A stretch of 4,823 nt of DNA, from IMG/VR virus record IMGVR_UViG_2703718815_000008, one strand, 5' to 3'. The stretch comes from a virus. Its lineage: Duplodnaviria > Heunggongvirae > Uroviricota > Caudoviricetes. The translations under genes and the position numbers were made by a program. The notes under the pieces were generated by a model. That model did no database searches. It saw only the letters and a list, made by a program, of their open reading frames with translations, and had not been told where the DNA came from. Shown piece by piece: positions 1 through 4,823 of the stretch; within the stretch, counting starts at the first letter, position 1, and each line of letters begins with the position of its first letter.

Positions 1-61
1 CACCTTCGGGTGGCACGAAAACTGCTGTAATGCAATGAAAAATAATGGATTATTTTTCGCG

Positions 62-90
62 TTGTCCACATATTGCCATAGTGATCTAAT
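62..90 (+). promoter_or_regulatory. Candidate sigma70 promoter for the DUF4177/yidD-like pair (TTGTCC-N17-TCTAAT)
   Basis: Seen in sequence: -35-like TTGTCC (62-67), 17-nt spacer, -10-like TCTAAT (85-90), about 70 nt upstream of the first start codon. The -35 also resembles a DnaA-box (TTGTCCACA vs TTATCCACA). No experimental support. Confidence 0.3.
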
Positions 91-160
91 GCTCGCATCG
101 TGAGGTGCGGGCTGTTTTAGGGCGTTTATTACTGTCTTTTTTATTAAAGGAGCTCAGGTA

Positions 161-403
161 ATGTATACCTATAAAATGATTCAGGTGCCGCCGAATATTT
201 CTGTAAAGGCAAAAGATAATAAAGCGGGGGTAGCTGCTGCATATCTTCAGAATGTTGTTAATGAACAGGCGGCGGATGGCTGGGAATTTCAACGGGTTGA
301 TACGATTGGTATAGAAGAGCAGCCGGGGTGTTTCGGTGGCGGAAAGGCGCAGTTTTTTCAATACTATGTGATTACTTTTAGAAAAAAAGTATCAGATGCT
401 TAA
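161..403 (+). CDS. Small cytoplasmic protein, DUF4177-like (80 aa)
   Basis: ORF with strong RBS AAAGGAG 8 nt upstream of ATG. N-terminal M-Y-x-Y-K and central GWEF...V motif match my recollection of the DUF4177 family. Stop overlaps the start of the next gene by 8 nt (translational coupling). Confidence 0.65.
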   Translation: MYTYKMIQVPPNISVKAKDNKAGVAAAYLQNVVNEQAADGWEFQRVDTIGIEEQPGCFGGGKAQFFQYYVITFRKKVSDA

Positions 404-629
404 ATGGCTTAGTATACGTCTGATTCTTTATTATCGTGCTCATGCGCCAGCCAGCATTCGTAACAGATGTCGTTATACTCCAAGCTGTTCGGCTTACACT
501 TTGGTGTCAATAAGGCGCTATGGCTTTTTTGAAGGCTGGCGATTAGGATTGAGCCGGATTTATCGCTGTCGTCCGCCTAATGGTGGTGCAGATTACCCTC
601 CTCATATTTGTAAATGTCGCAAATCGTGA
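396..629 (+). CDS. yidD: YidD-family protein (membrane protein insertion efficiency factor-like), stand-alone paralog
   Basis: 77-aa ORF carrying the YidD/haemolytic-domain signature: CRYTPSCSAY ... G...GW.LG..RI.RC.P..GGxDxPP. Not in the canonical rnpA-yidD-yidC context; here coupled to a DUF4177-like gene. Confidence 0.85.
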   Translation: MLKWLSIRLILYYRAHAPASIRNRCRYTPSCSAYTLVSIRRYGFFEGWRLGLSRIYRCRPPNGGADYPPHICKCRKS

Positions 630-640
630 GCGCGTAAGAA

Positions 641-680
641 AAAGAAAACCCGCAGTTTTTACGCTGCGGGTTTCTGCTTT
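641..680. terminator. Bidirectional rho-independent terminator shared by the yidD-like operon (+) and the hok mRNA (-)
   Basis: Stem CCCGCAG (649-655) / CTGCGGG (664-670) with 8-nt loop, flanked by an A-tract (641-648) and a T-rich tract (671-680), so it gives a U-tail on either strand. Confidence 0.7.
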
Positions 681-726
681 GGGATGTGTATAGGGTGCCT
701 TATCGGCCTTACCCTGGCAACCGATT

Positions 727-750
727 GACGGGGAAGTTGCCTTCCCCGTC
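727..750. other. Perfect 10-bp stem / 4-nt loop hairpin in the hok 3' UTR (probable mRNA-stabilising or fbi-region stem-loop)
   Basis: GACGGGGAAG-ttgc-CTTCCCCGTC, perfectly complementary arms, immediately downstream of the hok stop codon on the - strand. On the + strand it is followed by GCGGTTTTCTT, so it could also act as a + strand terminator. Confidence 0.5.
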
Positions 751-759
751 GCGGTTTTC

Positions 760-900
760 TTACTGTCTACATTGTAAGAACGCCGCAAACTCCGCTCCCC
801 AGAAGCTCATCCGTATCTCACACAGTGAACCGTGTAGCATCCAGATGATGAGGATTGCCGTTACGCAGAACGTAATGGCCGTAAGCGATTTTTGCGACAT
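760..900 (-). CDS. hok: Hok/Gef-family type I toxin (46 aa), absent from the ORF track because it is under the length cut-off
   Basis: Reverse-complement translation: MSQKSLTAITFCVTAILIIWMLHGSLCEIRMSFWGAEFAAFLQCRQ. One N-terminal transmembrane segment followed by SLCEIR and E.AAF motifs, as in Hok of plasmid R1 (..SLCEIRYRDGHREVAAF..) and E. coli HokA/HokC. SD-like AAGGAG about 8 nt upstream. Confidence 0.85.
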   Translation of the reverse strand: MSQKSLTAITFCVTAILIIWMLHGSLCEIRMSFWGAEFAAFLQCRQ

Positions 901-1003
901 AGCGCTTGCTCCTTTTTCGGGGAGGCGCTAACCTACGACTTGCGAAGGTTGTATGGCTAGGGCCTCGGGTTAACGTTAAAGTTGACTCGGGGCCTTTCCA
1001 CAT
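818..1003 (-). CDS. mok: mok-like overlapping reading frame (modulation of killing) of the hok locus
   Basis: 61-codon frame starting at ATG 1003 and overlapping the first 83 nt of hok in a different frame, as in mok/hok of R1. Its start lies upstream of the conserved leader hairpin, unlike R1, so the exact start is uncertain. Confidence 0.4.
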   Translation of the reverse strand: MWKGPESTLTLTRGPSHTTFASRRLAPPRKRSKRYVAKIAYGHYVLRNGNPHHLDATRFTV

Positions 1004-1008
1004 TCGGC
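941..1008 (+). ncRNA. sok: Predicted Sok-like antisense RNA (about 65 nt)
   Basis: Inference by analogy to R1 Sok. Candidate + strand promoter TTGCTC (906-911)-N17-TAACCT (929-934), TSS near 941. Imperfect hairpin 961-994 (GGCCTCGGG...CTCGGGGCC) followed by a U-rich stretch (995-1004). Antisense to the hok leader and mok start. Boundaries approximate. Confidence 0.3.
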
Positions 1009-1053
1009 CTTCGGGTATTCCCTCCAGCCATCAGCCGAAAGGCACCCGCGCGA

Positions 1054-1083
1054 ATTCTAGCCTGGTTTTTTCCCTTGTTTCAA
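1054..1083 (-). promoter_or_regulatory. Predicted hok promoter (TTGAAA-N18-TAGAAT on the - strand)
   Basis: -35 TTGAAA (rc of 1078-1083), -10 TAGAAT (rc of 1054-1059), giving a TSS near 1048. The predicted 5' end GGGUGCC (rc of 1041-1047) is perfectly complementary to GGCACCC (rc of 693-699) in the 3' UTR, matching the tac/fbi end-pairing typical of hok mRNAs. Predicted mRNA about 400 nt, as for R1 hok. Confidence 0.45.
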
Positions 1084-1087
1084 TCCG

Positions 1088-1117
1088 TTGAGACTTATCA
1101 GCCTTCTGATGTAAAAT
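1088..1117 (+). promoter_or_regulatory. Candidate + strand promoter divergent from the hok promoter (TTGAGA-N18-TAAAAT)
   Basis: -35 TTGAGA (1088-1093), -10 TAAAAT (1112-1117) with TG immediately upstream. Would give a transcript of about 64 nt ending at the 1164-1187 terminator. Confidence 0.3.
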
Positions 1118-1163
1118 TCCCGACCGCAGACATTATTCAGTCACGCATTTGATACATGCTTCC

Positions 1164-1187
1164 GCCGGCGTTCGCGCCGGTTTTTTT
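1164..1187 (+). terminator. Rho-independent terminator (+ strand)
   Basis: GC-rich stem GCCGGCG (1164-1170) / CGCCGGC with loop TTCG, followed by T7 (1181-1187). On the - strand there is no U-tract after the stem, so it is oriented for + strand transcripts. Confidence 0.6.
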
Positions 1188-1355
1188 CGTCCTGTTGCTG
1201 CATAGATCGTCATGCGCGATCGAGGCGCGGTATTGATCCTTTTTTCAGTTTAATTTTGACTCTCAATTTTACGCAGGCCGCGCCGCGTCTGGCTTCGTTG
1301 TTTGACGATTTTTTGATGCGATCCTTTCGTGATCGTTTCCCGTCTCGCGTAAAGT

Positions 1356-1451
1356 ATGAAAACTCTTTTAATATCATGCGGTTTTATTGCCCCTGCCATT
1401 TATGCGATCGTAAAAACCACTCTGAAAACTGCAAAAAATTTCAAAGCGTGA
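1356..1451 (+). CDS. Hypothetical 31-aa hydrophobic peptide (speculative small membrane protein or type I toxin-like ORF)
   Basis: ATG...TGA frame translating to MKTLLISCGFIAPAIYAIVKTTLKTAKNFKA: a hydrophobic core plus a Lys-rich C-terminal tail. Weak or absent SD and rare codons (ATA, TTA). The 3' end overlaps a perfect palindrome. May be non-coding. Confidence 0.15.
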   Translation: MKTLLISCGFIAPAIYAIVKTTLKTAKNFKA

Positions 1452-1563
1452 AATTTCAGATCTCCGCTTTTCCCTCAGTTGCTGCGCGGGCTGGCGGTCA
1501 GTTTTGCACGGCAGAAAACTGAAAAAGTGTTTCGACACAAAACCCGCGGGTTGGAGGGGGTAG

Positions 1564-1613
1564 CGCGGTTTACGTCACCTCACACTTTACGTCACACCGT
1601 TTACGCGGTGTGT
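1564..1613. repeat. Iteron-like direct repeats (TTTACGTCAC x2 plus TTTACGCGG) with an embedded 7-bp inverted repeat
   Basis: Seen in sequence: TTTACGTCAC at 1569-1578 and 1586-1595, TTTACGCGG at 1600-1608 (spacings 17 and 14 bp). Inverted repeat CACACCG (1593-1599) / CGGTGTG (1607-1613). Function unknown. Confidence 0.5.
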
Positions 1614-1665
1614 GCATACAGCGCCGGAATGGCACGCAGAACGCATTAATCAGGTGGTGGATATG

Positions 1666-1692
1666 AAAAACGCACGGTCGGAACCGTGCGTT
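1666..1692 (-). terminator. Rho-independent terminator of the - strand operon (downstream of the 565-aa gene)
   Basis: Stem AACGCACGG (1669-1677) / CCGTGCGTT (1684-1692) with loop TCGGAA. On the - strand the stem is followed by a U5 tract (complement of A1666-1670), about 40 nt after the stop codon at 1731-1733. Confidence 0.55.
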
Positions 1693-1730
1693 GTTTGATG
1701 GGGCGTTTATGTGGGTTTTATGTCGGGAGC

Positions 1731-3428
1731 TCAGGCGATAAGGTCGCCGTATTTTTCGCGCAGGCTCGTAGCCTGCAGGGCATCTGCGGCAAGTTCGCCG
1801 CTGTTCATTGGTGCGCCAGTGTTGTTGTGGGTGTGGTTTGCTGTGTGCGTGGCCAGCAATTGAATCAGATCCAGAATATCAATCAACAACGTCAGCAGAT
1901 TAAGTTCGGATTTTTCCCGTGAGCCACCGCGACCAATAAATACTGTCGGGGCTGTAAACTTCAGACCGCCGTCCGCCCGGCATGTTCTGCGGCCTCCCAC
2001 GTTTTCAGTCAGGTCCTGCTCAATTGTGGATATTGTCCCTTTGAGTTTAGTCAGCAAATCCTGCGCTACCATCTGGATATGCTCGCTGGCTGCGATCGCG
2101 TAATGGCCGGTAGTAAGGTGCTCTATTTGTCCTGCCGCCAGCTTGCTGGTTCCCAGAACACTGGTTATGTCGTTTGCCCGTACTGTGGTTGTTCTGGTTG
2201 TTGTGGTGCGCTCTTCTGCATCACTGTTAATTGTGCGGGTGGCTGACTGCTCCCTGATTTGCTGGTCTGTTTCTCTGTGCCAGCTTCCGTCAGTCGTGAC
2301 GCGCTGAAACACTTCTGCGCGCTGTTGCTGCAGTTGTTCGCCGGGCTTTACATCAGGCAGGTTATGGCCAGCAGGTAAGATTTGCCTGATAACAGGTTTA
2401 TCCGGGCGCCCTTCAATGTTAGATATTTCCACGATGGTGCCTGCCGGCGGGTAGGCAAAACATCCCGCCTCGCTACCAGCCATCGGGACGGGGAGTGGGA
2501 CTGCCGGGTAAACAGGCGTATCGCTTTTATCGTTGCCGTCCTCATCGAGCAGTTGCACGTCCACGGCGTAGCGTGGACGGAAGCTGTCGGCCACATCGCC
2601 CAGGGTGGCGGATTCCGTTGGTGCAATGACGCGCGCCAGCCTGGTGTGTAGTGTGCCGCTGGCCAGTTCCGGGAACTGTGTTTCCATCTGTCTGCGTAAT
2701 GGTGATTTGGAGACAGGGCTGCCCGTGACGGTAAGGCGCTCCCACGTCAGAGTCATTTTCTCGTTGTTGAGGGCTACGCGGGTAATACGCCCGGTGGGAA
2801 GATTCACGCCCGGTCGCACAGTTTCCATGAACATGATGTCGATGCTGTTTCCGCCGCTTTGCCCGAGAGCGTACTGTTGCGGAATATCCGGCATCGTAAT
2901 ACTGGCAAATCGTGAATCAGCGGCGCTTCCCACAAATACAGAACCGTCCGGCATTGGGTGCCAGACGTAATCGCTGATACTGAATGCGCGCCCCAGCTGG
3001 CTGAGTAGCTGCGTTCCGCTGCCGCTGTGGGTGATGTAGGGGGTTGGTGTGTTGACATAATCCGCGTCCGGGGTGATAAAAACGATGCCGCTTTGTCGTC
3101 CCAGATTATCTAACACCTCCCGCAACGTCGGGTGTTGCATGGAGCAGGGGAAATCAAAATCCAGCACAGCAGCTGCTTCACGGATAAAAAGGCGGCGCGA
3201 ACCATTTTCGGCGGGTTGGTCGCGTTCAACGTAGCCGGAGAAATAGCGCCAGACTTCACCGTCACGGCCGAGATCAATTTGTACCATTGCGCCGGCAAGG
3301 CTTTTTTCTGGTGACAGATTATTAACAGAAATGAAGCCACGACCGGCAGCATTCAGGGTAAGAACAAGGCTTATATCGGCAATTTCCACCCGTTCGCCAT
3401 TAATCATGCAGCGTTGTATCAATTTCAT
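1731..3428 (-). CDS. Hypothetical 565-aa protein; tentatively a phage-tail-like structural protein (baseplate hub/spike- or fibre-like), last gene of the operon
   Basis: Long ORF with strong RBS GAGGAAGGG and an ATGA start/stop overlap with the upstream gene. No Walker A motif, no signal peptide. Thr-rich tract TTTTRTTTV and His-rich C-terminal segment LIQLLATHTANHTHNNTG (HxH-type motifs occur at metal-binding tips of trimeric phage spikes and fibres). An N-terminal segment, FSGYVE...TLREVLDNL...GIVF, loosely resembles gpD/gp27/VgrG hub motifs. Product is inference only. Confidence 0.8.
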   Translation of the reverse strand: MKLIQRCMINGERVEIADISLVLTLNAAGRGFISVNNLSPEKSLAGAMVQIDLGRDGEVWRYFSGYVERDQPAENGSRRLFIREAAAVLDFDFPCSMQHPTLREVLDNLGRQSGIVFITPDADYVNTPTPYITHSGSGTQLLSQLGRAFSISDYVWHPMPDGSVFVGSAADSRFASITMPDIPQQYALGQSGGNSIDIMFMETVRPGVNLPTGRITRVALNNEKMTLTWERLTVTGSPVSKSPLRRQMETQFPELASGTLHTRLARVIAPTESATLGDVADSFRPRYAVDVQLLDEDGNDKSDTPVYPAVPLPVPMAGSEAGCFAYPPAGTIVEISNIEGRPDKPVIRQILPAGHNLPDVKPGEQLQQQRAEVFQRVTTDGSWHRETDQQIREQSATRTINSDAEERTTTTRTTTVRANDITSVLGTSKLAAGQIEHLTTGHYAIAASEHIQMVAQDLLTKLKGTISTIEQDLTENVGGRRTCRADGGLKFTAPTVFIGRGGSREKSELNLLTLLIDILDLIQLLATHTANHTHNNTGAPMNSGELAADALQATSLREKYGDLIA

Positions 3429-4000
3429 GTTTTCCCTTCCTCTTTCACGCTCCCGATGCCAACAGCATCCAGACCAGAGCCAACGGCATCATTGATTTTT
3501 TTCCAGAACGAACTTTGCGTATTCATGCCTTTGTCTGGTGCCTGTTCGCTACCGTTCTGGGTCTGCTGTCTGGCGATGGTTTTCTGCGAACCGCTGCGTG
3601 CGGATGCTTTCTCTGGCACGCTTAATTTTTCCCTGAGAGTAAAGGTAACCTGCCAGTGCATTTTTCCCTGTTGTTCCGTGGCATCAATGCCACCAGAAAA
3701 TACCCCCTGTCGCATATTGATTGCCTTCGCGGTAGCGTTAGCAATGCGATATGTTTTTTTAGCACCGTTGCTTTCTGTTGCCTCCGCAAGCTGAAAAATA
3801 CGGGTCAGAATAGCTTCATCATTAAAATCAATAACCCCCGACACGCGCAGCTCTTTAGCCTTGTTTCCCTGCTGGGCGCTCGTGGTGCTGGTTGACTGTC
3901 CGGACATATCTTTGTCCGGTAGTTGCATGGTGGCGCTGACGGTGATGTTGCGCAGCAGAATGGCTTCCCCGTCAAGCGCAAGGACAATCATCTGGGTCAT
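3425..4000 (-). CDS. Hypothetical 191-aa protein (Ser/Thr/Gln/Gly-rich; possibly a phage-tail-associated structural protein)
   Basis: ORF with excellent RBS AAGGGAGG 7 nt upstream of ATG 4000. Stop overlaps the start of the 565-aa gene (ATGA). No signal peptide, transmembrane segment or nucleotide-binding motif. Product unknown. Confidence 0.75.
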   Translation of the reverse strand: MTQMIVLALDGEAILLRNITVSATMQLPDKDMSGQSTSTTSAQQGNKAKELRVSGVIDFNDEAILTRIFQLAEATESNGAKKTYRIANATAKAINMRQGVFSGGIDATEQQGKMHWQVTFTLREKLSVPEKASARSGSQKTIARQQTQNGSEQAPDKGMNTQSSFWKKINDAVGSGLDAVGIGSVKEEGKT

Positions 4001-4685
4001 GTAGTGCCTCCCTTAGTGATGAGAGATTATCGCCGACGAACAGCATCACAGCTGTAAAAACCCACTCGGGGTGTGGGATGTTTTTTTGTATCAGCACTGC
4101 AGCCTGGCTAAGGGCTCCCTTGTAGCAAAAGCGCCACACCGGGCAAAATTTTTGCCGGAGTGCAGCCTGCTGATCAGCGATTTCCTGTAAGGCTTTATCT
4201 CTCGCATTCATGAACTGATGCAGTGATGATGACAATGTTTCCGGTGATGTGGCGGCAGGAGTGGCTGCCTGTGCAATGGTTGCCGCCAGCGACATGCTGC
4301 GAGTGGTCTGTGTCGACAGCATTATCGGTTCCGGAAGTGATGTTGCCGGTCTGGCGGGGATTTGCATTCTGCTGATGGCCAGTGAAAGCTGGCTGGAGAT
4401 CATGCGGGACATTCGTCCCACCTCCGGCAACGGAAATGCGCCTGAAAATTGCCTGGCGAGTGATAAAAACTCGCCAGCAGAAGGAGCGCAAAATAACAGC
4501 GCCACAATGTCCTTTTCTGTGTTTTCTTTCAGATAGGGTAAAAGTGCAGATACAGCATTTTCGGGGCTGAGATAACGCCCCGATGGTTTGATGTTTCCGG
4601 TATTTTCTGACCATGGATGCAGGCAAACCACAGAGCATTTAATGTTCATGGCTGACGGGCGCAGAATTGCCTTTTCCCATTTCAT
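3972..4685 (-). CDS. Hypothetical 237-aa protein with two domains joined by a low-complexity Ala/Thr/Ser/Pro linker
   Basis: ORF with RBS GGAGAG. Start overlaps the stop of the upstream gene (ATGA) and the 3' end overlaps the 191-aa gene by 29 nt in another frame. No recognisable catalytic motif. Product unknown. Confidence 0.7.
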   Translation of the reverse strand: MKWEKAILRPSAMNIKCSVVCLHPWSENTGNIKPSGRYLSPENAVSALLPYLKENTEKDIVALLFCAPSAGEFLSLARQFSGAFPLPEVGRMSRMISSQLSLAISRMQIPARPATSLPEPIMLSTQTTRSMSLAATIAQAATPAATSPETLSSSLHQFMNARDKALQEIADQQAALRQKFCPVWRFCYKGALSQAAVLIQKNIPHPEWVFTAVMLFVGDNLSSLREALHDPDDCPCA

Positions 4686-4823
4686 TCTGACTCTCCAGCC
4701 TGAAAAGCGCGGATGTCGGCAAGATTATTAAGGCTATCCAGCACGTCCTTCATCTGTCGCTGACGGCGATAAATCTCGTCATTGCGATCGACCTGCGCCT
4801 GCGCCATTGCTGCCGCCAGTTCT
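4682..4823 (-). CDS. 3' end of an upstream gene (5'-truncated by the window edge); C-terminus predicted alpha-helical and charged
   Basis: Open frame running to the window edge and ending ...ELAAAMAQAQVDRNDEIYRRQRQMKDVLDSLNNLADIRAFQAGESQN with stop TGA at 4682-4684 overlapping the next start (ATGA). Coiled-coil-like composition; it could be the end of a tape-measure-like or scaffold-like protein, but that is speculative. Confidence 0.6.
   Translation of the reverse strand, partial: ELAAAMAQAQVDRNDEIYRRQRQMKDVLDSLNNLADIRAFQAGESE

What the first reader, a model, noticed from the sequence alone, without database searches (positions are those of the whole stretch)
161..629. Stand-alone YidD paralog translationally coupled to a DUF4177-like gene
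YidD normally sits in the rnpA-yidD-yidC operon. Here a clear YidD-signature protein (CRYTPSCSAY...RC.P..GG) forms an 8-nt-overlapping two-gene unit with a small DUF4177-like protein, convergent with the hok locus. A second, accessory YidD paired with a small partner may have a specialised role, for example insertion of a particular small membrane protein, possibly the neighbouring Hok-like peptide or products of the adjacent island.
Basis: partly seen in the sequence, partly recalled or inferred. Interest (0 to 1): 0.4.

Follow-up and report, generated by a model that had tools for sequence, protein, structure and literature searches.

The report
Phage-borne YidD paralog with DUF4177 partner
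Two small overlapping genes at the end of an E. coli prophage encode a second, accessory copy of the membrane-insertion helper YidD and a small partner protein. The same pair travels as a fixed unit through many bacteria and P2/HP1-type phages, its function is untested, and it is not tied to the neighbouring Hok toxin.

Summary
ORFs 161-403 (80 aa) and 396-629 (77 aa) overlap by 8 nt. The second is a clear YidD-family protein. The first is a divergent DUF4177 protein, just under Pfam's cutoff, although all 25 relatives tested hit only that family.

The pair is an accessory second copy. Canonical rnpA-yidD-yidC is present in 5425 of 5426 complete E. coli genomes, and this pair in only 20. It lies inside an att-bounded prophage, in a cargo slot that holds other genes in sister prophages.

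The main result is that the pair is a conserved, mobile two-gene module:
- A YidD paralog directly follows the DUF4177-like gene in 62 of 80 species loci and 51 of 55 viral contigs.
- Conversely, 79 of 80 YidD-type viral loci have the partner directly upstream.
- No other neighbour is conserved.
- Both genes are under strong purifying selection, and their divergence is correlated.

Phage HP1 carries the pair as orf3-orf2, inside its cI-int lysogeny operon.

The proposed Hok link is not supported: hok is adjacent in 2 of 55 viral loci and 0 of 80 genome loci.

Function remains unknown. The best guess is a lysogen-expressed heterocomplex acting at the inner membrane.

The parts
1..14 (.). Probable att core (CACCTTCGGGTGGC), the prophage boundary next to host ytfP
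   Evidence: An exact 14-nt repeat lies between ppa and the integrase at the other end of the homologous prophage in E. coli PEC148. The phage P88 genome record begins at window position 15. ytfP lies immediately upstream in all genomes that encode the identical YidD.
15..81 (.). Conserved prophage end, shared with sister prophages that carry different cargo
   Evidence: Window 1-81 matches E. coli Ec-U9-2 at 98.8%. There the slot holds a BRCT-domain gene instead of the pair.
82..638 (+). Variable cargo cassette holding the two-gene module
   Evidence: E. coli matches to the rest of the window start at about 626-645 and lack this stretch. Only 20 of 5426 genomes carry it. Its GC is 43.5%, against 53% for the phage genes.
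91..112 (+). Terminator-like hairpin upstream of the operon, which could insulate it from ytfP read-through
   Evidence: Consensus scan only. Function not shown.
147..153 (+). Shine-Dalgarno sequence AAAGGAG, ending 7 nt before the ATG at 161
   Evidence: Read directly from the sequence. It is conserved in P88 and PEC148.
161..403 (+). DUF4177-family small soluble protein (80 aa), the partner gene
   Evidence: PF13783 at 22.1 bits (cutoff 25). phrog_12383 at 138 bits. 25 of 25 relatives hit DUF4177. The AF2 model has pLDDT 86 with a strand-helix-strand-strand fold. dN/dS is 0.07.
396..403 (+). 8-nt overlap ATGCTTAA (start of the YidD gene, stop of the partner gene), indicating translational coupling
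   Evidence: Junctions in other species overlap by 8, 4 or 1 nt, or leave a gap of 0-3 nt.
396..629 (+). Short, very basic YidD-family paralog (77 aa, pI 10.4)
   Evidence: PF01809 at 64.4 bits and TIGR00278 at 67.3 bits. C25, P29, C31, S32, G43, R54, C58 and G64 are invariant, including in K-12 YidD. It is 35% identical to K-12 YidD. dN/dS is 0.10.
645..674 (.). GC-rich hairpin between the convergent YidD and hok genes, probably a shared bidirectional terminator
   Evidence: Terminator-like site on the minus strand. The sequence has A/T runs on both sides. It is conserved in P88 and PEC148.
760..900 (-). hok-family toxin gene (context, not part of the module)
   Evidence: PF01848 at 30 bits. 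phrog_251 at 79 bits.
887..1047 (-). sok / hok-leader RNA region (context)
   Evidence: Rfam RF01794 at 36.7 bits, E 8.8e-6, below the gathering score of 59.
1731..4685 (-). Phage baseplate genes (565-aa Vgr-like baseplate protein, HP1 ORF34-type protein, 237-aa protein). They show that the window is a prophage end.
   Evidence: phrog_2258 at 773 bits, PF25759 at 182 bits, phrog_31292. Tail-fibre and baseplate J genes follow in genomes with the identical YidD.

Best explanation
The locus is a real two-gene operon. It encodes a small soluble DUF4177-family protein and, translationally coupled to it, a short and highly basic paralog of YidD.

The pair is a self-contained, horizontally mobile module. 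Here it is cargo in the att-proximal slot of an E. coli P2/HP1-family prophage. In phage HP1 it is orf3-orf2, inside the cI-int lysogeny operon. In some genera, such as Enterobacter and Yersinia, it is fixed at chromosomal sites.

Most likely (inferred, not shown) the two proteins act together as a complex at the cytoplasmic face of the inner membrane. The complex would be an accessory, lysogen-expressed variant of the YidD activity that assists YidC/Sec-dependent membrane-protein insertion.

It adds to, and does not replace, the housekeeping yidD. It has no specific link to the neighbouring hok.
For: Shown:
- Both ORFs and the 8-nt overlap exist. YidD scores are well above the curated cutoffs. 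The partner belongs to DUF4177 at family level.
- Obligate pairing. A YidD-like ORF lies directly downstream in 62 of 80 species loci and 51 of 55 viral contigs. The reciprocal figure is 79 of 80. One variant has the gene order swapped but stays adjacent.
- There are no conserved neighbours.
- The two proteins' distance matrices correlate (r 0.62; 0 of 2000 permutations reach it).
- Selection is purifying (dN/dS 0.07 and 0.10). Pair GC tracks host GC (r 0.85).
- It is an accessory copy. Canonical yidD is in 5425 of 5426 E. coli genomes, and the pair is in 20.
- It is inside the prophage, as shown by the att core repeat and the P88 record boundary. Other cargo fills the same slot elsewhere.
- HP1 orf3 and orf2 sit in the PL operon cI-orf4-orf3-orf2-orf1-int. 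A repressor lies directly upstream on the same strand in many viral contigs.

Against: - No functional data exist for this paralog or for any DUF4177 protein.
- The paralog differs from canonical YidD. It has a PNGG loop one residue shorter than HPxGG, lacks the N-terminal extension, and carries about twice the positive charge. Its activity may therefore differ.
- The AF2 model of the paralog is low confidence (pLDDT 60.5), so the amphipathic membrane helix is unverified.
- No promoter-like site was found upstream in the window, so expression in this lysogen is not established.
- The DUF4177-like gene also occurs alone in 18 of 80 loci, mostly Acidobacteriota, Chloroflexota and Calditrichia. 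It therefore does not strictly need a YidD partner.
- Complex formation is inferred only from linkage and co-evolution.
Confidence: 0.55

Rival explanations
1. Toxin-antitoxin or abortive-infection-type module. The basic, membrane-active YidD-like protein is a toxin or effector, and the upstream DUF4177-like protein is its antidote or sensor. Prophages carry it for addiction or for defence against other phages.
For: - It consists of two small, translationally coupled genes of about 80 and 70 aa.
- It is mobile and has no fixed neighbourhood.
- It sits in a swappable prophage cargo slot next to hok/sok.
- Some neighbours elsewhere are defence- or TA-like: AAA_21/AbiEii, AAA_15, HicB-like, PBECR2.
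- COG0759 (YidD) ranks among the most widely transferred gene groups (PMC6287321).
- From my own knowledge: PF01809 was formerly named 'haemolytic domain'.
- One DUF4177 protein was reported as bacteriocin-like (PMC11322243).
Against: - Neither protein has a PADLOC hit.
- The upstream protein has no DNA-binding domain, and Foldseek finds no informative match.
- Conservation is unusually high for conflict systems. Mean identity is 63% and 53% across phyla, and GC is ameliorated to each host.
- The pair sits at stable chromosomal sites in Enterobacter and Yersinia.
- In Pantoea conspicua, Pseudomonas aylmerensis and a Halomonas the upstream gene carries stop codons while the YidD ORF stays intact. 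That is hard to reconcile with an essential antidote.
Confidence: 0.15
2. Superinfection-exclusion or lysogenic-conversion factor. It remodels the host insertion machinery, or the membrane, to block incoming phages or to alter envelope proteins. This would be a phage-specific function and not a general cellular one.
For: - In HP1 and in many viral contigs the pair lies in the repressor operon, which is expressed in lysogens.
- It lies within a few kb of the att site in P88-type prophages and in HP1, and near the contig end in many IMG/VR contigs.
- From my own knowledge: filamentous-phage coat proteins are classic YidC substrates.
Against: - Most species-level occurrences show no P2/HP1 phage genes within 6 kb. 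Only 8 of 80 do.
- Several occurrences are fixed chromosomal loci.
- Strong cross-phylum conservation fits a housekeeping-type target interaction but does not show exclusion.
- No experimental data exist.
Confidence: 0.15
3. Cysteine- or metal-based small enzyme or cofactor-handling pair, unrelated to membrane insertion. The three invariant Cys of the YidD fold would bind a metal or carry out thiol chemistry on, or together with, the DUF4177 protein.
For: - C25, C31 and C58 are invariant in all 43 aligned sequences, including canonical YidD.
- In one Chloroflexota locus without YidD, a CxxCxGxG zinc-finger mini-protein follows the DUF4177-like gene.
Against: - That locus is a single anecdote. 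Other loci without YidD show no consistent Cys-rich partner.
- The DUF4177-like protein has no invariant Cys across the family.
- No redox or metal genes recur nearby.
Confidence: 0.08

Closest known systems
Housekeeping YidD of E. coli (b4557; rpmH-rnpA-yidD-yidC operon), 'membrane protein insertion efficiency factor'
   Same: - It belongs to the same Pfam and NCBIfam family, with scores above cutoff.
- It has the same invariant residues (three Cys, P, S, G, R, G).
- It is a small basic protein with a hydrophobic N-terminal helix.
   Different: - Only 35% identical.
- Not in the rnpA-yidC operon.
- Shorter, with a PNGG loop in place of HPxGG, and about +12.6 net charge against +5.8.
- Always paired with a DUF4177-like gene in phage contigs.
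- Mobile and rare: 20 of 5426 E. coli genomes.
Haemophilus phage HP1 orf3-orf2 (hypothetical proteins in the PL lysogeny operon)
   Same: - It is the same two-gene module: orf3 is 56.6% and orf2 47.1% identical to the window proteins.
- It has the same domains.
- The order and tight spacing are the same.
- It is a Peduoviridae-type temperate phage.
   Different: - In HP1 the pair lies between cI and int, inside the PL operon.
- Here it lies at the opposite prophage end, beside hok and the tail genes. It becomes colinear with the repressor-int unit only across attP in the circular form (inferred).
- No function is annotated for HP1 orf2 or orf3, and the papers searched assign none.
Escherichia phage P88 (Xuanwuvirus) gp53 and the adjacent unannotated ORF
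   Same: - About 88% nucleotide identity over window 15-1059.
- The arrangement is the same: pair, terminator, hok.
   Different: - The P88 record has a 1-nt insertion in a T-run that frameshifts the YidD gene, which is unannotated there.
- In P88 the pair is followed by ogr and gene D, not by HP1-ORF34-type baseplate genes.
DUF4177 (PF13783) small proteins, e.g. PEG 446 of Clostridium tyrobutyricum
   Same: - The predicted fold is the same: one helix and three strands (PMC11322243).
- It has an N-terminal YxYK strand and a GWE(F/L) motif.
   Different: - This subfamily scores just below the Pfam cutoff.
- It is exceptionally conserved, at 51-86% identity across phyla.
- It is linked to a YidD paralog.
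- PEG 446 was reported as bacteriocin-like. Nothing here suggests secretion.
Prophage morons / cargo hotspots of P2-like phages
   Same: - It is att-bounded and variable between sister prophages.
- Its GC is atypical for the prophage.
- It ends in its own terminator.
   Different: - The slot (att site to hok/ogr) is not among the hotspot positions that I read in PMC13586616.
- The cargo is not a recognised defence system.
- The cargo is also common outside phages.

Membership tests
YidD (PF01809 / TIGR00278) | Profile score above the curated cutoff | tested here: met
   64.4 bits against 27 (Pfam). 67.3 bits against 40 (NCBIfam equivalog).
YidD (PF01809 / TIGR00278) | Three conserved cysteines and the CxxxP(S/T)CSxY ... 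RC..P..GG motifs in a 60-90 aa protein | tested here: met
   C25, P29, C31, S32, G43, R54, C58 and G64 are invariant across 41 paralogs, K-12 YidD and a canonical-type homolog.
YidD (PF01809 / TIGR00278) | Housekeeping context rpmH-rnpA-yidD-yidC | tested here: not met
   Here the order is ytfP | att | DUF4177-like | YidD | hok | phage genes. The canonical copy exists separately in 5425 of 5426 E. coli genomes.
YidD (PF01809 / TIGR00278) | Membrane association through an N-terminal amphipathic helix | tested here: inconclusive
   AF2 predicts helix 4-16, but the model is low confidence (pLDDT 60.5). The hydrophobic-moment scan did not flag the N-terminal segment.
YidD (PF01809 / TIGR00278) | Improves insertion of YidC/Sec-dependent membrane proteins | not testable with these tools
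   Needs genetics and biochemistry.
DUF4177 (PF13783) | Profile score above the gathering cutoff | tested here: inconclusive
   The window protein scores 22.1 bits against 25 (E 1.9e-4). 25 of 25 relatives hit only DUF4177 at E<0.01, best 3.1e-6. Several cluster representatives carry a precomputed PF13783 hit. RefSeq names the E. coli homolog a DUF4177 domain-containing protein.
DUF4177 (PF13783) | Small strand-helix-strand-strand fold | tested here: met
   AF2 gives pLDDT 86 with E2-8, H24-38, E42-53 and E64-76. This matches the fold described for DUF4177 proteins in PMC11322243.
Type II toxin-antitoxin / anti-phage defence system | Match to known TA or defence profiles, or an antitoxin with a DNA-binding domain | tested here: not met
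   No PADLOC hit. Only DUF4177 and YidD are found in Pfam. No informative structural match.
Type II toxin-antitoxin / anti-phage defence system | Two small co-transcribed, overlapping genes on mobile DNA | tested here: met
Type II toxin-antitoxin / anti-phage defence system | The toxin is never kept intact without its antidote | tested here: not met
   The upstream gene carries stop codons while the YidD ORF is intact in L009, L074 and L012.
Prophage moron / lysogenic-conversion cargo | Lies inside the att-bounded prophage, and the phage genome contains it | tested here: met
   There is a 14-nt att core repeat. The P88 and HP1 genome records contain the pair.
Prophage moron / lysogenic-conversion cargo | Variable presence among closely related prophages | tested here: met
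   The same slot holds a BRCT-domain gene or DUF4875. A TM2-domain gene is annotated under the match in ETEC strains. The pair is in 20 of 5426 genomes.
Prophage moron / lysogenic-conversion cargo | Expressed in the lysogen | not testable with these tools
   In HP1 the pair lies in the annotated PL (cI-int) operon. In this window no promoter-like site was found. RNA data are needed.

The most novel reading that the evidence does not exclude
The DUF4177-like protein and the short YidD paralog form a previously unrecognised two-component system, spread by P2/HP1-family temperate phages. Expressed from the lysogeny operon, it would re-tune the host YidC/Sec insertion pathway, or the ribosome-membrane interface. 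The effect could be to favour the lysogen or to exclude competing phages whose proteins need that pathway. If so, the partner gives the first genetic and biochemical handle on what the YidD fold does.
Probability: 0.12. Interest if true: 0.75.

Novelty: new variant of a known kind. Interest (0 to 1): 0.5.

Why it matters
YidD is nearly universal in bacteria, yet its mechanism is poorly understood. It rests on one study of a mild phenotype.

This work points to a distinct, mobile YidD subfamily that almost always travels with one dedicated soluble partner. That subfamily sits in the lysogeny operon of the classical phage HP1. Together these facts give a tractable system:
- two small genes;
- phage and lysogen genetics;
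- natural pseudogenes of either partner.

It may also help explain an earlier, unexplained observation that COG0759 (YidD) is among the most widely horizontally transferred gene groups (PMC6287321). It assigns a family identity to HP1 orf2 and orf3 and to phrog_12383. It also removes a tempting but unsupported link to the Hok toxin.

Tried and rejected
- Hok dependence: rejected. hok is adjacent in 2 of 55 viral and 0 of 80 genome loci.
- Conserved third gene: none found. All-against-all clustering of flanking ORFs and Pfam scans of 135 flanking proteins show no recurrent family.
- Structure-based function for the DUF4177-like protein: the AF2 model is good (pLDDT 86), but Foldseek against the PDB gave no hit with E<0.03 or TM>0.46. 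PDB sequence searches were empty.
- YidD paralog structure: only a shallow alignment was allowed. The model has pLDDT 60.5, so no fold search was run.
- Defence annotation: no PADLOC hits.
- Rfam: only the sok-like match. Nothing lies in 1-640.
- Promoter scan: no sigma-70-like site upstream of 161 on the plus strand.
- Alternative partner where YidD is absent: no consistent gene.
- Literature: seven papers mention DUF4177 and none links it to YidD. Twelve papers hold both 'YidD' and 'prophage'; none of the 11 listed looks relevant, and the two opened did not link them. Yu et al. 2011 could not be retrieved.
- The search of protein representatives was not used. The family is so conserved that representatives clustered at 50% identity would collapse it.

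Full report
**1. The observation**

The window has two plus-strand ORFs, 161..403 (80 aa) and 396..629 (77 aa). They overlap by 8 nt (ATGCTTAA).

The 77-aa product scores 64.4 bits on Pfam YidD (cutoff 27) and 67.3 bits on the NCBIfam equivalog TIGR00278 (cutoff 40).

The 80-aa product hits only DUF4177, at 22.1 bits and E 1.9e-4. That is just under the gathering score of 25. It also matches phrog_12383 (unknown function) at 138 bits. When 25 relatives were scanned one by one, all 25 hit DUF4177 and no other family (best E 3.1e-6). RefSeq names the E. coli homolog a DUF4177 domain-containing protein.

hok (760-900, minus strand) is convergent with the pair, and a sok-like RNA match follows it. 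A GC-rich hairpin at 645-674 lies between the convergent genes.

Against the E. coli PEC148 copy, substitutions are mostly synonymous. dN/dS is 0.07 for the first gene and 0.10 for the second. Both are therefore real, selected genes.

**2. Where the window sits**

Genomes that encode the identical YidD protein all show tamA-tamB-ytfP, then the pair, hok and phage baseplate and tail-fibre genes.

Window 1-14 (CACCTTCGGGTGGC) is repeated exactly between ppa and the integrase at the far end of the homologous prophage in E. coli PEC148. The genome record of phage P88 begins at window position 15 and contains the pair. The pair is therefore inside an att-bounded prophage of the P2/HP1 family (Peduoviridae).

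Window 1-81 and the stretch from about 639 onward are shared with sister prophages that hold other cargo between them:
- a BRCT-domain gene;
- a DUF4875 gene at a different integration site;
- a TM2-domain gene annotated under the match in ETEC strains.

Only 20 of 5426 complete E. coli genomes carry the pair. Its GC is 43.5%, against about 53% for the phage genes. It is swappable prophage cargo.

**3. It is a second copy**

K-12 has yidD in rpmH-rnpA-yidD-yidC. That gene is present once, at 99% identity or more, in 5425 of 5426 complete E. coli genomes. The window protein is 35% identical to it.

The paralog keeps every residue that is invariant across the family: C25, P29, C31, S32, G43, R54, C58 and G64. 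It differs in three ways:
- it lacks the N-terminal extension;
- it has a PNGG loop one residue shorter than the canonical HPxGG, and the typical paralog ends right after D-x-P, whereas the window copy and its closest enterobacterial relatives carry a short extra C-terminal tail;
- it is much more basic, with pI 10.4 and about +12.6 net charge, against +5.8.

**4. The pair is a conserved, mobile module**

This is the main finding.

*Forward test.* A pattern scan of one genome per species, using the DUF4177-like alignment, gave 141 confirmed loci. Eighty were retrieved, from Enterobacterales, Pseudomonas, Paraburkholderia, Pasteurellaceae, Vibrio, Halomonas, Bdellovibrionota, Desulfovibrionales, Acidobacteriota, Chloroflexota and others. 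A YidD-like ORF lies immediately downstream in 62 of the 80. The junction overlaps by 8, 4 or 1 nt, or has a gap of 0-3 nt. In IMG/VR viral contigs the figure is 51 of 55.

*Reciprocal test.* Of 80 viral contigs found with a YidD-paralog pattern, 79 have a DUF4177-like gene directly upstream. The one exception starts at the contig end. One divergent variant has the two genes in swapped order but still adjacent.

*Nothing else is conserved.* Clustering of flanking ORFs finds no recurrent neighbour beyond genus-level synteny. The 135 flanking proteins fall into 104 Pfam families, none with more than three members.

*The two genes evolve together.* Their pairwise-distance matrices correlate (r 0.62; 0 of 2000 permutations reach it). 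Pair GC tracks host GC from 30% to 64% (r 0.85). Mean protein identity nevertheless stays at 63% and 53%. That pattern indicates long residence under strong constraint, not one recent sweep.

*Either partner can decay.* Stop codons interrupt the DUF4177-like gene in a Pantoea, a Pseudomonas and a Halomonas. The YidD gene is broken in two Paraburkholderia and in the P88 record.

**5. Contexts**

Chromosomal and apparently fixed:
- Enterobacter cloacae complex, between yegQ and yegS;
- Yersinia pseudotuberculosis complex, between nemA and gloA.

Phage:
- The classical Haemophilus phage HP1 carries the pair as orf3 (DUF4177, 23.7 bits) and orf2 (YidD, 72.9 bits). They are tightly packed in the annotated leftward PL operon cI-orf4-orf3-orf2-orf1-int.
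- A Vreelandella P2-like prophage has the pair downstream of an S24-type repressor.
- Many viral contigs have either an HP1-type cI or an S24-type repressor directly upstream on the same strand, often with the integrase downstream.
- Eight of 80 species loci have P2/HP1 homologs within 6 kb.

In P88-type E. coli prophages the pair is at the opposite prophage end. Joining the ends at attP gives repressor, int, attP, DUF4177-like, YidD on one strand. That is colinear with the HP1 arrangement. Once integrated, the pair instead lies downstream of host ytfP in the same orientation (inferred). No sigma-70-like site was found upstream in the window, and a terminator-like hairpin lies at 91-112. Expression in this particular lysogen is therefore open.

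**6. The Hok idea**

hok is adjacent to the pair in 2 of 55 viral loci and 0 of 80 species loci. The linkage is limited to the E. coli P88-type lineage and is incidental.

**7. Mechanism**

*Shown:* it is a real operon, an obligately linked pair, mobile, selected, prophage-borne, and an accessory copy.

*Inferred:* the two proteins form a complex. This rests on translational coupling, co-evolution and adjacency that survives an order swap. The complex would act where YidD acts, at the cytoplasmic face of the inner membrane near the YidC/Sec insertion site. In phages it would be expressed with the lysogeny genes. I put about 0.9 on the anatomical part and about 0.3 on the insertion-helper mechanism.

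*The DUF4177-like protein* models confidently as a small strand-helix-strand-strand domain (pLDDT 86). It has no informative structural neighbour in the PDB.

*Rivals:*
- A toxin-antitoxin or abortive-infection reading fits the architecture and the cargo slot. Against it are the absence of defence-profile hits, the extreme conservation, and three species where the upstream gene is broken while the YidD ORF stays intact.
- A phage-specific exclusion role fits the lysogeny-operon position. It does not fit the many non-phage, fixed chromosomal copies.
- A cysteine/metal-chemistry reading rests only on the three invariant Cys.

**8. Comparison and novelty**

Both proteins belong to named families, and RefSeq already labels them. 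I found no paper that links DUF4177 with YidD, or YidD with prophages. HP1 orf2 and orf3 are annotated as hypothetical.

A 2018 survey noted, without explanation, that COG0759 (YidD) is among the most widely transferred gene groups (PMC6287321). A mobile paralog module like this one could contribute to that signal.

I classify the locus as a new variant of a known kind: a distinct YidD subfamily with a dedicated partner. Interest is moderate at 0.5. The association is robust and gives a handle on a poorly understood protein, but the function is untested.

Noticed in passing
window 760-1047 (minus strand): A hok-family toxin gene (46 aa) with a sok-like RNA or leader match (Rfam RF01794, 36.7 bits, below the gathering score of 59). 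A fold-back-type hairpin lies at 726-751. The same hok block recurs in about 1600 E. coli genomes and in many Stx and P2-like phages.
   Followed up: partly
window 1-14; L104 8982-8995: A 14-nt exact repeat (CACCTTCGGGTGGC) at both prophage ends is the probable att core of P88-type prophages integrated between ppa and ytfP. K-12 has chpSB at that position (from my own knowledge).
   Followed up: partly
L001 (phage P88, NC_026014), about locus 470-480; alignment A3 column 385: The P88 genome record has one extra T in a T7 run inside the YidD gene. This frameshifts the gene and probably explains why it is unannotated there. It could be a sequencing error or a real pseudogene.
   Followed up: partly
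window 1050-1730: About 680 bp between hok/sok and the baseplate operon have no convincing ORF. In P88-type prophages ogr and gene D sit at this position. Here hok abuts an HP1-ORF34-type baseplate module, so the prophage end is mosaic. A hairpin at about 1676-1700 looks like the terminator of the minus-strand tail operon.
   Followed up: no
window 1731-3428 (minus strand): The 565-aa baseplate protein (phrog_2258, 773 bits) has only weak, sub-threshold similarity to the VgrG / Phage_base_V OB domain. RefSeq labels its homolog 'type VI secretion system Vgr family protein', which is probably a misleading name for a phage spike or baseplate protein.
   Followed up: no
L090 6145-7350; L003 7206-7946: The same prophage-end slot carries a 401-aa BRCT-domain protein in E. 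coli Ec-U9-2 and a DUF4875 protein in E. coli AJ1. ETEC strains have a TM2-domain protein annotated under the match. This is an uncharacterised cargo hotspot between the att site and hok.
   Followed up: partly
L234 2974-3493: A divergent viral-contig variant has the gene order reversed, with the YidD-like gene first and the DUF4177-like gene second, and a longer DUF4177-like protein.
   Followed up: no
L013, L015, L035 (Budvicia aquatica); L051-L057, L066, L070-L080: DUF4177-like genes 51-60% identical to the window protein occur without any YidD within 6 kb. Budvicia has three copies, each followed by a membrane protein of about 140 aa. The others are in Acidobacteriota, Chloroflexota, Calditrichia and Bipolaricaulota. 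One Chloroflexota copy is followed by a CxxCxGxG zinc-finger mini-protein.
   Followed up: partly
L238 1698-2315 and 2767-3060 (HP1 orf1, orf4): HP1 orf1 (205 aa, with a hydrophobic N-terminus) and orf4 flank the pair in the PL operon. They have no significant Pfam hit. orf1 homologs accompany the pair in many HP1-like contigs.
   Followed up: partly

Follow-up and report, generated by a model that had tools for sequence, protein, structure and literature searches.

Experiments on toxicity, on neutralisation by Sok and on RNA half-life have been carried out for two type I toxin-antitoxin systems of the hok/sok kind, hok/sok (parB) of plasmid R1 and hokW-sokW of Sakai prophage 5 (Sp5) (PMC9841398, PMC8621323). 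The mechanism of the former, a system shared with other IncF plasmids, has been summarised (PMC9841398). The latter resides on a lambdoid Stx2 phage, and experiments showed both its toxicity and the neutralisation of this toxicity by its antisense RNA (PMC8621323). HokW is 51 amino acids long, starts with MKQQKAM and is 44% identical to R1 Hok (PMC8621323); it belongs to a subfamily other than that of the 46-aa peptide, starting with MSQKSL, which is the subject of this report. Loci encoding such 46-aa Hok/Gef peptides are found in prophages of E. coli, E. albertii and Salmonella, in phage P88, in Xuanwuvirus (Peduoviridae) and in Stx phages. Their records annotate the peptide only and not the RNAs, and a search of the literature found neither toxicity or RNA half-life experiments for this subfamily nor anything specific on its occurrence in P2-like prophages.

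The window analysed here, a stretch of 4,823 nt from a viral record (IMGVR_UViG_2703718815_000008), carries a locus of this kind at positions 640-1083. We consider it very probable (about 90%) that this locus is an intact type I toxin-antitoxin cassette of the hok/sok family and that it is cargo of a P2-family prophage, placed at the prophage end; like hokW-sokW, it would be a prophage-borne system. The cassette is of the RNA-controlled hok/sok type, real and intact. Since many E. coli genomes and phages already carry annotation of the same cassette, its recognition in the window is a correct call and not a discovery, and a hok/sok cassette of this kind is already known. The 46-aa loci named above share 85-95% DNA identity with it over 639/690-1071, encode peptides 72-100% identical to that of the window, display the same layout of tac and fbi elements, hairpins and promoters and, as in the window, are positioned at the end of P2-family prophages. 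These close homologues carry annotation already: in RefSeq E. coli genomes they are named 'Hok/Gef family protein' (72-98% identity for the peptides so named), and in phage records (P88, Xuanwuvirus and Stx phages) 'MokW-like host killing'. The original prediction holds in nearly all its points. It described the toxin gene as one missed by the open reading frame track; the gene does lie below the ORF-length cut-off applied at that first stage, but public annotation pipelines do call it. The case indicates that sequence alone is enough to recover a short toxin gene below such a cut-off and the RNA partners that lack annotation; beyond correct annotation the significance of the case is small, and it identifies this end of the window as cargo of the prophage.

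The cassette travels as a unit among P2-like phages, Stx phages, plasmids and different chromosomal sites, and in some genomes up to nine places matching it were found by a DNA search, while the search of plasmids returned only 35 records of the 46-aa subfamily. In several of these contexts, homology to other loci stops within a few nucleotides beyond the fbi element. In the window, a P88-like left flank (DUF4177 and a YidD-like gene) is joined to a different tail module on the right, and the genome context places the cassette among cargo genes at the prophage end. The neighbouring operon, previously described as uncharacterised and as ending at the cassette, can be identified as a P2-family prophage baseplate/tail module, and therefore the 'mobile segment' which the cassette had been proposed to stabilise is the prophage. 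The operon ends with a terminator of its own at about 1665-1700, which lies some 600 nt ahead of the hok promoter. The counts out of 34 given below refer to an alignment of 34 cassette homologues, a closely related set drawn from different genomic contexts; two further loci were left out: in one (L093) a pattern search picked up no hok ORF, and in the other (L094) a second leader follows a different hok copy.

The hok gene is located at 760-900 on the minus strand and encodes a Hok/Gef membrane toxin of 46 residues, MSQKSLTAITFCVTAILIIWMLHGSLCEIRMSFWGAEFAAFLQCRQ. Its assignment to the Hok family, as originally proposed, is confirmed by a match to Pfam HOK_GEF (PF01848) of 30.0 bits against a curated gathering score (GA) of 22 (E = 4.1e-7), in which residues 7-44 align to positions 5-42 of the 42-position profile, and by a match over the full length of the peptide to PHROG 251 (E = 4.2e-22), a family which bears the hokW-sokW name. 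A hydrophobic stretch, TAITFCVTAILIIWML, occupies residues 7-22 in the N-terminal part; in an alignment with R1 Hok, residues L26-C27-E28 are invariant or nearly so, and C44 is present. Of the R1 and chromosomal Hok sequences in this alignment, that of R1 was verified. A size of about 50 aa, a hydrophobic helix, an L-C-E motif and a later Cys characterise Hok/Gef peptides, and all four are seen in the window peptide. Codon differences summed over the homologues amount to 200 synonymous versus 45 non-synonymous changes, a ratio indicating that the peptide is under purifying selection. R1 Hok is 52 aa long as compared to 46 aa for the window toxin, and the two are 28% identical. Among the named NCBIfam subfamilies the best score was obtained for the HokA equivalog NF007290 (32.9 bits versus a cut-off of 89; E = 5e-8); the Hok subfamily NF007279 was not reached either, at 21.3 bits versus a cut-off of 73. 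In the alignment, a provisional sequence of the chromosomal HokA of E. coli K-12 was about 41% identical to the window peptide. The latter is not HokA, its score falling far short of the equivalog cut-off, and it belongs to the wider Hok/Gef family but to neither the NF007290 nor the NF007279 subfamily.

A DNA search of plasmids found no similarity between the window and R1-type loci, and the comparison with R1 was therefore made via the protein and by reading an R1-type locus (L090). The order of elements is the same in both: a promoter, tac, the Sok-target hairpin, a GAGGC...GCCUC stem, a sok promoter over the hok ribosome-binding site, hok, a GC-rich 3' hairpin, fbi and a terminator-like hairpin. 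The carrier differs, a plasmid for R1 hok/sok and a prophage for the window. The Rfam hok/sok model RF01794 matches both loci, with 87.2 bits for the R1-type locus and 36.7 bits for the window. The match in the window lies in the leader (1047-887, minus strand), covers all of the model (positions 1-157) and begins exactly at the predicted +1. A search with this model had been suggested along with the original prediction, and its outcome is a significant full-length match (E = 8.8e-6) which nevertheless stays under the GA of 59 bits.

The 5' end of the hok mRNA had been proposed as GGGUGCC, and a promoter scan yielded a sigma-70 promoter on the minus strand that fits this proposal: a -35 of TTGAAA (1078-1083) and a -10 of TAGAAT (1054-1059), with an 18-nt spacer and agreement with the consensus at 10 of 12 positions, set +1 at about 1047. 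Nearly all of the 34 homologues have TAGAAT or TAGATT as their -10, and most have TTGCCG instead of TTGAAA at the position of the -35. The window mRNA begins with GGGUGCCUUUCGGC, and the hokW mRNA with GGGUGCUUGAGGC (primer YO-351). Judged by the positions of promoter and terminator, the full-length transcript should run from GGGUGCC to the terminator T run, a predicted length of about 408 nt (640-1047, minus strand), and its fold (-174 kcal/mol, z = -7.5) was equalled in none of 100 shuffles. The intrinsic terminator at 645-674, with a 10-bp stem, is bidirectional as had been claimed; it is common to the hok mRNA on the minus strand, where the T run is good, and to the DUF4177/YidD-like operon on the plus strand, where it is weaker. 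It is found in about 20 of the 34 homologues, and in some of the others it is replaced by other terminator-like hairpins. Further Rfam matches in the region (Thr leader, Spy1786666, isrK and snoRNAs, E = 0.4-10) fell on the terminator and the hairpins and were treated as chance. A candidate small RNA at about 1122-1192 on the plus strand was also considered and rejected: it has a promoter and a terminator, but its fold is no better than those of shuffles (z = -1.4), and no Rfam match was obtained for it.

The first bases of the mRNA form a tac-like element, GGGUGCCUUUCGGCU (1033-1047, minus strand; mRNA +1 to +15), which aligns to position 1 of RF01794 and which in the full-length fold pairs with an fbi-like element near the 3' end, GGCCGAUAAGGCACCC (693-708, minus strand). 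The complementarity of the two ends, initially put at 7 nt, proved to be longer: 693-701 and 1039-1047 constitute a 9-nt perfect inverted repeat, and in the minimum-energy fold the helix comprises 15 bp with one bulge. By chance, about 0.05 occurrences of this 9-mer are expected in the window; two were seen, a number reached in one of 200 shuffles. Over the 34 homologues the helix is 98.4% paired, with changes that preserve the pairing, and its outer part has been rebuilt as CGAU/AUCG in Salmonella diarizonae and as UCGGCUG/CAGCCGA in the Stx-phage copies. An apparent double compensatory change at alignment column 87 in one homologue (L007) was, on inspection of the sequence, partly due to an alignment shift, and only the CGAU/AUCG replacement was retained. 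A long-range tac/fbi pairing that would close the full-length mRNA is hence both predicted by folding and conserved. Between the hok stop codon and fbi, an inverted-repeat search located the 10-bp perfect stem-loop reported earlier (727-750, with arms 727-736/741-750 and a 4-nt loop, minus strand); a GC-rich hairpin is found at the same place in the R1-type locus. This stem-loop, in which seven homologues display a compensatory GC to AU change and the Stx phages a further variant, is likely to be the stop for 3' exonucleolytic trimming. The support provided by covariation is modest, because most helices barely vary in such a closely related set of homologues.

The ribosome-binding site of hok is an AGGAG at 909-913 on the minus strand, read from the sequence 8 nt before the AUG, and in the full-length fold it is paired with CUCC. 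When the mRNA was folded with its 3' end at 722 or 712, positions +1 to +11 paired with +49 to +59 and the segment from +60 to +80 opened; the hok ribosome-binding site was then largely free, and the putative mok site still partly paired. This alternative tac stem is 99% paired across the homologues. The folding models thus predict that, once the 3' end is gone, the 5' element acquires a different partner, the Sok target opens up and the hok ribosome-binding site is released from pairing. A switch of this kind between full-length and truncated forms has been described for R1 (PMC9841398).

The hairpin at 961-994, which had been noted for its resemblance to the Sok-target region of R1, was recovered by both Rfam alignment and folding. 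In the mRNA, where it corresponds in the alignment to the second hairpin of RF01794, it would constitute the Sok target; on the plus strand it would be the body and terminator hairpin of Sok, with 16 bp and -30 kcal/mol. A predicted sok promoter can be read on the plus strand at 906-934, with a -35 of TTGCTC (906-911), a 17-nt spacer and a -10 of TAACCT (929-934), and its -35 overlaps the hok ribosome-binding site on the opposite strand. The layout is that of the R1-type locus L090 (TTGCGC, 17 nt, TATCCT). Compared with the consensus this promoter is weak, matching it at 3+3 of 12 positions by our own count, and a consensus scan of the region did not call it; it is supported since its position is homologous to that in R1 and both hexamers are invariant in the 34 homologues. 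From the fold of all alleles we infer both ends of the Sok RNA, which is predicted to run from 942 to about 1000 on the plus strand. The predicted RNA is about 58-62 nt long instead of the suggested 65 nt, and its 3' end is uncertain. Its predicted layout consists of a single-stranded 5' tail of 12-17 nt, the 16-bp hairpin and UUUCC, and it is complementary to the mRNA from +48 to +106. The Sok terminator, which has only three U (UUUCC) after the hairpin, was not called by a terminator scan.

By analogy with R1, and with the support of the folding, a mode of action can be proposed. The 408-nt mRNA would be made in a closed form, with its 5' end locked by pairing to the 3' UTR, a hairpin enclosing the Sok target and the hok ribosome-binding site paired, and in this form it would be neither translated nor bound by Sok. 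Slow trimming from the 3' end to the 10-bp hairpin would take away fbi; the 5' element would then switch to +49 to +59, opening the Sok target and releasing the hok ribosome-binding site. As long as the cassette is present, short-lived Sok (about 60 nt, plus strand) would pair with the active mRNA and bring about its decay or a block of translation. Once Sok synthesis stops, Hok would be made and would damage the inner membrane; such a stop could follow when the prophage is induced, excised or lost, or when an infecting phage shuts off transcription.

The role of the cassette could be prophage addiction, exclusion of other phages or assistance to lysis on induction, the last of which has been demonstrated for hokW-sokW of Sp5. 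We put at only just under even the chance that it serves mainly in phage exclusion (abortive infection) or in lysis timing, and not in addiction against prophage loss. Pecota and Wood reportedly observed in 1996 that R1 hok/sok reduces T4 growth, and the placement of the cassette with prophage-end cargo genes is also in line with exclusion or lysis; against this, PADLOC contained no model matching the peptide or its neighbours. An increased phage release after mitomycin C induction has been described for hokW-sokW of Sp5 (PMC8621323), which points in the same direction, although HokW is of a different Hok subfamily and acts in a lambdoid phage. The sequence does not discriminate between these roles. 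In a carrier strain, the curing of the prophage, its lysis after induction or resistance to other phages may be influenced by the cassette.

A mok-like frame overlapping hok had been part of the original prediction. A leader ORF of 61 codons is indeed present at 818-1003 on the minus strand; its AUG is at mRNA +45, a GAAGG at 1008-1012 may serve as its ribosome-binding site, and the overlap with hok amounts to 83 nt. It is not, however, at the position homologous to R1 mok, nor is it conserved as an overlapping frame in most close homologues; no match to it was found in Pfam or PHROG. R1 mok starts after GAGG within the Sok-complementary region, whereas the only leader AUG of the window is upstream of the Sok-target hairpin, just outside the Sok-complementary segment +48 to +106, and the window is without a start codon at the R1 mok position. 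This AUG is kept in 33 of the 34 aligned homologues, yet the frame reaches hok in only 12; in about 22 the frame from the same AUG stops 27-68 nt (mostly 27-48) before the hok AUG. Because the frame is misplaced with respect to R1 mok and mostly non-overlapping in close homologues, the coupling step may differ from that of R1.

It is accordingly conceivable, and we hold it as a tentative reading somewhat short of an even chance, that the cassette is active with hok translated directly from its own strong ribosome-binding site (AGGAG) and no mok coupling, Sok mainly triggering decay of the processed mRNA and the 61-codon frame being incidental. Besides the missing start codon downstream of GAGGC and the early termination of the leader frame in about 22 of the 34 homologues, this is favoured by the spacing of the hok ribosome-binding site, which at 8 nt is better than the 11 nt of the R1-type locus, and by the truncated fold, in which the hok site is freed and the putative mok site partly paired; the chance expectation of a 61-codon open frame is roughly 5% by our own estimate. 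Opposed to direct translation is the retention in nearly all homologues of the AUG at 1003 and of GAAGG 4 nt upstream of it, as is the location of this AUG at the edge of the Sok-complementary region. Conservation of these bases is ambiguous, since the same bases form the Sok hairpin and tail. A short leader ORF ending just before the hok-site hairpin could, in addition, still couple translation by unfolding that hairpin.

Of the internal parts of the cassette, the Sok-target segment varies most, with a pairwise identity of 0.74-0.82 versus 0.92-0.95 in the flanks, as is expected of a specificity determinant. The hairpin is present in every allele, built by different inner-stem sequences; the alleles include the window type, which is the less common one, and the GGAAAACAU type. 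One joint reading of these data, which we regard as rather doubtful, is that the 46-aa prophage Hok subfamily has lost canonical mok, with Hok translated directly or coupled by hairpin unfolding only, and that its Sok-target/Sok segment comes in at least two or three hairpin alleles that differ in their tails. Such allele differences could prevent cross-neutralisation among cassettes of co-resident prophages. Both the diversity of Sok-target alleles and the variability of the mok-like frame could be modestly interesting for those who work on type I toxin-antitoxin systems.

Four of the five hok loci of E. coli K-12 are inactivated, and Pedersen and Gerdes are said to have found in 1999 that many chromosomal hok loci of laboratory E. 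coli are inactive. That the cassette of the window is, like most of these K-12 loci, hok/sok by descent but an inactive relic with weak or no transcription and no effect on the cell, as its Rfam and NCBIfam scores below the curated thresholds, its weak sok promoter and the variation of the mok-like frame across homologues might suggest, is highly improbable in the face of elements that are all intact and uninterrupted, a peptide under purifying selection, two alternative pairings of the 5' element that are both kept in the 34 homologues from different genomic contexts, and the movement of the cassette as a unit among phages, plasmids and chromosomal sites.

An ORF search of the window identified a 46-aa hok frame on the - strand (760-900), the product of which scored 30.0 bits against Pfam HOK_GEF (gathering score 22) and matched PHROG 251 ('MokW-like host killing') along its full length (E 4e-22). 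The NCBIfam models matched weakly (HokA, 32.9 bits, cut-off 89; Hok, 21.3 bits, cut-off 73), placing the peptide, on sequence grounds, within the Hok/Gef family and outside any named subfamily. A protein search returned close relatives only (72-98% identity), all 'Hok/Gef family protein' of E. coli, Shigella, and Salmonella, and one IMG/VR viral contig encodes the identical peptide. Identity to R1 Hok, the sequence of which was confirmed against thousands of plasmids, is 28%, with an L-C-E motif common to both. Codon differences in hok, summed over alignment rows that are not independent events, were 200 synonymous versus 45 non-synonymous. A search of genome contigs also found copies 72-96% identical on contigs labeled as a Planococcaceae MAG, Vagococcus sp. 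(226 kb), and Xanthomonas pisi (857 bp) (L002, L003, and L006); assembly mislabeling or enterobacterial contamination seems more likely here than true hosts.

When the entire window was scanned against Rfam by E-value, the sole significant match was to RF01794 (sok), on the - strand at 1047-887, covering 157/157 model positions with 36.7 bits; this is below the gathering score of 59, and the R1-type plasmid locus read beside the window scores 87.2 bits. The hok promoter called by a promoter scan (TTGAAA, 18 nt, TAGAAT; 10/12 positions) lies at 1083-1054 (-), and the +1 predicted from it, 1047, is the exact start of the Rfam alignment. The RF01794 match has an E-value of 8.8e-6. The hok/sok locus of the original prediction is real and was correctly interpreted. 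The initial 9 nt of the predicted mRNA (tac) are perfectly complementary to 693-701 in the 3' UTR (fbi); this 9-mer occurs twice in the window, as compared to about 0.05 expected occurrences, and two were reached in one of 200 shuffles. In the lowest-energy fold of the complete predicted mRNA (408 nt), the tac/fbi pairing comprises 15 bp with one bulge; folding of the entire RNA has z = -7.5. Hairpin and terminator scans recovered, as earlier described, a 10-bp 3' hairpin (727-750, -) and a terminator (645-674) that serves the hok mRNA (-) and on which the + strand genes converge.

Cassette matches were found in 1756 of 5426 complete E. coli genomes, and in 220 phage records versus only 35 plasmids. 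When 34 distinct copies were aligned, the conserved part began at the -10 hexamer and ended a few bases beyond fbi, and the flanks on either side fell into unrelated sequence classes; this stretch is therefore the mobile unit. The tac/fbi helix is 98.4% paired in the 34 copies, nearly all changes being G-C to G-U. More distant copies carry other outer helices: Stx phages have UCGGCUG/CAGCCGA, and S. enterica diarizonae has CGAU/AUCG, versus UCGGCU/GGCCGA in the window. The 3' hairpin displays GC to AU compensation in seven sequences and another variant in Stx phages. The E. albertii plasmid pEA5_1 (L094) has another type of small Hok-like ORF (MSYSNIF...LCEL...); right behind it comes the start of a second, window-type leader, GAGUGCCUUUUGGUUGAUGGCUGGAGGG, and this may represent two tandem hok cassettes.

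In the full-length fold the 5' and 3' ends of the mRNA are locked to each other, a closed hairpin (+54..87, numbered from 1047) holds the Sok-target region, and CUCC pairs with the hok AGGAG. RNAs truncated at 722 or 712, from which fbi is removed, folded with a changed 5' domain: +1..11 paired with +49..59, +60..80 was single-stranded, and a GAGGC...GCCUC stem appeared, the loop of which (CUUCGCAA) is complementary to the predicted Sok 5' tail, while the hok ribosome-binding site was mostly unpaired. This open form is the counterpart of the RF01794 consensus structure, and the same switch logic has been described for R1 hok mRNA (PMC9841398). The alternative tac stem (+1..11/+49..59) is 99% paired across homologues; because it hardly varies among them, the modeled stem is compatible with the switch, short of proof.

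The predicted sok promoter (TTGCTC, 17 nt, TAACCT; 906-911 and 929-934, +) is positioned like TTGCGC, 17 nt, TATCCT of the R1-type locus, and in both the -35 overlaps the opposite-strand hok ribosome-binding site. Both hexamers are poor consensus matches and were not called by the consensus promoter scan; they are unchanged in 34/34 homologues. The predicted Sok, starting at about 942 (+), would begin with 12-17 unpaired nt, followed by a 16-bp hairpin (-30 kcal/mol) and then UUUCC. All alleles keep a hairpin here, with differing inner stems: the window type has UUAAC/GUUGA, the common type AAACA/UGUUU. Within the cassette, no internal part varies more than the Sok-complementary segment (pairwise identity 0.82, and 0.74 for the tail target, versus 0.92-0.95 in neighboring segments), a pattern that fits a specificity determinant. 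The target region (942-1003; alignment columns 121-192) contains at least two hairpin alleles and several tail variants in cassettes otherwise 92-95% identical. In some E. coli genomes the cassette matches at up to nine places. The pattern suggests that copies have diversified in a way that prevents cross-talk among those sharing a genome.

A mok-like overlapping frame, also proposed originally, is present (61 codons, 818-1003, -, overlapping hok by 83 nt); its start is unlike that of R1, and the overlap is absent in about 22 of the 34 homologues. The R1 mok start follows GAGG inside the Sok-complementary region, where the window has no start codon, whereas the window's frame opens with an AUG (+45) that precedes the Sok-target hairpin. 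This AUG is kept in nearly all 34 homologues, the frame ending 27-68 nt (mostly 27-48) before the hok AUG in those lacking the overlap, and in the window's subfamily the hok ribosome-binding site is well placed (8-nt spacing). Translation of hok may therefore be either direct or coupled to the leader ORF.

The neighboring 'uncharacterised operon' turned out to match baseplate and tail families. On the right, the - strand carries genes for phage baseplate and tail proteins, including a baseplate protein gene (1731-3428; 565 aa, PHROG 2258, weak VgrG/gp5 OB-fold matches) and an HP1 ORF34 baseplate protein homologue (3425-4000, family match). One RefSeq genome lists the 565-aa protein as 'type VI secretion system Vgr family protein', while others have it as 'hypothetical protein'. 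The genes at 1731-4807 (-) overlap at their ends (3425-3428, ATGA; 3972-4000, 29 nt; 4682-4685). As this operon has its own terminator, read from the sequence at about 1665-1700 (-), hok/sok is a separate cargo unit some 600 nt further. In E. coli AJ1 the block extends into an entire P2-family prophage, in which hok comes last and host DNA follows on the flk side; serS adjoins the equivalent end in strain A36, phage P88 (Peduoviridae) carries the cassette and a DUF4177 gene at the end of its genome record, and in many prophage contigs of IMG/VR just 3 nt follow the hok stop codon. The cassette may counter prophage loss as an addiction module, keep out other phages, or aid lysis on induction, the last shown for the distinct hokW-sokW cassette of Sakai prophage 5 (PMC8621323). 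The cassette is known, and its protein already carries annotation; mildly new are only where the mok-like frame lies, how variable that frame is, and the range of Sok-target alleles.

No convincing ORF lies in the approximately 650 bp that separate the hok promoter from the baseplate gene stop (1072-1730), a stretch 94-97% conserved in E. coli prophages sharing the tail module; the best candidate has 88 aa, a TTG start, and no family match. Within it, at 1088-1190 (+), a sigma-70 promoter (1088-1117; TTGAGA, 18 nt, TAAAAT; 10/12) diverges from that of hok and is followed by an intrinsic terminator (1164-1181) and T run; the putative transcript of about 65 nt had no Rfam match and folded no better than shuffles (z = -1.4). 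On the other side, two small + strand genes overlap and converge on the hok terminator. The one at 161-403 is DUF4177-like (Pfam 22 bits, below the GA of 25; PHROG 12383, E 2e-40), and the one at 396-629 encodes a YidD-like membrane-protein insertion factor (Pfam 64 bits). The block at about 15-1071 is 87.5% identical to the P88 end and is absent from complete E. coli genomes sharing the window's right-hand part. A YidD homologue beside a membrane toxin gene on a phage is a curious pairing. The 3' end of the YidD-like gene (614-627, +) contains ATGTCGCAAATCGT, in which the hok start ATGTCGCAAA (891-900) is repeated 10/10 in opposite orientation and which resembles the leader segment UCGCAAGUCGU (935-945) at 10/11; these repeats may be an old rearrangement trace, or chance.

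Follow-up and report, generated by a model that had tools for sequence, protein, structure and literature searches.

A promoter–terminator unit between the hok/sok cassette and a cos-like block of P2/HP1-family prophages is a plausible lineage-specific small-RNA unit

What could be the role of a promoter-like element that is followed within a few dozen nucleotides by a strong terminator, with no protein gene between the two? This question is raised by positions 1088–1187 of a 4,823-nt stretch of phage DNA (IMG/VR record IMGVR_UViG_2703718815_000008), the whole of which was analysed and is referred to below as the window. The window represents the accessory end of a P2/HP1-family prophage, where a tail/baseplate operon, a cos-like block, the unit in question and a hok/sok cassette follow each other. 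The late tail genes lie on the - strand and include those for the HP1_ORF34 baseplate-complex protein (4000..3425) and a 565-aa baseplate protein (phrog_2258; 3428..1731), followed by a late tail terminator found by our scan (1692..1669). The hok gene (900..760, - strand) was recognized by a match to the Pfam profile HOK_GEF, and its terminator (674..645, - strand) by the scan. Further to the left, a DUF4177 gene (161–403) and a gene for a homologue of the YidD family of membrane protein insertion efficiency factors (396–629, assigned by family match) are located on the + strand. The end of the DUF4177 gene and the YidD-like gene overlap. The latter and hok converge, and the bidirectional terminator at 645–674 is common to both directions of transcription. 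In E. coli RM10740, a complete 34.5-kb prophage of this type is located between raiA and pheL, with the gene order methyltransferase, com, TM2, hok, non-coding stretch, baseplate ... ogr, replication, cox, C, int.

A consensus scan of the window recovered the promoter-like element that a previous sequence-only reading of this DNA had pointed out. On the + strand, the hexamers TTGAGA (-35, 1088–1093) and TAAAAT (-10, 1112–1117) are separated by an 18-nt spacer (1094–1111) and together match 10 of the 12 consensus positions; with these hexamers and a spacer in the range of 16–18 nt, the element qualifies as a sigma-70-type promoter by consensus match only. The strong terminator that the same reading had placed about 45 nt downstream was also recovered, its stem starting 46 nt after the end of the -10 hexamer. 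It consists of the hairpin GCCGGCG-TTCG-CGCCGGT (1164–1181), found both by the scan and in the predicted fold, with seven pairs, six of them G-C, and a TTCG loop, and of a T7 tract (1181–1187), the first T of which also closes the stem as a G-U pair. With a GC-rich hairpin and a U tract directly behind it in the transcript, 1164–1187 is predicted to act as an intrinsic terminator. On the - strand, no T tract comes after the hairpin, and termination is therefore predicted for the + strand only. The start site that we infer, A1123, lies 6 nt past the -10 hexamer, and transcription from about this position to about U1187 would therefore yield an RNA of about 62–66 nt. The 41-nt body of this RNA (1123–1163) is predicted to be unstructured (MFE -4.2 kcal/mol, z -0.64), the hairpin dominating the predicted fold; the long U tail and the accessible 5' region correspond to the layout of Hfq-associated small RNAs. 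The neighbouring hok promoter, TTGAAA-N18-TAGAAT (1083..1054, - strand), lies outside the unit. It was found by the same scan, and the two opposed promoters are the two best of three promoter-like sites in the window (10/12 each). They stand back-to-back, as had been noted before, with 4 bp between their -35 boxes.

Promoter-like matches as such are not enriched in the window (3 compared to 4.1 +/- 2.2 in shuffles), and terminator-like matches are (16 compared to 7.1 +/- 2.9). A promoter-like site located 25–110 nt before a strong terminator on the same strand was observed in 2 of 400 first-order Markov random sequences with the size and composition of the window, and the pairing of the two elements in the unit is not trivially expected by chance. 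The previously reported lack of coding potential also held: the sole ATG frame in the interval (1155–1235) was rejected as a peptide, as it crosses the hairpin and is frameshifted by a T5–T8 polymorphism among relatives, which leaves no credible open reading frame. We searched the whole window against Rfam 15 at E <= 1 and obtained nothing in 1084–1730, the sole relevant match being the sok/hok leader at 887–1047. A search of the window for tRNA and tmRNA genes identified none, and hence no att-type remnant. The unit resembles no other part of the window in sequence; descent from a decayed Sok or from another part of the window was considered and discarded, the best local alignments being trivial.

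The location of the unit next to hok had led to the proposal that it encodes a second regulatory RNA of the toxin–antitoxin locus. The Rfam sok/hok-leader model aligns from position 1047, which fits the hok promoter at 1083..1054. The predicted transcript (1123–1187) is located wholly upstream of the hok start and does not overlap the hok mRNA (1047..~645), and thus would not be antisense to it. A duplex between the two was predicted at -29.9 kcal/mol; shuffles averaged -27.8 +/- 3.2, and 52 of the 200 reached the same level. For the putative Sok (~941–1003), at least as good a duplex was obtained with 195 of 200 shuffles. Among 47 translation-initiation regions of the RM10740 prophage, no target exceeded the chance level (best z -2.6). 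The hok loci of P88, Chuche and Stx phages are homologous to the window from position 15 or 640, and this homology stops at ~1071, before the unit begins. Conversely, several related phages have hok at the same position and no unit (L007, L028–L030, L029/L057 and L089/L095), and on these grounds the unit is dispensable. Having no above-chance pairing and being absent from the hok cassette elsewhere, the unit did not bear out the proposed membership in the toxin–antitoxin locus. By homology, it belongs to the variable accessory DNA of the phage and not to hok/sok, and it should not be counted as part of the toxin–antitoxin module when hok loci of these prophages are annotated.

Several observations concern the hok region itself. 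The segment 15–1071, which spans everything from the DUF4177 gene (161–403) up to and including the hok cassette, shares 87.5% identity with the end of phage P88, a member of a different P2-like genus (Xuanwuvirus). The homology break at ~1071 falls inside the hok promoter region and, by this comparison, is a clear mosaic joint. We found no + strand terminator upstream of hok in P88, and the region upstream of its hok promoter contains what reads as an unannotated ogr-like frame. The Sok-like region of the window (938–1010, + strand) is dominated by a 16-bp hairpin (959–996; -36.9 kcal/mol, z -5.8) followed only by UUU(CC); the scan picked up no consensus promoter there. The mok-like frame begins at 1003, upstream of the Sok-like hairpin rather than after it.

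Comparison with relatives locates the unit in a highly variable junction. Homology on the hok side ends at ~1071, and a shared non-coding block restarts at ~1211–1235 and runs to 1730; with L007, L017 and the Edwardsiella phages, homology resumes within the same interval, ~1211–1235. The segment between (1085–1215) has at least six configurations among relatives. The window type is represented by 24 distinct sequences, and a diverged version of the unit was found in L025/L051. In L007, a deletion has taken away the promoter together with the 5' hairpin arm, and Edwardsiella anguillarum-type phages (L029/L057) join hok directly to the cos-like block. The junction is filled by ~100 unrelated nucleotides in E. 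ictaluri-type phages (L028/L030/L056) and by yet another sequence in two satellite-like contigs (L089/L095). Finally, in L017 both hok and the unit are replaced by a different gene on the - strand. The joint in L017 (5200–5330 of its reverse strand, corresponding to about 1100–1235 of the window) is located at window position ~1215–1235 and, as judged from this alignment, sets the limit of the exchangeable accessory region on the cos side.

The unit has a narrow distribution. Of 5426 complete E. coli genomes, 41 carry it, in each case within this P2/HP1-type prophage, and searches of a plasmid collection and of an isolated-phage collection gave no match. Its carriers include E. coli RM10740 (NZ_CP043821, with the unit at ~2,996,050–2,996,150), STEC316 and E. 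albertii NBRC 107761. The hairpin pattern retrieved only unrelated generic terminators from IMG/VR, where searches by protein, by protein alignment and by a DNA pattern of the cos core returned the same small family and the two satellite-like contigs. GTDB genomes added E. albertii and two Edwardsiella genomes to the set of relatives. A metagenome scan with anchors outside the unit yielded five E. coli-type copies and four chance matches. One metagenome contig of 53 kb (Ga0209547_100018, L098) matches the window exactly from the hok leader to ~1290 and departs from it at two positions near 1294–1301; this similarity suggests a very close relative of the window's source, possibly the same phage type.

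On the other side of the junction, the conserved non-coding block (1216–1730, core 1425–1575) separates the accessory region from the last tail gene. A G-rich 19-mer, GGGTTGGAGGGGGTAGCGC (1549–1567), has 12 of 19 matches to the cohesive end of P2 (cosL, GGCGAGGCGGGGAAAGCAC), and the 35-nt core around it (AACCCGCGGG..GCGGTTTACGT) is conserved from E. coli phages to Edwardsiella phages. The core is flanked by the repeats TTTACGTCAC, GAAAACTG[C/A]AAAA and T[G/T]ATGCGATC, as well as by GATC sites. Taken together, these motifs suggest that the block probably holds the phage cos site with binding sites for terminase and IHF. A hydrophobic 31-aa open reading frame within it (1356–1451, + strand; MKTLLISCGFIAPAIYAIVKTTLKTAKNFKA) resembles a small membrane peptide. 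It has no family match, and its ATG is absent in L025 and the Edwardsiella phages; the surrounding ACGTAAAGTAT motif is conserved as DNA in these same phages. The frame is probably not a gene. The same cos-like core is present in a ~10-kb element next to hpt, represented by two IMG/VR sequences (L095, positions 1–12061, and L089). The element encodes an integrase, an 895-aa Toprim primase, a P2-family capsid-like protein and an Ogr/Delta zinc-finger protein; it has its own hok locus (79% identical), no tail genes and no promoter–terminator unit. From this gene content, it looks like a phage satellite that borrows the packaging system of this phage family.

The most informative relative is the one that carries the diverged version of the unit (L025/L051) and is ~78% identical to the window overall. 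An independent scan of its sequence identified TTGAAT-N17-TAAAAT, a promoter with a 17-nt spacer and 9 of 12 consensus matches, followed at a distance of 51 nt by the terminator GCCGGCG-TATTA-CGCCGG-T8. Compared to the window, the -10 hexamer (6/6) and the stems (14/14) are identical, and the loop differs (TATTA). Identity is much lower in the spacer (6/18), in 1118–1163 (20/46, ~43%) and in the 27 nt downstream (10/27). The -35 boxes of the two sequences are aligned by MAFFT despite a 13-nt insertion beside the hok -35 box, and the RNA predicted for L051 has the same layout as that of the window. With a shuffle rate of 0.9 per 2600 positions, a promoter would occur by chance within 100 nt before the terminator of the L051 locus with a probability of ~0.035. 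Since both ends of the unit are kept in this diverged relative, their arrangement is, by this comparison, more than a chance juxtaposition, and the unit looks maintained. No conserved seed is visible between the two lineages compared, in which only 20 of 46 positions of 1118–1163 are identical.

Among E. coli-type alleles, the parts of the unit vary to different degrees; it should be noted that the sequences compared are related and recombining, so that counts do not represent independent events. For the window-type unit, the 24 distinct sequences originate from E. coli and E. albertii, from IMG/VR and from metagenomes. Among relatives, the -35 hexamer occurs as TTGAGG, TTGGGG or TTGACT, and as TTGAAT in L025; it is weak in most variants (TTGAGG, TTGGGG), and the spacer measures 18 nt. 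The spacer (1094–1111) is the most polymorphic part of the unit and the most polymorphic segment within 700–1760 (diversity 0.24; 12 of its 18 columns vary among 25 E. coli-type variants), many variants having the substitution G1111A, which results in TATAAAAT. The -10 hexamer is TAAAAT or TAGAAT in 21 of these 25 distinct variants. The remaining four alleles (L014/L015/L022/L059) read TTGACT...TGCATA, with no usable -10; they retain hok and carry a different hok-side allele up to ~1128, which places a recombination breakpoint within the unit, at ~1125–1130.

The RNA body is nearly invariant across E. coli-type variants, and the terminator hairpin shows the lowest polymorphism within 700–1760 (diversity 0.007–0.011). 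The T tract ranges from T5 to T8 among relatives, most having U7–U8 and few U5. The sequence-only reading had suggested covariation as a check on the structure. The hairpin is indeed kept in the 24 distinct variants, with 98.2% of cells paired, but not a single pair has changed on both sides, so that these variants provide no compensatory changes and no statistical covariation. Pair-breaking substitutions in the stem are restricted to L015 (G1180T) and L059 (G1164T), both members of the TGCATA group; the only other stem substitutions, G1164A and C1177T in L100, whose promoter is intact, both keep the pairing. Confinement of stem damage to promoter-degraded alleles is what one expects if promoter and terminator cooperate, judging from a few related sequences.

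The explanation that we tentatively prefer, as a real possibility, is that the unit is a lineage-specific, stand-alone small non-coding RNA gene of the accessory region, probably acting in trans. According to this model, the sigma-70-type promoter (1088–1117) would read through ~40 unstructured nucleotides and transcription would stop at the terminator (1164–1187), giving a non-coding RNA of ~65 nt. Within the P2/HP1-family prophage, the unit would be a piece of the accessory ('moron') region and lie at its edge, beside the cos-like block. Stand-alone, Hfq-associated, base-pairing small RNAs of other E. coli prophages are laid out in the same way, with a GC hairpin and a U7–8 tail after an open 5' part, and for this reason the RNA would most likely act by pairing in trans with an mRNA of the host or of the phage in the lysogen. 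The two sequence elements, their joint retention in L025 and their independence from the hok cassette are observed features of the locus; from them we infer transcription, Hfq dependence and the existence of a target. The original proposal of a 60–65-nt unit is thereby upheld as far as the anatomy of a small transcription unit is concerned, with both ends kept in the diverged relative, and not as far as membership in hok/sok is concerned.

A rather unlikely alternative is that only the + strand terminator is functional and halts read-through from the accessory region, such as escaped Sok or other + strand moron transcripts, thus protecting the cos-like block and the late tail operon from antisense transcription. 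The promoter-like site would then be an incidental AT-rich sequence. Such a role is consistent with the terminator being the best-conserved element, kept even where the -10 hexamer is lost, and with its action on the + strand only, aimed at cos and the tail genes. Moreover, the Sok-like hairpin is stable but has only a UUU tail, which makes read-through conceivable; the study of hokW/sokW (PMC8621323) gives no Sok 3' end that would settle this point. On the other hand, L025 keeps the promoter at the same distance from the terminator despite its scrambled surroundings, and pair-breaking substitutions are confined to alleles with a degraded promoter, contrary to what a self-sufficient terminator predicts. 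In addition, no such terminator accompanies the similarly oriented hok/sok of P88-like phages, L007 and the Edwardsiella phages.

It is likewise unlikely, in our view, that the unit is an emptied moron cassette or debris of a recombination hot spot, in which the promoter and terminator of a lost gene are now useless. The unit does lie exactly in the hypervariable junction with its at least six configurations, including the L007 deletion and the direct joint of L029/L057; a recombination breakpoint falls inside it (~1125–1130 in the L014 group), and its distribution is narrow (41/5426 complete E. coli genomes, none in the plasmid or isolated-phage collections). However, the empty state, with 46–51 nt between the -10 hexamer and the hairpin, is older than the split from L025, and both ends survived while the neighbouring 27–46 nt fell to ~40% identity, which would be unexpected for neutral debris.

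The drift of the body in the diverged relative also bears on two explanations in which the RNA itself would be of no importance. One, which appears improbable, is an 'RNA-only moron' retained because it is transcribed, whatever the sequence of its RNA: short, insulated divergent transcription next to the hok promoter and the cos site would adjust local supercoiling or the traffic of polymerases and in this way determine hok expression or the accessibility of cos, in the lysogen or during induction. Promoter and terminator would accordingly have been kept across >20% divergence while the 40-nt body drifted. The other, to which we give slightly less credence still, is control of hok in cis: polymerase at 1088–1117 would compete or be topologically coupled with the hok promoter, the RNA being a by-product. 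With -35 boxes 4 bp apart and inferred starts ~77 bp apart, the upstream contacts of the two polymerases would overlap, and an unconstrained body fits selection on the act of transcription. This interference reading is weakened by the distance between the two -35 boxes not being conserved (4 bp in the window and 18 bp in L025). Furthermore, hok cassettes work elsewhere without the unit, as exemplified by hokW/sokW of Sp5, which is functional (PMC8621323) and whose homology to the window ends before the unit, and L014-type alleles keep hok although they have lost the -10 hexamer. Finally, a second antitoxin-like RNA that pairs with the hok mRNA or sponges Sok is very improbable, as only its position beside hok and its Sok-like size and layout speak for it, whereas it does not overlap the hok transcript, its duplexes with the hok mRNA and Sok are matched by 52/200 and 195/200 shuffles, respectively, it is not similar to the rest of the window and it does not co-occur with hok in other phages.

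The preferred reading, a stand-alone small-RNA gene, can be compared with known systems. Similar to Pas (PasA–D of EPEC) and to AgvB/AsxR and Esr41 of EHEC, the unit is an intergenic promoter-to-terminator arrangement in prophage accessory DNA. Pas-type RNAs and the predicted RNA are both tens of nucleotides long and have a patchy, strain-level presence. All Pas small RNAs have a 3' GC hairpin with poly-U and a 5' sequence that diverges, their presence or absence varies at the strain level, their genes are found in 1,362 genomes in lambdoid prophages, and Sok is often located near PasA (bioRxiv 10.64898/2026.05.13.724894). Pas, AgvB/AsxR and Esr41 reside in lambdoid or Stx-type prophages near lysis genes and were experimentally detected as Hfq-binding RNAs, whereas the unit lies in a P2/HP1-family prophage beside cos, has no Rfam match and is known from sequence alone. 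The possibility that it is itself a Pas small RNA was set aside on the indirect grounds of distribution and context, 41 E. coli genomes and P2/HP1 prophages in place of the lambdoid surroundings near holin/lysozyme or Q that are typical of the Pas genes of E2348/69.

Sok (the RF01794 region; hokW/sokW of Sp5, PMC8621323) resembles the predicted RNA in its size of ~60–70 nt, its open 5' part and its terminal hairpin, and both lie on the strand opposite hok, within less than 150 nt of it. Sok, however, is perfectly complementary to the hok/mok leader, with which it overlaps, whereas the unit is located upstream of the hok start, has no complementarity beyond chance and is no part of the conserved hok cassette; it lacks both features that define hok/sok, complementarity and co-inheritance. 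The significance of the unit is limited by its narrow distribution (41/5426 E. coli genomes, E. albertii and one diverged lineage) and by its being dispensable in relatives. Within these bounds, its anatomy and its retention in L025 make it a plausible lineage-specific prophage small-RNA unit. If it is transcribed, a P2/HP1-family prophage would carry a small-RNA gene of its own; the compared Pas and AgvB/AsxR RNAs derive from lambdoid or Stx-type prophages.

A structural parallel is provided by phage morons, in which an accessory gene is surrounded by its own promoter and intrinsic terminator; the unit, in contrast, brackets no protein gene. If it is functional, its cargo would be the RNA itself or the act of transcription. 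The neighbouring inserts vary between relatives and include hok, TM2, com–methyltransferase, DUF4177 and YidD-like genes. In P2 (NC_001895), the tin/old mRNA starts ~150 nt from cosR, the variable accessory region likewise being located beside cos. The P2 accessory region and the unit are alike in being recombination-prone, in having a promoter and a terminator that bracket the insert and in lying next to cos; should the unit prove to be transcribed, the accessory region beside cos can carry RNA cargo in addition to protein morons.

Follow-up and report, generated by a model that had tools for sequence, protein, structure and literature searches.

Genomic context of the non-coding region

The DNA analysed here, referred to as the window, is a stretch of 4,823 bp. 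Its gene content and relatives identify it as the right-hand end of a prophage of the HP1/P2-like (Peduoviridae) type. Small cargo genes and a hok/sok locus lie on its left, the end of a tail operon lies on its right, and a non-coding gap separates them. The features are as follows.

161-403 and 396-629, + strand: small cargo ORFs, DUF4177-like and YidD-like
~690-1075, - strand: hok/sok type I toxin-antitoxin locus (Hok CDS 760-900; promoter-like site 1083-1054)
1100-1730, no strand: ORF-free gap of 630 bp
1164-1190, + strand: intrinsic terminator facing the predicted cos region from the cargo side
1669-1692, - strand: intrinsic terminator of the tail operon, on the tail-gene side of the predicted cos region
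1731-3428, - strand: last tail/baseplate gene, HP1 orf35 homolog by tblastn, the landmark that precedes cos in this family
3425-4000 and 3972-4685, - strand: further genes of the tail operon end, which runs leftward and includes 1731-3428

A tblastn search with the 1731-3428 product found homologs in the phages HP1, HP2, phiO18P, K139 and ESSI-2 and in many others, and in these genomes the orf35-type 'baseplate protein' gene is the last one before the genome end. The 1731-3428 protein had no Pfam match, and the ORF at 3425-4000 matched the Pfam family HP1_ORF34. On the cargo side, Rfam gave a sub-threshold sok match at 887-1047. A promoter-like site at 1088-1117, together with the terminator at 1164-1190, could produce a transcript of ~65 nt; the stem of this terminator is kept and its loop changed in the 85% relative L030. 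The two terminators, at 1164-1190 (+) and 1669-1692 (-), insulate the predicted cos region.

The best matches in E. coli were 94-97% identical. E. coli AJ1 (97% identical) carries a complete prophage between pdxB and flk, in the order integrase, repressor, cox, replication endonuclease, parM/R, ogr, portal, large terminase, scaffold, P2-family capsid and small terminase, followed by the tail genes, the homolog of 1731-3428, the gap, hok, a cargo gene and the host junction. This prophage combines P2-type head genes with an HP1-type tail module, and its int gene lies at the prophage end opposite cos. The AJ1 prophage contains P2/HP1-type terminase (gpP, gpM) and portal genes, which fall outside the 4.8-kb window; by comparison with such relatives, the phage of the window would be expected to have terminase genes as well. 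A copy of the element adjacent to serS was found in another strain.

The first-pass annotation had placed its GATC cluster in a non-coding gap that no annotated gene explains, and the relatives agree: the stretch from hok to the last tail gene carries no RefSeq feature in the E. coli matches, and its reading frames are closed. A coding or pseudogene origin was considered and rejected: the relatives show no conservation of the 88-aa ORF at 1256-1522 and are separated by indels of 1-2 nt, and 4-6 stops occur in each of the six frames across the 51 left arms described below. A structured RNA was likewise rejected, with fold z-scores of -0.37 and +0.36 for the two strands of 1195-1560. Searching Rfam with the entire window (E up to 1) returned nothing in 1100-1730.

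A local cluster of seven GATC sites

Seven GATC sites, at 1205, 1218, 1235, 1320, 1331, 1406 and 1459, lie within 258 bp (1205-1462), exactly where the first-pass annotation had put them. They account for 7 of the 14 GATCs in the 4,823-bp window, and the window total of 14 is unremarkable against 15.2 expected, so the concentration is local. When the window was shuffled with dinucleotides preserved, only 6 of 5,000 shuffles contained any 258-bp stretch holding at least seven GATCs, and no other palindromic tetramer in the window is similarly concentrated. A Poisson estimate from the GATC density of E. coli nevertheless gives several to about ten clusters this dense by chance per enterobacterial genome; density alone therefore proves little, and the significance of the cluster has to come from its conservation.

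The exact 8-mer repeat noticed at first pass is present and can be extended to TTGATGCGATC (1313-1323) and TTTATGCGATC (1399-1409), spaced 86 bp apart, and the variant motif at 1212-1221 is present as ATGCGCGATC. The T-run said to precede each copy was seen clearly at 1316, was weak at 1402 (TTT) and was missing at 1212. In relatives the extended 8-mer is not conserved: the GATC core is kept, often followed by C or G, and the flanks differ. Within the window, GATC is followed by G at four sites, by C at two and by T at one. A preceding T is found only at 1235 (TGATCC) and 1331 (TGATCG-T), and TGATCA/G hexamers were scored at 0 of the 7 sites. At 10.5 bp per turn, the spread of the seven sites around the helix is no more than 0.38 of a turn, a phasing that is suggestive only, as it depends on the helical repeat assumed across 350 bp.

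A predicted cos region between the tail and cargo genes

Alignment with annotated phage ends makes it very probable that the non-coding stretch at ~1200-1615 is a cos region, used for cohesive-end packaging by a temperate phage of the HP1/P2-like kind. In the HP1 annotation, the left cohesive end occupies bases 1-9, attP lies at 251-694 and orf35 ends 192 bp before the right end; in the phiO18P annotation, a 16-nt cos lies 200 bp after the orf35-homologous gene. The corresponding distance in the window, from its orf35 homolog to a G-run, is ~175 bp. In HP1, phiO18P and K139, as is predicted for the window, the cos region follows the orf35-type last tail gene by 170-250 bp and precedes attP/int or cargo.

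We then compared the sequences themselves. In the orientation of the window, the HP1 cohesive end reads GGGGAAGGA, and the joined HP1 ends read ...AACTGAAAAAACACAAATTTTTAACGTAAATTCGGTGGGGAAGGA and AGTGGATTTTCCGTG on the two sides of the junction, continuing as ...TTTTTACGTG...TTTCCGTGG. The window at 1516-1611 reads AAACTGAAAAAGTGTTTCGACACAAAACCCGCGGGTTGGAGGGGGTAGCGCGGTTTACGTCAC...CTTTACGTCAC...GTTTACGCGGTG. The alignment, together with the register read by eye, shows what the HP1 junction and the window have in common: a AACTGAAAAA element, ~25 nt, a G-rich end and three TTTNCGT repeats, in one order and at one spacing. Because order and spacing are the same, the cohesive end of the window is predicted at ~1552-1560. 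Two database records are interrupted at the homologous spot. The ESSI2_ev015 record breaks there, between GGCGGGTGC and GTAGCGCC, and still contains a Nextera adapter; the record of Pseudomonas phage UFJF_PfPro ends there at GGCGGGAGGGGG.

A P2-type cos beside the portal gene was considered and rejected. The ogr-portal gap of the AJ1 relative is 66 bp long, and a weak inverted GGGGAAAG-like match was judged insufficient. An ogr-portal gap without a convincing P2-type cos fits a cos located after the tail genes, as in HP1.

The lineage of the window differs from HP1-like phages in three respects. Hok/sok and cargo are inserted between its cos and its attR; the head genes are P2-type, with ogr directly after the portal gene; and the left arm is longer and richer, with seven GATCs where HP1 has 2-3. 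The GATC context AGATCTC...TCAGTTGC is nevertheless shared between HP1 and the window. A literature search found no paper on GATC sites at HP1/P2-type cos regions, the older HP1 cos papers available by subscription lying outside its scope.

Elements of the predicted cos arms

The elements recognised on the two sides of the predicted nick site are listed below.

1200-1551, no strand: left arm of the predicted cos region, the side that would become the left end of virion DNA and that leads towards cargo, attP and int; non-coding, with conserved spacing
1205-1462, no strand: array of GATC (Dam) sites in the distal part of the left arm, at offsets -355, -342, -325, -240, -229, -154 and -101 from the GTAG at 1560
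1241-1251 and 1452-1457: inverted copies TTTTTCAGTTT and TTTCAG, respectively, of the motif at 1514-1526
1274-1295: older copy of the GC-box module, CAGGCCGCGCCGCGTCTGGCTT
1346-1386, no strand: conserved CGCGTAAAGT followed by A/T-rich TTTTAATATCATGCGGTTTTA, between GATC pairs
1476-1500, + strand: GC box CAGTTGCTGCGCGGGCTGGCGGTCA, with invariant columns in a six-sequence alignment
1514-1526, + strand: GAAAACTGAAAAA motif next to cosN, with a second copy at 1424-1436
1552-1560, no strand: predicted cosN / cohesive end TGGAGGGGG, placed to within a few bases, aligning with the annotated HP1 cohesive end
1569-1578, 1586-1595 and 1600-1609, + strand: direct repeats TTTACGTCAC, TTTACGTCAC and TTTACGCGGT of the right arm, candidate terminase-binding sites

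The direct repeats contain TTTACG and lie on the tail-gene side of the nick site; HP1 has TTTTCCGTG, TTTTTACGTG and TTTCCGTGG at the homologous positions. The left arm, of ~350 bp, contains AACTGAAAA/TTTCAGTT elements, two GC boxes, an A/T-rich core and the seven GATCs. It is conserved from Escherichia to Edwardsiella, and the order of its blocks is alike in ESSI-2-like, Aeromonas and Vibrio phages. The GAAAACTGAAAAA motif is invariant both in the six-sequence alignment and in the alignment with the HP1 junction, and ACTG, CTGA and CAGT rank second, fourth and fifth among the enriched tetramers of the left arms. Both copies of the GC box are preceded by a TTTCAGTT element, and the box reads GGCGCGGTCTGGCGG in the ESSI-2-like and phiO18P arms and GGGGCGCGCCCTGGAGG in Pseudomonas phi3.

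The element at 1346-1386 is a possible bending (IHF-like) site. Its ACGTAAAG and TATATCA blocks are invariant in the six-sequence alignment, and relatives carry TATCAATGCATTA or TATCAAAGTTTTA at this place. The strict IHF consensus was not matched in the window.

Conservation and enrichment of the GATC sites

A blastn search of a phage collection with 1090-1735 gave no match, and relatives were therefore collected through the neighbouring protein. A search of genome contigs gave three loci, and 80 further loci were collected through the orf35-type protein. From these we obtained 51 non-redundant left arms, anchored on the cosN motif GTAG[CT]G[CA]. An ungapped information-content profile was blurred far from the anchor by offsets of 1-2 nt and was not used.

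Prophages of Edwardsiella, whose orf35 homolog is only 60% identical, keep six GATCs in order. In the six-sequence alignment that includes Edwardsiella, GATC is invariant at 1235, 1320 and 1331 and nearly invariant at 1218, 1406 and 1459, one of the latter being shifted by 11 nt in Edwardsiella; the site at 1205 varies. Across the 51 arms, GATC offsets from cosN recur to the nucleotide, with a site at -27 in 36 arms, at about -155 in 34, at about -230 in 29 and at about -166 in 25. The bases that flank GATC at each fixed offset vary widely between arms. Recurrent positions by lineage are as follows.

ESSI-2-like lineage (protein ~48% identical): -229/-230, -165, -154 and -27
Subgroups of arms: -240, -353, -342 and -222/-201

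Such clusters recur in phages of other hosts: Aeromonas phiO18P has GATCCTTTCAGATCC...GGATCC at -124 to -96, Vibrio K139 has five GATCs within ~310 bp, and HP1-type phages, where the clustering is weaker, have 2-3 between -79 and -164. In HP1, attP begins as close as 251 bp to the end, and the distalmost three sites of the window (1205-1235) may therefore be lineage-specific.

The 51 left arms hold 191 GATCs in total, against ~45 expected from dinucleotide shuffles and 59 from the coding density of the loci. By over-representation (4.2-fold), GATC ranks first among the 256 tetramers, ahead of pieces of AACTGAAAA and of the GC box, and the right arm usually has 0-1 GATC. These sites are thus in all likelihood under selection at fixed positions in a phage family of Dam-positive hosts, a reading drawn from the comparison of arms. 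That the cluster is a chance or compositional one without function would agree with the Poisson estimate of several 7-in-258-bp clusters per enterobacterial genome; we give this a next to negligible probability, given sites kept across ~40% protein divergence, fixed offsets in 51 arms and the top rank of the tetramer.

The sites are also oriented. GATCC pointing towards cosN accounts for 128 of the 191 sites, and the mirror form GGATC for 9 of the 191. As GATC is a palindrome, Dam or SeqA by themselves would exert no selection on its orientation; the best reading of the sites is therefore that they form the cores of directional elements, bound by protein, with a Dam target inside.

Switch and origin readings of the cluster

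The first-pass annotation had regarded dense GATC clusters within repeated protein-binding motifs as characteristic of Dam/SeqA-controlled origins and of Dam-dependent phase-variation switches of the pap, agn43, opvAB and gtr type. Its general idea, Dam sites inside repeated protein-binding DNA, agrees with the fixed positions, with the top-ranked tetramer and with the loss of the sites in Pseudomonas described below; its origin and switch readings do not hold up.

A Dam-dependent, phase-variation-like switch would control a neighbour, hok/sok or cargo, through Lrp, OxyR or a similar protein. The GATC density and the roughly 85-bp spacing are typical of such switches, CGATCCTTT at 1319 is within one mismatch of the pap GATC box, and hok/sok and a promoter-like site lie 100-150 bp to the left. 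However, no promoter-like site was found on either strand of 1190-1660, and the terminator at 1164-1190 stands between the cluster and the hok promoter. The suggested motif search revealed no OxyR-type site beyond trivial half-palindromes with two mismatches, and there is no downstream gene to be regulated. The left neighbours also vary between relatives (hok, truncated hok, tRNA/att or other cargo), whereas the GATC-cosN offsets are fixed, and the hok-less ESSI-2-like, Aeromonas and Vibrio phages have the array too. We therefore regard a switch as very improbable.

A Dam/SeqA-regulated replication origin, or a plasmid-type maintenance site, is if anything slightly more improbable. The GATC clustering, the A/T-rich tracts and the repeats at 1569-1609 superficially resemble oriC or P1 oriR, and the relative prophage has ParM/ParR-like genes. 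Yet no TTATCCACA DnaA box was found within one mismatch in 1100-1730, and the direct repeats are homologous to those that flank the HP1 cohesive end. The neighbours are a tail gene and hok/sok rather than an initiator gene or a set of iterons, while the P2-type replication endonuclease gene and the par genes lie ~20 kb away in the relative. The replication origin of P2 itself lies inside its replication endonuclease gene.

The array does share with the pap, agn43, opvAB and gtr switches, and with oriC and P1 oriR, clustered and conserved GATCs within protein-binding DNA. It differs from them in being anchored to a predicted packaging nick, and it has no regulated promoter or gene, OxyR site or DnaA box.

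A possible link to Dam methylation

Pseudomonas is not known to have Dam. In three Pseudomonas relatives, phi3, phita81A/2 and an IMG/VR prophage, both the G-rich nick site and the GC box are retained, and phi3 has an IHF-like site too, TATCAAAGTTTTA. Their left arms contain 1, 0 and 0 GATCs in 400 bp against 2.9 expected from coding DNA, a comparison of three closely related arms that amount to one or two independent lineages.

Some phages of the family carry a methyltransferase of their own: HP1 orf13 has a match to the Pfam Dam family, and gp29 of ESSI2_ev015 one to the D12 family of N6-adenine methyltransferases. According to a published characterisation (PMC7556043), what Dam enzymes do for the phages that carry them is not well understood. 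In the closest E. coli relative prophage, tblastn found no Dam-type methyltransferase gene, so this prophage would rely on host Dam.

The GATCs could also be ordinary sequence-specific sites, bound by the small subunit of terminase or some other protein of the phage, with Dam methylation playing no regulatory role. The strand bias argues for this, since the sites could be read purely as sequence and methylation would then be irrelevant; so do the other directional motifs, such as AACTGAAAA, that adjoin the GATC sites, and the closest prophage having no methyltransferase of its own. On the other hand, the flanks past the first base after GATC are highly variable at fixed positions, and 4 of the 7 window sites are GATCG. 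The Pseudomonas arms keep the layout but lose the GATCs, with TTTCAC replacing the TTTCAG-type motifs. Moreover, the sites would be methylated in Dam-positive hosts in any case, and a binding protein's indifference to N6-methyladenine cannot be assumed. On balance, we consider such methylation-blind sites unlikely, yet far more credible than a switch or an origin.

A possible role of the GATC elements in packaging

The GATCs lie in the predicted cos region, and they are conserved, fixed in position, enriched and biased in strand. We lean slightly towards a cos left arm carrying GATC elements whose Dam methylation would tune packaging. The GATCs would be the cores of directional elements (GATCC or GATCG), bound by the P2-type terminase or by an accessory or host protein; the identity of this protein and the relevance of methylation state are inferred. 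The terminase would assemble on the left arm, possibly with IHF-like bending and SeqA, and full versus hemi-methylation after replication may modulate assembly of the packaging complex or cleavage of cos. SeqA could compete for hemimethylated pairs 11-17 bp apart. Taken separately, control of packaging or cos cleavage by methylation has indirect support, from the near-absence of GATCs in the Pseudomonas arms and from the Dam genes that relatives carry, and in our judgement has somewhat less than an even chance of being correct.

A broader version would be an epigenetic packaging checkpoint in HP1/P2-like cos phages of Dam-positive bacteria, in which terminase and/or SeqA would read the array and restrict assembly and cutting of cos to one methylation state, such as that of fully methylated DNA late in infection. 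We offer this version tentatively, and with more doubt. Among the points against the model are that all GATCs lie on one side of the nick, 100-355 bp from it, and that HP1 itself has only 2-3 sites.

The logic is modelled on phage P1, the one phage for which methylation-controlled packaging is textbook knowledge, with packaging by the headful. As summarised in PMC10028697, citing Sternberg & Coulby, P1 pac has seven GATC hexamers (TGATCA/G), is bound by PacA/PacB and bent by IHF/HU, and its cleavage is regulated by methylation. Going by that summary, P1 pac and the window both have seven Dam sites in short directional repeats of a packaging site, with host bending proteins acting there in P1, and P1 encodes its own Dam, as do HP1 and ESSI-2-type phages. 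The systems differ in that P1 packages by the headful from pac with PacA/PacB, whereas the window has a predicted cos and its relatives a P2-type terminase. The P1 hexamers lie within a gene, on either side of the cut and in a span of 161 bp, whereas the GATCC/GATCG elements of the window lie on one side, 100-355 bp away, in non-coding DNA.

Another point of comparison is phage lambda. The general plan is similar, with repeats for the small subunit of terminase and a site of bending around the nick, over ~200-400 bp, but lambda cos has no sequence or protein homology to the window. Lambda cos is organised as cosQ-cosN-cosB, with the IHF site I1 and the R repeats. Lambda cosB is not known to have a GATC array or to be under Dam control.

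If Dam methylation does tune packaging through these elements, the principle of P1 pac would extend to cos phages of Enterobacterales, Vibrio, Aeromonas and Pasteurellaceae, and the Dam-type methyltransferases in many such phages would be explained. The dam or seqA status of the host would then be predicted to affect phage yield and transduction. It would also define a cos region for packaging vectors and for recognising satellites that mimic cos.

The context of a phage cos site for packaging was absent from the interpretations in the first-pass annotation. A GATC cluster beside a prophage end should be examined for a packaging site before an origin or phase switch is proposed. In prophages of this kind, cos can be located from the orf35-type gene and the G-rich GTAG motif that comes after it.

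Features between cos and the prophage end

A toxin-antitoxin locus of the hok/sok type was located between cos and the prophage end, with cargo genes on one side of it and a divergent promoter-like site on the other.

Predicted features between the host junction and cos (window coordinates)
161-629, + strand: DUF4177-like ORF and YidD-like ORF, variable cargo on the host-junction side of hok
690-1075, - strand: hok/sok-type type I toxin-antitoxin locus (Hok CDS 760-900), matching Pfam HOK_GEF and Rfam sok and preceded by a promoter-like site (1083-1054)
1088-1117, + strand: promoter-like site TTGAGA-18-TAAAAT, divergent from the hok promoter
1164-1190, + strand: intrinsic terminator, downstream of the promoter-like site at 1088-1117

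The Rfam sok match, at 36.7 bits, falls short of the gathering score (59). The hok/sok module is also present in P88-like and Stx phages, where it is annotated as 'MokW-like host killing'.

The promoter-like site and the terminator could together give a predicted transcript of ~65 nt. In the 85% relative, the stem of the terminator is retained and its loop is changed, and the pair (1088-1190) is absent from Edwardsiella. This pair may represent a small RNA, or it may simply be an insulator that blocks transcription into cos.

From hok to the host junction, the cargo is variable. The window carries a DUF4177-like ORF and a YidD-like ORF, also present at the end of phage P88, and the E. coli AJ1 prophage carries a DUF4875 gene in their place (L001, a locus of that prophage, 11206-11946). 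This variability marks a hotspot for moron or cargo genes between cos and attR.

A duplicated module in the cos left arm

Within the left arm, a module in which TTTCAGTT is followed, after ~25 nt, by a GC box ending in CTGGC is present twice (1244-1295 and 1473-1500). The two copies are spaced ~215 bp apart, an arrangement that suggests enlargement of the left arm through internal duplication.

Attachment region and gene order in relatives

In the Edwardsiella anguillarum prophage (L006 ~6290-6640), the hok coding part is absent, and repeated TGGCAGCA motifs, which are possible integrase arm sites, lie no more than ~250 bp from the start of the GATC array. A putative tRNA gene, judged by eye, lies within the same distance. 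The attachment region of this prophage therefore directly adjoins the cos left arm.

The E. coli AJ1 prophage has a rearranged layout, a hybrid of P2 head and HP1 tail. The next gene downstream of portal, 66 bp away and in the same orientation, encodes an ogr/delta-like zinc-finger activator (L003, another AJ1 locus, 22209-23566), whereas in P2 this position is held by cos.

The phage tail protein encoded at window 1731-3428 (- strand; L001 13079-14776) is a baseplate or spike protein of the HP1 orf35 type. Pfam returned no match for it. One RefSeq genome labels the orf35 homolog 'type VI secretion system Vgr family protein', and others give it as 'hypothetical protein'.

Finally, the record of Escherichia phage ESSI2_ev015 (NC_049395 / LR597649) carries TCGTCGGCAGCGTCAGATGTGTATAAGAGACAG at its start (bases ~16-48), exactly at the physical genome end. 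This sequence, which we take to be a Nextera transposase adapter, is adapter contamination of a RefSeq phage genome.

Follow-up and report, generated by a model that had tools for sequence, protein, structure and literature searches.

The window, by which we mean the whole 4,823-nucleotide stretch of DNA analysed here, ends within a phage tail module. Its minus strand carries three late (tail) genes that end at 1731, encoding a protein like HP1 ORF35, a protein of the HP1 ORF34 family and a third product of 237 aa. To the left of about 1235 lie a hok/sok-type toxin locus (Hok ORF at 760-900) and two small cargo ORFs, of which one resembles YidD. A sub-threshold match to sok within the hok locus was the sole Rfam result for the whole window, and no tRNA or tmRNA genes were found in it. 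The intervening DNA is rich in repeats and palindromes, and is referred to below as the block. Three ORFs that run over it (1256-1522, plus strand; 1374-1538, minus strand; 1479-1649, plus strand) were not taken for genes, because indels between its conserved parts break the reading frame. The features of the locus are as follows.

1235-1730: conserved noncoding region of about 500 bp, very probably a cos region, flanked by the last tail gene and the variable cargo
1549-1563: predicted cohesive-end segment (cosN), GGTTGGAGGGGGTAG, placed by homology, with boundaries to within about 2 nt either way
1541-1552: palindrome AACCCGCGGGTT, overlapping the predicted left cut
1569-1578, plus strand: direct repeat 1, TTTACGTCAC, starting 6 nt to the right of the predicted cohesive end; a candidate cosB-like terminase site
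1586-1595, plus strand: direct repeat 2, TTTACGTCAC, 17 nt after repeat 1 and an exact copy of it
1600-1605, plus strand: direct repeat 3, TTTACG, 14 nt after repeat 2, forming the loop of CACACCG/CGGTGTG
1593-1612: inverted repeat CACACCG-N6-CGGTGTG (arms at 1593-1599 and 1606-1612), lineage-specific
1527-1538: GTGTttcgACAC, a GTGT/ACAC hairpin in the variable spacer from the A-rich box to the predicted cosN
1515-1526, plus strand: A-rich box AAAACTGAAAAA, 22 nt to the left of the predicted cohesive end
1425-1436, plus strand: second A-rich box, AAAACTGCAAAA, a direct repeat in the window
1241-1252, minus strand: inverted A-rich box, reading TAAACTGAAAAA on that strand, at the left margin of the conserved block
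1348-1353, minus strand: inverted TTTACG (CGTAAA on the plus strand), inside the conserved stretch CTCRCGTAAAGTAT
1235-1242, plus strand: GATCCTTT box 1, in the GATC cluster, forming an exact 8-mer pair with box 2
1320-1327, plus strand: GATCCTTT box 2, exact 8-mer partner of box 1
1669-1692, minus strand: intrinsic terminator of the tail operon, a stem of 10 pairs with a T run after it, separating the ORF35-like gene from the predicted cos
1731-3428, minus strand: HP1 ORF35-like baseplate gene ('Vgr family' in RefSeq), 565 aa, the last late gene before the predicted cos
3425-4000, minus strand: baseplate complex protein of the HP1 ORF34 family, 191 aa (Pfam PF25759 HP1_ORF34, E = 9.7e-54)

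Direct reading of the sequence located every repeat and palindrome that an earlier note on this DNA had listed, and the exact 10-mer pair TTTACGTCAC was recovered independently by a repeat search of the window. TTTACG occurs seven times in the window against an expectation of 2.2, a number reached by none of 200 shuffles, and six of the seven copies fall within 1268-1605. Matches to the A-rich box number four against 0.8 expected, and half of the window's 14 GATC sites are packed into the 258 bp from 1205 to 1462. In first-order Markov simulations a perfect 12-bp palindrome (1.6 expected per window) and a perfect 7-bp stem (2.1 expected) were each unremarkable alone, while an exact 10-mer repeated within 30 nt was uncommon (0.16 expected); the three together within 90 bp appeared in none of 300 simulations. 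The cluster is thus real and non-random, and its conservation is a stronger support than these tests of chance.

Genomic setting and conservation

In E. coli AJ1 the block is part of a P2-family prophage that sits between pdxB and flk, with the gene order int, repressor, Cox, replication endonuclease, Ogr, portal, terminase, capsid, tail, 'Vgr', block, hok, DUF4875, flk. This prophage is 97% identical and encodes both the terminase large subunit and a gpM small subunit, and it seems to continue past the block through hok and the DUF4875 gene up to flk. The same type of phage occupies another chromosomal site in ETEC1717, where the cargo consists of a YafO toxin-antitoxin pair and a nuclease, and where homology begins at window position 1235, the point at which the cargo diverges. 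The cargo beside the block thus differs by genome, being hok, the YafO pair with a nuclease, or DUF4875. Because of the contexts in AJ1 and ETEC1717, the block was assigned to the phage backbone, bordering the variable cargo. The prophage of the window, of which the window includes only three tail genes, may be defective.

Of 5426 complete E. coli genomes, 50 carry the 631-bp intergenic sequence between the cargo and the late genes, at 90-96% identity; the part of it at 1235-1730 is 93-96% identical in about 50 genomes. All of these copies are chromosomal, with a median of one per genome, and no annotation lies beneath them. The block is uninterrupted in prophages at three chromosomal loci, namely pdxB-flk (AJ1), near raiA (ETEC1717) and argW (the satellite-like island described below), and it is present as a single copy per phage genome. 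A scan of genome contigs with the ORF35-like protein returned 3 loci only.

A search pattern built from two invariant stretches retrieved 26 IMG/VR contigs, which together with the other loci gave 20 distinct variants of the core: 17 of Escherichia type, two Edwardsiella types and L009. The stretch 1541-1575 (AACCCGCGGGTTGGAGGGGGTAGCGCGGTTTACGT, running from AACCCGCGGG to GGTTTACGT) is invariant in all 17 Escherichia-type variants, including L031, which is 75% identical overall. Further afield, the core is recognisable in phages of Edwardsiella, Salmonella, Cronobacter, Aeromonas and Vibrio, and in Edwardsiella prophages, whose 'Vgr' protein is 60% identical, patchy but clear conserved stretches extend over 1235-1575. 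The centre of the palindrome, CCCGCGGG, is invariant in both Escherichia and Edwardsiella types, and at its position ESSI-2, phiO18P and PV94 have an interrupted G+C-rich dyad (CCCGC-AG-GCGGG in phiO18P), at or near the centre of which the cohesive end of these phages begins.

In direct repeat 1, GGTTTACGT is retained in Escherichia and Edwardsiella types and has counterparts in phiO18P and PV94 (GGATTCCGT), HP1 (GGATTTTCCGT) and ESSI-2 (CCGTTTTTGT); the TTTACG core of repeat 2 survives in L031, and the TTTACG of repeat 3 is found in 16 of the 17 Escherichia-type variants. Edwardsiella types, phiO18P and HP1 have three (A/T)TT(A/C)CGTG-type repeats in the same place, spaced 16-17 and 12-14 nt apart as counted on the alignment. 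To the left of the core, the AAAACTGAAAAA box is identical in Edwardsiella types, L009, S.Kent, ESSI-2 and PV94, with TAACTGAAAAAA as its version in HP1; the second A-rich box is kept in Edwardsiella types and in satellite copies, phiO18P having TTTTGCAAAAAA near its cos, and the inverted box at 1241 is kept in all aligned sequences. The CGTAAAG-containing stretch at 1348 is among the best-conserved parts of this left arm, and the GATCCTTT octamer recurs to the left of cos in ESSI-2 and phiO18P.

The two small hairpins follow another pattern. The outer pair of the GTGT/ACAC hairpin is broken (CTGT...ACAC) in many variants, L031 has ATATTTCGATAT, and no such dyad was present in the Edwardsiella types on the alignment. 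The stem of CACACCG/CGGTGTG is disrupted by single uncompensated changes in several Escherichia-type variants, two satellite copies each show one compensatory change from A:T to G:C, and the element was not present in Edwardsiella, ESSI-2, phiO18P or HP1 on the anchored alignment. Both hairpins are probably incidental or lineage-specific.

Copies of the block also reside outside complete phages. Two IMG/VR contigs of about 12 kb (L027 and L012) and, in E. coli STEC316, an island at argW carry it at 79% identity. These satellite-like islands encode an AlpA or HTH regulator, a P2-family capsid, an Icd-like protein, a toprim primase, integrases, ogr/Delta and hok, and no tail genes were found in the three of them. 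Their copies retain the predicted cosN, the three repeats and the terminator. The argW-type island occurs in nine E. coli genomes, and STEC316 holds a helper-type copy of the block as well.

Homology to the genome ends of HP1-like phages

The block is very probably the cos site of an HP1-like (Peduoviridae) temperate phage of the P2 family that is present as a prophage. A cos site is a known kind of element; the copy here is without annotation. The identification draws on position and on homology: the block occupies the position of the experimentally defined cos sites of HP1-like phages, and its sequence is homologous to them. In the complete genomes of HP1, phiO18P, PV94 and ESSI-2, no substantial gene follows the ORF35 homologue, and the record ends about 160-200 nt past it, the corresponding distance from the ORF35-like gene to the predicted cohesive end being 167 nt in the window. 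Gene order through ORF34-ORF35 to the genome end and the attP-int side is the same in these four phages as in the lineage of the window, and tblastn placed the ORF35 homologue at the record end in most linear records of the HP1-like group. Identity of the ORF35-like protein by tblastn was 41% to HP1, 40% to HP2, 38% to phiO18P and 48% to ESSI-2. The ends of the four records are arranged as follows.

HP1: orf35 stop at 32163; record end at 32355; cosL annotated at 1-9; attP at 251-694, int from 698
phiO18P: gene stop at 33770; 16-nt cos at both ends, cosR at 33970-33985; tRNA-like att region, then int
ESSI-2: gene begins about 183-199 nt inside the record; GCGGGTGCGGTGTAG (15 nt) at both ends; int at the far end
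PV94: last gene stop at 33666; record end at 33828; int at the opposite record end

The ends of PV94 have been determined by run-off sequencing as 16-nt 5' overhangs (PMC3986222), and Lavigne et al. noted that the cos sites of HP1 and HP2 adjoin attP and not the portal gene, unlike that of P2 (PMC2771037). K139, a member of the wider group, is reported to have terminally redundant ends and not cos (PMC3986222), so end structure is not uniform across the family.

A distant blastn search of the block against phage records returned one fragmentary Salmonella contig only, and the link to characterised phages therefore came via protein and profile searches. An nhmmer profile was built solely from sequences of the window's own lineage (the equivalent of window 1300-1640) and run against the four complete genomes with their ends joined. 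The best match spanned the end junction in ESSI-2 (E=9e-43), PV94 (9e-9) and phiO18P (1e-6), each of which gave a single strong match; AT-rich HP1 gave no significant match (E about 3-4), and its support is confined to synteny and motif layout.

An alignment anchored on the recorded ends revealed a common right boundary, at which (T/G)AG is followed across the cut by (C/T)GC(G/C)G, and because of this shared boundary the right end of the cohesive sequence in the window was placed between 1563 and 1564. The left end of the predicted cohesive sequence falls at about 1548/1549 on the same alignment. GGTTGGAGGGGGTAG aligns to GCGGGTGCGGTGTAG of ESSI-2, to the annotated 16-nt cos of phiO18P, GGCGGGAGCGGATGAG, and to the PV94 end, GGCGGGTGAGGAAGAG. 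The cut positions in the window are accordingly predictions taken from relatives whose ORF35-like proteins are 38-48% identical. The cohesive end attributed to ESSI-2 is likewise a reading of its duplicated record termini, which match the trace expected in a record after the filling-in of a 5' overhang. The ESSI2_ev015 record stops at ...CAGGCGGGTGC and restarts at GTAGCGCC after a Nextera adapter remnant, within the same core, and the two halves of this core are contiguous in a Salmonella contig.

Since the cos of P2 adjoins the portal gene, the corresponding part of the AJ1 prophage is also of interest. There, the ogr gene next to the portal gene is flanked on each side by only 66-69 bp of noncoding DNA, and these spacers contained no convincing cos-like sequence. 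A weak match containing GGGGAAAG, which shares 12 of 19 bases with P2 cos in the opposite orientation and abuts the portal stop, was judged to be due to chance.

The earlier note had proposed a dense multi-site protein-binding region, possibly marking a boundary, and this description has held: the block is a conserved cis-acting site, putatively protein-binding, between the structural module and the variable cargo, and would contain the end of the virion genome.

Other readings of the block

An operator or promoter, for example one serving Ogr/Delta-dependent or repressor-controlled transcription of the cargo, could be present instead of or besides cos, as the block is a conserved noncoding region next to variable cargo and ogr/Delta is encoded nearby in the satellite-like islands. 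The late-promoter consensus of P2 is a TGT-N12-ACA dyad. No such dyad was seen by eye, no promoter-like site was found in 1190-1660, and conservation is centred on the genome-end core and not on a -35/-10 geometry. This reading, which the earlier note had also entertained as the operator of some regulator, is very unlikely.

Short repeated motifs with A-rich boxes, and seven GATC sites in 258 bp, would also suit an iteron origin of replication, at which an initiator would bind TTTACG and AAAACTGAAAAA and the GATC cluster would confer control by Dam and SeqA, as at oriC. The P2 replication origin, however, lies inside gene A, and this phage family is one of rolling-circle Rep proteins: a Rep that acts by 'nicking at origin' is annotated in HP1, phiO18P, ESSI-2 and PV94, the related prophage has a gene for a replication endonuclease of the P2 A type, and no iteron-type initiator gene was found in the window. 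No canonical DnaA box was seen by eye in 1235-1730, the satellite copies keep the TTTACG array without most of the GATC boxes, and the block maps exactly onto the genome ends of relatives. Because of gene content and this mapping to genome ends, the iteron origin suggested in the earlier note was rejected as highly improbable.

Direct repeats with dyads recall the architecture of attachment sites, and the attP of HP1-like phages lies within a few hundred bp of cos. An attachment or recombination site was among the suggestions of the earlier note, and could take the form of attP or attR with arm-type integrase repeats and a core dyad at the island boundary. An attachment site would be split by integration, however, and the block is intact inside the integrated prophages examined, at the three chromosomal sites named above; moreover, the attP sites of HP1 and phiO18P are annotated separately, 250-700 nt away on the int side. 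The probability of this reading is accordingly minimal.

That the intergenic region is transcribed into a structured noncoding RNA or an sRNA, as some 500 bp of conserved but noncoding sequence and the several stems in it might suggest, is scarcely credible: a scan of 1100-1730 against Rfam gave no match at E<=1, folding of 1527-1615 and of 1490-1630 on both strands was no better than that of shuffled sequences (z -0.07 to -1.25), the stems are not kept across relatives, and the block lies downstream of the operon terminator. Finally, G+C-rich palindromes in intergenic DNA could suggest a dispersed repeat of the REP/ERIC type, which the earlier note had named as grounds for refuting its own reading. 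Membership of such a family can be dismissed outright given the number of E. coli genomes and copies reported above and the finding that, in the genomes examined, every copy adjoins the ORF35-like gene in a prophage or sits in a satellite-like island.

Proposed function and comparison with known cos sites

With the block read as cos, its working can be outlined from established knowledge of cos phages. During lytic growth, a P2-type terminase, comprising a gpM-type small and a gpP-type large subunit, would bind the cos region and make two staggered nicks about 15-16 nt apart, roughly at 1548/1549 and 1563/1564. The nicks would yield 5' cohesive ends (GGTTGGAGGGGGTAG), at which packaging would start, and after injection the ends would anneal and the genome would circularise. 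The G+C-rich palindrome is predicted from the sequence to mark the left cut, and the three TTTACG repeats to the right of the cut may form a cosB-like array recognised by the small terminase subunit. The A-rich and GATCCTTT boxes of the left arm are candidate accessory sites that could act in binding, bending or termination, and the GATCCTTT cluster might add Dam-dependent control, by analogy with the pac site of P1.

A more extended proposal is that the triple repeat, TTTACG here and TT(C/A)CGTG in HP1, phiO18P and Edwardsiella phages, with spacings of 16-17 and 12-14 nt, is a conserved and co-evolving cosB-type array for the gpM-type small terminase that sets packaging specificity and has been copied by capsid-encoding P4-like satellites so as to parasitise HP1-like helpers in E. 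coli. This proposal is tentative and more probably wrong than right in its full form. We know of no cosB-type repeat array defined so far for the HP1/P2 family, and a literature search returned nothing specific on gpM binding sites. What is modestly new is the conserved three-repeat array beside the cut, together with the capsid-encoding satellite-like islands that have the same site. Judging by its sequence, the site is common to phage and satellite-like islands, which parallels the use of P2 cos by P4; P4 shares the cos of P2, and the variable hotspots of both adjoin it (PMC9122126).

Identification of the block as cos reveals no new kind of biology. It does account for some 500 bp of repeat-rich intergenic sequence that lacks annotation and recurs in about 1% of complete E. 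coli genomes, predicts where the virion genome has its two ends in this prophage lineage, and explains why variable cargo (hok/sok, the YafO toxin-antitoxin, nucleases) builds up nearby, as in the hotspots of P2 and P4. The signature AAAACTGAAAAA-N14-AACCCGCGGG...GTAGCGCGGTTTACG could help to establish the orientation of prophage assemblies and to detect satellite-like islands that have the same site and may rely on this lineage of phages; it could also serve in the construction of cos plasmids for transduction.

Among characterised systems, ESSI-2, taken together with the ends of the ESSI2_ev phages, is the closest sequenced phage with informative ends, and its whole left arm aligns with that of the block (CGCATAAAAT, AAAACTCTTTTAAT, GATCCTTT and AAAACTGAAAAA). 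The right-arm repeats of ESSI-2, a phage of Cronobacter, are GTTTTTGT/ATTTTGTG, whereas those of the block are TTTACG, and the ORF35-like proteins are only 48% identical. The sites of Aeromonas phage phiO18P and Vibrio phage PV94 resemble the block in their position after the ORF35-like gene and before attP/int, in a homologous core, GGCGGG(A/T)G(C/A)GG(A/-)(T/A)GAG against GGTTGGAGGGGGTAG here, and in a right boundary at which AG is followed across the cut by YGCGG and then by a (T/A)TT(A/C)CGTG repeat; PV94 also has the AAAACTGAAAAA box. However, about half of the bases of the cohesive end differ, the repeat unit is TTCCGTGG in these phages and TTTACG(TCAC) in the block, the left dyad of the block is uninterrupted (CCCGCGGG), and hosts and neighbouring cargo also differ. 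Haemophilus phage HP1 (NC_001697), the prototype of the group, has the identical order ORF34-ORF35-cos-attP-int and the same layout, in which AACTGAAAAAA is followed after about 25 nt by a G-rich end (GGGGAAGGA) and then by three TTT(C/A)CGTG repeats, spaced by 17 and 13 nt against 17 and 14 nt in the block. It differs in its AT-rich sequence and its shorter annotated cohesive end (9 nt in the record).

The cos of P2 lies beside the portal gene Q, whereas the block lies beside the last tail gene on the attP side (PMC2771037), and direct comparison of P2 cos with the block gave no significant sequence similarity. The two sites are nonetheless alike in having an A run, a G+C-rich dyad and a G-rich cohesive end (the 19-nt GGCGAGGCGGGGAAAGCAC in P2/P4), followed in P2 too by about 165 nt, terminator included, that lead up to a late gene of the other strand. 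The P2 terminator tQ, between Q and cos, is equivalent to that of the block, and a G+C-rich hairpin directly to the left of P2 cos can be compared with the palindrome. In both cases the site is common to helper and satellite, and a hotspot of variable cargo adjoins it.

A further comparison is with phage lambda, whose terminase family and sequences are unrelated. In lambda cosB, the sites R1-R3 for the small terminase gpNu1 lie beside cosN. Like lambda cosB, the block would have three short repeats on one side of its nicking site, and it is by analogy with the three R sites that the TTTACG array is read as a set of putative terminase sites.

Genes and signals to the left of the cos block

Several features lie in the variable cargo region of the window and at its junction with the conserved noncoding block read as a cos site (1235-1730).

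161-629, plus strand: two small, overlapping cargo ORFs
645-1083, minus strand: hok/sok-type toxin-antitoxin locus
760-900, minus strand: Hok ORF (Pfam HOK_GEF, E=4e-7)
1083-1054, minus strand: promoter-like site of the hok/sok-type locus
674-645, minus strand: terminator of the hok/sok-type locus
within 1088-1188, plus strand: promoter-like site, TTGAGA-18-TAAAAT (10/12 matches)
1164-1181, plus strand: strong terminator, then a run of 7 T, downstream of TTGAGA-18-TAAAAT
1235 and 1320: two GATCCTTT octamers, part of a GATC cluster

The products of the two plus-strand ORFs, of 80 and 77 aa, match DUF4177 (weakly) and the YidD family (E=8e-18), respectively, and a prophage-borne YidD homologue is unusual. 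In the record of phage P88, the same cargo segment (window 15-1059; 88% identity) is located terminally. Many Stx and P88-like phages have homologues of the adjoining hok/sok-type locus, as do ~1600 of 5426 E. coli genomes; the Rfam sok match at 887-1047 is sub-threshold (36.7 bits vs a gathering score of 59). Between this locus and the cos block, the plus-strand promoter-like site and terminator would together give rise to a transcript of ~60 nt, and the terminator is found also in two IMG/VR variants (L023 and L031). No Rfam match was obtained for 1088-1188.

Satellite-like islands and cargo beside cos

The same cos element is borne by satellite-like islands of ~12 kb. Besides ogr/Delta and hok, these code for a major capsid protein of the P2 family, an Icd-like protein, a toprim primase and two integrases. 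Of the 5426 E. coli genomes, 9 have such an island.

L027 1-12061: island on an IMG/VR contig
L012: island on a further IMG/VR contig
L050 1888-13790: island at argW of E. coli STEC316

Besides its argW island, STEC316 has a helper-type prophage with a further copy of the cos block. The cargo between cos and att/int differs from phage to phage, as illustrated by two examples.

L003 3597-7062, E. coli ETEC1717: YafO toxin-antitoxin pair, ATP-dependent nuclease, methyltransferase fragment
L038 697-2449, phage ESSI2_ev015: serine acetyltransferase, small ORFs

In its behavior, this interval resembles the P2/P4 defense hotspot that adjoins cos.

A physical DNA end and the GATC cluster

At the start of the RefSeq record of Escherichia phage ESSI2_ev015 (NC_049395.1; L037 1-49), junk and then a Nextera adapter remnant, TCGTCGGCAGCGTCAGATGTGTATAAGAGACAG, precede the true left end of the phage, which starts at GTAGCGCC. 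This opening is a database artifact that by chance marks the physical DNA end.

Seven of the 14 GATC sites in the window fall within 258 bp (1205-1462). The GATCCTTT octamers of this cluster recur to the left of cos in the related phages ESSI-2 and phiO18P, and the satellite copies are without most of the cluster's boxes. The pac site of phage P1 is Dam-regulated, and the cluster is reminiscent of it.

Follow-up and report, generated by a model that had tools for sequence, protein, structure and literature searches.

Three proteins of phage P2, gpU, gpD and gpV (PA0626, PA0628 and PA0616 in R2 pyocin), serve as tube initiator or ripcord, as hub and as spike, the spike being made of an OB fold and a β-helix with a C-terminal HxH motif. 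The HxH of gpV (H197/H199) forms an Fe cage and, according to Leiman's rule, a separate PAAR tip is carried by spikes without HxH (bioRxiv 10.1101/2023.02.25.529910). Hub and spike are separate chains in P2, where V stands first in the V-W-J-I-H-G operon and the F operon closes with U-D. In contrast, T6SS VgrG and Afp8/Pvc8 join a gp27-like hub, an OB fold and a β-helix in a single chain, which ends blunt with a PAAR cap. In phage HP1 (Peduoviridae, Hpunavirus), the gpD and gpV homologues are already published as fused (PMC10612066, Table S1 footnote), and orf34 is tentatively equated with gpU, a homology that the ACA1 authors rate as uncertain (PMC10612066). The HP1 tail subgroup, as considered here, includes HP1, HP2, K139, phiO18P, F108, ESSI-2, vB_YenM_324 and ACA1; in several Vibrio and Pseudoalteromonas members, hub and spike are encoded by separate genes. 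The PV94 paper holds no data on genes of the orf33-orf34-orf35 type.

A temperate P2-like myovirus (Peduoviridae, HP1 tail subgroup), integrated in an E. coli-like chromosome, is very probably the source of the operon in the window, that is, the whole 4,823-nt stretch analysed here, which covers the 3' end of this late (tail) operon and encodes the inner baseplate (Table 1). Four consecutive minus-strand genes overlap in the way that the sequence-only reading had described: stop and start codons share an ATGA at 3425-3428 and at 4682-4685, and the overlap at 3972-4000 is 29 nt long. Such overlaps would provide the translational coupling usual in phage late operons, presumably expressed here from an Ogr-type late promoter located outside the window. 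A Shine-Dalgarno motif precedes every start (GGAG; AAGGGAGG, 7 nt upstream; GAGGAAGGGA). The genes are under purifying selection: dN/dS ranges from 0.03 to 0.21 against three E. coli relatives, with no internal stop, the ratio not being defined for the 565-aa gene against L001, a pair for which dS is zero. Homologues of the operon proteins number in the hundreds to thousands. A motif scan confirmed that the proteins lack Walker A and Walker B motifs. The compositional bias noticed earlier (Thr/Ser/Gln/Gly-rich) holds modestly for the 565-aa and 191-aa proteins (T+S+Q+G share of 28.8% and 35.1%) and fails for the 237-aa protein (23.2%). Within the operon, the Rfam scan gave nothing credible, an RsmY match at 3941-4082 (E 0.33) being taken as chance.

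Table 1. Features located in the window (nucleotide positions; all on the minus strand)
Feature	Position	Strand	Basis
Upstream partial ORF	enters from beyond 4823, stops at 4682	-	ORF call
3' end of upstream gene, 46 codons, DUF4376 / tail-fibre-associated	4682..4823	-	PHROG C-terminus matches
HP1 orf33-like protein, 237 aa	3972..4685	-	BLASTP to HP1 orf33; PHROG 31292 and 1677
HP1 orf34-like baseplate complex protein, 191 aa	3425..4000	-	BLASTP to HP1 orf34; tube fold
HP1 orf35-like fused central hub and spike, 565 aa	1731..3428	-	BLASTP; PHROG 2258; Foldseek
Hub domain, residues about 1-270, gp27 / gpD / Mu gp44-like	2619..3428	-	AF2 pLDDT 75-96; Foldseek
Spike OB-fold region, residues about 285-350	2379..2576	-	weak but consistent profile signals
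Putative spike triple-stranded β-helix, residues about 395-505	1914..2246	-	profile match; inferred
C-terminal tip, residues 508-565: helix, HxH, helix	1734..1907	-	conservation; AF2
Intrinsic-terminator-like hairpin	1669..1692	-	inverted repeat, 10-bp stem, 6 GC pairs, T-run
hok/sok-type type I toxin-antitoxin	760..1047	-	Hok Pfam match; sub-threshold sok Rfam match

The gene sizes and order, which had been thought to fit no known tail module, match those of HP1 orf33-orf34-orf35 (258, 187 and 533 aa), the order and orientation being identical and the sizes nearly so, with overlapping junctions there as well. In HP1, and also in Yersinia phage vB_YenM_324, the module likewise comes last in the tail operon, behind the genes for fibres and their assembly. 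Identity is 25-46% to the HP1 proteins and about 47-51% to those of the nearest sequenced phages. Phage records with an orf34-type protein and those with an orf35-type protein number 75 in either case, show an identical genus distribution and all belong to small P2/HP1-like myoviruses. In E. coli AJ1, the three operon genes are found at 96-99.8% nucleotide identity per gene, closing a late operon in which sheath, tube, tape-measure, gpW-like, gpJ, gpI and fibre genes lie upstream of the module. As the window ends inside the fibre cluster, the full head and tail gene context is read from this relative. The AJ1 prophage is complete (34-kb), inserted between pdxB and flk, and carries an integrase, Cox, a replication endonuclease, Ogr, portal, terminase and a P2-family capsid, as well as lysis genes. 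The earlier suggestion of a prophage-borne phage-tail module is borne out by HP1 homology and by the AJ1 context. The E. coli prophage pairs P2-type regulation and head genes with an HP1-type tail and, unlike HP1, has a second fibre gene and one for a DUF4376 protein upstream.

The last gene of the operon encodes the 565-aa protein, which is related to HP1 orf35 (38% identity, BLASTP E 5e-129) and to PHROG 2258, 'baseplate protein' (2.6e-232). Its AF2 model retrieves full-length VgrG, Pvc8 and Afp8 in Foldseek (E 1e-13 to 1e-16), the closest full-length structural matches, at 9-13% sequence identity. The hub domain matches Mu gp44 (1wru, 1.7e-9), MuSo2 (3cdd, 1.4e-9) and the E217 hub (8eon, 4.7e-8), and more weakly T4 gp27 (1wth, 8.7e-5) and the R2 pyocin hub (6u5h, 1.2e-4); in BFVD, its matches are named 'Phage protein D'. 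A loose resemblance of the N-terminal region to gp27, gpD and VgrG, noted from the sequence, is supported at the level of fold (Foldseek E 1e-9 to 1e-16). Downstream of the hub, signals compatible with an OB fold come from Pfam Phage_base_V (PF04717, residues 310-347, E 0.02, below cut-off), NCBIfam VgrG (E 2e-4 over residues 264-364, a score far under its cut-off) and a profile of 37 homologues compared with VgrG OB regions (E about 0.01). For the OB fold and the trimeric β-helix taken together, Pfam adds PF22178 (E 0.87, also below cut-off). The same profile matches the C-terminal β-helix of T4 gp5 over residues 416-502 (E 0.011-0.03). The monomer model is poor over residues 273-506, with pLDDT of 32-58 over about 395-505, and low values over a β-helix are expected of an intertwined trimer.

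By its predicted fold and its position, the 565-aa protein is the equivalent of P2 gpD and gpV fused in one chain, with a VgrG-like architecture. It would trimerise into a central hub fused to a membrane-piercing spike, in which an OB fold would be followed by a β-helix and then by the C-terminal tip. Upon sheath contraction, the spike would be driven through the outer membrane. Unlike VgrG and Afp8/Pvc8, the protein is encoded in a phage virion context and bears an HxH tip of its own.

At this tip, the His-rich segment HTANHTH corresponds to residues 528-534, H532-T533-H534 being encoded at nt 1827-1835. H532 and H534 are invariant across 37 homologues, and HxH is present in 116 of the 116 full-length homologues, HP1 included, 34-39 residues before the C-terminus. 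The 565-aa protein thus has the HxH that marks a gpV-type apex (bioRxiv 10.1101/2023.02.25.529910), and the guess of a His-rich metal-binding tip was well founded, the motif being of the Fe-cage kind seen in spike tips. By analogy with P2 gpV, a trimer is predicted to hold a metal ion in a cage of three HxH motifs. In the monomer model (pLDDT 68-86 over residues 511-560), however, HxH lies in the turn between helices 511-530 and 543-564, a helical hairpin unlike the β apex of gpV. With a tip predicted as helical and not as β-structured, metal caging is not assured.

The 191-aa protein is 46% identical to HP1 orf34 (BLASTP E 6e-38) and belongs to Pfam PF25759 (9.7e-54) and PHROG 1398. Residues 1-125 form a tube-fold core, followed by a disordered C-terminal tail. 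The core has the tail-tube (Hcp-like) fold, and its structural matches are tube initiators and ripcords. On fold and position, the protein is a member of the tube-initiator/ripcord class and the functional counterpart of P2 gpU. It would form a ring atop the hub, from which the tail tube would polymerise, a proposed role like that of P2 gpU and pyocin PA0626. At the sequence level, PF06995 (Phage_P2_GpU) is absent among its Pfam matches at E<=1, and hhalign of the 191-aa family against P2 gpU gave a probability of 0.1%. Similarly, probabilities were below 1% when the three protein alignments were compared with the single P2 gpU, gpD and gpV sequences, and since single-sequence templates are too weak for such a comparison, this is not evidence against equivalence.

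The 237-aa protein is a more distant relative of its HP1 counterpart, orf33 (25% identity, BLASTP E 2e-18), and both PHROGs that it matches (Table 1) are labelled 'unknown function'. No Pfam or PDB relative was found, nor any Pfam domain in eight distant orf33 homologues, one of them a 527-aa fusion. Across a library of 1.84 billion, the family has 145 cluster representatives, and dN/dS of the gene is 0.05-0.12. A possible relative, NDUEG3 (E 2.8e-4 over 39 residues), was discarded as the match was lost with a 69-sequence family profile. Close homologues also conserve H23, C66, C181 and H205, a candidate catalytic or metal site that was dismissed since neither HP1 orf33 nor the wider family keeps C66, C181 and H205. 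For both the 191-aa and the 237-aa families, PDB sequence and profile searches gave chance matches only, and at the sequence level no experimentally determined structure came up for these two families or for that of the 565-aa protein. In virions of the distant phage ACA1, mass spectrometry detected the orf33 homologue gp46 weakly (2 spectra), and also the homologues gp48 and gp49, whereas gp47 was not detected (PMC10612066, Table S2). The 237-aa protein is probably a minor virion or baseplate-associated protein. It is taken to be a fast-evolving accessory confined to the HP1 subgroup, probably a low-copy component of the virion or baseplate, or an assembly factor.

Upstream, the partial ORF matches PHROG 7703 (7e-15) and PHROG 1141, 'tail fiber protein' (1e-12), at their C-termini. 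Its relatives are 191 aa long, and the E. coli homologue, annotated by PGAP as 'DUF4376 domain-containing protein', sits after tail-fibre and fibre-assembly genes. The fragment is part of the tail-fibre cluster.

The same genes could also, in this genome, belong to a decayed prophage remnant or to a domesticated tailocin-like element, in place of an inducible phage; their products would then not end up in virions, or would act in a phage-tail-like bacteriocin. A precedent is found in E. coli MB07081, where all that is left, adjoining raiA and a truncated shikimate-transporter pseudogene, is DUF4376, orf33, orf34, orf35, hok, com and a DNA methyltransferase; moreover, the window stops at 4823, leaving the upstream genes outside, and its left flank (DUF4177, YidD-like ORF) departs from the best E. 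coli matches. On the other hand, the closest relative, AJ1, holds a complete prophage that covers head, packaging, lysis, replication and integration functions, and none of the three ORFs is disrupted, dN/dS being close to 0.1. A remnant or tailocin-like element is unlikely. No tailocin is known to have a tail of the HP1-subgroup type, which also counts against the second form of this explanation.

The sequence-only reading had favoured the locus as a place for an undescribed system, and 'hypothetical protein' is indeed the label of many database entries across all three proteins, while the 237-aa protein has no family of assigned function. A contractile or secretion system of non-phage origin is nevertheless highly improbable: the genes are homologous to HP1 orf33-35 and to those of 75 sequenced P2/HP1-like phages, named families take in two of the three proteins (PF25759; PHROG 2258), the full prophage context is seen in AJ1, and the HP1 assignments are published (PMC10612066). 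A role of the 565-aa protein as the VgrG of a type VI secretion system, delivering effectors between bacteria, is scarcely credible, as the PGAP name of its E. coli AJ1 homologue ('type VI secretion system Vgr family protein'), the T6SS VgrG structures among its best Foldseek matches and its weak NCBIfam VgrG matches stand against a fold common to all contractile injection systems, NCBIfam scores of 20.3 bits versus 121.8 (TIGR01646) and 17.3 versus 186.35 (TIGR03361), phage tail genes as neighbours with T6SS genes absent nearby, and an HxH tip where separate PAAR tips go with spikes without HxH.

The module very probably represents the inner-baseplate genes of an ordinary P2/HP1-type prophage. 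Its assignment replaces three 'hypothetical protein' labels, common in E. coli prophages, by specific baseplate roles, with little meaning beyond annotation, and flags public names that mislead about the homologues ('T6SS Vgr family protein', 'adenine glycosylase', 'nucleoid DNA-binding protein'). Compared with P2, a counterpart of the LysM protein gpX is not recognised here, and the orf33 protein is extra. We tentatively consider, as a possibility rather than an expectation, that the 237-aa protein is a baseplate part specific to the HP1 subgroup, with no P2, Mu, T4, pyocin or T6SS counterpart and possibly replacing gpX, and that the spike ends in a helical-hairpin HxH metal tip distinct from the β apex of gpV. 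If so, the HP1-type baseplate might show a new solution at the hub periphery and at the tip. An experimental structure is still awaited for the HP1-type inner baseplate, notably for its orf33 protein and its predicted helical HxH tip.

On the other side of the module, the terminator-like hairpin lies 39 nt past the stop codon of the 565-aa gene (1692-1669, minus strand), which fits the operon end placed there from sequence. Hok is encoded at 760-900 on the minus strand (PF01848, 30 bits for a cut-off of 22), and a match at 887-1047 (36.7 bits, E 8.8e-6, below the Rfam gathering score of 59) is suggestive of the sok RNA half. The hok/sok pair reported from sequence is present; it does not directly follow the operon, as about 670 nt (1060-1730) without annotated gene separate it from the orf35-like gene. 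The cassette is 82-90% identical to that of phage P88, other P2-like phages and Stx phages, and is prophage 'moron' cargo outside the tail module. Further left, the flank with DUF4177 and the YidD-like ORF is not shared with the best E. coli matches, which start at about 639.

Over its full length, the 191-aa protein belongs to Pfam PF25759, 'Bacteriophage HP1 ORF34 baseplate complex protein' (9.7e-54), and the 565-aa protein likewise to PHROG 2258, 'baseplate protein' (2.6e-232). The PHROG assignments of the 237-aa protein are all 'unknown function', and the matches of the upstream fragment are to the C-termini of tail-fibre PHROGs and of DUF4376. The last genes annotated in the genome of Haemophilus phage HP1 are the overlapping orf33 (258 aa), orf34 (187 aa) and orf35 (533 aa), an order shared with the 237-, 191- and 565-aa genes of the window. 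Pairwise BLASTP against these HP1 proteins gave E values of 2e-18, 6e-38 and 5e-129, respectively. The cluster, correctly observed in the sequence-only reading, consists of ordinary prophage tail genes of a known kind. The phage-tail interpretation was right, and the proposal of an undescribed system is refuted by the condition stated with it, homology to annotated families in an annotated prophage context being essentially what was found. The statement that the genes match no tail module considered there holds for lambda, P2, Mu, T4, T6SS and Afp, but HP1, absent from that list, fits.

The four consecutive ORFs agree exactly with the six-frame ORF list, and the two ATGA start/stop overlaps and single 29-nt overlap proposed as junctions were confirmed from the sequence. 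A good Shine-Dalgarno precedes each start (GGAG, AAGGGAGG and GAGGAAGGGA). Against three E. coli relatives, the ORFs have dN/dS values of 0.03-0.21 and no internal stops; they are real genes under selection. Overlapping genes are an ordinary trait of phage late operons. Stoichiometric co-expression had been read from them; however, 1:1 stoichiometry is not implied, since the hub is expected to be trimeric and the initiator hexameric. As claimed, neither Walker A nor Walker B was found in the ORF proteins, and a terminator-like hairpin closes the operon. The Thr/Ser/Gln/Gly enrichment is present but modest (T+S+Q+G 29, 35 and 23% in the 565-, 191- and 237-aa proteins).

Features of the window, with strand and supporting evidence
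Feature	Position	Strand	Evidence or remark
DUF4177-like ORF, 80 aa	161-403	+	PHROG 12383, 1.7e-40
YidD-like 'membrane protein insertion efficiency factor' ORF, 77 aa	396-629	+	PF01809 8e-18; TIGR00278 67 bits vs cut-off 40
Prophage cargo (both ORFs)	161-629	+	ORFs overlap
hok/sok cassette	639-1075
Hok toxin ORF	760-900		scores above Pfam cut-off
sok-like element	887-1047		below Rfam gathering score
Spacer	1060-1730		~670 nt
Promoter-like site	1088-1117	+	in spacer
Terminator-like site	1164-1181		in spacer
Tandem TTTACGTCAC x2	1569-1578, 1586-1595		in spacer
Terminator-like hairpin	1692-1669	-	39 nt past stop codon of 565-aa ORF
565-aa ORF	1731-3428	-	six-frame ORF list
191-aa ORF	3425-4000	-	six-frame ORF list
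237-aa ORF	3972-4685	-	six-frame ORF list
Partial ORF	from beyond 4823, stop at 4682	-	six-frame ORF list

An AlphaFold2 monomer model of the 565-aa protein, built on an alignment of 37 homologues, has high confidence over residues 1-270, poor confidence over 273-506 and fair confidence over two C-terminal helices; the poor region is expected because an intertwined trimer was modelled as a monomer. In Foldseek searches of the PDB, the best full-length matches are single-chain spikes of contractile injection systems: the AlgoCIS spike (7aef_q, 2.6e-16), T6SS VgrG (9jg9, 4mtk, 7q5p), Pvc8 (9qgm, 6j0m) and Afp8 (6rbk). Matches confined to the N-terminal part are the hubs Mu gp44, MuSo2, E217 gp41, T4 gp27 and R2 pyocin PA0628, in agreement with the gp27/gpD/VgrG-like N-terminus suggested earlier. 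P2 gpV matches weakly (E 1.3e-2), BFVD structure matches are named 'phage protein D', and the sequence gives signals for an OB fold and a gp5-type beta-helix below family thresholds only. PGAP names the protein a T6SS VgrG, which we reject because its scores lie far below the NCBIfam VgrG cut-offs. The protein therefore probably works like VgrG without being a T6SS VgrG. HHpred results on ACA1, a phage of the HP1 subgroup, led its authors to the same hub/spike conclusion: gp48 matches P2 gpD and HP1 P51739 in its N-terminal half, and gp49 matches gpV (3QR8) and the C-terminal half of P51739 (PMC10612066). In Vibrio, Pseudoalteromonas and Pseudomonas members (phage records H60-H80; ACA1 gp48/gp49), the 565-aa match lies in two pieces or genes, with hub and spike apart, whereas the two are fused in HP1 and enterobacterial members, so that the gene has been either fused or split within the family. 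In Salmonella phage SW5, the 565-aa homologue bears the misleading name 'head completion protein'.

The segment HTANHTH, likened earlier to metal-binding spike tips, spans residues 528-534. In the 37-sequence alignment, invariance is restricted to its second HxH (H532, H534). This motif was present in 116/116 full-length homologues retrieved, at 34-39 residues from the C-terminus in every one; HP1 orf35 has it too. In P2 gpV, H197 and H199 of HTHKH form an intermolecular cage round an Fe ion, and Leiman's group regards a C-terminal HxH as diagnostic of the spike apex domain (bioRxiv 10.1101/2023.02.25.529910). On this published criterion, the conserved C-terminal HxH supports a putative metal-binding tip. 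In the monomer model, HxH sits at the turn joining the two helices of a hairpin and not in a beta apex as in gpV, so that the local fold of the tip may differ. The possibly helical tip and the orf33 family are both without experimental structure.

Fold counterparts listed for the 191-aa protein include the phiCD508 LysM initiator and diffocin CD1367. Its homologues carry misleading names, 'adenine glycosylase' (vB_YenM_324, PV94, a Vibrio phage; one at locus L006, 11459-12004) and 'nucleoid DNA-binding protein' (Pseudomonas phi3, a UniRef cluster).

By analogy with contractile tails, the hub-spike trimer would nucleate the baseplate round the end of the tape-measure protein, and a tube-initiator ring would fit the pseudo-sixfold top of the hub to the tube. 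The gpW/J/I wedges and fibres, encoded just upstream, would assemble round the hub, and contraction would push the metal-stiffened tip through the outer membrane.

For the 237-aa protein, searches of Pfam, NCBIfam and the PDB returned no relative, even with a 69-sequence profile, and an exhaustive profile search gave 145 cluster representatives only. It evolves faster than the other two and was found in 18 records, in each case adjacent to them. The gene is under purifying selection, conserved in synteny and translationally coupled with the hub genes. Its homologue is annotated 'structural protein' in vB_YenM_324, and that of ACA1 gave 2 spectra in purified virions (PMC10612066). We would guess that it serves HP1-type tails specifically, as a baseplate-associated protein of low copy number or in assembly. 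Cys/His residues kept in close relatives are not conserved family-wide, which makes an enzymatic or zinc site unlikely.

Among complete E. coli genomes, 41 match the window over >=80% of its length. The counterparts of the three genes in E. coli AJ1 have 96-99.8% nucleotide identity to those of the window and lie in a 34-kb prophage between pdxB and flk. They come last in a series of late genes that share one strand: genes for the P2-family capsid and for completion of head and tail; sheath (DUF2586), tube, holin, endolysin, chaperones and tape measure; a gpW-like protein (DUF2590), gpJ, gpI, two fibre genes and a fibre-assembly gene; then DUF4376, the orf33/34/35-type genes and hok. Upstream of this series are Ogr, portal, terminase, replication endonuclease, Cox, a repressor-like HTH protein and integrase. 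Yersinia phage vB_YenM_324 has the same layout. By tblastn, each of the 565- and 191-aa proteins was found in 75 phage records, and the two have the same counts per genus (Vibrio, Escherichia, Pseudomonas, Pseudoalteromonas, Salmonella, Haemophilus, Aeromonas, Pasteurella, Yersinia, Cronobacter); complete genomes listed among them are 29-39 kb, the exceptions being three short partial records.

Two further genes of the AJ1 prophage, for ParM and for a partition/stability protein, lie between those for the replication endonuclease and the Ogr-portal region (L008 15189-16467), and its early region encodes an SPFH-domain protein; such cargo is unusual for a P2-like integrating prophage. In E. coli MB07081, a prophage remnant adjoining raiA (L007 420-7169) holds only DUF4376, orf33, orf34, orf35, hok, com and a DNA methyltransferase, with a truncated shikimate-transporter pseudogene directly beside it. 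Its three ORFs are still intact (dN/dS 0.08-0.11 vs the window).

The operon was said to be followed directly by hok/sok; the cassette is indeed downstream, but ~670 nt without annotated gene intervene. This spacer, never annotated, is conserved at 91-95% in ~50/5426 complete E. coli genomes. Since orf35 is the last gene before the linear genome end in HP1, HP2, K139, phiO18P, PV94, SW5 and ESSI-2-like records, we guess that the cos of the HP1 tail subgroup may sit there. The cassette is a mobile moron, with 82-90% identity to those of P88, Xuanwuvirus and other P2-like phages. The P88 copy follows a true P2-type gpD, and many Stx-converting lambdoid phages carry the cassette too. This mobility explains why some part of the window is matched in 1612/5426 E. 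coli genomes. The cargo stretch beyond the cassette has a counterpart in P88 at 88% identity, where only the first ORF is annotated; a phage-borne yidD is unusual.
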